Part shown: positions 1 through 64,000 of the stretch, piece after piece
Layout of the letters: each line of letters opens with the position of its first letter
How positions within the stretch are numbered: position 1 is the stretch's first letter
Source of the DNA: an uncultured Francisellaceae bacterium
GTDB taxonomy: Bacteria > Pseudomonadota > Gammaproteobacteria > Francisellales > CACEW01
Assembly (NCBI GenBank): GCA_905612315.1
Contig: CAJQSL010000019.1
Span: 1,198 to 65,197, forward strand
Direction: 5' to 3'
Length of the DNA stretch: 64,000 bases
The notes under the pieces: generated by a model
Seen by the model: the letters and a program-made list of their open reading frames with translations, nothing else
What the model was told of the DNA's origin: nothing
Database searches by the model: none
Program-made: the position numbers and the translations under genes

Positions 1-2104
1 TAAATGCATCAAGTTCATCATCAGTACCTTTTGACCTTTTTATTAGTTCTTCGCCCATTGGCAGATGCACACCTAAGTTATAGGCATAACTTTTAAACAA
101 ATTAAGATCATCGCCTGATAAAGATTTAAGGTCAGCTTTTAATAACATATCAAAAAGATTAGAATTATCACCTTTTTTATAATCAAGTAATATAGCTGAA
201 ACCAGCCTGCCTAGTAAACTTATATCAGAGCTAGGCTCCAAATTTCTCTCTAATGATGAAGAATCAATCATAGCTAATAATTTAAAGACATCTCTTACAT
301 TATACATCACTCCAAAATCAGAACTTCGTTCCATCAACTTAGTGCATCTAATAAAATCATCGAAAGTTTTATTAAGAGAAATTTCTTTTGAAAACTCCCC
401 TTGCGCGACGTGGACTGGTGTTAAATTTGCATCAACCGTTACACAGATATCTCGACCATCTTGTGTCCATGGGCCTGAGTTGTTATCTTCTATTAATAAA
501 AATTCATCACCTGTTCCATGCTCAACTTGAGGCAAAAAGTACATGTATCTATCTTTGCAAATCTCTAGAGCATTATCCCAATCACTTTTTTGTCCCTCAA
601 CACCTTCAAAAAAAGTAGCATCTAAACCGAAACTTTCAGCATTGGCTCTAAAAAACTCCTCCAATGCAATTAATAAACCATTTTGTGTATCTACGCTAGA
701 TAGCAATATTGTCTCAAGCTGCCCTAAAATGCCTAACTCTGGATCTTCAATAATTTTTCCAAAGTTTTGTTCAAACTTACTACCAATTTTATTTTTATAA
801 CAATAAAAGTTTAAATTACCGATAAAAAACTGAATAAATATTGAGTAATTTTCCCTAATCTTTGTTAAACGATCCGAAGGAGATAATGAGTCCAGGTTTA
901 AAAAGACCCCCTGAAAGAAATTACTTTCAACCTCGTTAGCTTTCTGTTGTGGCAAAAGTGCCTTAACTACTGGTATAGGCAGCAAGTACTCTTCAATAAA
1001 TTTTGCATCAAACGCATAAGCTTTTTTTATAGAACTCATTTTTTGTGGGCCATCAAGGTCATCAAGTTCACGTTCGTCATCACCAACAAAAAAAGTATGA
1101 ACCAAACCTTCCTTTATAACTTTACAAGTAAAATCCAAAAGCTTAGCTTCGTCTGAAATTTCTGCAGGGAGGTCACTTACACCTTCGCAAACTAACTCAA
1201 ACAATTCCTTTAATGTATTCTTAAGACAGTTAAAAAAATTGTCAGGATTATCTAAATCACCATCATCAATATTACCAAGAATGGAGATATCAGAAGTAGC
1301 AAAAGAAGAGCTGAAATGACTTCTAATTTTAAGCCCTGTTAACTCAGTTAATAAATCAACACCCACCATTTTTTGCAACTTGTCTTCTGGAATGCTTGAA
1401 AAAGAACTTCTTAAAGAATAACCCAAACCTGAATCACTAAATACAGGCAGCCGTATTATATTTCCGGCGCCATCAAGAATTAGCTCTTGCTGTTTTGAGC
1501 CTCTTGTTACAGAAAACAAAGCTCTTTGACCATCTTTGTTACCATTAAAGCGTAACACAGGGTCATCATCACGGGTGCTAAATAAAAACCTGAACATATT
1601 AGTATTTTTAGGATGATTATAAATTTCTGCCAACTTGCTATAATATCTGTGTTCAAAGGGTATCTTTGTAAGATTTTCTATCCCAGAAAAAAAGCTACAT
1701 AGGGCTTCATCAAAATATGGATCAGAAGACCTTTCAGCCATTGATAAAAAATCACCTAAACCATATTCGGGTTCTAATTCTTCATCAAGATCTGACTCTT
1801 CTATTTTAGATTCAGAATCAGAGCTACTACCAGCGTCTGCCTCTGCATCTGCACTTAATCCAGAATAAAGTAATTTCAACTTAGAAATAGGCAGTGTTAC
1901 AAATCTATTAAAATCTCGCCAAAATTTACTTTGTGCACGAGACCCTTGACAAGTAACATCACTAGATATCCCCACACCACCAACTACTGGCATTGAAACA
2001 ATAATCTTACCTCCAGAAATAGTAAAGCGAAATGGCAAACCAAGAGTCATAATGCCATCAGCATCAATTCTTATTGAAGGTTCACGGTCTGTTTCGTGCG
2101 GCAT
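1..2104 (-). CDS. Large orphan Ser/Asp/Glu-rich protein, 3' end runs off the window (>700 aa); effector-like
   Basis: Not in the ORF track because it has no stop in the window. ATG at 2104 with GGAG upstream; hand translation is open over 2104-721 and 60-1 (MPHETDREPSIRIDADG...SSSDSESKIEESDLDEELEP...MGEELIKRSKGTDDELDAF); 720-61 not fully checked. The + strand ORFs here are antisense shadows. Confidence 0.85.
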   Translation of the reverse strand, partial: MPHETDREPSIRIDADGIMTLGLPFRFTISGGKIIVSMPVVGGVGISSDVTCQGSRAQSKFWRDFNRFVTLPISKLKLLYSGLSADAEADAGSSSDSESKIEESDLDEELEPEYGLGDFLSMAERSSDPYFDEALCSFFSGIENLTKIPFEHRYYSKLAEIYNHPKNTNMFRFLFSTRDDDPVLRFNGNKDGQRALFSVTRGSKQQELILDGAGNIIRLPVFSDSGLGYSLRSSFSSIPEDKLQKMVGVDLLTELTGLKIRSHFSSSFATSDISILGNIDDGDLDNPDNFFNCLKNTLKELFELVCEGVSDLPAEISDEAKLLDFTCKVIKEGLVHTFFVGDDERELDDLDGPQKMSSIKKAYAFDAKFIEEYLLPIPVVKALLPQQKANEVESNFFQGVFLNLDSLSPSDRLTKIRENYSIFIQFFIGNLNFYCYKNKIGSKFEQNFGKIIEDPELGILGQLETILLSSVDTQNGLLIALEEFFRANAESFGLDATFFEGVEGQKSDWDNALEICKDRYMYFLPQVEHGTGDEFLLIEDNNSGPWTQDGRDICVTVDANLTPVHVAQGEFSKEISLNKTFDDFIRCTKLMERSSDFGVMYNVRDVFKLLAMIDSSSLERNLEPSSDISLLGRLVSAILLDYKKGDNSNLFDMLLKADLKSLSGDDLNLFKSYAYNLGVHLPMGEELIKRSKGTDDELDAF

Positions 2105-2168
2105 AAATTCTCTCCACCTATTAAGTTAATAATATATGTCATCAAGAAAACATATATTACTTGGTAAA

Positions 2169-2201
2169 ACTATATATAAATCAAATTAACTGTTAATTAA
2201 G
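2169..2201 (-). promoter_or_regulatory. PmrA-like tandem box plus -10 upstream of the orphan gene
   Basis: Minus strand reads cTTAATtaa-ca-gTTAATttg-N7-TATAGT; weaker match to cTTAATatT-N2-cTTAATatT. Confidence 0.4.
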
Positions 2202-2376
2202 AACCCTATCTTTAAAAAAATATAAGGTTAATTTTCACTTAAATATTTAAAAACACCAATATTCAAAAACACCTGAACATATTTTCAAATAAGACAACAA
2301 CTTCCACCTTCGCTTAAATTCTGCTAAAATTTGCTTAAATTATATAAACTAATATTTTAAGATATATATAAAAATC

Positions 2377-3672
2377 ATGAACAAACCATCCACTATCAAA
2401 GCCATCCGTGGCATGAACGATTTATTCCCAGAACAAACTCAATATTGGTTAAAACTAGAAACTATTTTTAAAGAGCTAATGCACCATTATGGCTATGGCC
2501 AAATCAGAACCCCACAGCTTGAATATAGCGATCTATTCAAACGCAGTATTGGCGAGGTAACCGATATAGTAGAAAAAGAGATGTACACCTTTTTGGACCG
2601 CAATGAGAAATCTCTTACTTTGCGCCCCGAAGGCACCGCATGCGCTGTTAGGGCTGGCATAGAACATGGTAAGTTTTATAATCAAACCCAAAAGTGGTGG
2701 TACTCCGGTGCAATGTTTCGCTATGAGCGCCCCCAAAAAGGTAGATATCGCCAGTTTTACCAATTTGGAGTAGAAGCTTTTGGCTTCAATGGCCCGCAAG
2801 TTGATGTTGAACAAATAGAAATGATGCAAAGGTTCTGGGAAAAACTTGGTATAAAAGATCATATAAAATTAGAAATTAACACCTTAGGTTTGCCTGAGTC
2901 TAGAGCAAAATATAAAGAAATTTTAATTAATTATTTTAAAGAACATATTGATCTTCTAGGTGAGCAAGAAAAATCTAGATTAACCAGTAACCCTCTTAGA
3001 ATTCTAGATAGCAAAAATCCAAATTTAAAAAATATTATAAATAATGCTCCTAAGTTATTAGACCATTTAGATGATAAAAGCATAGAGTTTTTCGAAGATT
3101 TTAAAGCTAATCTTGATGCGGCTAATATCAAATATCAAATAAACCCACATTTGGTTCGAGGATTAGACTATTATTGTCACGCAGTTTATGAATGGACAAC
3201 TGACTCTCTTGGAGCGCAAGGTACTATTTGTGCAGGCGGAAGGTATGATGCCTTAGTATCACAATTAGGTGGGCAACCTACTCCTGCAGTAGGTTTTGCG
3301 CTAGGGCTTGAGCGCTTATTATTACTTACTGAAGCACTAGATACCCAAAAAAACTGGGGTAAAGATAAAACATCTAAATTTTATGTTATTTACGAGCAAG
3401 ATCTAAAAAATTCCAACTTAAAACAAGTACAACAAACCATATTAAATTTAAGAGAAAATTTACCTGAGCACATAATTATTTGTGATCACAACAGCGGCAA
3501 CTTAAACAAACAATTTAAACGCGCAGAAAAAGCTGGAGCCGATTTTATTATAACAATAGATAAGGATAACTTAATTGATAATATATTAATAAAGCCGCTT
3601 CACATAAAAAAACCACAAGATAATATTCAAATTTCTGATATCAAACACTGGCTAAAAAAACTGGCTAATTGA
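2377..3672 (+). CDS. hisS: Histidine--tRNA ligase
   Basis: Motifs RGMND, LRPEGTA, FRYERPQKGRYRQF, LVRGLDYY, AGGRYD, GFALGLER. Confidence 0.99.
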   Translation: MNKPSTIKAIRGMNDLFPEQTQYWLKLETIFKELMHHYGYGQIRTPQLEYSDLFKRSIGEVTDIVEKEMYTFLDRNEKSLTLRPEGTACAVRAGIEHGKFYNQTQKWWYSGAMFRYERPQKGRYRQFYQFGVEAFGFNGPQVDVEQIEMMQRFWEKLGIKDHIKLEINTLGLPESRAKYKEILINYFKEHIDLLGEQEKSRLTSNPLRILDSKNPNLKNIINNAPKLLDHLDDKSIEFFEDFKANLDAANIKYQINPHLVRGLDYYCHAVYEWTTDSLGAQGTICAGGRYDALVSQLGGQPTPAVGFALGLERLLLLTEALDTQKNWGKDKTSKFYVIYEQDLKNSNLKQVQQTILNLRENLPEHIIICDHNSGNLNKQFKRAEKAGADFIITIDKDNLIDNILIKPLHIKKPQDNIQISDIKHWLKKLAN

Positions 3673-3748
3673 AAGTAATTTAGTTAATCTGGTAAGCTAG
3701 TAAAATTAGATAATAATTTAATTTAAAATTTATAAATAGGTTTATTTC

Positions 3749-4396
3749 ATGCAAGATGATATTGAACAGGCCCAGCAAATAAAACAACTATGGAATAATC
3801 ATGGCAGCACTTTTTTAACGGTAATTCTTCTGATAATTTGCGCCATACTTTCTTGGCAATGGTGGGATAGCCACAAAAAGAACATGAGCATAAAGTCCCA
3901 AAGCAGTTTTTTAGAGCTTATGGAGGCGGCGAATACAAAAGATAATAAAAAAATAGACTTCTATGCCAACAAGATTGCAACCGACAATCCTAACTCAATA
4001 TACGCCGGCATCAGCAATCTATTTCTAGCTAAATTAGAGTTACAAAAACATAATCTTGATAAAGCTGCTGCATTTCTAAAAACAATATCTGATCAAAAAT
4101 TAGGTGTTATCTCACAAACTGCAACTTTACGGCTTGCAAGAATTTATCTTGCGCAAAATGAGCCTACCAAAGCCAGAATGTTACTCATAAAATCTAATCT
4201 TTTTACCAAAGATCAAAATAACCCAGTTTATCAGATGTTACTGGCTAATAGCGACTTACAACTTAAAAATGACTTGGCTGCTAGAGCCCATTTAGAAAAA
4301 GCATTAAAAGCCCTTGATAAAGACCCTATCTCCAAAGCATGGGTTAAAATGCAACTTAGTAATGTTCCTATTAATAAAAAATTAATAACAAATTAA
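3749..4396 (+). CDS. yfgM: YfgM, TPR-like ancillary SecYEG subunit
   Basis: Single N-terminal TM helix, LRLARI motif, position between hisS and bamB. Confidence 0.9.
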   Translation: MQDDIEQAQQIKQLWNNHGSTFLTVILLIICAILSWQWWDSHKKNMSIKSQSSFLELMEAANTKDNKKIDFYANKIATDNPNSIYAGISNLFLAKLELQKHNLDKAAAFLKTISDQKLGVISQTATLRLARIYLAQNEPTKARMLLIKSNLFTKDQNNPVYQMLLANSDLQLKNDLAARAHLEKALKALDKDPISKAWVKMQLSNVPINKKLITN

Positions 4397-4428
4397 ATTT
4401 ATTTAAAAAATAAAAGGCTTTATTAAAT

Positions 4429-5625
4429 ATGAAATTAAATTTCAAATTAAAAATCAAAACTATAACAAAAACCGTATCAATCTGTCTATTAGTTGGATTT
4501 ACAAGCTTTTTGACTGGCTGTGGTAGCAAAGATAACTCCCTCCCGCCAACGCCTTTAACAAAATACACGCCTAAAATAAATATTCAAAAAAAATGGACTA
4601 ATTCAGTTGGTTCAGGCTCAAAAAGCAATGCTTATGTGATTGGCACAGCGCATACTACCAATAGACTCATAGCAGCTAGCAGGAATGGCAAGCTTAAAGC
4701 TATTAACCCTATTAGTGGAGATACTCTATGGTCTAAATCTACAAAATTTAGCTTTAGTGCAACACCTTTGATAGAATCTAAAGTGGTTTATATTGGCACA
4801 TATGATGGTTATTTGACCGCATTTGATGCCGTCAATGGAACCTTAAAGTGGAAAGCATATATCGGAAGCACTGTGCTAGCCCAGGCAGAATATAATAATA
4901 ATACAGTATTTGTACATTCGAACAATGATACTCTAACAGCAATTGATGCTGCAAATGGTAAAATATTATGGAGTTACCAAGACAAGATTCCTACTATTAT
5001 TCTTCAAGCAGACTCAAAACCAGTTATTTCTGAAGATGGAAATGTCATATTTGGTAATGACAATGGCGTTATAAGTGTTATCTCCACAGCTAAAGGTGAA
5101 AAGTTATGGTCTTATCCTGTTGCGGTACCAACTGGAGCAAACGCTGTAAGCCGAATGGTTGATATAACATCCACGCCATTGCTTGATGGGGATACTATCT
5201 ATGTAATGCCATATTCCGGCAAGACGAAAGCTCTTGACATTAGCTCCAACCAACAGCTTTGGCAAAGAGATTACCAAGGTTATAGAGATATGGCTCAAGA
5301 TGATTTACATATCTATTTAGTAACTAACGAAAGTAAAGTTGTATCTTTAAATAAAATGACCGGCCGAACCTATTGGGTACAAAAAAAATTAATGGGCCGT
5401 ACGGTTTCAGCTCCAGCAGTTTTAAATGGTAAATATTTAGTAGTCGGTGATTTCGCAGGTTTCGTTCATTTTATGGATACGGAAACTGGTGAATTATTAG
5501 GCAGAATTAAAATCACTGGATCAGCTATTAATGCAGCACCTGCTATTTATAATAATTCAGCTATTGTAAATACAGTTAATGGCAAAATTGCTGCTCTAAG
5601 TGCGAGCAAAGCTAGCCTTAAATAA
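4429..5625 (+). CDS. bamB: Outer membrane protein assembly factor BamB
   Basis: Lipobox FLTGC, PQQ-type beta-propeller repeats, RMVDITSTP, synteny. Confidence 0.95.
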   Translation: MKLNFKLKIKTITKTVSICLLVGFTSFLTGCGSKDNSLPPTPLTKYTPKINIQKKWTNSVGSGSKSNAYVIGTAHTTNRLIAASRNGKLKAINPISGDTLWSKSTKFSFSATPLIESKVVYIGTYDGYLTAFDAVNGTLKWKAYIGSTVLAQAEYNNNTVFVHSNNDTLTAIDAANGKILWSYQDKIPTIILQADSKPVISEDGNVIFGNDNGVISVISTAKGEKLWSYPVAVPTGANAVSRMVDITSTPLLDGDTIYVMPYSGKTKALDISSNQQLWQRDYQGYRDMAQDDLHIYLVTNESKVVSLNKMTGRTYWVQKKLMGRTVSAPAVLNGKYLVVGDFAGFVHFMDTETGELLGRIKITGSAINAAPAIYNNSAIVNTVNGKIAALSASKASLK

Positions 5626-5701
5626 AATGTAAAGATAGCATTCAAGCGGCAAAAACATTAGAATACGCCTGTAAAATAATTAAAAATGCAGGCTAAAACT
5701 C

Positions 5702-7417
<1,716 letters not shown>

Positions 7418-7480
7418 TTTGGTTCGCCCAGTAAAAAAATTATGGAAAATTACAAATATATGGCTGGTTAGAATCAGCGC

Positions 7481-8140
7481 TTAAACAAATAAAAACCCCA
7501 CCCCTAAAAGCACCAAAAAACCACTCAAAATTTTAACGATAACTCCCTGTGCTCTCTCTAATACTTTTTTCACGCGTTTGTGAGATAAAATAATAGCCAA
7601 AATCACAAACCAAGCAAAAGTAATCAAAGATATATCAAACGGTAGTATGATCTTTCCCAATAAACTTAAGTGATGACTTGACTTGATTATAATCGCGAAT
7701 AAAGATAAGAAAAATAATGTGGCCTTTGGATTAAACATGCAGGTTAAAAATCCTTGTCTAAGAGCTTGAAATCTGGTCAAACTATAAGCTAGTGTTGCTG
7801 CCTTATAATCAGATTTATCACTAGAATCATTCCCAATTAAATTCTTTTTCTTATCTTGTTTATCCAATAATCCCTTAATACCAATATAAATTAAGTAGGC
7901 TGATCCCATATATTTTATAGTATTAAATATTACAACAGATTTTGAAATTATAACGGCTATACCCAAAACACAATAAGACACATGAATAAAAATTGCTAAA
8001 CCTATACCCATAGCAGTTAAAAAGCCAGATCTTCTAGAACATGATATAGTATTTTTAGAAACTACTGCAAAATCAGGTCCAGGGCTTATAGCAGCTAATA
8101 GCGCTAATAAATTAATCAAAAGCCACATCCAGGCAGTCAT
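7481..8140 (-). CDS. LysE/RhtB family translocator
   Basis: SPGPDF and NPKA motifs, hydrophobic; start moved to ATG 8140 because GGAG lies 6 nt upstream. Confidence 0.92.
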   Translation of the reverse strand: MTAWMWLLINLLALLAAISPGPDFAVVSKNTISCSRRSGFLTAMGIGLAIFIHVSYCVLGIAVIISKSVVIFNTIKYMGSAYLIYIGIKGLLDKQDKKKNLIGNDSSDKSDYKAATLAYSLTRFQALRQGFLTCMFNPKATLFFLSLFAIIIKSSHHLSLLGKIILPFDISLITFAWFVILAIILSHKRVKKVLERAQGVIVKILSGFLVLLGVGFLFV

Positions 8141-8269
8141 TGAACTCTCCATGTCAAAAACATCATAAATATGGGATATTATACCATAATTTATATATAT
8201 TATCAATGTGTGGAGCTTTGATTAGTTATCCAACCTTGTGATCTTTTATAGGATAATTGCCACCTGGTT

Positions 8270-8515
8270 GCCCCCATCCTAACCTTCCCCCACGGGGGGA
8301 AGGAACTCTACCGTCGTTGCGAGCGAGCCGTAAGGCGAGTGCGGCAATCTCCTACATAACTGCTGTTGACTTTATTTAACTATAAGCTGTAGCAACTGGA
8401 AGGAGATTGCCGCGTCGGCTTACAGCCTCCTCGCAAAGACTACATGTGGGTTTTCTCTTCTTAATTACTTCCTTAAGTTGACGGCTATACCCCGTGGGGG
8501 GAATCCTAGGGTGGG
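8270..8515. repeat. Composite palindromic repeat: outer CCCCCATCCTAACCTTCCCCCACGGGGGGAAGG-type arms around an RPE/REP-like doublet (8313-8440)
   Basis: GTCGTTGCGAG...GCAATCTCC...GGAGATTGC...CTCGCAAAGAC inverted arms; CCCCCACGGGG mirrored by CCCCGTGGGGG near 8490. Confidence 0.85.
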
Positions 8516-8583
8516 ACTAGCAACAACTAACACCTAAATAAGAACATAACTAAAGCGCGCTAAGAACTATAACCCAAAAACTA

Positions 8584-8925
8584 CTAACTAATAACACACC
8601 CATCATCCTCGGGATCACGACCCTTCTCACCCCATGCACCGCGAGATTTTTTGCTAGTTTGCTTCTCAGTATTCTTTAAAGTCGACTCAGTCTCATCCGG
8701 ATTACTTCTTCTAAATACAGTCGCCATATCTCCAACATCAATACTAAAATCAGCATACACATTCGCTCTTGCTGTACGTTCGTGCTCTGAGCCTTCAGTC
8801 ACCTGATTACAATCTCTACGTTGTAATTTAACAACCTTTTCATTACCCTCCTGAGTCTTAGATCCTGCTAAAGTATCAACCTCTGTGTTACCAAACAAAC
8901 CAAACCAACTACCTAAACCTAACAT
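8584..8925 (-). CDS. Small orphan protein ending in a CaaX motif (CVIS); candidate prenylated effector
   Basis: AGGAG SD before ATG; hydrophilic body; ends EDDGCVIS-stop. Confidence 0.75.
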   Translation of the reverse strand: MLGLGSWFGLFGNTEVDTLAGSKTQEGNEKVVKLQRRDCNQVTEGSEHERTARANVYADFSIDVGDMATVFRRSNPDETESTLKNTEKQTSKKSRGAWGEKGRDPEDDGCVIS

Positions 8926-9150
8926 AACACACTCCTAACTTAACTTTTTGATTTTTATTTATATTTATATTTATATTTATATTTATTTGGAAATTAAATT
9001 GAGCTTAGCTTAGCTGATAAATCAAGCTTACAACCACTATAAATTACCCAAGATGTTTTTAATTTTAATTTTTTATGACAATATAGATATATATTTTCAC
9101 TTAATCAATATAACAAACTATAAATTAAAAGTCACGAAAACAATAATACT

Positions 9151-9267
9151 GTCGTTGCGAGGAGGCGAAGCCTCCGTGGCAATCTCCTTACTGAAACTGA
9201 TATTATTACCCTAACTGCAGTTAGGTAGGAGATTGCCGCACTCGCCTGACAGCTCGCTCGCAACGAC
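9151..9267. repeat. RPE/REP-like palindromic doublet, inverted relative to the 8313-8440 copy
   Basis: GTCGTTGCGAGGAGGCGAAGCCTCCGTGGCAATCTCC...GGAGATTGCCGCACTCGCCTGACAGCTCGCTCGCAACGAC. Confidence 0.85.
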
Positions 9268-9455
9268 GGCGTTGTGGATTAAGTTCCTTAAAAACACGAA
9301 AGACACCATTAACCAAGCTCAACTTAAATTACCATATTTGAGTCCTTGCTCGAAATTGCATAAATGTAGTTTTGCAACTTTAATATTGTGGGTGTTTTTG
9401 ATTTAAAATGTCCAAACACTCCAACAACTAAAATAAACTTATATCAATTTATTTT

Positions 9456-10376
9456 CTATTTCAAAAGACGCCCGACACTCACCCTAGGATTCCCTCCTAG
9501 ATCTAAAAAAGTCTCAATAGAGTCCTTAGTAAATCCATTATCCTCTAAAATTCCTCGAACATCTTTAGCTTGTTGATATCCATGCTCTAAGAAAATCCAT
9601 CCTCCTGATTTCAAATAATTTTTAGCACCAGATATAATATCCTTTAGGCAAGCCAAACCATTATCTTCACAAAATAAAGCAACTTTCGGCTCAAACTTTT
9701 TGACACTCTCACACACCGCCTTATCAGCAAAATCTATATAAGGCGGGTTTGAGCAAATAATATCAAACTTATTTTCAAAGCCTTGATTTAATAACGCTTC
9801 ATACCAACTTCCTTGCAAAAAGGATATGTTATTAATTTTATTATTAACTGAGTTCATCCTGGCAACCTCAATTGCATCGATGCTTGCATCAGTTGCTACA
9901 ACTTTTGCACCCCCGAACTCTTTAGCTAAAGCCAATGCTATGGCGCCAGATCCTGTGCCTAAATCTAAAATGTTAAGTACTTTATCTTCTTTTGAGTTAT
10001 TTTTAAATTTATCTAAAAAATTATCTAAAACCTTTTCTATAATTAACTCTGTCTCGTTTCTTGGTACTAAAACAGATTTATTGATATATAAAGTTAAATC
10101 CCAAAAGCCACAAGATTCTAATAAATAAGCTAAAGGCATCCCATCTGACCTAACTTTTATCCAAGATTCAAATTGAGAGAATTCTAAATCAGTTAAGATT
10201 CTGTCATCATGCGCATAAGTGTAGCTTATATCTTTACCCAAGATATGGCTTAAGATAACTCTAGTTTCATAATGCGCATCAAAACCTACAGAGTTTTCAG
10301 ATAATTTAGAATCCAGATATTTACTCGCAGCTATTATTACTTCGGAAATTTTATTATTGTTATTATCTAAGATCAT
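9456..10376 (-). CDS. prmC: Release factor glutamine methyltransferase PrmC (HemK)
   Basis: LDLGTGSGAIA, SNPPY, VLVPRNETE; downstream of prfA. Confidence 0.97.
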   Translation of the reverse strand: MILDNNNNKISEVIIAASKYLDSKLSENSVGFDAHYETRVILSHILGKDISYTYAHDDRILTDLEFSQFESWIKVRSDGMPLAYLLESCGFWDLTLYINKSVLVPRNETELIIEKVLDNFLDKFKNNSKEDKVLNILDLGTGSGAIALALAKEFGGAKVVATDASIDAIEVARMNSVNNKINNISFLQGSWYEALLNQGFENKFDIICSNPPYIDFADKAVCESVKKFEPKVALFCEDNGLACLKDIISGAKNYLKSGGWIFLEHGYQQAKDVRGILEDNGFTKDSIETFLDLGGNPRVSVGRLLK

Positions 10377-10397
10377 AAAAATCTCTTAATTAGTTTC

Positions 10398-11486
10398 TTA
10401 ATTACTTTCTTGTAAACTTGCTAATTTATCAGCGTGATCCGCCTGTAATAATGGCTCTATTACTTGAGCTAAAGAACCATTTATAATTTCATCTAATTTA
10501 TATAAAGTGAGATTAATTCTATGATCAGTCACTCTATTTTGGGAATAATTATAAGTTCTAATACGCTCTGACCTATCACCTGAGCCAACCAGGTTTTTTC
10601 TGGTTGCAGCCTCTTGCGCTTGTTGCGCTTGTAATTGCTGATCATATAGTCTTGCTTTTAATACGCTAATTGCTCGAGCTTTATTTTTGTGCTGTGATCT
10701 TTCATCCTGACACTCTACAACTAAACCAGATGGCATATGCGTGATCCTAATTGCCGAGTCAGTTTTATTTACGTGCTGACCTCCTGCTCCTGATGCCCGA
10801 AAAGTATCTATTCGACATTCTGATAAATCTATATCAATTTCTTCTATGTCATCGGCTTCTGGCATAACAGCAACTGTACAAGCTGAAGTATGCACTCTAC
10901 CTTGAGACTCAGTAACCGGAACCCGCTGCACTCTATGCGCTCCTGATTCAAACTTTAAAGTCCCATAAATACTCCCACCGGATAATCTAGCAACTATTTC
11001 CTTATAACCACCTTGCTCAGCTTCATTTGCATTTAAAACTTCTAATCTCCAGTTTTTATCTTCTGCAAACCTTGAATACATTCTAAATAAATCACCCGCA
11101 AAAATAGCCGCCTCATCACCACCGGTACCTGCTCTAACTTCCAAAATAATATTAGCCGCATCATTTTTATCTTTAGGGATTAAGGCTACTTCTAAATCTT
11201 TATTTAATTGCTCTAAATCTTTTTGAGTTATATCTAGCTCTTCTTGAGCTAACTCACGCATTTCAGGGTCACTATCTTTAATTAACTCTTGGGAATCTAA
11301 AATAGACTGATCAGACTCTTTAACTTTGGTGTAAATCTGTACAACTTCTTCGATCTGGGAATATTCTTGAGATAATGCTCTAAATTTCTTTTGATCATTT
11401 ATAATTTCTTTAGCGCTTAGTAAATGCGCAATTTCATCATAACGATCGATTAAAGATTCTAGTTTTAATTTGAGTTTCTCATTCAT
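10398..11486 (-). CDS. prfA: Peptide chain release factor 1
   Basis: GGQ motif, PVT anticodon-mimic loop, GGDEAAIF; start taken at ATG 11486 (MNEKLK). Confidence 0.98.
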
Positions 11487-11671
11487 AATATATTCAATGT
11501 TTTTCCATAATAATAATTGCAACAAGCATAGCAAATATTAGCTAAATGCTCAATTTAGATCTTCAGAAGATCTAAAAACACCAGTAAAATTAAATCCTTA
11601 AAAATTTTAAAATATACCAAATTTTTGCTAAAACTACTATTATAATGCAATAACTAAAAATAAGAAAAAAA

Positions 11672-12349
11672 ATGCCTAAATCTAAAATAGCAATAATTAA
11701 TCGAGAAATAAGAGAGTTATCAAGTTGTAGCTCCGAGCTATCTCGACCTAGCCTATGGCTAAATGAGCCTGCACCAAATTTAAATTCTTGTCTAGAACAA
11801 TTACCAGCCTTAATTAAAAAACTTAGGCAGATTATCAATAATACAGTGCAAGAATACGAAGACCAAAAAACCGCATTTCTTTCATGCTTATTAGTAAAAC
11901 ATCAAAGCTCATCCGCAATTGCACAAAAATTAAATAATGACAACTTAAAAGGAGTTATCTTATCCTATTTTTGGATAGATTTTAGAACCTGCCATATACT
12001 TCTTAAAAATATATATACATTAAGATCGTGCGCAGATAACTTAAAAGAGCACTTAAGCTTCAAAAGATTAAACAATAACAACCCTGGCACAATAAAATTA
12101 AATAACAATATAGCTCAGTTACATAGGCTACTTGTGCAAATATACCCATCTCCCTATGCTATTAATAATAGAGGACATAGAAATATTTTGCGAATAAAAA
12201 GGCTTCTACCCCAAAGTTCTGCAGCTACTACTTTTAAACAATCGGATAAAGATGAAGGCAATAAAGCAAAAAAAGCAAAAACCCAGCAAGTTGTGCAGTC
12301 TGGCTCCCCTCATCCTAACGCAGCTCAGCCTCACTTTGATCCCTCATAG
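11672..12349 (+). CDS. Orphan helical protein (225 aa) with basic low-complexity tail
   Basis: Long ORF in an otherwise empty interval; overlaps the convergent kinase-like gene by 35 nt; no family recognised. Confidence 0.65.
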   Translation: MPKSKIAIINREIRELSSCSSELSRPSLWLNEPAPNLNSCLEQLPALIKKLRQIINNTVQEYEDQKTAFLSCLLVKHQSSSAIAQKLNNDNLKGVILSYFWIDFRTCHILLKNIYTLRSCADNLKEHLSFKRLNNNNPGTIKLNNNIAQLHRLLVQIYPSPYAINNRGHRNILRIKRLLPQSSAATTFKQSDKDEGNKAKKAKTQQVVQSGSPHPNAAQPHFDPS

Positions 12350-14255
12350 TTCTATAAAAAAATGGGTTTTGTGAAAAAAGACTAATAGTCTGTCTTCTTT
12401 TAGTTCTAGCTGCAAAAAAAGTACTGCTTCCAGATGCAGACCTATCAGCTTGCGAGGCAGCCTCGCCCCGCTTAAAAACATTATGCAAAAACCAATTATA
12501 AATCCTCTTAAAAAACTGCCTAACAGAACCCAATACTTCAGAACCTAACCAGCTTCTTCTGAACTGACTACTCGAAGAATATAAATCAGCTGTAATTATC
12601 TGCATTTTACCCTTAAGCCTTTGCCATACATCTGCTCTAAAATATTGGTTATTCGGATCTAGAATATGCAAGCTCTCATATGCTTGCTCACAGGCTACCT
12701 CATGACTTAAATCTACATTAGTTATACGCAAATCGATATAACCTAGAATTAGCAAAAACAAAGTCTTTTTATGCCCATTACCCATCCCAACGCAAGAGTC
12801 TAAAGAGTTTAAAATAAATCTAACATCCTCGTGACTAGATAACCTTTGCCATAATTGCATAAAATTTTCAGTAAATAATTTTTCTTCTAAATCATCATTA
12901 CTACTGCTGTCTATGCTGCTGTCTATGCGCCTATTTACCGAGAAATTACTATCAATTTCTAAACCTATACCACCTTGATTATCTTCTCCCCAATAAGGGC
13001 TCATCTCTTCTATTAAGCTTAAACTCAAATCTTCACTATCATCAGAACTACTTTCAAGAATATCAACCCCAAAGCCTAAGCGCATTAAATCAATCTTATT
13101 TTTAATAATTGGCTTTTTTAACTCTGATATTAAAATCGAAGCATCCACAACACCCATGCCACAAGCATCTTTGAATAATTCTCCATCATTTTTTTGTAAT
13201 AGATACTCCATAAAATATAAATAATGAGATAAAGAATTAATAACGTTATTAAAATCCCTACCATCTGCAATCCACCTAAGGCCCTTTTCTCTAATCTGAG
13301 TTAAAAAATCAGTAAAACAACGCACAAAAGGTAAATACTGATCTGATTTATAGCTATCCAAATTTAAAACAAAATTATTTTGAAAAAAATCATACCAACC
13401 TTCTAAGCTTAAAGGCAAACTCGATGGCAAAACTGGCGGCAGCTCTTTAGATATACTAAAAGAATTAGAAAAATCACTATAACCTATCCCAGATAACGGA
13501 TTTAAATACCTACCCTGTGTGATTTTATCTGAAAAAAGCATCCGGGCAATACAATGTATAAGGTTATCCCACTGCGTCATTTGCGCAACTTTATCTAAAA
13601 TATCACTTGAAAGTGCATTTACTGCCTCAATATTATCAAATAAATCATAACCTCTACCATTTTTAGCTCTGAAACAATGGCCATCAGTTATTGCAATATT
13701 ATCAATTCTAAAAAGCTCAATGTTTGTACATGAATCAAGATCAATAAGCACAAACTGCTCATCGCGCAGCATAATATTATTTGGCTTGAAATCAAAATTA
13801 TAAAATCCTTTGAGATATAAGTTTTTTAGAGTTTGAACTTCTAATTGCCCCTTTTGACAAATTTTAACAAAATAATTCTCCTCTTTTGGAGCAGGATCAT
13901 CTATAGGCACTTTTAATAAGTAATTTTCTTTTATTTTATTTAACTTATCCTCACTAATCCCTGCATTACGCGCTTGCTGCTCTAAATCAACCTCTTCAAA
14001 AGAAGGCATGGCTATAAAGCCAGATCGATCGATCTCTTTATATTCAACCGGATAACCCGATTGAATATCTTTTAATAATTTATACTCGGATTTTGCATTT
14101 AAAGGGTCTGTGCCTTTAATCTTAACTATAGCTTTAGGCTGGCCAGCCTCAGACTTAAACTCATATATCCCCGAACCAATGCGAGAAAATTTAGCAGATT
14201 GTAAATCCTCTAATCCATTAATATGCTCAAAAACATTAGAAAACGAATGCGCCAT
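12315..14255 (-). CDS. Atypical eukaryote-like Ser/Thr protein kinase domain protein; candidate effector
   Basis: RIGSG (degenerate Gly loop), AIVK (beta3 Lys), SEY (alphaC Glu), NFDFKPNNIM (catalytic loop), LIDLD (DFG-equivalent); acidic Ser-rich linker; C-terminal amphipathic helix. Confidence 0.75.
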   Translation of the reverse strand: MAHSFSNVFEHINGLEDLQSAKFSRIGSGIYEFKSEAGQPKAIVKIKGTDPLNAKSEYKLLKDIQSGYPVEYKEIDRSGFIAMPSFEEVDLEQQARNAGISEDKLNKIKENYLLKVPIDDPAPKEENYFVKICQKGQLEVQTLKNLYLKGFYNFDFKPNNIMLRDEQFVLIDLDSCTNIELFRIDNIAITDGHCFRAKNGRGYDLFDNIEAVNALSSDILDKVAQMTQWDNLIHCIARMLFSDKITQGRYLNPLSGIGYSDFSNSFSISKELPPVLPSSLPLSLEGWYDFFQNNFVLNLDSYKSDQYLPFVRCFTDFLTQIREKGLRWIADGRDFNNVINSLSHYLYFMEYLLQKNDGELFKDACGMGVVDASILISELKKPIIKNKIDLMRLGFGVDILESSSDDSEDLSLSLIEEMSPYWGEDNQGGIGLEIDSNFSVNRRIDSSIDSSSNDDLEEKLFTENFMQLWQRLSSHEDVRFILNSLDSCVGMGNGHKKTLFLLILGYIDLRITNVDLSHEVACEQAYESLHILDPNNQYFRADVWQRLKGKMQIITADLYSSSSQFRRSWLGSEVLGSVRQFFKRIYNWFLHNVFKRGEAASQADRSASGSSTFFAARTKRRQTISLFSQNPFFYRTMRDQSEAELR

Positions 14256-14321
14256 CCTCACCAGTACCTATATTTTATTTTTATTTTTAATTTTAATTTT
14301 ATTATTAATATCTACCCAGCT

Positions 14322-15638
14322 TTAAGCTTTAATAAGATAATAATACCTCTTAGCTAAAGCATGATATAAAGGCTCCCGGCAAATTAACTTTGATATACCA
14401 GTTGCCATAAGCGAGCTTAGCATAATTGGTAAAACCATATTAGTATTTGTACTGTTTGTCATCTCTAATACAATTACAAAGCAAGTAATGGGAGATTGAA
14501 CGACTCCTGAAAAATAGGCAACGGTTGCTAATAAGATAATCGCTTGCTTAAAGTGTGGCTGAAAAAAGTAAGATAAAATCTCACCAAAGCCCGCGCCACA
14601 AGAAAGGCTTGGTGCAAAAAGACCACCGGAAATTCCACTTAAATAACTACATAAAATACTCAGAAATTTTAAAGGTCCATATACAATATCATAAAAGCCT
14701 CCTTGGCTATTCCCCATTAATAAATCTTTGGCAATACCATACCCGCTGCCAAAAGTGAGGCCTCCACTTAAAACCCCGATAATCGCAACAAATAAACCTA
14801 GAACTATAGCTACTCTATACGGATTATGTTTAAAAACATCATTTATAAGCCCCGAAAGAACACATAATAATTTACTAAAACAACCACCCAAAAATCCACA
14901 CAAAATAGTTACTATTAAAAAAGGCAACCAGCCTGTAATAAAATCCAAAGACGCCACTGAACTACCAAAATAAGTATAATTACCAAGTAGATACTGCGCA
15001 ACAATACCACTTAAAACAACTGTAGTAATAATGGTACCACTAACTCCTCTCTCAAAAGATCCACTTAGCTCTTCTATTGCAAATACAATTCCAGCAAGCG
15101 GAGTATTAAAAGCTGCTGCAATCCCGGCAGCTCCACCAGCTAATAACAAGCCACGCTCTAAATCATGCCGATGAAACTTCCCCCATCGACCTAAAGCTTG
15201 CATAATAGATGCACTAAGTTGAATGGTTGGCCCCTCGCGCCCAATGGATGCCCCACTCATAAAGGCTAATAAAGTTAATGAAAACTTACCTAAGGCTATT
15301 TTCCAAGATACAAGCTTCCTTCTTACCGTCATATTTTTAATTTCTAAAGCTAACATAACTTGTGGAATTCCACTGCCTTGCACCCCAGAGAATACGTTTC
15401 TTATAAGGAAAATAATAACTACAAACATTAAAGGCGTGATTACTAAAGATGCATATGGATAAGCCATAAAGAATGCTGATACTCTTTTATTTAATAAATC
15501 ACAAATCCATGCAAATAAAACACATATTAAACCAACGCTTATCCCACCACCCCAAAATAGAAGTCGGCGCTTCCATAAAGATACGGAAAGAACCTTTTTA
15601 GATTCATCAATTAATGCCTGGCGCTTTATGAGTTTCAT
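14322..15638 (-). CDS. ClC family chloride channel / H+/Cl- antiporter
   Basis: GSGIP, GREGP, GLFAP and AAAFNTPLAG signatures. Confidence 0.96.
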   Translation of the reverse strand: MKLIKRQALIDESKKVLSVSLWKRRLLFWGGGISVGLICVLFAWICDLLNKRVSAFFMAYPYASLVITPLMFVVIIFLIRNVFSGVQGSGIPQVMLALEIKNMTVRRKLVSWKIALGKFSLTLLAFMSGASIGREGPTIQLSASIMQALGRWGKFHRHDLERGLLLAGGAAGIAAAFNTPLAGIVFAIEELSGSFERGVSGTIITTVVLSGIVAQYLLGNYTYFGSSVASLDFITGWLPFLIVTILCGFLGGCFSKLLCVLSGLINDVFKHNPYRVAIVLGLFVAIIGVLSGGLTFGSGYGIAKDLLMGNSQGGFYDIVYGPLKFLSILCSYLSGISGGLFAPSLSCGAGFGEILSYFFQPHFKQAIILLATVAYFSGVVQSPITCFVIVLEMTNSTNTNMVLPIMLSSLMATGISKLICREPLYHALAKRYYYLIKA

Positions 15639-15728
15639 GTTATATTAATGTCAGTATGATTTTAATATCAGATAAATTTGCGGCATTTTAACAGAACTTT
15701 TACTGGCATTCTATTTTAATTTTTTAAA

Positions 15729-16622
15729 TCAATAAAAACTATCCTCGCCCTCTGGTCTAGTTTTAAACCTTCTATGTGCCCATAGGTATTGATCAGGATA
15801 CTCTCTAACCGTACTTTCTAAAATTTGATTATAAGTTTTTGCTAATTCAACTGCTTTTTGTTCCTCTGTCAAATTATTATCAAAAACTAAAGGCTCATAA
15901 TATTTGAGAACATATTCCCCATCTGCCTCTCTATAAAACATAACCGGGATAATTTGTGCATCAGCTTGCTTTGCAATCTTATATAAAATAGTTGATAGAG
16001 TTGCCGTTTGAATATTAAAAAAGTTTACGAAATGAGCATTATCTATTCCCATATCTTGATCTAAGATGTTAATCATTGAACCAGCATTTTTTAAACAAGT
16101 GAGCATTGCTCTAATATCATCGCGTCTGATAGCTTTATGCCCAAACCTTTGTCTGCCTTTAACAATTAAATTATCTATATATAAATTGTCGTGCGGTCTA
16201 TAAATAAAGTTATATTCATAATCATCTGATAATAATTGGGCCAAAATATCCACACAGGTGAAATGCCCACATAAAAACATTATTCCTTGTTTTTTTTCTC
16301 TAGCTTTATTTAAATAATTATCATTATAAATTTTAAATTTCAACTTAAACAACTTATCCTTAGGCTTAAACCAGGCACATAAAGCTTCAAACAAACCGAG
16401 CCCCATATTCTCAAAACATTTTTTAGCCAGCTCTTTTCTTTTTTTATCAGATAACTCAGGAAAACATAACTTTAAGTTTATTAAAGTTATTCTGCGCCTT
16501 TTGGGTATTAAATAATAACATAATAAACCCAAAGCCCTGCCAACCTTAAATAAAAATTTAATTGGAAATAAAAAAACTATAAAGCGACAAATCATTATAA
16601 TGATTATCAAAAACAACCTCAT
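15729..16622 (-). CDS. lpxL: Lipid A late acyltransferase (LpxL/HtrB family)
   Basis: H-x4-D (HFTCVD), DQD, PDQYLWAHRRFKTRP. Confidence 0.92.
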   Translation of the reverse strand: MRLFLIIIIMICRFIVFLFPIKFLFKVGRALGLLCYYLIPKRRRITLINLKLCFPELSDKKRKELAKKCFENMGLGLFEALCAWFKPKDKLFKLKFKIYNDNYLNKAREKKQGIMFLCGHFTCVDILAQLLSDDYEYNFIYRPHDNLYIDNLIVKGRQRFGHKAIRRDDIRAMLTCLKNAGSMINILDQDMGIDNAHFVNFFNIQTATLSTILYKIAKQADAQIIPVMFYREADGEYVLKYYEPLVFDNNLTEEQKAVELAKTYNQILESTVREYPDQYLWAHRRFKTRPEGEDSFY

Positions 16623-16683
16623 AAAAGCGCCTCTTTAAATTAAAAAATTAATCATACTATTTTTAGTATAAATTAAAATTAAC

Positions 16684-16800
16684 TATAGACAAAGAAAATC
16701 AAAATACCAACCGCCGTCGTTGCGAGACTGCGTCGAAGCAATCTCGTGCGTAGCACGTATCTATTTTTTAAAATCGATAAATTGAAATGTTTTGTATATA
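16684..16800 (+). mobile_element. 117-bp TATA-ended MITE-like element carrying a half RPE/REP palindrome
   Basis: Near-identical to the reverse complement of 49470-49586; imperfect terminal inverted repeats (12 of 17 positions). Confidence 0.75.
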
Positions 16801-16814
16801 CTTATAAGGTTTTA

Positions 16815-18431
16815 TTATTTTTTATTTCCGTATGAGACATCAGAAGATGCCAAAACTTTATTTAAATAAGCTGAATATAACATATTGCTATATAAAGACA
16901 TCAATGTACTCGAAGTGTTATCTTTAGCTTTTTTATCTTTTTTATCAGAAGATATTGCTATTTTTTGCAGCTGAAAAACTGCTATTTTGTTTGAGGATAA
17001 CTCGACATAATCTAATGGCTGCTTAGATGCCGCCACATCTTTTGTAATAGGCTTATTAAAAACTGCTAATAATAAATCTTGTGAGATTTTAGTATCTTGT
17101 TGATCTACGCTTTTAAGATCGCCTAAGCTCCAATTATATTTTTTCATAATTAAACTTGCTTGAGCTTGGGTGCCGCCTTTAATCTTCTTAACTAAATCTT
17201 TAGCTAATTTAAATTTGGCATCAGAAATTAGTATTTGCTTAATCTTGTTAGAAACTTCTTTTAGGTCTAATAATTTAATCGGGTGAAAGCTTGCAAAATG
17301 TACAACCAATACTTTTTTACCTGGCAGATTAATTATATCTGAGTTTAATTTTTGTTGTAATACTTCATCAGAAAATGCCATTTTCCTTACAGCTAGGTTT
17401 TTCAAAAGGCCCTTGTAAGAATCATCTGTCATATCCTGTGCAAAAAATTCTGTTTGTTTTATTGGAAAATTTAAACTCATAGATGCTTCTGATAATGAAT
17501 CAGGATTTTCAAATGTTAATTGTTGTAAGTCATTACCTTTTCTTTCATACTGCTTTTGGGCTAGAGACTCAATATATTCTTTTTTTAAATTATTTTTAAA
17601 TTTAGCCAAATCTGCTTTTGATAATTTCTTTTTCTTATCTGTCATATTATCTGCATAATATTGAACTAGGCCTTCGTTATTATCTTTTAAACTATTTGAT
17701 ATGGTTTTATAGATATCATCATAAGATAACAAAATATAATTAACTTTTACTTCAGGTTTTGTTTTAAAATCATTTGGGTGAGCTAAATAATATGCTTTTA
17801 TCTGTTTACTTGTTGGATCTTTAACTTTTAAATTATCTGCATTAATTACAAAATATCTAAATTCGCGAGTTTGATCTTGCTGCTGTTTAAAACTAGATAA
17901 CTCATTAGGCAATATAAAATCACTACTCACTAAACCAAATTTCACCTGATTAATTAATAGATCTTGCTTAAATTGTTTTCTTAGCTGATTTATATTCATA
18001 CCCATCTGCTGCAACATCTCTTTCATTCTACTTTCTGAAAACATTCCGCCTTGCTGAAAATATTGCTGATGCGTAATAATTTGATCTATTAGCTCATTAG
18101 GGACGGATATCCCGAGCTTTTGCGAACTTTGTGCTAAAGCTAGCTGCTGCACAAGGGAGTCTATAACCTGCTTTTTCAAAACCTTTGTATCAATTAAGTT
18201 AGCATTCCCGCTATGAGCTGCTGCCTGCTGCTGATAAGCTCTTTGATAAACTCTATGATAATCCATTTGCGTTATTTTATCTTTATTTACTGTGGCAACT
18301 GTAGTTTGCCTATCTACTTGGGCTGATGAGACATAATAACTAACACCCCACAATAAAAACACTAAAACCAAAATAATTATTACTACCCAGGCGAAAACTC
18401 CCTGCATTTTATCACGCATATTTTGTAACAC
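16815..18431 (-). CDS. ppiD: PpiD periplasmic chaperone, apparently lacking the parvulin domain
   Basis: N-terminal TM, SurA_N-like region, FENPDSL, NSDII; follows hupB; GTG start. Confidence 0.88.
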   Translation of the reverse strand: MLQNMRDKMQGVFAWVVIIILVLVFLLWGVSYYVSSAQVDRQTTVATVNKDKITQMDYHRVYQRAYQQQAAAHSGNANLIDTKVLKKQVIDSLVQQLALAQSSQKLGISVPNELIDQIITHQQYFQQGGMFSESRMKEMLQQMGMNINQLRKQFKQDLLINQVKFGLVSSDFILPNELSSFKQQQDQTREFRYFVINADNLKVKDPTSKQIKAYYLAHPNDFKTKPEVKVNYILLSYDDIYKTISNSLKDNNEGLVQYYADNMTDKKKKLSKADLAKFKNNLKKEYIESLAQKQYERKGNDLQQLTFENPDSLSEASMSLNFPIKQTEFFAQDMTDDSYKGLLKNLAVRKMAFSDEVLQQKLNSDIINLPGKKVLVVHFASFHPIKLLDLKEVSNKIKQILISDAKFKLAKDLVKKIKGGTQAQASLIMKKYNWSLGDLKSVDQQDTKISQDLLLAVFNKPITKDVAASKQPLDYVELSSNKIAVFQLQKIAISSDKKDKKAKDNTSSTLMSLYSNMLYSAYLNKVLASSDVSYGNKK

Positions 18432-18589
18432 GGTATTATGATCTCCAGATTTTAAACTTATTAAAAAAACAACTATAGGATAATAGCATAGCTACTAATC
18501 AGTGAGAAGGATTTCTGTTATACCAAGAGCTTCGCAAAAAAATTCTGTAATCATAATACGTGAGTTCGATACAACAATACCCAACTAAG

Positions 18590-18671
18590 TCGGTGCGAAC
18601 GAGCCGTAGGTGAGCCCTAGCTGCAGCTGGGAAGGAGATTGCTTCGTCACTTCGTTCCTCGCAACGACTAC
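18590..18671. repeat. Partial RPE/REP-like palindrome
   Basis: GCGAACGAGCCGTAGGTGAG...GGAGATTGCTTCGTCACTTCGTTCCTCGCAACGAC, same family as 8313 and 9151. Confidence 0.75.
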
Positions 18672-18677
18672 TTGAAC

Positions 18678-18702
18678 AAAAAATGCGCCAAAAGGCGCAT
18701 TT
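18678..18702 (-). terminator. Intrinsic terminator after hupB
   Basis: Minus strand AAATGCGCC-TTTT-GGCGCATTT followed by more T residues. Confidence 0.8.
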
Positions 18703-18769
18703 CAAATTAAATAAAATCTTAATATCTAAATTAAATAAACTTGTATTACAAATTTATTTAAAAAATAAC

Positions 18770-19054
18770 TTAACTTTTAACAGAGTCTTTAACATGCTTG
18801 CTAAAAGAAACTCCAGGTACACGACAAGCTGGAATGTGGATTTTCTCACCAGTTTTTGGATTAACACCAGCACGAGCTTTTCTGTCTTTAACTTTAAAAG
18901 TACAGAAGTTTTTCAAAGCAACGTCACTTCCACCTTTTAAGCTTTTAACAACGTGTTCTAAAACTGAATCTAAAACTTCGCCAACTAATTTTTTAGTTGC
19001 ATCAACATCGTTAGATACTGCGTCAACCAATTGTGATTTATTTAATGTAGTCAT
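18770..19054 (-). CDS. hupB: HU family DNA-binding protein
   Basis: NKSQLVDAV, RKARAGVNPKTGEKI; between lon and ppiD. Confidence 0.9.
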   Translation of the reverse strand: MTTLNKSQLVDAVSNDVDATKKLVGEVLDSVLEHVVKSLKGGSDVALKNFCTFKVKDRKARAGVNPKTGEKIHIPACRVPGVSFSKHVKDSVKS

Positions 19055-19172
19055 ATGTCTCCCTCTTTAATTTTATACATTTATGTCATAGAAATAAACT
19101 AAGATTATCCTCGTTAAATACAAAGGATGCTAGCATTTTAGATCGCATTTTTAAAATTGTCACTAAAAACAT

Positions 19173-21635
19173 TTAGTTTTTAGATTTATTTTTAGCTTTT
19201 TTTTGTGAAACTAGCGCTATTTCCAAAACATCATCAATCCATTTAACAGGTATAATCTCTAATGGGCCAGTAATTTCTTCAGGAATTTCAGATAGATGGC
19301 GTTTATTTTCCTCAGGAATAATAACAGTTTTTATCCCGCCACGACGAGCAGCTAATAATTTCTCTTTTAAGCCGCCAATTGGCAGAATCTCACCTCTTAA
19401 GGTGATTTCACCTGTCATAGCAACGTCTGCACGCACTTTTTTACCAGATAAAGCTGAAACTAATGCCGTACACATACCTATACCTGCACTTGGGCCATCT
19501 TTAGGAGTAGCACCTTCTGGAACATGCACGTGAATATCTTTTTTCTCATGAAAATCAAGAGCAATATCATAATCTTTGGATCTTGCTCGCACCACGGTCA
19601 ACGCAGCTGAAATAGACTCTTTCATCACATCGCCTAACTGCCCAGTTCGAATGGTTTTGCCCTTGCCAGGCACAACAGTCACCTCAATTTTAAGCAACTC
19701 CCCTCCAACTTCAGTCCAAGCTAAACCTGTCACCTGTCCTAACTGTGCTTTTTTATCGGCTAAGCCAAAAGTATATTGCTTAACTCCTAAATACTTTTCT
19801 AAATCAGTTTGCTTGATGATAGAAGACTTTGTTACTTTCTTTTGTTTGTTTTGCTTCTTTTTATTAGATTTTTCTGAATCTTCTGTAATCTCTAATACAA
19901 CCTTTCTTGCAATCTTAGATAACTTGCGCTCTAAAGATCTAACCCCTGACTCTCTGGTGTAATCTCTTATAATTTTAAGTAAGGTAGTATCAGCTAATTT
20001 AAATTCTTTATCCGTTACGCCATTCTCTTTGCAAACTTTCTTAACCAAATATTTTTTAGCTATATTTAATTTCTCATCTTCAGTGTAACCAGATAAATGA
20101 ATAACCTCCATCCTATCTAATAATGGTGCAGGAATATTCATAGAATTAGATGTACAAATAAAAAATACTTCAGATAAATCTAAATCAACTTCTAAATAAT
20201 GATCATTAAAAGTAGAGTTTTGCTCTGGATCCAAAACTTCTAATAAAGCAGAGGCAGGATCCCCTCTAAAGTCCATCGCCATCTTATCAATCTCATCTAA
20301 TAAAAAGACCGGATTTTTCACTCCCTCTTTTGATAACTTTTGAACTATTTTCCCAGGCATAGAGCCAATATAAGTACGTCTGTGACCCCTTATTTCAGCT
20401 TCATCTCTAATTCCACCTAAGGCTACTCGAGTTAATGGTCTGCCAGTAGCTCGAGCTACAGATGCTCCTAAAGAAGTTTTACCAACCCCTGGTGGACCAA
20501 CTAAACATAAGATTGGACCTTTTATTTTACCAACTCGCTTATGAACTGCCAAATACTCAATGATCCTCTCTTTAACTTTTTCTAAGCCGTAATGATCCGC
20601 CTCTAAAACCTCTTTTGAGAAACTAATACTCTTATTAACCTTCGCCCTTTTTGACCAAGGTACTCCGAGCATATAATCAATATAGTTTCTTGAAACCGTA
20701 GACTCCGCGGACATCAATGGCATTGTTTTTAACTTTTTAAGCTCGGCATTAGTTTTTTCAAGGGCTTCTTCTGGCATTTTGGCTTTTTTTATAGCCTCTT
20801 CCAAAGCTTCAATCTCACTAATACCCTCACTCTCATCAAGCTCTTTTCTAATAGCTTTCATTTGTTCAGTCAAATAATAATCTCGCTGATTTTTTTCAAT
20901 AGAGCTTTTAACTGTCTTACGTATTTTTTTCTCTACTTTTAGAACTTCCATCTCACCTTCAATCAACTCCATCAAACGCTTTATGCGAAGCAATATATCC
21001 TGTTGCTCTAAAATTTCTTGTCTTTGCGGAACTTTTAAATCTAAATGCGCCACTATAGTATCCGTTAGACGAGATGGGTCTTCTATCCCAAACAAAGTAT
21101 GCATAAGCTCAGGCGGCATCTTGGAGCTTATTGCCAAGTAACTCTCAAATTGTGATAACAAACTGCGAATGCCAGCTTTGATTTGTTTTTTGTCTTCAGA
21201 AGTTTCTGGCAAAGGCTCACACTGAACCGATAAAAACCTAGACTTGCTTCCTCTTCCAACAAACTCTTTAACCCTAGCTCGCATCTTTCCTTCCACCAAT
21301 ACCTTAAAGGTACCATCAGGAAGTCTTAATAATTGTAGAATACTCGCAATCGTACCAACATCATAAAGATTCTTAACTCGATACTGCTCCTCGGGAGTCT
21401 TCTGAGCTACCAAAAAGATATTTTGATTATTAGCCATAGCCTCTTCAAGTGCATTTATAGACTTAGCCCTACCAACAAATAATGGCATAACCATATGTGG
21501 AAATAAAACTACATCCCGAAGCGGCAACACCGGCAATAAAACGCTGCCGTTTTTTTCATCAACAGACACATCACTACTGGTATCAGTCTTAGTAGTTTTA
21601 AGTTTATCGTTGTCTGCTCTTTTCTTAGAACCCAT
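19173..21635 (-). CDS. lon: Lon protease
   Basis: LPLRDVV, GPPGVGKT, PKDGPSAG. Confidence 0.99.
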   Translation of the reverse strand: MGSKKRADNDKLKTTKTDTSSDVSVDEKNGSVLLPVLPLRDVVLFPHMVMPLFVGRAKSINALEEAMANNQNIFLVAQKTPEEQYRVKNLYDVGTIASILQLLRLPDGTFKVLVEGKMRARVKEFVGRGSKSRFLSVQCEPLPETSEDKKQIKAGIRSLLSQFESYLAISSKMPPELMHTLFGIEDPSRLTDTIVAHLDLKVPQRQEILEQQDILLRIKRLMELIEGEMEVLKVEKKIRKTVKSSIEKNQRDYYLTEQMKAIRKELDESEGISEIEALEEAIKKAKMPEEALEKTNAELKKLKTMPLMSAESTVSRNYIDYMLGVPWSKRAKVNKSISFSKEVLEADHYGLEKVKERIIEYLAVHKRVGKIKGPILCLVGPPGVGKTSLGASVARATGRPLTRVALGGIRDEAEIRGHRRTYIGSMPGKIVQKLSKEGVKNPVFLLDEIDKMAMDFRGDPASALLEVLDPEQNSTFNDHYLEVDLDLSEVFFICTSNSMNIPAPLLDRMEVIHLSGYTEDEKLNIAKKYLVKKVCKENGVTDKEFKLADTTLLKIIRDYTRESGVRSLERKLSKIARKVVLEITEDSEKSNKKKQNKQKKVTKSSIIKQTDLEKYLGVKQYTFGLADKKAQLGQVTGLAWTEVGGELLKIEVTVVPGKGKTIRTGQLGDVMKESISAALTVVRARSKDYDIALDFHEKKDIHVHVPEGATPKDGPSAGIGMCTALVSALSGKKVRADVAMTGEITLRGEILPIGGLKEKLLAARRGGIKTVIIPEENKRHLSEIPEEITGPLEIIPVKWIDDVLEIALVSQKKAKNKSKN

Positions 21636-21703
21636 AATTTATACCTTACTTTTACTGTAATTATAATATCTTTGGAGCAAGGCTGCATTAATAAAAATAA
21701 AGC

Positions 21704-23077
21704 TTAAGAAGCCTTTGTCTTAGGTGTTCCCTTTTTAGCAGAAGGTTTAGCTTTATTTAAATTTTTATTAACTTGGTTTTTCTTGCCACTTTCCGTTAAT
21801 AAAGTAGGTGATGTATGATCTACAATAGTTTTCTTATCTATAAGAACCTTAACCACTCCTTCAATTGATGGCAGCTCAAACATAATTTCTAATAAAGCCT
21901 CTTCTAAAATCGAGCGCAAGCCACGGGCTCCAGTCTTACGCTTTAAAGCTAAATCAGCTGCAGAGTCAATAGCCTCATCACTAAATTCAACATGTACATC
22001 TTCCATCGCAAATAATTTTTGATATTGCTTGATCAATGCATTTTTAGGCTCGATCAAAATCCTAACCAATGCCTCTTTATCAAGCTCTTCAAGAGTAGTA
22101 ATAACCGGCAACCTACCTGTAAACTCAGGAATCAAACCAAATTTTATTAAATCGGATGGCTCAACCATCGAGAATAATTTAGTTAACGACTGCTCATTAG
22201 CTAAATCTTTTAAATCAGCAGAAAAACCCATCCCGGCCTTGTCAGTTCGCTCTTGAATGATTTTCTCTAGCCCATCAAAAGCTCCACCACAAATAAATAA
22301 AATCTGCGAAGTATCTACTTGCACAAGTTCTTGTTGTGGATGCTTTCTACCGCCTTTCGGTGGAACAGATGCAACCGTACCCTCTATTAACTTTAACAAA
22401 GCCTGTTGTACCCCTTCACCAGACACATCTCTTGTTATAGATTGATTCTCAGATTTTCTCACAATTTTATCTATCTCATCAATATATATAATGCCACTTT
22501 GGGCTTTATCTGCCTTATGATCTGCCTGCTGTAATAATTTTTGAATAACATTCTCAACATCTTCACCAACATAACCTGCCTCAGTTAAAGTTGTAGCATC
22601 AGCCATTGCAAAAGGCACATCTAAATATTTTGCTAGCGTCTGCGCTAGAAGAGTCTTACCACAACCAGTAGGACCAATTAATAAAATATTACTTTTTTGT
22701 AACTCAACATCATGATCAACCTTAACCCTTTCAGAAAAAGTTTGATTTGGATTTTTAAGTAACTGTAATCTTTTATAATGATTATAAACCGCAACTGATA
22801 AAATACGCTTAGCATGATTTTGCCCAATAACATAATTATCAAGATGATCTTTAATCTCAGATGGTTTAGGAAGTTTCTTTGTTAAAATAGAAGCTTCAAC
22901 TACTTCACCTGAAGTCTCTTCTTCAATAATATCTCCACAAAGACTGATGCATTCATTACAAATAAAAACAGAAGGCCCAGCTATAAGCTTTTTAACTTCA
23001 TTTTGACTTTTGCCACAAAATGAGCAATATAAAACTTTTTTAGAACCTTTTGTTTTTGAGCTGGTTTTATCAACCAT
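21704..23077 (-). CDS. clpX: ClpX ATPase
   Basis: CSFCGK zinc finger, [28 protein letters not shown]. Confidence 0.99.
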
Positions 23078-23141
23078 TAGTCAATTACCTCTTCAATATC
23101 AAATATATATGTCTGTTTATTTAAGTATAGCTCAATATGCC

Positions 23142-33438: not shown

Positions 33439-34251
33439 CTAATCCATTCTAGCTAAATCTTCTGTTTCTTGCCCATATTCTTGCTCATCTTCTTTTAATC
33501 CGCCAAAACGCCTTTGCCTAGATGCATAATAATCAAATGCTAATGCAACCTGCTCTTTGTTAAAATCTGGGAATAATACTTTGGAAAAATATAACTCAGC
33601 ATAAGCTATCTGCCATAACATAAAATTACTGACTCTACCTTCGCCACTAGTGCGTATTAATAAATCCACATCTGAACCTAAAGCTTGCATATGAGATGAG
33701 AATATATCTTGATCTAAATTATCTATTTGCTCTTGACTTATCTCGCCTGCCAAAACCTTTTGCATTAAAGATTTGGTGGCCTCTAGAATATCCCACCTGC
33801 CACCATAATTTAAACAAATCTGTAGTGTCATCGCATCGTTTTGAGACGTTAAATCCTCGGCATGATTGATCATTTTTTGTAGCTTTTTAGGTAATCTGGT
33901 TAAATCACCCGTAAATTTAACCCTAACTCTTCTTTCATGCAAACTATCAATTTCATCAGAAATTGCATGCTGACATAAAAGCATTAATGAGTTAACTTCA
34001 ACTTCAGGTCTAGACCAGTTTTCAGTACTAAAAGCAAATAAACTTAAAGTTTGAACACCGTATTTATAAGACTCTTCAACTAAAGCTTTAACTACTTTAA
34101 CCGCAGATCTATGCCCCATAATACGGGATTTACCCCTTTTTTTAGCCCAGCGGCCGTTGCCATCCATAATAACGGCTACGTGCTTAGGAGCATCAAATAA
34201 TATTTCAGAAGTTGGCGACTCTGCGCTAAATGGTTTTTTCATTTTAGACAT
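33439..34251 (-). CDS. uppS: Undecaprenyl diphosphate synthase
   Basis: HVAVIMDGNGRWA, FSTENW, RTSGEGRVSNF. Confidence 0.97.
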   Translation of the reverse strand: MSKMKKPFSAESPTSEILFDAPKHVAVIMDGNGRWAKKRGKSRIMGHRSAVKVVKALVEESYKYGVQTLSLFAFSTENWSRPEVEVNSLMLLCQHAISDEIDSLHERRVRVKFTGDLTRLPKKLQKMINHAEDLTSQNDAMTLQICLNYGGRWDILEATKSLMQKVLAGEISQEQIDNLDQDIFSSHMQALGSDVDLLIRTSGEGRVSNFMLWQIAYAELYFSKVLFPDFNKEQVALAFDYYASRQRRFGGLKEDEQEYGQETEDLARMD

Positions 34252-34261
34252 AAAATTCCCA

Positions 34262-34819
34262 CTAAAAGCTCATTAATTCTTTTTCCTTTACTTGAACCAA
34301 TACTTCTATTCGACTAATAGCATCATCAGTCATTTTTTGAGCTTTTTGCTCAAATTTACGCAAATCATCTTCTGTTAAGTCGCCATCTTTTTCCATAGTC
34401 TTAAGACGGGTGTTAGCATCCCTCCTTGCGTTACGAGCAGACACTCTGGCACTCTCAGCTTCATGTCGCACGATTTTAATCATATCTTTGCGGCGCTCTT
34501 CAGTCAAGGCAGGCAAAGGAATCCTTATATTATTTCCGCTAGTAGCAGGATTTAAACCTAAACCAGAAGACATAATAGCTTTTTCAACAGCTGCGACCAT
34601 GTCTTTTTCCCAAGGGACAACAGATAAAGTTCTAGCATCAGATACAGATACTGTAGCCACCTGACTAATAGGAGTTTCGTTTCCATAATAAGACACAGTG
34701 ATATGCTCAATTAAACTTGGATGCGCCCTGCCAGTTCGAATTTTGGCTAATGAATTTTCTAATGCACCAACCGCCTTTGACATTCTATCATCTACTTCAC
34801 GAAATAATTGATCAGTCAT
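34262..34819 (-). CDS. frr: Ribosome recycling factor
   Basis: IRTGRAHP, LGLNP, PALTEERRK. Confidence 0.98.
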   Translation of the reverse strand: MTDQLFREVDDRMSKAVGALENSLAKIRTGRAHPSLIEHITVSYYGNETPISQVATVSVSDARTLSVVPWEKDMVAAVEKAIMSSGLGLNPATSGNNIRIPLPALTEERRKDMIKIVRHEAESARVSARNARRDANTRLKTMEKDGDLTEDDLRKFEQKAQKMTDDAISRIEVLVQVKEKELMSF

Positions 34820-34858
34820 AATAAACACCCTGCCTTATTATTTGTTATCTCTTATTGA

Positions 34859-35749
34859 TTACTTCTTGCCGAAAGCTTGTTCCATAACCTCTTTAGCAAA
34901 GTCACCTTCTTCTTTTTCAATGCCTTCGCCAACAACAAACTTCTCAAACTTAACTACTTTAGCCTTAGCTTGATCTAGAACCTTTCCAACTTTAGTGCTT
35001 GGATCTTTAATAAAAGCCTGGCCAACTAAACTTTGCTCATTCAAGAATTTAGAAATTCGCCCTTGTACCATTTTTTCGATAATATCATCAGGCTTGCCAC
35101 TTTCTTTAGCTTGCGCAACAAAAATATCTTTTTCTTTATTTACTAAATCTTGTGGAACTTCACTTGGATCTATCACAAGAGGAGAGCTTGCTGCAACATG
35201 CATTGCCATATCTCTTGCAATATTTTCATCGCCACCTTCTAATTTAACCAACACCCCAATCTTAGCTTGATGCACATAGTTTGCAACAAACTGATCAGAA
35301 CCATCACAACTAAACAAAGCCACTCGCCTGCAATGAATATTCTCACCTAACTTTGCAACTAGATCTACTCTAAATTGATCCACGCCCTGCCCGTTAGATA
35401 ACGCCTGCTCGCCTAATTTAGCTAAATCAGACACGTTATTTGCAAGCGCAACTTCGGCAACCTCATTAACAAATGCTACAAAACTTGCATCTCTTGCTAC
35501 AAAATCAGTTTGGCTGTTTACTTCAAGTAAAACTGCAGACTTACCATCAGAGCTTGTTTTTACAACTACAATGCCATCACCTGTAACTTTAGCGGCTTTC
35601 TTATCAGCAGAAGATTGACTTTTGGTTCGTAAAATTTCAACTGCTTTTTCCATATCTCCATCTGCTTCAACTAACGCTTTTTTACAGTCCATCATTTTGG
35701 CAGTAGTTCTGTCTCGTAATTCTTTAACTTGTTGTGCCGAAATACTCAT
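34859..35749 (-). CDS. tsf: Elongation factor Ts
   Basis: VKELR, MMDCKKAL, NSQTDFVA, AMHVAA. Confidence 0.99.
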   Translation of the reverse strand: MSISAQQVKELRDRTTAKMMDCKKALVEADGDMEKAVEILRTKSQSSADKKAAKVTGDGIVVVKTSSDGKSAVLLEVNSQTDFVARDASFVAFVNEVAEVALANNVSDLAKLGEQALSNGQGVDQFRVDLVAKLGENIHCRRVALFSCDGSDQFVANYVHQAKIGVLVKLEGGDENIARDMAMHVAASSPLVIDPSEVPQDLVNKEKDIFVAQAKESGKPDDIIEKMVQGRISKFLNEQSLVGQAFIKDPSTKVGKVLDQAKAKVVKFEKFVVGEGIEKEEGDFAKEVMEQAFGKK

Positions 35750-35775
35750 ATTTTTTTATCCTTTTAAAAATTAAA

Positions 35776-36657
35776 TTAACTATCTTTTTTATCAGCTTTT
35801 TTATCAGCTTTTTGCTCAAGATCGTCAGATTTTTTAGAAGCAGGCTTGGCTTCTGCTTTTTCTGCTTTTTCCTCAGGCTTAGCGGCAGGCTTGGCTTCTG
35901 CTTTTTCTGCTTTTTTATCAGCTTTTTTAGCAGGTTTTGTTTCTTTTAGCTCATAACCAACAGACTCAGCTTGCGCTGCAACTTTAGCATCTAAAATGGC
36001 ATCAACAATACCACCCAAATAACATCTGATCGCTCTTTTGGCATCATCATTCGCTGGGATAATATAATCAACATCATCAGGATCACTATTAGTATCCACT
36101 ATGCCAATAACAGGAATTCCAAGTTTTTTGGCTTCTTCAATAGCAATACGCTCTTTATCTGAGTCAACTACTAATAATACATCTGGCAACCCGCCCATGA
36201 ACTTAATACCACCAAGACAAAGTTCAAGTTTGTTCATCTCACGAGTACGCATCAAACCTTCTTTTTTAGTTAATCGCTCGAAAGCACCGTCTTCTTTCAT
36301 CTTTTCTAGTTCTTTTAAACGCTTGATAGACTTTCTAACTGTTTTGTAATTAGTTAACATGCCGCCTAACCAACGATGATTAACATATGGCATGTTACAT
36401 CTCTTAGCCTCTTCAGCAACAATCTCTTGCGCTGCACGCTTTGTGCCTACAAATAAAACTTTACCGCCTTTTTTAGCAGCTGCTTTAGATACAAAATTAA
36501 CTGCATCTTGGTATAATCTAAAAGTTTTATCTAAATTTATGATATGAATTTTATTACGCTTTCCAAAGATATATGGTTTCATCTTTGGGTTCCAGTAACG
36601 AGTTTTGTGACCGAAATGGGCACCGGCTTTGAATAGATCTTCTAAAACAACAGGCAT
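35776..36657 (-). CDS. rpsB: 30S ribosomal protein S2 with Lys/Ala/Glu repeat tail
   Basis: [28 protein letters not shown]. Confidence 0.99.
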
Positions 36658-36832
36658 AATTATCTCCTAAGTTGGGTTGTTCACTGCAATATTAATTTGA
36701 ATTACCAATCTGATATAAAGCAAGCTTAAAACTTGTTTAACTCAGGCACCCAGTAAGTCATATAATCAATATTGGATTAATATAATTTGAATTTCGCATA
36801 ATATATATGCCAATTCAGGCGTGAGTATAGCA
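36658..36832 (-). promoter_or_regulatory. rpsB 5' leader (t44/S2-leader-like) with extended -10 promoter
   Basis: TGCTATACT at 36832-36824; leader has GGGTGCC and CAACCCAAC before the SD, like gammaproteobacterial rpsB leaders. Confidence 0.55.
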
Positions 36833-36901
36833 AAAAGCTCTGCCGGTGCCTAGGGGTTTCTAATCTGAACTTTTAATCTAACTTTTTATAAGATTTATTG
36901 G

Positions 36902-36958
36902 TTTTTCTCCCTTAAAGGGCGAAAAGTACAGTATTTTTTGCCCTTTAAGGGAGAAAAA
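36902..36958. terminator. Long inverted repeat, probable terminator after pyrE
   Basis: TTTTTCTCCCTTAAAGGGC...GCCCTTTAAGGGAGAAAAA, perfect 19-bp arms. Confidence 0.65.
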
Positions 36959-36976
36959 TACGTTTTTTTGGTGATT

Positions 36977-37696
36977 TTACAACTTAACCTTCTCAAGATT
37001 ATGAGAAGATAACTCAAGCTCAACAGCTTTAGCCAAAATACCGAGCTCACCTTTGTGCTTCTCACCTTTATCCTTTTGTAATTTAGCAAAAACTTTTGGT
37101 AATAACTGAACCGCATTAGATAAACTAAAAAACGGTACACCATGCCCTTTTAATACATCGGCAACGCTTTTATTATCATATCTTTTAGATCTTCTGTCAG
37201 TTAGGCTAATTGCGGCTATAACTTTTATTCCCAAGCCTTTATTTAATAAGTAATCTAACGCCTCAAATAAAGATATCCCTGATGTAGTCACATCTTCGAC
37301 CAAAATAACATTACCAACAGGTGCTCCTACAAAGTATTTGTCCGCAGGGTCTCCATGATCTTTGGGAGATTTTCGAATCATGGGTAAACTATAAGCTTTA
37401 GACTTATCAGAAAAACCAGGTTGAGACTTAGCCCACTTAAATTGAGCTAAAACCCCAAGCTTAGTCGCACCTTCTGGAACCCCCAAAATGCAATCTGGCT
37501 TTAAACCTTTATCCTTAATAAACTCAATAACAAAATCTGTAATTTTATCCATTAAATACGCATCTGAGGTGGGAGTTCTCCAATTTACATACCAATTAGA
37601 CTTTTGCCCAGATTTTAAAATCACAGGATTATCAAAAAAGCCTATAACATTATTTTCTATAATAAAATCTGCAAACTTTTCTTTATCAAAACTCAT
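36977..37696 (-). CDS. pyrE: Orotate phosphoribosyltransferase-like PRTase (divergent)
   Basis: LKSGQKS, RKSPKDHG flexible loop, PRPP motif ILVEDVTTSG; AGGAG before ATG 37696. Confidence 0.8.
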   Translation of the reverse strand: MSFDKEKFADFIIENNVIGFFDNPVILKSGQKSNWYVNWRTPTSDAYLMDKITDFVIEFIKDKGLKPDCILGVPEGATKLGVLAQFKWAKSQPGFSDKSKAYSLPMIRKSPKDHGDPADKYFVGAPVGNVILVEDVTTSGISLFEALDYLLNKGLGIKVIAAISLTDRRSKRYDNKSVADVLKGHGVPFFSLSNAVQLLPKVFAKLQKDKGEKHKGELGILAKAVELELSSHNLEKVKL

Positions 37697-37733
37697 TTTT
37701 AAACTCCTAAATAAAATCCATAAATAAAACAAA

Positions 37734-39242
37734 TCAAGTTGAACCACCAACTGTAATCTTATCTAATTTCAAAGATGGCTGCCCCACGCCAACCGGAACA
37801 CTTTGACCATCCTTACCACAGATTCCAACTCCACTATCGAGCTTTAGATCATTTGCGACCATTGAAATTTCTTTTAAGGCACTTGGGCCATTGCCAATTA
37901 AAGTAGCACCTTTTATTGGTGCACCGATTTTACCATTTTCAACCATATAGCCTTCGGATACTACAAACACAAACTTTCCAGAAGTAATATCAACTTGGCC
38001 GCCGCCAAAATTAACCGCATAAATACCTTTATCAATGGTTTTGATAAGTTCAGCTGGATCATACTTTCCATTTAACATATAAGTATTAGTCATTCGAGTC
38101 ATAGGTGTGTGAGCATATGACTCACGCCTGCCATTTCCTGTGGGCGCCTCACCCATTAATCTTGCACTCTGGCGATCCTTCATGACATTAACTAATTTGC
38201 CATTTTCAATTAAAACTGTATTTTCAGTTTTAGTTCCTTCATCATCAATACTCAAAGAACCACGCCTTTTTGCAACTGTACCATCATCAACAATTGTACA
38301 TTGCTCAGATGCGACCATCTTACCCATTTGCGAGCAAAAGCTTGAGGTGCCTTTTCGAATAAAATCTCCCTCTAAACCATGCCCTATAGCCTCATGCAAT
38401 AAAACTCCAGGCCAACCTGGACCTAAAACTATCGGCATTTCACCAGCTGGCGCACCGATAGACTCCAAGTTGACCAAAACTATCCTTACGGCTTCATCCG
38501 CATATTGTTTCCATTTTTCTTCTTTAACAAAATAATCATAACTACTGCGCTCACCCCCACCAGAAAAACCTGACTCTTTTCTATCTCCAGATTTTGCAAT
38601 CACACTAATATTTAATCTAACCAATGGCCTTACATCAAACCCTATATTTCCATCAAGACGCAAAACACAAATATGTTCATAGCTTGAAGCTAAGCTAATA
38701 TTAACTTCTATAATTTTTGGATCTTTTTTTCTTACATAAGCATTTATCTTCTCTAATAATTCTACTTTTTGAGAATCAGATAAGGTTACAGGATTATCTC
38801 CAGTATAAAGCTGTGGAAATTCTATAATATTTTTTTTATCAAAATTAGTTATTATGATTGTGTCACTTTTTGATATATCACTTTCAAGCTTAACTATGCC
38901 ACTTTTACCAACATTGGCAATGCCTGATGAAGTTTCAACTGCTTTATCTAAAGCCGCAAGATTTATAACATCAGAATAAGCAAATCCTGTTTGCTCACCT
39001 ATCATAGCTCTTACACCCAAACCACAGTCTATATTAAAACTGGTTTGCTTCATCTTGTTATCTTCAAAACTCCAAGACTCAGAAACCTCTTTTTGAAAAT
39101 ATAAATCAGCGTCATCTAACTTATTATTACCATATTTGTAAAACTTATTTAAAGCTGAATATATATCATCCAAGCTTAAACCAGATGGATCTAATAAATT
39201 TATTTTAACTTGTTTATCATTTGTAAGATCTAATGACCCCAT
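37734..39242 (-). CDS. tldD: Metalloprotease TldD
   Basis: GWPGVLLHEAIGHGLEGDF, RMTNTYM, CGKDGQSVPVGVGQP. Confidence 0.98.
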   Translation of the reverse strand: MGSLDLTNDKQVKINLLDPSGLSLDDIYSALNKFYKYGNNKLDDADLYFQKEVSESWSFEDNKMKQTSFNIDCGLGVRAMIGEQTGFAYSDVINLAALDKAVETSSGIANVGKSGIVKLESDISKSDTIIITNFDKKNIIEFPQLYTGDNPVTLSDSQKVELLEKINAYVRKKDPKIIEVNISLASSYEHICVLRLDGNIGFDVRPLVRLNISVIAKSGDRKESGFSGGGERSSYDYFVKEEKWKQYADEAVRIVLVNLESIGAPAGEMPIVLGPGWPGVLLHEAIGHGLEGDFIRKGTSSFCSQMGKMVASEQCTIVDDGTVAKRRGSLSIDDEGTKTENTVLIENGKLVNVMKDRQSARLMGEAPTGNGRRESYAHTPMTRMTNTYMLNGKYDPAELIKTIDKGIYAVNFGGGQVDITSGKFVFVVSEGYMVENGKIGAPIKGATLIGNGPSALKEISMVANDLKLDSGVGICGKDGQSVPVGVGQPSLKLDKITVGGST

Positions 39243-39264
39243 GAATATAATTTCCTTAATATTT

Positions 39265-40086
39265 TTATTTTTTAACAGCTATTTTCCGATGACTCCAAAC
39301 AGGGAAATCTTCCCTAAGTACCGCCAAATAGTTTAAATCAATTTCCGCGATAACAACACCAATTCCAACATTTTGCGATGCTAAAACTTTTCCCCATGGG
39401 TCAATGATCATGCTTTCTCCATGAGTTAACCTGCCATTATCATGTTCCCCTACTTGATTAGATGCTATTACATAACATTGATTTTCAATGGCTCTTGCTT
39501 TAAGTAGTGGCCGCCAATGCACTCGACCTGTTGTTTGTAAAAAAGCTGCAGCATTAATTAAAATATCAGCACCTTGCTCTCTTAAGTTCCTATATAATTC
39601 AGGAAATCTTAAATCATAACATATAGTTATCCCAAGTTTTCCAAAAGGCGAGTCAATACAAACAGGATCATTGCCAGACATATAACTAGCAGATTCCTGG
39701 TGAGACAACCCACTAACAGGCATATCTATATCAAATAAATGCATTTTATGATAAAAACCAACTGGCTCACCCTTATCATTCCATACAATGCAACTTGCAT
39801 AAACTTTATCAGGCAAATGGGTTTTAATAGGTATTGTGCCACCTACAATCCATACTCCATTTATCTTAGCAAACTCAGATAAAAAGTTTTGAATTCTGCC
39901 TGCACCAAGATCTTCGGAAATTAAAAACAAATCCTCTTTATTTTTAGGATAAAGCGCAAAACACTCTGGTAAAACAATTAAATCTGCTCCAGACTCCACC
40001 GCTCTTGTTAATAATTTTTTAGCCAGTATTAGGTTAGATCCGACATTTCCACAAGATGTCATTTGTATTGCTGCAACTGAAAACAT
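39265..40086 (-). CDS. Carbon-nitrogen hydrolase (Nit1/deaminated glutathione amidase family)
   Basis: LPE, KMHLFD, ICYDLRFPE, ARAIENQ; between yhdP and tldD. Confidence 0.93.
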   Translation of the reverse strand: MFSVAAIQMTSCGNVGSNLILAKKLLTRAVESGADLIVLPECFALYPKNKEDLFLISEDLGAGRIQNFLSEFAKINGVWIVGGTIPIKTHLPDKVYASCIVWNDKGEPVGFYHKMHLFDIDMPVSGLSHQESASYMSGNDPVCIDSPFGKLGITICYDLRFPELYRNLREQGADILINAAAFLQTTGRVHWRPLLKARAIENQCYVIASNQVGEHDNGRLTHGESMIIDPWGKVLASQNVGIGVVIAEIDLNYLAVLREDFPVWSHRKIAVKK

Positions 40087-43000
40087 TTATACTTCCTCTA
40101 ACTTAGGATTACTCCAAGGACCGATGTAATGATATTTAGCACCTTTTCCTTTCAATACTGTGTGTGACAAAATTTGCTCTCCCAATAAAGTAGTTAAGCC
40201 AATAATTGGCCCTCCTAATAACCCCGCCGCTAAGGCAAGACCTCCACCAACTTTTGGCATAACCGTAATAGTTTGATTAAGAGTTTTATTGACTAAATCA
40301 ACCTCACCTTTCATATCAAAACTCAAAGCAGGCCCTGACATTTTAACATTATTGGTGCTAGCTATCCCTTGTTTAAGATTAAAGTCTCCACTAAAGCTAT
40401 CAAAAGCCACTCCCTTACCCGTAAGATCCGAAAAATTCAAAGACAAACGTCTTACAATAGTATCTAGACTCATCAATCCCAGCAACCTACCAAGGCCCAT
40501 ATTAACTTTATCAAGCACACCATCTTTCACAGAAAAACTTGCTTTACCATCTAATGTACTGACCTTAGGTTCTGTCAAAAAACCATTCCAAGCTAAATTA
40601 AAATTAGTACTACCCTTGCCTTTACTCAAGCCCTTAGGTAAATACAATTGATGCAACAACTCTCCCCAGTCATTACTGGTTAATTCTCCGGTAATATGAC
40701 TTACTTGCTTATTATTTAACCACTGACTTGATGCTGCGCCTGATATAGAAAAAAGCTTATTGTTTATTTTCAGACTTGGTATAAACAGGCTTGAACCCAA
40801 GCGCCGCAACCTAAATTTAAGCAGCCCTAGGTCATTATCTTGAAGTTTAAAGTGCTCAACTGTTACATTTAAATTAGGGGATCTATCAAATACTGTTTCA
40901 TCATCTGTTTTCCCCTCACTATCTTGTTTCTTAACTACTTTGGCTGCTTGTTTGGCTGCTTGTTTGTTTATTGTTTTGTTTATTGTTTTACTTGTTTTTT
41001 GGTTTGTTTTTTGGTTTGTATTTTTAGGATCTTCTTTTGAGCTGGGTAGGTTGCTTTGATTAAACTTAGATAACATACTAGATGGTATTGTAACTCGCAA
41101 ATTATCAAACCTTGCATCAATAGCTTTAAACCCAATAATATCTGTAATCCTAGAAATATAAATATTTCCATTTAAAGTATCATACTTATCATACAAGCGT
41201 AATAAGACAAAGTTCTGATTTAAAAAGGCATTTACAGATACTTCCTTCCAATTTTGACTGGTAAAGTTTAAGTGATTTATAAGCACATTTATCAAAACAT
41301 CAGGACCTTCTAAAGCATGAAAGTCCGATGTGTGAAAATATTGCCACTGTTGATCTTTTGTAGATGATGTTCCTTCTGTTTTATAGCGTTTAGTTAACCA
41401 ATCAGCCCACTTAGTCTCGGAAAAATAGGGTAAACTACCAGTTGCTTTTATCAATCCTTTAGTTATTTTATCTTCTGTTTTATTACCTAATTTATTACCT
41501 AATTTATTATCTAAATTCACCCCAAAGTTTATAAAACCTGCCAAACTCTTTTTAATATTATATTCTTGCCAATTAAATCCAGCATCTAAGAAATTATCAA
41601 TACTAAAATCAAATTTAACCTCACCAGCTTTATTTATATAATTTGCAGATAAATTACGGTCAGTCAAAACCGATTGATAAAATGGCGCTGGTAATTTTAA
41701 CTCCAAACCTTTTAAATCTGACATAAGGTGTGCATCAAAAAAACCTTTATCAAAAGTTGCATTAAATATAACTGGCAACAAGCCATGCACATCATTTTTG
41801 TCAAATTTTAATAACGAAAAGTTAGCCGCCCACTTATCAACATCTAATAGGGCTTGAAGATGGAGATAATTTTGAATCTTATTATCCTCCTTATTATACT
41901 TAGGCCCTATCTGGACATGAACAGGCAAACCAAACAAATTACCAATGATAATATTAGGAGTTTTTAGTAAGTTATTATTATAATCAATTTCCCCAGTGAC
42001 ATTTTTAAAGGGCAAATTGAATTTAAATAAGCTCACAGTATTATCTTTAAAACCAACTTTGCCAAAATATCGCATCAAATTAATATGCTTTTTAGATAAA
42101 GGGGCACTTAAATTCAAATCAACTTTAACTAACCCATTGATTGATAATGTATCAAATATACCAGAAAAATTTTTCTTCAATGGCGTGTTATTAATAAAAT
42201 TTATAACATCTGAACCTTCTCCTTGCAAAGAACCAATGCCATCTATCCAATGCATTTGGTGCCCATGCATATGTGGGATCATAACCATAAGATCTTTAGT
42301 GTGAACACTCATCGTCTTAGCACTATTTACCACAGCCTTAAACTGGTCATGATAAAAGTCTAAATACCCATATAAATTAGTAACAAGCGGCCAGGTACTC
42401 CAAGGCTTGAGTTTAGAATTAGCCAGCATAACTCTAACATCAAATGATCCGGCATTATCTAAATAAGGATAATCTCCAATTTTACCAAGCCATATCATTC
42501 TTGCTGTAACCTTTGGAACCTCAACAATTCCTTGCGTTAGCCAATTCAAAGCTCCAGTGGAGATATTATGTGGCAAAAGATATGGCACTATTGATGCAAC
42601 ATTTTGTCCTTTTGCATTTGCTATTAGAGAAACCCTTGTATTATGCACATCATAATTTCCATCTAAAGACTTTGGAACATGTACATTTCCACTTAATTTT
42701 GTGAACAGCTCTTTTTTTGCACTATTTAGCGTACTTGGCAAAGAGTTATAAAAATTAATTTCTGGTGTTTTAAAAACCAGACTTGAGCGAGTATTTCTCC
42801 AAAACACTCTGCCACTAGCATTTGCATTAGGCCAGCCTAACGGAAACAATTTTTGCTCTGGAAGTTTAATTGAGTTAGCATCAAAAACGACTGCCCCACC
42901 TTTTTTATCAAGCTTAAGCTTCCCATTTAGAGATCCAACCCCAGGAACAAAGTTAAAAGCACCAAAAGAGAGATTATCTAGACTCAATGCCATATTATAA

Positions 43001-44307
43001 TTATACGGGGTAAGCTTTAAGATACTTGGATACTGATAATGCAAATTTAAATTACTAACCTCTCCTTTAGCATGGAAATGCTTAATCGATTTAAGAATCT
43101 TATCCAAGGCAGAACCTTTAAAGAAACCAGCTTTACCGGACAATAAATTATCCACCAGATTCGAAACAGGCTTAACAACAGACAACGTATTCATAGAAAA
43201 CTTGGGAACAAAAACATCAATAGAGTCTACCCCATCTACCTGTTTGCGTTGGGCATATAAATGCCCTAGAACATGCTCATTTTTTTTCGCTAAGAAAACA
43301 TCAACTGGAGATAAGATTAAGTTCCAATTATATTTAGACTTTTTAATCCAGAACATATTAAAACTCAAGTGCCCAAGCTCACTGGCAACTTTTCTATGAA
43401 GTGGGATCAAATCCGCCTTTAATATAAACTTACTTAATTGCGCCTGCTTAAAATCAAGCCAAAACTGGGCAGATCCAGCAATACCAAGTTGTAATAAAGA
43501 TGGGTTCAATGCCAGATATAATTTCATATTAGGCTTGGACTTATATGCATTTTTAACCAAAAGATTAGCTTGCATTAACTCTCCAACTTTAGGGTTAGGA
43601 GCATCTAAAGAAAATTTAAGATAAAATTTACCATTAACTCGGTGCGCACTAAGATTTATATCACCTAATGCATAATGCTTTAATTTTCTATCTAAAACAA
43701 TGTGCACACCAGAGATATCAATCTGTCCCTGCAGCAACAACTTAGAGACAAAATCTTTTAAAAAAAGCTTACTATATCTATTAATTTTATTTACAAATAT
43801 TTCATTCTCATTGGTTAATGCTTTTGTTTTTATCTGTAAAAATGGCAGCACTTTATGCATCCAATCATCAGACCCAACAAACATCATCTTATTAACTTCG
43901 CTAGGAGATGTTAATCTAATATTTAAATCCCCATTAGTGATTCTCAAGCTACTAAACAATAAGCGCCTTGCCAATAATGTTTTTAGTATAGATATGTCAG
44001 CATAAACAGACTCCATCCTCAACCTATAGTTAACATGACTAAACTCTATATTTTTAAAAACAGCCTTTTGATTTATAGATATAGAACCATTTTTATCTGG
44101 AATTGAAAGCTTAATTTTTAAATTCATAGTAAACGGATTAAACGATTGCAATGCCCACATCGAACTAGGCCCCAGCCGCTTTTTAAGCTCATTAGTAACA
44201 TATGTTTTTCCATAAAACTCAAAAGTTACCCACGCAAGCAAAAACAGCAACACTAATACGCCGATAATCCAGAAGATAATTGAAAATACTCGTCTCTTTA
44301 CTGACAC
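40087..44307 (-). CDS. yhdP: YhdP, AsmA-like phospholipid bridge protein
   Basis: 1406 aa, N-terminal TM, C-terminal GRLLGLMS...RRLSLNFSD...GPWSNP; rng-yhdP-nit-tldD synteny. Confidence 0.9.
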   Translation of the reverse strand: MSVKRRVFSIIFWIIGVLVLLFLLAWVTFEFYGKTYVTNELKKRLGPSSMWALQSFNPFTMNLKIKLSIPDKNGSISINQKAVFKNIEFSHVNYRLRMESVYADISILKTLLARRLLFSSLRITNGDLNIRLTSPSEVNKMMFVGSDDWMHKVLPFLQIKTKALTNENEIFVNKINRYSKLFLKDFVSKLLLQGQIDISGVHIVLDRKLKHYALGDINLSAHRVNGKFYLKFSLDAPNPKVGELMQANLLVKNAYKSKPNMKLYLALNPSLLQLGIAGSAQFWLDFKQAQLSKFILKADLIPLHRKVASELGHLSFNMFWIKKSKYNWNLILSPVDVFLAKKNEHVLGHLYAQRKQVDGVDSIDVFVPKFSMNTLSVVKPVSNLVDNLLSGKAGFFKGSALDKILKSIKHFHAKGEVSNLNLHYQYPSILKLTPYNYNMALSLDNLSFGAFNFVPGVGSLNGKLKLDKKGGAVVFDANSIKLPEQKLFPLGWPNANASGRVFWRNTRSSLVFKTPEINFYNSLPSTLNSAKKELFTKLSGNVHVPKSLDGNYDVHNTRVSLIANAKGQNVASIVPYLLPHNISTGALNWLTQGIVEVPKVTARMIWLGKIGDYPYLDNAGSFDVRVMLANSKLKPWSTWPLVTNLYGYLDFYHDQFKAVVNSAKTMSVHTKDLMVMIPHMHGHQMHWIDGIGSLQGEGSDVINFINNTPLKKNFSGIFDTLSINGLVKVDLNLSAPLSKKHINLMRYFGKVGFKDNTVSLFKFNLPFKNVTGEIDYNNNLLKTPNIIIGNLFGLPVHVQIGPKYNKEDNKIQNYLHLQALLDVDKWAANFSLLKFDKNDVHGLLPVIFNATFDKGFFDAHLMSDLKGLELKLPAPFYQSVLTDRNLSANYINKAGEVKFDFSIDNFLDAGFNWQEYNIKKSLAGFINFGVNLDNKLGNKLGNKTEDKITKGLIKATGSLPYFSETKWADWLTKRYKTEGTSSTKDQQWQYFHTSDFHALEGPDVLINVLINHLNFTSQNWKEVSVNAFLNQNFVLLRLYDKYDTLNGNIYISRITDIIGFKAIDARFDNLRVTIPSSMLSKFNQSNLPSSKEDPKNTNQKTNQKTSKTINKTINKQAAKQAAKVVKKQDSEGKTDDETVFDRSPNLNVTVEHFKLQDNDLGLLKFRLRRLGSSLFIPSLKINNKLFSISGAASSQWLNNKQVSHITGELTSNDWGELLHQLYLPKGLSKGKGSTNFNLAWNGFLTEPKVSTLDGKASFSVKDGVLDKVNMGLGRLLGLMSLDTIVRRLSLNFSDLTGKGVAFDSFSGDFNLKQGIASTNNVKMSGPALSFDMKGEVDLVNKTLNQTITVMPKVGGGLALAAGLLGGPIIGLTTLLGEQILSHTVLKGKGAKYHYIGPWSNPKLEEV

Positions 44308-44380
44308 AAAAAGGTTCCATTAACATAGTGTAAAAATTAACAAAAATAAGCATATGAAGTATAAGTTGAGGTAGTAAAAA

Positions 44381-45877
44381 CTACAACAAAATAATATCAT
44401 ATTGTTCTTGTAAATAACCGGACTCAGCTTGAATTTTAATAGGCCTACCTACCGAAGCCTCCAATTCTGCCACACCTTCAGACTCTTCATCTAATAAATA
44501 GTTAACTATACTAGAAGAAGCTAACACCAAAAAACCATTAGCTTGATCGTAAATAACAAACTCCCTTAAAATCTCCCGATAAATCTCATAGCAAATAGTT
44601 TCTGTTGTTTTTATAACCCCCTTACCATGGCAAGTAGGGCAACTCATACATAATTGTTGCGACAAACTTTCGCTCGTGCGTTTGCGAGTTAACTGAACTA
44701 AGCCAATAGGTGAAAATTCACCTATTCCTATCTTTGCGTGATCGCGCCCAAGGGCTTTTTTCAAAGATCCCATAACTTGATCACGATGCTCTTGCACTGA
44801 CATGTCTATAAAATCAATAATAATAATTCCGCCTAAATTACGCAATCTAAGCTGTCTAGATAAAACTTGTACAGCCTCCAAATTAGTTTTATAAATTGTC
44901 TCTTCTAAATTCCTAGAGCCAACAAATGCTCCGGTATTAATATCTATAGTTGTCATTGCCTCAGTTTGATCAAATACCAATCGACCACCTGATTTTAAAT
45001 AAACCTCGCGATTTAACGCTTTTTCTAACTCCTGCTCTACACCATACATATCAAGAATAGGAGAATCAGCATGATAATGAACAATTTTCTCCTTAACGCC
45101 AGGCACAAACTCATCAGCAAAAGCAATCAAACTTTCATGAGTTTTATCACAATCAACTCTAATTTTCTCAACATTATCTTTAACCATATCACGCAACGCT
45201 CGCTGCACTAATGGCAAATCTCGATATACCACCGCCGGCGCACTAATAGCTTCAGCATTATCATGAACTGAATGCCATAATTTCTCCAAAAAATCTCGAT
45301 CCTGCTCTAAAGCCTCTTTACTAACACCTTCAGCTACTGTTCTAATAATATATCCGCGCGCCTTATCTTCACCCAAGATTTCGGATAATAATAAATGCAA
45401 TCTATCACGCTCTTCTTGACTTTCTAATCTAACAGAAACACCAATATGAGTTAACTCAGGCAAATACACCAAATACCTAGAGGTGACAGACAAATGAGCA
45501 GTTAATCTAGCGCCCTTAGTTCCTAGAGGATCTTTCTTAACTTGCACCAACAACTCCTGGCCTTCCTTTAGCCACTTTCTAATATCAGTTTCTGGAGAGT
45601 TAAAATCAATTTCAGCTGGTAAATTTTCTGCTATGGGCATTAGATCAGAAACATGCAAAAAACCGGCTCGCTCAAGACCTATATCAATAAAAGCGGCTTG
45701 CATACCTGGCATAACCCTTACGACCTTTCCTTTATATACATTGCCGACTATACCAAGATGATTGGGACGCTCAATATGAACTTCCTGCAACATCCCATTC
45801 TCAATTACCGCCACCCGCACTTCTTGCGGACAAACATTCATCAAAATTTCAACTTTAACTTTATTAACCGAAGACAT
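44381..45877 (-). CDS. rng: Ribonuclease G
   Basis: GNVYKG, PGMQAAF, IDINTG, LRLRNLGGIIIIDFIDM, CPTC; no RNase E tail. Confidence 0.97.
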   Translation of the reverse strand: MSSVNKVKVEILMNVCPQEVRVAVIENGMLQEVHIERPNHLGIVGNVYKGKVVRVMPGMQAAFIDIGLERAGFLHVSDLMPIAENLPAEIDFNSPETDIRKWLKEGQELLVQVKKDPLGTKGARLTAHLSVTSRYLVYLPELTHIGVSVRLESQEERDRLHLLLSEILGEDKARGYIIRTVAEGVSKEALEQDRDFLEKLWHSVHDNAEAISAPAVVYRDLPLVQRALRDMVKDNVEKIRVDCDKTHESLIAFADEFVPGVKEKIVHYHADSPILDMYGVEQELEKALNREVYLKSGGRLVFDQTEAMTTIDINTGAFVGSRNLEETIYKTNLEAVQVLSRQLRLRNLGGIIIIDFIDMSVQEHRDQVMGSLKKALGRDHAKIGIGEFSPIGLVQLTRKRTSESLSQQLCMSCPTCHGKGVIKTTETICYEIYREILREFVIYDQANGFLVLASSSIVNYLLDEESEGVAELEASVGRPIKIQAESGYLQEQYDIILL

Positions 45878-45992
45878 AACAGTTTCTTCCTCAAGGGATT
45901 TTAAATGCTAACAATCATGCTTATTGTAGTTTTAGATGGCACCTAAAAGCAACCGAGATATAACTTAGGGATTTTAGGAATACTTAGTGTTA

Positions 45993-46334
45993 TTAAGATG
46001 TTTCAGGTAATTGCACAGAGCGCAGCTTTAGAGAACGACTTATCAAAAGAAAGATCAAGCTAACAAAAATTAACCCAACAACCAACCCTAAAAATCGAGA
46101 CAAAACATCAAACTCACCAACTATAACTCGTGAGCTTCCTGCAAGCTTCACCCCAAAATATTTAACCAAAGTAGTACTTTCATGCAAATTACGCAAGCTT
46201 GCAAAAAAGCCTATTAAGCCAACAAAAAAAGAACTGTAAAAAGCTGTTATTCTGTTTTTCCATAATGTCAAAAAAATCAAAAACAAAGCCAAGGAAAACA
46301 TAAAAAAACAGGAAAACTGAAACAAATAAATCAT
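45993..46334 (-). CDS. Small hypothetical membrane protein (about 3 TM)
   Basis: 113-aa hydrophobic ORF co-oriented between bfr and rng. Confidence 0.6.
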   Translation of the reverse strand: MIYLFQFSCFFMFSLALFLIFLTLWKNRITAFYSSFFVGLIGFFASLRNLHESTTLVKYFGVKLAGSSRVIVGEFDVLSRFLGLVVGLIFVSLIFLLISRSLKLRSVQLPETS

Positions 46335-46388
46335 ACAAAAACTTTATAACATATATTTATATTAATAACTTAAGTAATATTATAACAT

Positions 46389-46850
46389 TTATAACTGAGA
46401 TTGCAAATAAATCTCTAAACCCAGCTTATCTATTAGCCCGATCTGCGCTTCTATCCATTCTACATGAGGATCTTCTTGATCTAATATTTGCTGAAAAATT
46501 GACTGACTTGCAAAATCTTTATGTTTATCACAATCGACAATAGCAGATTTTAGATCATTTATAGCTTTTAGCTCTAATTTTAAGTCTTTTTCGAGCATTT
46601 TAGGAACTGTAGAGCCAATATTCAGCTTACTTAACTCCATATTAGGGCGCCCTTCTAAAAACAAAATTCTCTCAATTAAAACATCTGCATGCTTCATCTC
46701 TTCGATAGACTCTTGATAATACTTATCTGCAAGCTTTAAAAAACCCCAATTTTTAAGCATTTTAGAGTGCAAATAATACTGATTTAGCGCAACGATCTCA
46801 TTTTCTAATGCAATAGATAAGCGTTTTAATACAGTTGCATTGCCTTTCAT
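46389..46850 (-). CDS. bfr: Bacterioferritin
   Basis: MKGN, NQYYLH, SIEEMKHAD with heme Met, ERILFLEG. Confidence 0.97.
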   Translation of the reverse strand: MKGNATVLKRLSIALENEIVALNQYYLHSKMLKNWGFLKLADKYYQESIEEMKHADVLIERILFLEGRPNMELSKLNIGSTVPKMLEKDLKLELKAINDLKSAIVDCDKHKDFASQSIFQQILDQEDPHVEWIEAQIGLIDKLGLEIYLQSQL

Positions 46851-46919
46851 TAGATATCTCCTAATTATTTTTTATAATTTTATTATAGATAACTTTTGAA
46901 ATAACATATTGTTTTTTGC

Positions 46920-48017
46920 TTATGCAAACCTAAAGTGCATTACATCTCCATCTTGCACGATATAAGTCTTACCCTCTAGCCGCCATTTCCCTGCATCTTT
47001 AGCGCCACTTTCGCCATTGCAAGCAACGTAATCATCATAAGCTACAACTTCAGCTCGAATAAATCCTTTTTCAAAATCTGTATGAATCCTTCCAGCCGCT
47101 TGCGGCGCACTAGCCCCAACAGGAATAGTCCAAGCACGAACCTCTTTTTCTCCGGCTGTAAAATAGGTTTGTAAATTTAATGAAGAATACCCCATCTTAA
47201 TTACTTTATCTAAGCCTCGCTCAGATAAACCCAGCTCATCTAAAAACATTTCTGCTTCATTATCTGCTAATTGAGCTATTTCAGATTCAATCTGGGCACA
47301 AATAACTACTACTTCATACCCATTGTTAGCTGCATAATTTTGCAAAGCTTTAAGATGCTCATTAGGGTTATCTGAATCGGCTAACTGAGCCTCATCAACA
47401 TTTGCCACAAAAAACATCTTCTTGGCTGTTAATAAATGTAACTGCTTAAAGGTTGCGGCCTGCTCATTAGTAACCTCAAAGCTTATTGCCATTTTATCAG
47501 ATTCAATATGCTTAAGAGCTCCTTCAATAACATCTAACCTGGCCTGCTCTTCTTTATTGTGTCTTGCAAGCTTTCTAGATTTATCAACAGATCTACTTAA
47601 ACTATCTAAATCAGCCAACATAAGCTCTGTATGAATTGTATCTATATCATCAACCGGATTAATTTTATTATTAACATGAGTTATATCTGGATCATCAAAA
47701 CACCTAACCACATGACAAATCGCATCAACCTCACGAATATGTGATAAAAACTTATTTCCTAAACCTTCACCTTTAGATGCTCCAGCTACTAAACCTGCAA
47801 TATCAACAAATTCCATGACAGCAGGAATAGACTTTTGCGGCTTGGCAATTTCAATTAACTTATCAAGACGTGCATCAGGCACTGAAACTATACCAACATT
47901 AGGCTCTATCGTGCAAAATGGATAATTCTCCGCACCAATTCCAGCTTTAGTTAAAGTATTAAACAAAGTTGATTTACCAACATTTGGCAACCCTACAATT
48001 CCGCACTTGAAACCCAT
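46920..48017 (-). CDS. ychF: Redox-regulated ATPase YchF
   Basis: GIVGLPNVGKSTLFN, NYPFCTIEPN, IHTDFEKGFIRAE. Confidence 0.99.
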   Translation of the reverse strand: MGFKCGIVGLPNVGKSTLFNTLTKAGIGAENYPFCTIEPNVGIVSVPDARLDKLIEIAKPQKSIPAVMEFVDIAGLVAGASKGEGLGNKFLSHIREVDAICHVVRCFDDPDITHVNNKINPVDDIDTIHTELMLADLDSLSRSVDKSRKLARHNKEEQARLDVIEGALKHIESDKMAISFEVTNEQAATFKQLHLLTAKKMFFVANVDEAQLADSDNPNEHLKALQNYAANNGYEVVVICAQIESEIAQLADNEAEMFLDELGLSERGLDKVIKMGYSSLNLQTYFTAGEKEVRAWTIPVGASAPQAAGRIHTDFEKGFIRAEVVAYDDYVACNGESGAKDAGKWRLEGKTYIVQDGDVMHFRFA

Positions 48018-48036
48018 TTTATTACTCTATAATAAT

Positions 48037-48621
48037 TTATTTAACGCTATTTAATCTTTTAGTAGCATCGCTAATATTACCAGCTAATAAATCAGCTACT
48101 TCATCAATGCCTCTATCTATACTATCTAAAATTATATTTTTATCAGCTACACTTGGCTTCTTTAGAACATAATTAGTAACTAAATGTGATTGACCTGGGT
48201 GTGATATCCCAATTCTCAATCTATAAAAATCTTCCGTTTTTAAATTAGCTTTTATATCTTTTAAGCCATTATGACCACCTAAGCCACCACTAAATTTCAA
48301 CCTTATCTGGCCCACGGGTAAATCTAACTCATCATGAATTATGCATATTTGCTCAGGCTTAAGGTTAAAGAACTTGGCAAAACTAGCTAAGCATATGCCA
48401 GATAAGTTCATGTACTTCATTGGCTTAAATAAAAAGATTTTCTCATTTTGTTCTGAATCTATATAACTTGCATATAATCCATTAGATTTTTGATGCAAAG
48501 ACCAATCAAGTTGAAATTTTGATGCTAGCGCATCTACGAACCAAAACCCTGCGTTATGACGAGTATTTTCATACTCATCTCCAGGATTTCCAAGGCCAAT
48601 AAATGCGCGTATCTTATGCAT
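48037..48621 (-). CDS. pth: Peptidyl-tRNA hydrolase
   Basis: GLGNPG, TRHNAG, HDELD, GGHNGLK. Confidence 0.98.
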   Translation of the reverse strand: MHKIRAFIGLGNPGDEYENTRHNAGFWFVDALASKFQLDWSLHQKSNGLYASYIDSEQNEKIFLFKPMKYMNLSGICLASFAKFFNLKPEQICIIHDELDLPVGQIRLKFSGGLGGHNGLKDIKANLKTEDFYRLRIGISHPGQSHLVTNYVLKKPSVADKNIILDSIDRGIDEVADLLAGNISDATKRLNSVK

Positions 48622-48632
48622 AGTTAAATAGC

Positions 48633-49325
48633 TTATCCTTCAGACTTCTCGCCTTCAGCAGGTTTTTCACCTTCAGCAGCACCCTCTTCGCCTTCAGCAC
48701 CTTCAGCACCTTCTTCGCCTTCTTCGCCTTCAACTTCAGGCTCTTCTTCAACAATCTCTTTAGGCACTTTAAGTTGACAAATCATTTGATCTTCAGCTTC
48801 TTCTGCTTGAAGAGCCACTAAAATAACATCTTTAGGCATCACCAAATCACTCAAGCGCAAAACACCATCAACTTCAACCTCAGTTACATCTAACTCTATA
48901 ATTTGCGGTATATCTTTTGGTAAAGCATGTACATCAAGCTGAGTAATCAGTTGTGACATAACCCCACCTTCTTTCAGACCAGCAGCCTCTCCAGCTAACT
49001 GCACAGGAACAGCAACAGTAATTGGCTCAGACATTATAACTCGTTTGAAATCGGCGTGTAATAGTTTGTTCTTAAACGCGTGGCGCTGTAAGTCTTTTAA
49101 CATTACATTTTCTTTTTTGCCATCTACTTCTAAAGATAAGATAGAAGCATACACTCTATCATCATCAAGCATGTTTAATAACTCATTATGAACGACCGTA
49201 ATTGATGCAGGCCCAGATTTGCCACCATAAACAATGGCAGGAATAATGCCTTGCTCACGGCGTAGGCGGCGGCTCGCACCTTTCCCTACATCTTCTCTTT
49301 TGCTAGCTTTTAATTTGAATTCCAT
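48633..49325 (-). CDS. rplY: 50S ribosomal protein L25, long Ctc form with acidic tail
   Basis: GKGASRRLRR, IPAIVYG, LQRH, HADF. Confidence 0.97.
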   Translation of the reverse strand: MEFKLKASKREDVGKGASRRLRREQGIIPAIVYGGKSGPASITVVHNELLNMLDDDRVYASILSLEVDGKKENVMLKDLQRHAFKNKLLHADFKRVIMSEPITVAVPVQLAGEAAGLKEGGVMSQLITQLDVHALPKDIPQIIELDVTEVEVDGVLRLSDLVMPKDVILVALQAEEAEDQMICQLKVPKEIVEEEPEVEGEEGEEGAEGAEGEEGAAEGEKPAEGEKSEG

Positions 49326-49469
49326 TGATTCTTCCTATTTATTTAATTAATTAATTAAAATTTCCTGCTATATAGCTTTAAAATAAGCGCGACCAAATAT
49401 TTTTAGGCTAAAAGCGCGAAGATTATAACAAAGTATTTCCTAAGATGCTAATGCAATCTGGCTAAATTA

Positions 49470-49586
49470 TATATACAAAACGTTTCCATTTATCGATTTT
49501 AAAAAATCGATACGTGCTTCGCACGAGATTGCTTCGACATGGTCTCGCAACGACGGCGGTAGGTATTTTGATTTGTTTCGTCTATA
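49470..49586 (-). mobile_element. 117-bp TATA-ended MITE-like element, second copy; overlaps the prs stop codon
   Basis: Reverse complement aligns end to end with 16684-16800. Confidence 0.75.
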
Positions 49587-50550
49587 TATACAACAAATCG
49601 GCAAACATTAAACTAATAGACTCTTCATTATTAATTCTTCGAATAGCTTCGGATAACATACTAGCTAAGCTTAACTGCTTAATTTTACCTATTTTCTTAG
49701 CCTCATCTGATAATGGAATAGAATCTAGAACAACTAATTGCTCCAACACAGATTCAGAAATATTTTGCAATGCATTACCAGATAAAACAGGATGCACGCA
49801 AAATGCTGATACTTTAGAAGCTCCTTTATCTTTCAAAGCTTTAGCTGCTTTACATAAAGTCCCTCCTGTATCTACCATATCATCTGCAATAATTGCATGC
49901 CTGCCTGCAACATCACCAATAATGTTCATAACTTCTGAAACATTAGCTTTCGGGCGCCTTTTATCAATAATTGCAAGATCACAAGCTAGCCGCTTTGCCA
50001 TAGCTCGAGCACGAACCACACCGCCGATATCAGGAGACACTACTACGATCTCATCTTTAATGTTTTTATTTATATAATCTAATAAAATTGGAGTTCCATA
50101 AATATTATCAACAGGAATCTGAAAGAAACCTTGAATCTGCTCGGCATGAATATCAACTGTTAATACTCTATCTACACCCACAGTAGCTAATTGATCAGCG
50201 ATAACTCTAGCTGAAATAGATACCCTCGATGACCTAACGCGTCTATCTTGTCTGGCATAACCAAAATAAGGAATAACAGCCGTAACACGAGCCGCAGAAG
50301 CTCTTCTTAGCGCATCAACCATTAATACTAATTCCATTAAATTATCATTAGTCGGCGGGCACGTAGATTGAATAATAAAGACATCTTTACCACGAACATT
50401 CTCTTCTATAGAAACTTGAGTTTCCCCATCACTAAACTTCCCTATTTTAGATTTAGCTAATGGTAAACCAAGTAAACCTGCAACTTTAGATGATAACTGC
50501 GGAATTGCATTTCCAGAAAATATCATTAAATCAGACATTAAATCAGACAT
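49582..50550 (-). CDS. prs: Ribose-phosphate pyrophosphokinase
   Basis: [34 protein letters not shown]. Confidence 0.99.
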
Positions 50551-50637
50551 TTAAGTGCTCCCTATATGCATAAAAAAATAAGAAAAAATATTATATGCGA
50601 ATAATAATGGGAATATTAGCTAAAAACAAGAAATAAA

Positions 50638-50712
50638 TGGCTGGGTCGCCAGGATTCGAACCTGGGAATGCGGAGATCAAAACCCCGTGCCTTACCACTT
50701 GGCGACGACCCA
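50638..50712 (-). tRNA. tRNA-Gln(TTG)
   Basis: TGGGTCGTCGCCAAGTGGTAAGGCA CGGGG-TT-TTG-AT-CTCCG ... GGTTCGAATCC, CCA. Confidence 0.97.
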
Positions 50713-50727
50713 ATAAAGATAGATGTG

Positions 50728-50756
50728 ATTCTAAGATAATCGTTATTAGCTGTCAA
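50728..50756 (-). promoter_or_regulatory. Sigma70 promoter for tRNA-Gln/prs
   Basis: TTGACA-17 nt-TAGAAT. Confidence 0.8.
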
Positions 50757-50839
50757 TCCTTTATCCAAGCAAACCTTAATTTATTTTATGGCAACATTAA
50801 CTTATAATACTAAAAATTCACTAAAGCTTTAAAATAATT

Positions 50840-51862
50840 ATGCTTAAAAGAAATTACCCAAATACCAGATTACGCCGCACAAGATCACATAATTGGTCTC
50901 GAGAATTATGCGCTGAAACTAATCTCACCCCCAAAGATTTAATCTATCCATTATTTATCGCAGATAATAAAGATAATAAAAATAATAAAAAAGAACCAAT
51001 TAAATCTATGCCAGGAGTATTTAGGCATAATATAGATTCTATCTTATCTGAAGTTAAATATGCCCATAAACTTGGAATTCCGGCTATTGCTTTATTCCCT
51101 CAAACTCCAAATAATCTAAAAACTAAAGATGCCAAAGAAGCCTTAAATCCTGATAATTTAATTTGTAACACCGTGCGTGAGATTAAAAAATTAAATTTAG
51201 ATATTGGTATTATTTGTGATGTCGCATTAGATCCATATATCTCCCACGGGCATGATGGCTTAATTATTAATGGCGAAATAAACAATGATAAGACTATTGA
51301 GATTTTATCTGAACAAGCCTTAATACAAGCACAAGCCGGATGCGATATCATCGCCCCATCTGATATGCAAGATGGACGAGTTGGTGCAATTAGAGAAACT
51401 CTAGAAAAAAATAACTTTCATAATACTCTTATTTTATCTTACGCCGCCAAATACGCATCAAACTTTTATGGGCCTTTTAGAGATGCAGTTGGCTCCAAAG
51501 ACAATTTAAATAGTAATATTGATTCGAACATTCCAAAAGATAAAAAAACTTATCAGCAAGATTATGCAAATTCTGATGAAGCTTTACATGAAGTAGCTTT
51601 AGATCTTCAAGAAGGTGCTGATATGATCATGGTTAAACCTGGCATGCCATATTTAGATATTATTCACAGAGTAAAAACAGAATTTAAAGTCCCAACTTTT
51701 GCGTATCAGGTATCTGGTGAATATGCCATGTTAAAATTTGTCGCAGAAAATACGGACATGGATTTTATAAACATCATGCTCGAGAGCTTAACTTCTTTTA
51801 AGCGCGCAGGTTGTGATGGAATTTTAACTTATGCTGCTTGTGAGATTGCAAAGGTTTTATGA
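50840..51862 (+). CDS. hemB: Porphobilinogen synthase, Asp-rich (non-Cys-zinc) type
   Basis: RLRR, DVALDPYISHGHDG, SDMQDG, FYGPFRDA, MVKPG, AYQVSGEY. Confidence 0.98.
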   Translation: MLKRNYPNTRLRRTRSHNWSRELCAETNLTPKDLIYPLFIADNKDNKNNKKEPIKSMPGVFRHNIDSILSEVKYAHKLGIPAIALFPQTPNNLKTKDAKEALNPDNLICNTVREIKKLNLDIGIICDVALDPYISHGHDGLIINGEINNDKTIEILSEQALIQAQAGCDIIAPSDMQDGRVGAIRETLEKNNFHNTLILSYAAKYASNFYGPFRDAVGSKDNLNSNIDSNIPKDKKTYQQDYANSDEALHEVALDLQEGADMIMVKPGMPYLDIIHRVKTEFKVPTFAYQVSGEYAMLKFVAENTDMDFINIMLESLTSFKRAGCDGILTYAACEIAKVL

Positions 51863-51868
51863 AAAATC

Positions 51869-52120
51869 TTAAGCGGCAAGTTCAGACTGACCGAACAATA
51901 AGCCTTTCACGCTAATATCCTCATCAAGGTCAGGCCAATGAATACCTTCGCCATCTCCAAGAATTTGATAGTTCAACAGCTCACTTTTACTTGCTTGCGC
52001 AAGTCTTGGGAACCAAGCTAAAGGCACGCTTAAAGTTCTAGCATCTTTTAAATGAACGATAAAATCAGCATCAGAAAACTTTACGTCCTGTGCAAGTGGA
52101 TTAACTTGAAAAGTATTCAT
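51869..52120 (-). CDS. DUF2442 family protein (putative antitoxin)
   Basis: VPLAWFPRL, GIHWPDLDEDISVKGLL. Confidence 0.9.
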   Translation of the reverse strand: MNTFQVNPLAQDVKFSDADFIVHLKDARTLSVPLAWFPRLAQASKSELLNYQILGDGEGIHWPDLDEDISVKGLLFGQSELAA

Positions 52121-52232
52121 TCCATTTCTCCAAAAAAAGATCTTTATGTTTAATAACTAATTTATGTAACTTAGTTAAATCTACCGAACTAAACCTAGCA
52201 GAACTTGCTAGCTCAACAGGATCTAACCAAAA
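52101..52232 (-). pseudogene. 5'-truncated DUF4160 family gene (partner of DUF2442)
   Basis: Hand translation FWLDPVELASSARFSSVDLTKLHKLVIKHKDLFLEKWNEYFSS-stop, with in-frame TGA directly before and no start; resembles the C-terminal half of DUF4160 proteins and overlaps the DUF2442 start. Confidence 0.75.
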
Positions 52233-52237
52233 TCATA

Positions 52238-52327
52238 AAAATTGTAAATTGCGCGGCAAATATCACTGAAAATTGTAAATAGCGCGGCAAATTTCACTGA
52301 ATATTGTAAATAGCGCGGCAAATTTCA
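52238..52327. repeat. 31-bp tandem repeat, about 3 copies
   Basis: ATTGTAAATwGCGCGGCAAATwTCA begins at 52241, 52272 and 52303. Confidence 0.95.
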
Positions 52328-52336
52328 TAAAAAACT

Positions 52337-53671
52337 TTATTTGCGATCAAACTCCAATGCCACACCTTTAGCATCAGAAACAATCTGGCCATCCTTATAA
52401 ATAATATTCCCATTAACTAAAGTAGCTTTAATAGTTGATCGAAACTCTCGACCCACAAACGGGCTCCAACCGCATTTATAACGTAAAGACTCTTTAGTTA
52501 CGGTTTGTGGTTTATTTAAATCAACCAAAACAAGATCAGCCCAATATCCTTCTCTTATATAGCCTCTATTTTTAATTTGATATCTTTTCGCTACGTTATG
52601 CGATGTTTTATTAACTATTTTCTCTAAGCTAAATACGCCTTCATGATAAAACTCGAATAATTTTAATAACACATGTTGTACAAGCGGCAACCCAGATGGC
52701 GCTTTAAAATATTTTTGTTGTTTTTCATCCCAGGTGTGCGGCGCGTGATCTGTTGCAATAATATCTATAACATTTTCATTAACAGCTTTAATTAAAGCTT
52801 GTCTATCTTCTTTTAATTTAACCGATGGATTACATTTGATTTGCGAGCCTAAAGTTGCATAATCTCTTTTATCAAAACTTAAATGATGCACACAAACTTC
52901 AGCTGTTATTTTTTTATTATCTATCTCACCTTGAGTAAATAAAGCAAGCTCCTCTTTTGTAGTTAAATGTAAAACATGCAAATTACTGCCATGTTCTTTA
53001 GCTAATTTAACAGCTAAAGATGAAGATTTTATACAGGCCTCTCTTGACCTAATCTCAGCATGCTCCTCCATCGGGACATCTTCACCATATTTTTCAAAAG
53101 CCGCCTTCTCATTTTCTGTGATCATTGGAGTATCTTCACAATGAGTTGCTATTAAAACTGGGGAATGCTCGAATATTCCTGCTAAAACTTCTGGATCATC
53201 AACCAGCATATTCCCGGTAGAAGAACCCATAAAAACTTTTACCCCACAAACTAGGTTTGGGTCAATATTTTTAATATTTTCTAAATTATTATTAGTAGCT
53301 CCAAGATAAAAAGCATAATTTGCTAAAGATTTATCAGCTGCTAAATCCAATTTTTTTTGAATTTCTGCGGCACTATCTGTCACAGGATTTGTATTTGGCA
53401 TCTCCATGTAACTTGTAACACCACCTGCAACAGCTGCGGCAGCTTCTGTTTTAATTTCAGCTTTATGGGTTAAACCAGGTTCTCTAAAATGCACTTGATC
53501 ATCAATCATCCCGGGGAGTAAATGCAAACCTTTAGCATTAATCACCTCAGATGCACTTATATCAGATAAATCATCAGAGATTTTCTGAATCTTTCCATCT
53601 TTTACATAAACATCTTGTTGTTTTATAACACCTTCATTTACGATGCTTGCACCTTGAATAAGTATATCCAC
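52337..53671 (-). CDS. pyrC: Dihydroorotase (long amidohydrolase type)
   Basis: DDQVHFREPG, EMPNT, KVFMGSSTG, KCNP, IATDHAPH; GTG start. Confidence 0.93.
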   Translation of the reverse strand: MDILIQGASIVNEGVIKQQDVYVKDGKIQKISDDLSDISASEVINAKGLHLLPGMIDDQVHFREPGLTHKAEIKTEAAAAVAGGVTSYMEMPNTNPVTDSAAEIQKKLDLAADKSLANYAFYLGATNNNLENIKNIDPNLVCGVKVFMGSSTGNMLVDDPEVLAGIFEHSPVLIATHCEDTPMITENEKAAFEKYGEDVPMEEHAEIRSREACIKSSSLAVKLAKEHGSNLHVLHLTTKEELALFTQGEIDNKKITAEVCVHHLSFDKRDYATLGSQIKCNPSVKLKEDRQALIKAVNENVIDIIATDHAPHTWDEKQQKYFKAPSGLPLVQHVLLKLFEFYHEGVFSLEKIVNKTSHNVAKRYQIKNRGYIREGYWADLVLVDLNKPQTVTKESLRYKCGWSPFVGREFRSTIKATLVNGNIIYKDGQIVSDAKGVALEFDRK

Positions 53672-53758
53672 GCTAAACTCCTATAAAGTTATATCAAAAT
53701 TATATCTATCTTAAAAAACCAACTTAAACCAGTTTAGCATATAATTTAGAATACTTTA

Positions 53759-53807
53759 GCTAGAATAAAAAAAACACTCCGAGCCTTGCGGCTAAAGATG
53801 CAGGTGG
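53759..53807. repeat. Internally deleted copy C of the structured element
   Basis: GCTAGAATAAAAAAAACACTCCGAGCC...AAGATGCAGGTGG matches both halves of copy B; lies about 20 nt past the stop of 53827-54270. Confidence 0.7.
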
Positions 53808-53826
53808 TTCAGATGATACGGCCTAA

Positions 53827-54270
53827 CTACAATTTTTGGTAGGAACCTTCTTGTGTTAACGCACCAGAGCCATCTGCTGAATAAAATCGTATCGGTGTTG
53901 TATCAGTTACTAGTGTAATAGCACTGCTTGAATCTAATCGATATGCACCACCTCTTATACGATCTTTTTTACGACATTGTCCAACCAAATCACCTACTAG
54001 AAATAATATCGCGACGCCACAAATTACACAGAGGGCCAAAACTCCTCCGAAACAAGCAAGTTTATCCCGATAGTCATCACAATCCTTTTTATACTGCGGG
54101 GGCAAGCTCTCCCACTCTGACTCACAGATACTCAAGTAGCCCTGTTTCTTAAGTTTTTGTCTCAACGGCTCCTCCGCCGCCGCCGCGACTTTGGCATAGC
54201 ATACTGATGCGGCGAATGAGGAGACGGCAATAGTTGATAATAAGAATAATCTACATTTTGGTGGTAACAT
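53827..54270 (-). CDS. Orphan with signal peptide and one Cys-rich TM helix
   Basis: GAGGA SD; hydrophobic N-terminus; TM LACFGGVLALCVICGVAILFLVG; moderately raised GC. Confidence 0.75.
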   Translation of the reverse strand: MLPPKCRLFLLSTIAVSSFAASVCYAKVAAAAEEPLRQKLKKQGYLSICESEWESLPPQYKKDCDDYRDKLACFGGVLALCVICGVAILFLVGDLVGQCRKKDRIRGGAYRLDSSSAITLVTDTTPIRFYSADGSGALTQEGSYQKL

Positions 54271-54385
54271 TAGAACTTCCTCAAAAAAACCACCAGACTT
54301 TCGGAAACTGCTTTTAGAACAAATACTCTAATTGCCTGAATAGTTTAAATTATTATTTTTATTCAATCTGCGAATACAAAGATCA

Positions 54386-54444
54386 ATTATATAGATCAAA
54401 TAAAGATTAAATCAATATTAAATCAATATTAAATCAATATTAAG
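54386..54444 (-). promoter_or_regulatory. Four tandem PmrA-like boxes (11-bp period) plus TATAAT
   Basis: Minus strand cTTAATATT-ga-tTTAATATT-ga-tTTAATATT-ga-tTTAATcTT, then TATAAT 11 nt further. Confidence 0.6.
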
Positions 54445-54541
54445 AAAACAAATTATACCAGAATTTAAATTAGGTCACGGTGATTAATTAATAATATAGA
54501 TATGTAACCTGAAGCATATTTAGAATATATGCTAGAAATTA

Positions 54542-54708
54542 TGCTAGAATAAAAAAATACTCCGAGCCACCTGCAGCTTTTGAGCAAGATGCAGTTTTTG
54601 GACTGCATCGCAGGTGGGGAGTATTGTTAATACATAGCCTTGATTAGTGTCTTAATTGAGATTCTTAATTGAGATTCTTAATTGAGATTCCTAATTGAAG
54701 GACCATGC
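54542..54708. ncRNA. Conserved structured element, copy B
   Basis: Perfect stems AATACTCC/GGAGTATT, CCACCTGC/GCAGGTGG, GATGCAGT/ACTGCATC; TGCTAGAAT just before the stem on +; T-tract after the stem on -. Confidence 0.7.
54651..54698. repeat. 13-bp tandem repeat CTTAATTGAGATT x3 plus a partial copy
   Basis: Units start at 54651, 54664, 54677; partial at 54690. Confidence 0.95.
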
Positions 54709-54856
54709 GGGGCTATAGCTGTCCATTCTCTATCAAAGGAAACCGCGCGTGGCCAAGGCGTAATATTACATTGTACTGTTAGAAGCCCTAGCTCCTACGT
54801 GTATCCGTTCTGAAAATGACTTAGCCGTTAGCAGGATCCGATGTGGGTACATCGGG

Positions 54857-55303
54857 CTACACCATACCGTGGGTCGTATCCGTGGCTTGTCCTGCTAACT
54901 GAGCGACCTGCCCGTCGTTGTCGGCGAGGGGCGTGCCCTGTTGTTCCGCGCCCCTGCGCCAGTTATCGTACAACGCAAATGCGCGTTGGTGCACCCTGCT
55001 ATTTTGGTCGCAACACCGCCACCAGAGCCCAAAGAGTAGCGCCGAAGACCCGAGGATGAAGAATGGTGATCTAGCCGACAGGCTCCACGAGTTACGCGTA
55101 ACAATGCTAATGGTTATGCCCACCACAGCCACTACTCCCAGACTAAGGCCCACGGGGCAACCGGCCGGTGCAACGGCGCTCCGGCGCGCAGCGTTCCTCG
55201 CCGTAGCCTCCCCTTGGGTTCTATGAAGGCTTTTATAGGATTCCAGCAAATCCTTCGCCTGATCACCTTCTTTCATTTTTGTATAGTGCTCAATGCTGCT
55301 CAT
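54857..55303 (-). CDS. GC-rich orphan with two TM helices
   Basis: AGGAG SD; TMs VGLSLGVVAVVGITISIV and PFFILGSSALLFGLWW; GC-rich from just after the start. Confidence 0.75.
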   Translation of the reverse strand: MSSIEHYTKMKEGDQAKDLLESYKSLHRTQGEATARNAARRSAVAPAGCPVGLSLGVVAVVGITISIVTRNSWSLSARSPFFILGSSALLFGLWWRCCDQNSRVHQRAFALYDNWRRGAEQQGTPLADNDGQVAQLAGQATDTTHGMV

Positions 55304-55536
55304 ACCACTTCTCCTAATATCGTCTATTAAAAATTTATTATTATTTGGAAATTATCTATAACCGAAATTAACTTCCTGCAGGATAATTGCCAGTTTCATA
55401 GTTAACTTAGCGAACAGGACACTTAGACTCATGATCAAAAAATATCGCTATCTGCTCCGCTGCTAGTTCTATTTGTGATCCGTAAAATTGTTACATATCA
55501 CAATGTTTTCCTAAACATAATTAACTATTCACGTAC

Positions 55537-55570
55537 ATTATGACGCATCAAATATTAAGACTTTATTAAG
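55537..55570 (-). promoter_or_regulatory. PmrA-like tandem box plus -10
   Basis: Minus strand cTTAATAaa-gt-cTTAATATT-N8-CATAAT. Confidence 0.6.
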
Positions 55571-55707
55571 AAATATAAATAAAGTTAAAATAAGATCAGT
55601 TATGTTTATATCTACCTGCAATTCAACTGGTTACCGTATTCAATATATAAACACAAAGTATATGCAAATAGTTTATAATTACAATATAAAGGATTTAGAT
55701 TAAAAGG

Positions 55708-56124
55708 ATGTGCATCATGGGAACATCTATAAGCAAAAAAGTTATAGTACAACCAAATGTTGATTATTTAAGCAGCGAATCTTCGAGCGAAGAAGGCAGG
55801 TATGTCTGGAAATATCATATTCAAATTACCAATGATAGCCCTGAGACAATACAGCTTTTGAATCGACACTGGAAAATATATAACGATAATACCTTAATAG
55901 ATGAAGTATTTGGGCCGGGGGTTGTGGGGCTGCAACCTTTAATCTTGCCGAAAAAAAGTTTTGATTATGAAAGTTTTTGTATCTTAGATACCCCTACTGG
56001 CAAAATGATGGGGGTGTTTGAAATGCAAACTGTAGAGTGTGATCACTTTAAAGTAGAAATTCCTGACATTGACCTACTTGCTGATGATATCTCACCAGAT
56101 GATGGGTCTATCACATATAATTAG
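55708..56124 (+). CDS. apaG: ApaG family protein
   Basis: YHIQITN, QLLNRHWKI, EVFGPGVVGLQP, TPTGKMMG. Confidence 0.95.
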   Translation: MCIMGTSISKKVIVQPNVDYLSSESSSEEGRYVWKYHIQITNDSPETIQLLNRHWKIYNDNTLIDEVFGPGVVGLQPLILPKKSFDYESFCILDTPTGKMMGVFEMQTVECDHFKVEIPDIDLLADDISPDDGSITYN

Positions 56125-56247
56125 AATAAGCTTAAGTATTTCTCTATTTCTTTCAGGTAGTTACGAGAAAAGTTTCAATAAATACCACAAATAAGCATGG
56201 ATTTGTCAGCAGAATAAAAGTAAGCTATATTTAAGATACATATAGCC

Positions 56248-57138
56248 ATGAGATTATCTAAGATGCCGCAAAAACTTATAACCATAATAAAATTAATTAA
56301 AAAAATTGCTGCGCCTATTATTTGCCTAAGCTTATTAATATCAACAAATTCTTACGCTACTATAAAACCTGAAAATTCTGCAAACTCTAAAAATATAAGT
56401 CTAGAAACTCTTAAGCCATATTTTTTAAAAACCAAATTAATTGATGCTAAAGCTATGCAGCACACCGGGCATATTTTACCAACTGCACCAAAAGATGAGA
56501 AGTTCTATAAACCATTTAATATCTTTTTCGCAGCTGGAATAAACCCTAAGTCAAATAATAAATACGCATTAATAAATATTACTCATGATATAACTTATAA
56601 TACAAACTTAACGCCAAAGAACGCTGATGCGCTTGGTTATCTTATAAAAATCAACCAATTTGCAAAACCTATAAAAACATATGCCAATAACCTTGCGGTG
56701 TTTAAAGCTAATAGTCCTATAGATAACAATCAAAATAACCTTTACCAAATCCTGTTACCTACGGAAGTTATTCCTAGTTTAAATGATAATGGCGTATCAT
56801 CCATAAGCCTAAAAAAGCCCCTAGCTCTTCCTAATAACACAAAAATAATAGATATAATAAACCCGAATAGCGCCCACCCTTCTGTTATCCTAAATCATGG
56901 AAACAAATCTGGTATCCAAACAGGCATGAGCCTTATGAGTGCTAAATTTACAAAATGCAAAAAACCGCCGTGTTTGCCGAGCGTAGCTGAACATAGCACC
57001 ATTAATAAATCTATTTTAATTTATCAAACTACTGATGATTTATCTTTAGGGCTTATTATTGAAAATAATAAAAATCCAAAAATTAATAAAATTAATAAAA
57101 TTAATAAAATTAATATTGGTGATCCAATAATTATCTAA
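56248..57138 (+). CDS. Exported protein, probably a divergent homolog of the LysM-type protein usually found upstream of dprA
   Basis: Signal peptide, LKPYF, VILNHG...GIQTG, LSLGLI, IGD; no recognisable LysM repeat. Call rests mainly on synteny. Confidence 0.55.
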   Translation: MRLSKMPQKLITIIKLIKKIAAPIICLSLLISTNSYATIKPENSANSKNISLETLKPYFLKTKLIDAKAMQHTGHILPTAPKDEKFYKPFNIFFAAGINPKSNNKYALINITHDITYNTNLTPKNADALGYLIKINQFAKPIKTYANNLAVFKANSPIDNNQNNLYQILLPTEVIPSLNDNGVSSISLKKPLALPNNTKIIDIINPNSAHPSVILNHGNKSGIQTGMSLMSAKFTKCKKPPCLPSVAEHSTINKSILIYQTTDDLSLGLIIENNKNPKINKINKINKINIGDPIII

Positions 57139-57200
57139 TAGCTATCTAATAAAAATTGATTTACAAAAATAATAAAAATTAATTAAGAATAATAATAAAG

Positions 57201-58469
57201 ATGCATCAACTAGCAAAATATGAGGAGCAATTTTCACACCTTGCTCTTAGCCTAATCCCTGGTATTGGGCCAAAAACTTTTAAAAATATTAAAGATCTTT
57301 ACCAAAAAAAATATCAAGCTAATCCTCTTGAGCAGCTCTGGGATGATTTACGTAGAAAAAACACTCAGCTGCTTCCTCAAAGATTACAAAACATTTTAAA
57401 TAAAATAAATTTTTTAGAAATTGAGAAAGAAGCTCAAAAAGCACTAGAGTGGTCTGAACAAACTAATAATCATATAATTTTTAAAAATAACAAGCATTAC
57501 CCAAAATTACTTTTAGAAATATCTGACCCACCACCAGTTCTGTATGTAAAAGGTAATTTAGATATTTTAAATTACCCGCAAATTGCAATAGTTGGCGCTA
57601 GGGATATGAGTAGATATGGGCAAAAAAATGCAAGCGCATTTGCGAAAGCTCTCGCCCAAAGAAACATTGTCATAACAAGTGGCTTGGCGCGTGGTATAGA
57701 CACCACCGCTCATCAAAGCGCGGTTAACACTATTAGCAGAACAGGTAATTGTGTAGCCGTTATGGGAACGGGCCTAAATTATATTTATCCTAATCAAAAT
57801 AAAAAACTGGCTGAACAAATTTTGGACAAAAATGGAGCTTTGATATCAGAACTTCCTCTTGATACAAAGGTTAATAAAATAAATTTCCCCAGGCGCAATA
57901 GAATAATCAGCGCGATCAGTATTGCAACTTTGATAGTCGAGTGCTCAATTAAAAGCGGGTCTTTAATTACAGCTCGCTTTGCACTTGAACAAGACAAAGA
58001 AGTTTTTACTATTCCAGGGCCGATAGACCACCCCCTATCCCAAGGGCCACATAATTTAATTCAGCAAGGTGCAAAGTTAGTACAAAATATTAATGATATT
58101 CTTAATGAGATGCCATCATGGGGCAAAGATGCAATTAAAAAACATAACTTAGATCATAAAAAATCTATCGGTCCTACTGTTAATATTTCTGAGAATACCT
58201 CTGAGAACACCTCTGAGAATATTTCTCCTAATATTAATAAAAAAAATATTAAAAATAAATTAGTTACAAAAGATGATTTAAATAATAAAGAAAAACATCA
58301 TGTTTTGCTGTATATTGATTATGAAATAACCCCAATTGATGTTATTATAAGAAGAGTTGATATCCCGCTTTCTATGTTAAAACAACATATAATAACTCTA
58401 GAATTAGATGGCTGGATCAAGGCTTGCCCCGGTGGGTATATTAAATTAAAAGGCGTAGATGATGGCTAA
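57201..58469 (+). CDS. dprA: DNA-processing protein DprA
   Basis: YPKLL...DPPPVL, AIVGAR, TSGLARGID, FPRRNRIIS, SGSLITA. Confidence 0.97.
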   Translation: MHQLAKYEEQFSHLALSLIPGIGPKTFKNIKDLYQKKYQANPLEQLWDDLRRKNTQLLPQRLQNILNKINFLEIEKEAQKALEWSEQTNNHIIFKNNKHYPKLLLEISDPPPVLYVKGNLDILNYPQIAIVGARDMSRYGQKNASAFAKALAQRNIVITSGLARGIDTTAHQSAVNTISRTGNCVAVMGTGLNYIYPNQNKKLAEQILDKNGALISELPLDTKVNKINFPRRNRIISAISIATLIVECSIKSGSLITARFALEQDKEVFTIPGPIDHPLSQGPHNLIQQGAKLVQNINDILNEMPSWGKDAIKKHNLDHKKSIGPTVNISENTSENTSENISPNINKKNIKNKLVTKDDLNNKEKHHVLLYIDYEITPIDVIIRRVDIPLSMLKQHIITLELDGWIKACPGGYIKLKGVDDG

Positions 58470-58986
58470 AAAAAATCTAATTGAGTTACTAATCTCTATT
58501 ATAAGTGAAGTTATTGAACTCACTAAAGAGAATAAACTTACTGGATTAGAGCTAAAGAAAATTTTAAAAGAAGGTAATATCCCTCCCCATGAAGCTCAAG
58601 ATATTATTATGTGGTTTCAAAACTTTGCAAATGATAATAAAAACAAAAAAAGAAATATTAACAAAAAAAGAACCAGTGACTCTATTAGGCTATTCACCAC
58701 GGAAGAGAAAAGCAAAATACCAAGTTATTGTCTAAATAAACTTAATGAGCTTTGTTTATATAAAATTATAACTCCCGAAGATCGTGAATTAATTTTATTA
58801 CAAGCTATGGCTCTTAAGCAAAGTAAACTTACCGATGAGCACTTTCATTGGATTTGCCAAATGGTTATGGCTAATAATAAGAATAATGATAGTGATAACA
58901 AATCTGAGCTTGAAGATAAACTTAATACAAAAGATATTATTAGCTTTATTCTTCAAAGAGATAATATGGAAATTACCGCGCATTAA
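58459..58986 (+). CDS. smg: Smg (DUF494) family protein
   Basis: SIRLFTTEE, RELIL, terminal His; between dprA and topA. Confidence 0.75.
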   Translation: MMAKKNLIELLISIISEVIELTKENKLTGLELKKILKEGNIPPHEAQDIIMWFQNFANDNKNKKRNINKKRTSDSIRLFTTEEKSKIPSYCLNKLNELCLYKIITPEDRELILLQAMALKQSKLTDEHFHWICQMVMANNKNNDSDNKSELEDKLNTKDIISFILQRDNMEITAH

Positions 58987-59134
58987 GCATACAAACAAGA
59001 TACAAACAGAACTTTTTCTCTGTACAACTTGCATTTTTGATATTAGTATCCATTCTCGTAGAAAATAACTGTATTGAAAAATCATCTATAGTTAACAATA
59101 GTATTTATTTAAGCCAGGATAGGATAAAGCAAAA

Positions 59135-61492
59135 ATGAGCACCAAACTTGTTATAGTAGAGTCACCCGCCAAAGCCAAAACCATTGAAAAATACCTTGGA
59201 AAGGACTACCAGGTCCTTGCATCATATGGCCATGTTAGAGATTTAATCGGCAAAAAAGGCGCAGTCGACCCTGATAATAATTTCCATATGGAATATGACC
59301 TAATAGAAAGAAACAAGCCTCATGTAACAAATATTCTAAAAGCCTTAAAAAATAAAGACACTCTCCTGCTAGCAACCGATCCGGATCGTGAAGGAGAAGC
59401 AATTTCATGGCATTTATATGAATACCTAAAAGAGAAAAAAGCTCTAAAAAATATTGAAGTTAAACGAGTTGCGTTTCATGAGATAACTAAAAAGGCCATT
59501 CTTCGCGCTATTGATAATAGTCGTGAAATAGCGATGGATCTTGTTGATGCACAGCAAGCCAGGCGCGCTTTGGATTATCTCGTAGGTTTTAATTTATCAC
59601 CATTATTATGGAAAAAGATTAAGCAAGGCTTATCTGCAGGTCGCGTACAAAGCCCGGCTTTGCGCCTAATTGTTGAGCGAGAAGCTGAGATTGAGAAGTT
59701 TGAATCCCAAGAATACTGGCATATCGAATCTCACCTTGATAAAAGCAACAGTAACTTTATCGCCAAACTTACTCATTATAAGGATGAGAAGTTATCTCAA
59801 TTTTCCATAACAAATGAAGATCAAGCTAATAAAATACATGATGATCTAAAAAAGCAAAGTTTTATCAATGACCCAAGTTGCGCTACCTTAAAAGTTGAAA
59901 AGATCGACAAAAAACAACGTAAGCGTCAGCCATCAGCGCCATTTATCACATCAACTTTACAACAAGAAGCTGCACGTAAACTAGGATTTTCCGCTAAAAG
60001 AACCATGATGTGCGCGCAACAACTTTATGAAGGCATAAGTTTAGGCGGTGAGAATATTGGTTTAATTACTTATATGAGAACCGACTCGATAAATCTATCG
60101 CAAGATGCAATAACTAGTATTCGAGAGCATATTCAAAAAACTTATGGCCAAAATGAAATCCCAGAAACCCCAAGGGTTTTCAAAACCAAATCTAAAAATG
60201 CTCAAGAGGCTCACGAGGCAATTAGGCCAACAGATATATCACTCCAGCCTAAAAATATTGCAGCGCATTTATCGGCGGATCAACTAAAACTTTATGAGCT
60301 AATTTACAAACGCACTTTAGCATCACAAATGATCCATGCAACTTTAGATACAGTGGCTATAGATCTTAGTTGTGGAGCGAGTAATTTATTTAGAGCGACC
60401 GGCTCAACAATTAAACATCCAGGTTTTATGGCAGTTTATCTTGAAGGAAAAGATGACACCAAAGCAGATGATCATGATGATAGCAAAGAAAAACTCCTAC
60501 CTGAGATGGAAATTGGTGAACTAATACCGCTTGATAAGATATTATGTGAGCAGCATTTTACCGAGCCTCCACCTAGATTTTCTGAGGCATCTTTAATTAA
60601 ATCTTTAGAAGAATTTGGCATTGGCCGCCCTTCTACTTATGCAAGCATTATCTCAACTTTACAAAATAGAGAATATGCAACTATTGATCAAAAAAGATTT
60701 TATCCATCTGACATTGGCAGAATCGTAAATAAATTTTTAACTGATTATTTTGCCAAATATATAGATTATGACTTCACCGCAAAATTAGAAGATGAACTCG
60801 ATGCGATCTCTCGCGGGGAGAAAAAATGGATTCCTTTAATGGAAGAATTTTGGAAACCTTTTATTGCGCTTATTGAAAAAAATGATGCCGAAGTTTCTAG
60901 AGAAGATGTCAATAAACCTATTATTTTAGGCGAAGACCCTAAAGGCAATGTTGTTAGTGCAAGGCTAGGCAGATATGGGCCATTTGTACAAATTGGTGAA
61001 AAGGACGATGAAAAAAATCCTCCAAAATATGCCAGCATCAGAAAAGGCCAGAGCATGCTTGATATCACACTTGAGCAAGCTATGGAATTATTTAAACTTC
61101 CTCGAGTTTTAGGGCAAATGCCAGAAGGTAATTTTACCGGGCAAAATATTGAAGCTAATATTGGAAGATTTGGCCCGTATGTTAAATATGGCCCGAAAAA
61201 CTTTGTATCTATAAAAGGCGAGCTTGATCCTCACACAATCACACTTGATGAGGCAATGGAGCTAGTTGAAGCTAAAATCAAATTTGATGCTGAAAAACTA
61301 ATTCAAGATTTCCCTGAAGCTAAAATACAAGTATTAAACGGAAGATACGGCCCTTATATAACAGATGGCAAGAAAAATGCCAAAATCCCTAAAGATACTG
61401 ACCCTAAATCTCTTAGTTTAGATAGGTGTAAAGAGCTAATTGCGGAGGCTCCAGCAAAAGGTGCTAGGCGCGGTCGAGCTAAGAAAAAATGA
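59135..61492 (+). CDS. topA: DNA topoisomerase I
   Basis: VIVESPAKA, ATDPDREGE, SAGRVQS, LITYMRTDS; C-terminal GRYGP/GRFGP repeats instead of zinc ribbons. Confidence 0.99.
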   Translation: MSTKLVIVESPAKAKTIEKYLGKDYQVLASYGHVRDLIGKKGAVDPDNNFHMEYDLIERNKPHVTNILKALKNKDTLLLATDPDREGEAISWHLYEYLKEKKALKNIEVKRVAFHEITKKAILRAIDNSREIAMDLVDAQQARRALDYLVGFNLSPLLWKKIKQGLSAGRVQSPALRLIVEREAEIEKFESQEYWHIESHLDKSNSNFIAKLTHYKDEKLSQFSITNEDQANKIHDDLKKQSFINDPSCATLKVEKIDKKQRKRQPSAPFITSTLQQEAARKLGFSAKRTMMCAQQLYEGISLGGENIGLITYMRTDSINLSQDAITSIREHIQKTYGQNEIPETPRVFKTKSKNAQEAHEAIRPTDISLQPKNIAAHLSADQLKLYELIYKRTLASQMIHATLDTVAIDLSCGASNLFRATGSTIKHPGFMAVYLEGKDDTKADDHDDSKEKLLPEMEIGELIPLDKILCEQHFTEPPPRFSEASLIKSLEEFGIGRPSTYASIISTLQNREYATIDQKRFYPSDIGRIVNKFLTDYFAKYIDYDFTAKLEDELDAISRGEKKWIPLMEEFWKPFIALIEKNDAEVSREDVNKPIILGEDPKGNVVSARLGRYGPFVQIGEKDDEKNPPKYASIRKGQSMLDITLEQAMELFKLPRVLGQMPEGNFTGQNIEANIGRFGPYVKYGPKNFVSIKGELDPHTITLDEAMELVEAKIKFDAEKLIQDFPEAKIQVLNGRYGPYITDGKKNAKIPKDTDPKSLSLDRCKELIAEAPAKGARRGRAKKK

Positions 61493-61602
61493 TAAAAAAT
61501 AAGAAAATCTTATAAATTTAATCTATAATTACTGCATATAAAAACTATTTCAATTTATATATAACTTGTCATTATTTATTAAATATTTTAGGGGTTGAGA
61601 TC

Positions 61603-64000: not shown

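Follow-up and report, generated by a model that had tools for sequence, protein, structure and literature searches.

A branched hairpin behind GC-rich genes of a Francisellaceae bacterium belongs to an undescribed dispersed repeat family related to a UG4 reverse transcriptase gene

Introduction

What kind of element is the branched hairpin that stands twice, in closely similar form, behind GC-rich open reading frames (ORFs) of an uncultured Francisellaceae bacterium? The two copies, designated as copy A and copy B, lie in a 64,000-nt stretch of its DNA (the window), at 25773..25929 and 54532..54710, respectively, both on the minus strand, which is the sense strand of the neighbouring GC-rich ORF. 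A sequence-only reading of the window had flagged copy B as a candidate novel structured RNA, either an antisense small RNA of the type I toxin-antitoxin kind or an element of mRNA 3' ends, possibly both. To place the hairpin, we analysed the window together with the genome it comes from, a metagenome-assembled genome (MAG) of 1.81 Mb and 35% GC in 113 contigs, which is 90% complete. We found that the flagged hairpin is not a unique riboregulator but a member of a previously undescribed dispersed repeat family, one form of which contains an intact reverse transcriptase (RT) gene of the UG4 class.

Results

Copies of the element in the window and their neighbours

Copies A and B scored 137.9 bits (E 4.7e-24) and 139.5 bits with model R1, of which both are training rows, so these scores are not independent. 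Model R2, a covariance model built from 13 subfamily-2 copies only and independent of subfamily 1, recovered the subfamily-1 copies as well: two on contig C3 (C3b, E 2e-6; C3a, E 3e-5), copy B (E 7e-5; 7.3e-5 in the window and 0.002 genome-wide) and copy A (E 2e-3; 0.0019 over the whole window with filters off), the next match in the window having an E value of 0.24. By blastn, copy A is 88% identical to copy B and 75-76% identical to the two C3 copies. The 39-nt tail that had been noted as identical between A and B has exactly two matches in the window, at 25858-25896 and 54615-54653, with none expected from 100 shuffles, and the similarity that resumes beyond it (AGATTCCT..AAGGACC) is found at 25906-25928 and 54684-54708.

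The branched hairpin of copy A (25798..25867) consists of an outer stem (ATACTCC/GGAGTAT), a second stem and an inner hairpin, and its junction holds, on the minus strand, the degenerate motif TTGCTCAAAAAACT. An extended -10-like box, TGCTATAAT, lies on the plus strand at 25783..25791, 6 nt before the hairpin base. On the other side, the stretch from AGATTCCT to AAGGACC (25906..25928) is a degenerate remnant of a second, GC-rich hairpin (module 1), which aligns with GGTCCTTCGATTAGGAAT of the C3 copies and was placed by R2 on its module-1 stem. The associated cassette gene is an orphan ORF on the minus strand (26044..26982; 312 aa, 57% GC) that encodes a C-terminal membrane helix and has codon-position GC contents of.65 (GC1),.55 (GC2) and.51 (GC3). 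It has no Pfam match, a single partial homologue (54% identity) among 5.8 billion proteins, and no homologue found in metagenome contigs. About 20 nt beyond copy A stands the promoter of a tRNA Pro-Arg-His-Leu operon (TTGACA-16-TAAAAT, 25732..25759, minus strand); in the synteny comparison of this locus, a sigma-factor gene was present in 17 of 17 scored family genomes and no tRNA was found within the nine loci compared.

In copy B, seven consecutive T come after the branched hairpin (54557..54624) on the minus strand, and the plus-strand box TGCTAGAAT (54542..54550) has a near-duplicate, TATGCTAGAAAT, just upstream. Three tandem 13-nt units, AATTGAGATTCTT, separate the conserved tail from the module-1 remnant at 54654..54692 in this copy only. 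The cassette gene, again an orphan ORF of 57% GC on the minus strand (54857..55303), encodes 148 aa with two membrane helices. Upstream of it lies an AT-rich 5' module (55418..55541, minus strand) common to both C3 cassettes; the module of B is 72% identical to those on C3, which are 92% identical to each other. The gap from the element to the stop codon of the ORF is 110-150 nt in A and B. Copies A and B may be dead copies, because their motif is degenerate (TTGCTCAAAAAACT; TTGCTCA-AAAGCT) and their module 1 has decayed.

Two further copies were located on the minus strand. A degenerate partial one, comprising the 3' arm, T-run and TAGAAT box (53733..53785; blastn 79% over 53 nt), lies behind a partly AT-ameliorated ORF of 147 aa with two membrane helices (53827-54270); it is weakly supported, because R2 gives it only 8.8 bits (E 6.1). 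A full subfamily-2 copy with the exact motif TTGCTCATAAAGCC occupies 63067..63221 (R2 144.9 bits, as a training row) behind the 3' end (63441..64000, minus strand) of a 2000-aa orphan ORF of 54% GC, which runs past the window (contig C19, 64638-70640) and has no Pfam family at E<=0.01. These two are most likely the copies C and D in which the sequence-only reading saw TAGAAT conserved, as both carry it on the plus strand. Its observation that the element stands at the 3' ends of membrane-protein ORFs also holds.

Conserved structure and strand preference

The nested stems reported for A and B, with compensatory changes, are present in both copies; the inner stem, for example, reads GGTGCAGT/ACTACACC in A and GATGCAGT/ACTGCATC in B. 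In the alignment of four close subfamily-1 copies (A, B and the two on C3; alignment A2), 97.1% of the cells of 26 pairs were paired, compared with 26-46% when partners were slid by 1-3 columns, and five pairs had changed on both sides, which bears out the proposal of a conserved, covarying structure. None of 500 shuffles matched the observed percentage of pairing or the covariation score; the number of covarying pairs was matched by 38 of 500, and with only four sequences this count is a weak measure. The 13 copies of subfamily 2 gave a similar picture: 88% of cells were paired over 34 pairs (33-46% in slid controls), 12 pairs had changed on both sides, and the covariation score was reached by 0 of 500 shuffles.

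Strand evidence for an RNA made from the element is mixed. Copy A folds at -38.0 kcal/mol (z -4.7) on the minus strand and -29.4 kcal/mol (z -1.7) on the plus strand, and copy B at -41.6 kcal/mol (z -6.8) and -47.4 kcal/mol (z -6.2), respectively. The two non-Watson-Crick pairs of copy A form G.U only on the minus strand, as had been pointed out together with the seven T of copy B, and so favour the gene-sense strand. In subfamily 2, G.U cells number 16 on the gene-sense and 23 on the RT-sense strand, and clearly better folding of the RT-sense strand is seen in long copies only. An Rfam 15 scan of the window at gathering thresholds returned five tRNAs and nothing else; at E<=1, 14 element loci and the RT locus gave only tRNAs and two chance matches on tRNA DNA, and the RT locus alone gave nothing relevant. 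The absence of a known RNA family, anticipated from the sequence, was thus confirmed at these loci.

A dispersed repeat family in three forms

At least 29 related repeat copies are present in the genome, in three size classes: a single intact UG4-class RT gene, at least nine copies with a common internal RT deletion, and about 19 RT-less miniatures, copies A and B among them. All three keep the same succession of features: first the TAnAnT box, then a motif enclosed by a stem, which reads GGCTTTATGAGCAA on the RT strand, and then the GC-rich hairpin of module 1. The element consists of two separate hairpins. Module 1 of subfamily 2 has a GC stem of 8 bp with TTTT after it. The 14-mer TTGCTCATAAAGCC occurs 25 times in the genome at <=1 mismatch, 24 times inside elements, and the pattern YTGCTCATAAAGCC occurs 22 times, the reversed-pattern control giving no occurrence.

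The surroundings of the copies are asymmetric. Around most elements with the 14-mer, the 700 nt on one fixed side include GC-rich DNA (mostly 0.5-0.68) and the other side is AT-rich; the orphan ORFs of 50-64% GC always lie on the module-1 side, in either orientation; at no fewer than seven other GC-rich genes, the three-part element stands upstream and in reverse orientation. Tandem cassette pairs occur on C3, on C111 and at 53.7-55.3 kb of the window. These observations establish the repeat family and its three size classes, the common motif and architecture, the covariation and the constant module-1 side of the GC-rich orphans.

The proposal of a stand-alone small RNA gene does not survive this result: the hairpin is a dispersed repeat, the kind of outcome that the sequence-only reading had itself named as counting against it, even though the class of repeat is undescribed. 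Type I toxin-antitoxin control is likewise a poor fit, because the ORFs are too long (147-312 aa in the window, with a maximum of 2000 aa at other copies) and the element also stands upstream of other GC-rich genes on the same strand; the ORFs are not the small (<60 aa) hydrophobic toxins of such systems.

Outside this genome, a search of 19 other family genomes with R2 (E<=0.1) did not detect the element. Genome G005 has two occurrences of the 14-mer, both flanked by a short inverted repeat, and genome G056 has one, within an RT fragment; the other 58 genomes searched had none.

Relation to a UG4 reverse transcriptase gene

The only intact RT copy of the repeat family (C50:14703-15878) encodes 391 aa with a YMDD sequence. 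It matches the PADLOC RT_UG4 profile over positions 4-303 of 307 (E 5.8e-75) and Pfam RVT_1 at E 1e-21, its best families being UG4 and group-II-like RTs. RT protein fragments were found at seven further genomic places. The longer copies share one deletion junction, at query positions 654|1574 on C31, C6, C7 and in the second C50 copy and at 654|1578-1584 in the two C73 copies. Sequence continuity could be followed from the intact RT through these deleted intermediates to the miniatures, the link between subfamily 2 and the long copies being read by eye from the 14-mer, the architecture and the similarity of module 1. On its other strand, the motif covers the codons for LYEH/LYEQ in the RT thumb, both in the intact RT and in the RT remnants of the longer copies. 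Neither the RT link nor the GC-rich islands had appeared in the sequence-only reading.

We compared 15 UG4 RT genes: that of this genome, three from related genomes, five from other gammaproteobacteria, two from Serratia, one from a Marinamargulisbacteria MAG and three from plasmids, three pairs among them being paralogues or close relatives. The exact sequence CTT TAT GAG CAA was present in 9 of the 15, against an expectation of 0.006-0.05 per gene from their own codon usage. The Leu codon of LYEQ was CTT in all 15, whereas in the rest of each ORF only 3-17% of the Leu codons are CTT. Because CTT is invariant here and rare elsewhere, the nucleotides themselves appear to be under selection; on this comparison, the motif is a general nucleotide-level feature of UG4 RT genes.

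The minimum-energy fold of eight of the 15 genes showed an outer stem, a mini-hairpin on the motif, an inner hairpin and the closing outer stem, with stem sequences unrelated between genes. Thermodynamic support for this hairpin within the RT genes was modest (z -4.35 to +0.86; 5 of 15 below -2.5). In a shuffle test of the outer stem, 13 of 15 genes lay above the shuffled mean and six had <=20 of 200 shuffles as high; the test is weak, being too blunt because shuffled flanks pair too.

At other UG4 loci, homology ends at the 3' end of the RT, as seen between two E. coli plasmids and between two Serratia paralogues. In genome G010 the RT is followed by an ORF of 60% GC, and chaperone-usher genes adjoin the UG4 RT on three plasmids.

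GC-rich cassette genes

Beyond the ORFs of 147, 148 and 312 aa in the window, the ORFs next to elements elsewhere range from 121 to 2000 aa, with cassette orphans of 801 and 501 aa among them. An untemplated or random origin was rejected, because open frames of 2000 aa and 801 aa at 54-66% GC exclude chance. Two GC-rich ORFs have weak matches to eukaryote-type domains, an ankyrin (E 9e-5) and a B-box (E 5e-5), both below Pfam cut-offs. Among the cassette proteins of 45 ORFs, only five weak paralogous pairs were found. When 45 GC-rich ORFs were compared with the genome by blastn, none of the neighbouring cassette ORFs had a second copy; matches other than to self came from ORFs of short REP-like repeats and from the shared 5' ends of long-copy genes. 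A ratchet like that of diversity-generating retroelements (DGRs), with adenine depletion on the RT-sense strand, was also rejected, A/T skews being ordinary.

Promoter-like and terminator-like signals

Inspection by eye found TAnAnT, a hexamer that varies at positions 3 and 5, in every inspected copy of the three subfamilies, 5-7 nt before the outer-stem base. The RT start codon of the longer copies follows it by about 45 nt, and TGn precedes it in A, B and several subfamily-2 copies. The boxes TGCTATAAT and TGCTAGAAT, reported earlier as -10-like, each end 6 nt before ATACTCC; a two-hexamer promoter scanner did not call them because they have no -35. On sequence grounds, the plus-strand box behaves like a putative conserved -10. 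On the opposite strand, copy B presents a stem of 15 bp or more followed by seven T, and the T-run of copy A is poor (ATTCTGATT). A terminator scanner returned no sites in the regions of A and B, because branched structures with large loops fall outside its pattern.

Discussion

Proposed explanation and its rivals

We consider it somewhat probable that the element is an RT-less miniature of a cis-acting UG4 unit, which would supply an RNA partner of the RT and double as a terminator of the convergent gene. The miniature would have kept three parts of that unit: the -10 box of the RT gene; the branched hairpin presenting the invariant motif, which in intact genes lies within the thumb-coding 3' end of the RT ORF; and the terminal GC-rich hairpin of module 1. 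On the RT-sense strand (plus for A and B), a transcript of about 150 nt would start from the box, at the hairpin base, and could serve as a binding site, template or primer for the single intact RT, encoded in trans on C50. RT activity at the junction may be what replaces or installs the variable GC-rich gene next to it. In the opposite direction of reading, the same hairpins and T-runs would end the transcript of the convergent gene, making the element a putative two-way terminator as well.

Many of the same observations could arise if the element were simply a shared intrinsic terminator and 3'-UTR stabiliser of one class of horizontally acquired, co-regulated genes for membrane or secreted proteins, acting as minus-strand RNA, with the RT relation purely historical. 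About 19 miniatures stand just 3' of ORFs on the same strand, module 1 of subfamily 2 has the GC-rich stem and TTTT of a terminator, the long stem and seven T of copy B look alike in this respect, the wobbles of copy A fit the minus strand only, and the 5' module common to B and two C3 cassettes is as expected of co-regulated genes. We nevertheless regard this explanation as rather unlikely. At the seven or more GC-rich genes where the element is upstream and reversed, it cannot be their terminator for just that reason; a terminator needs neither an invariant 14-mer in its junction nor a TAnAnT on the opposite strand; and the T-run of copy A is poor (ATTCTGATT), the scanner calling no terminator. 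A regulatory role for the plus strand, in which an antisense small RNA from the box would control the convergent GC-rich gene by overlapping its 3' end, as the sequence-only reading had proposed but outside any toxin-antitoxin system, could draw on the fixed 5-7 nt between the conserved TAnAnT and the stem and on the stable plus-strand fold of copy B (-47.4 kcal/mol, z -6.2). It seems very improbable to us, since module 1 would stop such an RNA before most ORFs, the stop codon lies 110-150 nt from the element in A and B, the ORFs are not small toxins, and the same promoter would drive a sense mRNA in the long copies.

Equally improbable, in our estimate, is a DNA recombination site resembling an integron attC or a REP hairpin, at which a recombinase would insert promoterless GC-rich cassettes in either orientation. 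GC-rich DNA does lie on the same side whatever the orientation of the gene, tandem cassette pairs occur on C3, on C111 and in the window, wobbles are about equal on both strands, and orphan cassette ORFs are familiar from chromosomal integrons. Yet neither RYYYAAC/GTTRRRY core sites nor a single long palindrome could be seen on reading the aligned copies, the only two tyrosine recombinase genes of the genome (Phage_integrase family, on C72 and C92) do not adjoin a copy, and the element is visibly derived from an RT gene. For the Y1/HUH transposase (PF01797), seven scored candidates gave no match, absence being unproven in a genome that is 90% complete. Repeats of the REP/RAYT or IS200/IS605 type were set aside on the same result. 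Identity with attC was rejected as well: the aligned copies have two separate hairpins, no core sites and no adjoining integrase.

An extension of the RT-partner explanation, which we regard as doubtful, would make UG4 RTs gene-installing retroelements, a kind of 'retro-integron', in which the motif and terminal hairpins of their own or miniature RNAs guide the joining of cDNA from other transcripts to the module-1 end. A GC-rich host or donor could be the source of these transcripts, in view of the ankyrin-like and B-box matches. If this were true, intron-free surface and effector-like genes would be built and exchanged in either orientation; the sharp GC-rich islands of this genome would be explained, as would the elevated GC and unrelated sequence of the gene beside UG4 RTs in other bacteria, and it might be how intracellular bacteria gain eukaryote-like genes.

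Comparison with known systems

RTs with a structured noncoding RNA (ncRNA) encoded beside them include DRT2/UG2, DRT9/UG28, UG27, DRT3/UG8 and the retrons with their msr-msd, according to Mestre et al. (2022, PMC9226505). The candidate described here resembles them in being a short structured RNA encoded next to an RT, and differs in that its structure shares sequence with the 3' part of the RT coding region itself, and in that about 19 separate RT-less copies exist, each with its own -10-like box. RT-partner ncRNAs have group-specific sequences and a conserved shape, and are thought to be RT-bound templates, as in the mechanisms of DRT2 and DRT9.

Non-autonomous derivatives are familiar from other retroelements, namely the SINE/LINE partnership and ORF-less group II introns. 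As there, the deleted copies keep the ends of the RT unit, outnumber it and share one junction. Unlike group II introns, the RT locus and the elements have no intron domains (no Rfam match at E<=1); no A-tails or target-site duplications were noticed in incidental rather than systematic reading; and each copy is joined to a different gene. Integrons hold orphan cassettes of foreign composition, each beside a structured attC of variable sequence and constant shape. The likeness is one of outline: a structured repeat abuts each orphan gene, sometimes in tandem, and one orientation would be expressed from a platform promoter. The family is not a member, since it has no attC core sites and no integrase beside its copies, and its platform gene is an RT. 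DGRs, too, pair an RT with an adjacent variable gene that encodes a surface or secreted protein and carries a hairpin at its 3' end, an arrangement like the one seen here. The RT is UG4 rather than of the DGR clade, however, and whole genes differ rather than a 100-nt patch; DGR identity was rejected on account of the non-DGR RT and because no second copy resembling a template repeat was found for any neighbouring cassette ORF when 45 GC-rich ORFs were compared with the genome.

The closest comparison is with UG4 itself, the 'unknown group 4' of class 2 in the UG/Abi family of RTs. In the available portions of the three papers that treat it (Simon and Zimmerly 2008, PMC2602772; Sharifi and Ye 2021, PMC8934634; Mestre et al. 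2022, PMC9226505), UG4 alone among the non-intron RTs shows hints of mobility (5' flanks that are identical, 3' flanks that are unrelated), adjoins genes for surface and secreted proteins and is not enriched in defence islands; the homology break at the RT 3' end extends to Francisella UG4 (PMC2602772). The same portions describe no cis element, no deleted or RT-less derivatives and no multi-copy family, and a full-text literature search found no UG4 papers after 2022. The RT on C50 matches the UG4 profile over its full length and the break recurs in E. coli and Serratia, but its neighbours are GC-rich orphans and not fimbrial genes.

The UG4 group is widespread, in enterobacterial fimbrial operons, plasmids and Francisella, with no known partner RNA, product or function. 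Even if the RT link is only historical, the flagged hairpin belongs to an undescribed repeat family. Set beside UG4 loci elsewhere, this genome provides a natural dissection, in which an intact gene, a deletion derivative and about 19 minimal copies point to the three short features that matter, one of them a 12-14 nt motif kept at synonymous sites in UG4 genes of distant bacteria, and a connection of the RT with the hypervariable gene of odd composition that is always found at its 3' end becomes testable.

Results

Copies A and B and their repeat family

Copies A (25773-25929) and B (54532-54710) each lie on the minus strand behind a GC-rich ORF (26044-26982, minus, 312 aa, and 54857-55303, minus, 148 aa, respectively), and copy A is upstream of a tRNA operon promoter, approximately 20 nt from it. 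The nested stems and common tail described in the sequence-only reading were borne out on re-reading both copies; the window contains the 39-nt tail at exactly two places, against 0 expected from 100 shuffles. A blastn search of the whole genome (1.81 Mb, 35% GC, 113 contigs) revealed two further close copies that lie in tandem on contig C3, together with a degenerate piece of the element at 53733-53785 of the window. When the four close copies were aligned in gene sense (the strand of the ORFs neighboring A and B), 26 base pairs were 97% paired, compared with 26-46% in slid controls, and 5 of these pairs were altered on both sides, in agreement with the covariation proposed earlier. The two wobbles of copy A are compatible with the gene-sense strand only, as had been noticed, and so is a G.U pair that the C3 copies have in their outermost stem. 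A scan against Rfam matched no family, consistent with the reading of the element as novel. The AT-rich spacer past copy B contains tandem AAATCAATATT units at 54409-54445, and three 31-nt tandem units (AAAATTGTAAATTGCGCGGCAAATATCACTG and variants) lie at 52238-52330, just 3' (minus strand) of a dihydroorotase-like gene.

A model of the four close copies gave six weak additional matches, every one at the edge of another GC-rich island and all with an invariant 14-mer, (C/T)TGCTCATAAAGCC, flanked by the inner hairpin and the outer stem's 3' arm. Allowing at most one mismatch, the 14-mer occurs 25 times in the genome, 24 of them inside recognizable elements, and two additional elements carry it with two mismatches; these copy counts are floors, as the assembly is a MAG of 113 contigs with several copies at contig ends, and the islands are taken as assembled. 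Read forward, most copies have GC-rich DNA on the 5' side (mostly 0.5-0.68) and AT-rich DNA on the 3' side. Its IUPAC pattern was found 22 times in this genome (reversed-pattern control, 0), twice in the related genome G005, once in G056 and in none of the other 58 related genomes searched. Both G005 sites (L012 and L013) are exact 14-mers within short inverted repeats (CTTC/GAAG and TGCTTC/GAAGCA), and the neighboring DNA is slightly richer in GC on the side that is GC-rich in the elements of this genome; they may be relic elements, and no RT match was obtained in G005 at E<=1e-5.

Three subfamilies were distinguished: subfamily 1 (A, B, two copies on C3 and one on C43), subfamily 2 (13 copies, including 63067-63221 in the window) and subfamily 3, which comprises longer copies placed partly by eye from alignments. 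The complete anatomy is seen in subfamily 2: module 1, in which a GC-rich stem of 8 bp encloses a conserved loop (..CTCGAAC..AGGAG..) and precedes TTTT; a branched hairpin that has covarying stems and bears the motif; and GTATAG with a T-run. Across its 13 copies, 34 pairs are 88% paired (33-46% when slid), and 12 are altered on both sides; the score of the alignment was reached by none of 500 shuffles. On sequence grounds, A and B are members of this wider family with decayed motif and module 1, because a model built from subfamily 2 alone recovers the subfamily 1 copies (C3b, E 2e-6; C3a, 3e-5; B, 7.3e-5; A, 0.0019; the best match in the window after those, 0.24). A separate and unrelated family of short (~45-130 nt), GC-rich, REP-like repeats, often in tandem and present in dozens genome-wide (8313-8460, 9151-9276 and 18630-18669 in the window, and many other contigs), creates spurious GC-rich "ORFs".

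Origin from a reverse transcriptase unit

In subfamily 3, the adjoining GC-rich ORF, which codes for a signal-peptide protein, is on the opposite strand with the element at its 5' side, and the motif on the ORF strand, GGCTTTATGAGCAA, encodes ..LYEQ.. inside a remnant of a reverse transcriptase (RT). The sole intact RT of the genome (C50:14703-15878, 391 aa, YMDD) matches the PADLOC model RT_UG4 (unknown group 4) with E 5.8e-75 over profile positions 4-303 of 307; group II intron, retron and DRT models scored under their cut-offs. Searching with this protein yielded seven more fragments, and more RT 5' pieces sit at contig ends. In a blastn search with the RT locus, the long copies proved to consist of ~125 nt of 5' leader and the first ~10 codons fused to the last ~70 codons. 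The deletion junction (query 654|1574) is identical in C31, C6, C7 and the second C50 copy, and lies at 654|1578-1584 in two C73 copies. Because the junction is common to the long copies, their sequences identify a single deletion derivative that has multiplied and spread to at least nine places.

Module 1 lies downstream in the long copies, in the same relative order as in the other forms, and is followed by a ribosome-binding site and then a different GC-rich ORF. The GTATAG of the miniatures reads CTATA(A/C)T on the RT strand, and in the long copies this sequence precedes the RT start codon by ~45 nt. All copies inspected, partly by eye, keep T1, A2, A4 and T6 of a -10 hexamer, with variation at positions 3 and 5; the box lies 5-7 nt upstream of the outer stem's base, in many cases with TGn and an A-run ahead of it. 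What remains in the miniatures is exactly three features: the putative RT promoter box, the motif hairpin and module 1. The repeat family thus has three tiers and descends from a UG4 RT unit.

The motif in other UG4 RT genes

We collected 15 UG4 RT genes: that of this genome, those of G010 and G056, and genes from five other gammaproteobacterial genomes, one Serratia genome (two), a Marinamargulisbacteria MAG and E. coli/Photobacterium plasmids (three). Protein identity to our RT or the Serratia query was roughly 25-50%. CTT encodes the Leu of LYEQ in all 15, which hold three pairs of paralogs or close relatives, so that the independent count is nearer 10-12; elsewhere in these ORFs, CTT makes up 3-17% of Leu codons. 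The complete CTT TAT GAG CAA is present in nine genes, including one of 66% GC (0.006-0.05 expected from each gene's own codon usage). The motif is therefore a general nucleotide-level feature of UG4 RT genes. In 8 of the 15, the minimum-energy fold (outer stem, mini-hairpin on the motif, inner hairpin, outer stem) follows the plan of the element on the RT strand with unrelated stem sequences. A conserved fold within the genes is likely but unproven, because thermodynamic support is modest (z from -4.35 to +0.86, below -2.5 in 5/15) and an outer-stem pair shuffle test gave a weak result.

Variable genes beyond the junction

The variable GC-rich genes are constantly on the module 1 side, in both orientations. 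Homology between two E. coli plasmid UG4 loci (76%), and likewise between two Serratia paralogs (80%), ends where the RT gene does on its 3' side; the genes past that point are unrelated, and PMC2602772 reports the same break for Francisella. In G010, a genome of the same family (L043, G010:C10:64066-67953), a UG4 RT 38% identical to ours, with an IS transposase upstream, is followed by a same-strand ORF of at least 464 aa and 60% GC, and in Photobacterium the RT is followed by a convergent signal-peptide gene (52% GC in a 41% GC locus).

The GC-rich ORFs are almost all mutually unrelated; 23 of the 26 scanned matched no Pfam family at the thresholds used, the ORF of copy A has one partial relative among 5.8 billion proteins, and a second, template-like copy was found for no cassette ORF (a GC-rich ORF adjoining an element). 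Two gave weak eukaryote-type matches, ankyrin and B-box, both under the Pfam cut-offs. The B-box zinc finger is a domain typical of eukaryotes; the ORF in question (L034, G000:C90:16414-17199) is GC-rich and fell just short of the cut-off (E 4.7e-5). The largest orphan (63441-64000 and beyond, contig C19 64638-70640; 2000 aa, 54% GC) bears a complete element 3' of the gene and matches no Pfam family at E<=0.01. GC is raised at every codon position (GC1 ~.6, GC2 ~.5, GC3.34-.63), from which we infer proteins of high-GC donors partly drifted to AT; an origin from random sequence is excluded by two open frames as long as 801 and 2000 aa. The RT-sense strand (opposite to gene sense; plus for A and B) has more C than G in 19/19 cassette ORFs genome-wide, among them four long-copy genes with a C-rich sense strand (skew -0.08 to -0.16), in contrast to three housekeeping genes (+0.18 to +0.22). 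Proteins rich in Thr, Pro and Ala, rather than a strand-specific process, may explain this excess. Three subfamily 1 cassettes, those of B and both C3 copies, have an AT-rich 5' module in common (55418-55541 in the window; 3473-3639 and 4959-5125 of locus L001), another such pair being on C38 and C49; the cassette of copy A is without it. In the C3 copies, the module includes a direct repeat, TTAYGGATAACGATG, with a spacing of ~37 nt, a possible regulator site.

Discussion

We propose that, on the RT-sense strand, the box directs transcription from the foot of the motif hairpin. The resulting RNA would probably end at module 1, which resembles a two-way terminator in having an A-run to one side of its stem and a T-rich stretch to the other. 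The putative ~150-nt RNA would be the partner of the RT encoded in trans, by analogy with ncRNAs described for the related UG2, UG28 and UG27 RTs (PMC9226505). The RT would act at the junction of element and neighbor gene, which would account for the constant homology break there. A bolder and much less probable reading would have UG4 RTs install or exchange the neighboring gene.

This model is weakened by mixed strand evidence, and A and B may be decayed copies. Copy A favors the gene-sense strand; in subfamily 2, wobble cells number 16 for gene sense vs 23 for RT sense and the consensus fold is -12.8 vs -20.5, and the RT-sense fold is the better one in most long copies. In gene sense, the hairpins together with their T-runs would terminate the convergent mRNA, which is plausible for B and subfamily 2 and less plausible for A. 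Less probable alternatives are that the element is a pure 3' terminator or stabilizer, or an antisense regulator, and either role can coexist with the production of a partner RNA for the RT. The type I toxin-antitoxin control considered in the sequence-only reading did not hold, as the element does not belong to such a system. An attC-like DNA site is likewise a less probable alternative; the element itself did not classify with attC, any Rfam family, REP/RAYT or DGR.

In the portions of the UG4 literature covered, PMC2602772 and PMC9226505 among them, no partner RNA, deletion derivatives or repeat family is described, and full-text searches of main texts in a literature collection returned no UG4 paper after 2022. 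Compared with the known systems, the element belongs with UG4 RTs, and we class it either as a structured element associated with an RT or as a non-autonomous derivative of a retroelement.
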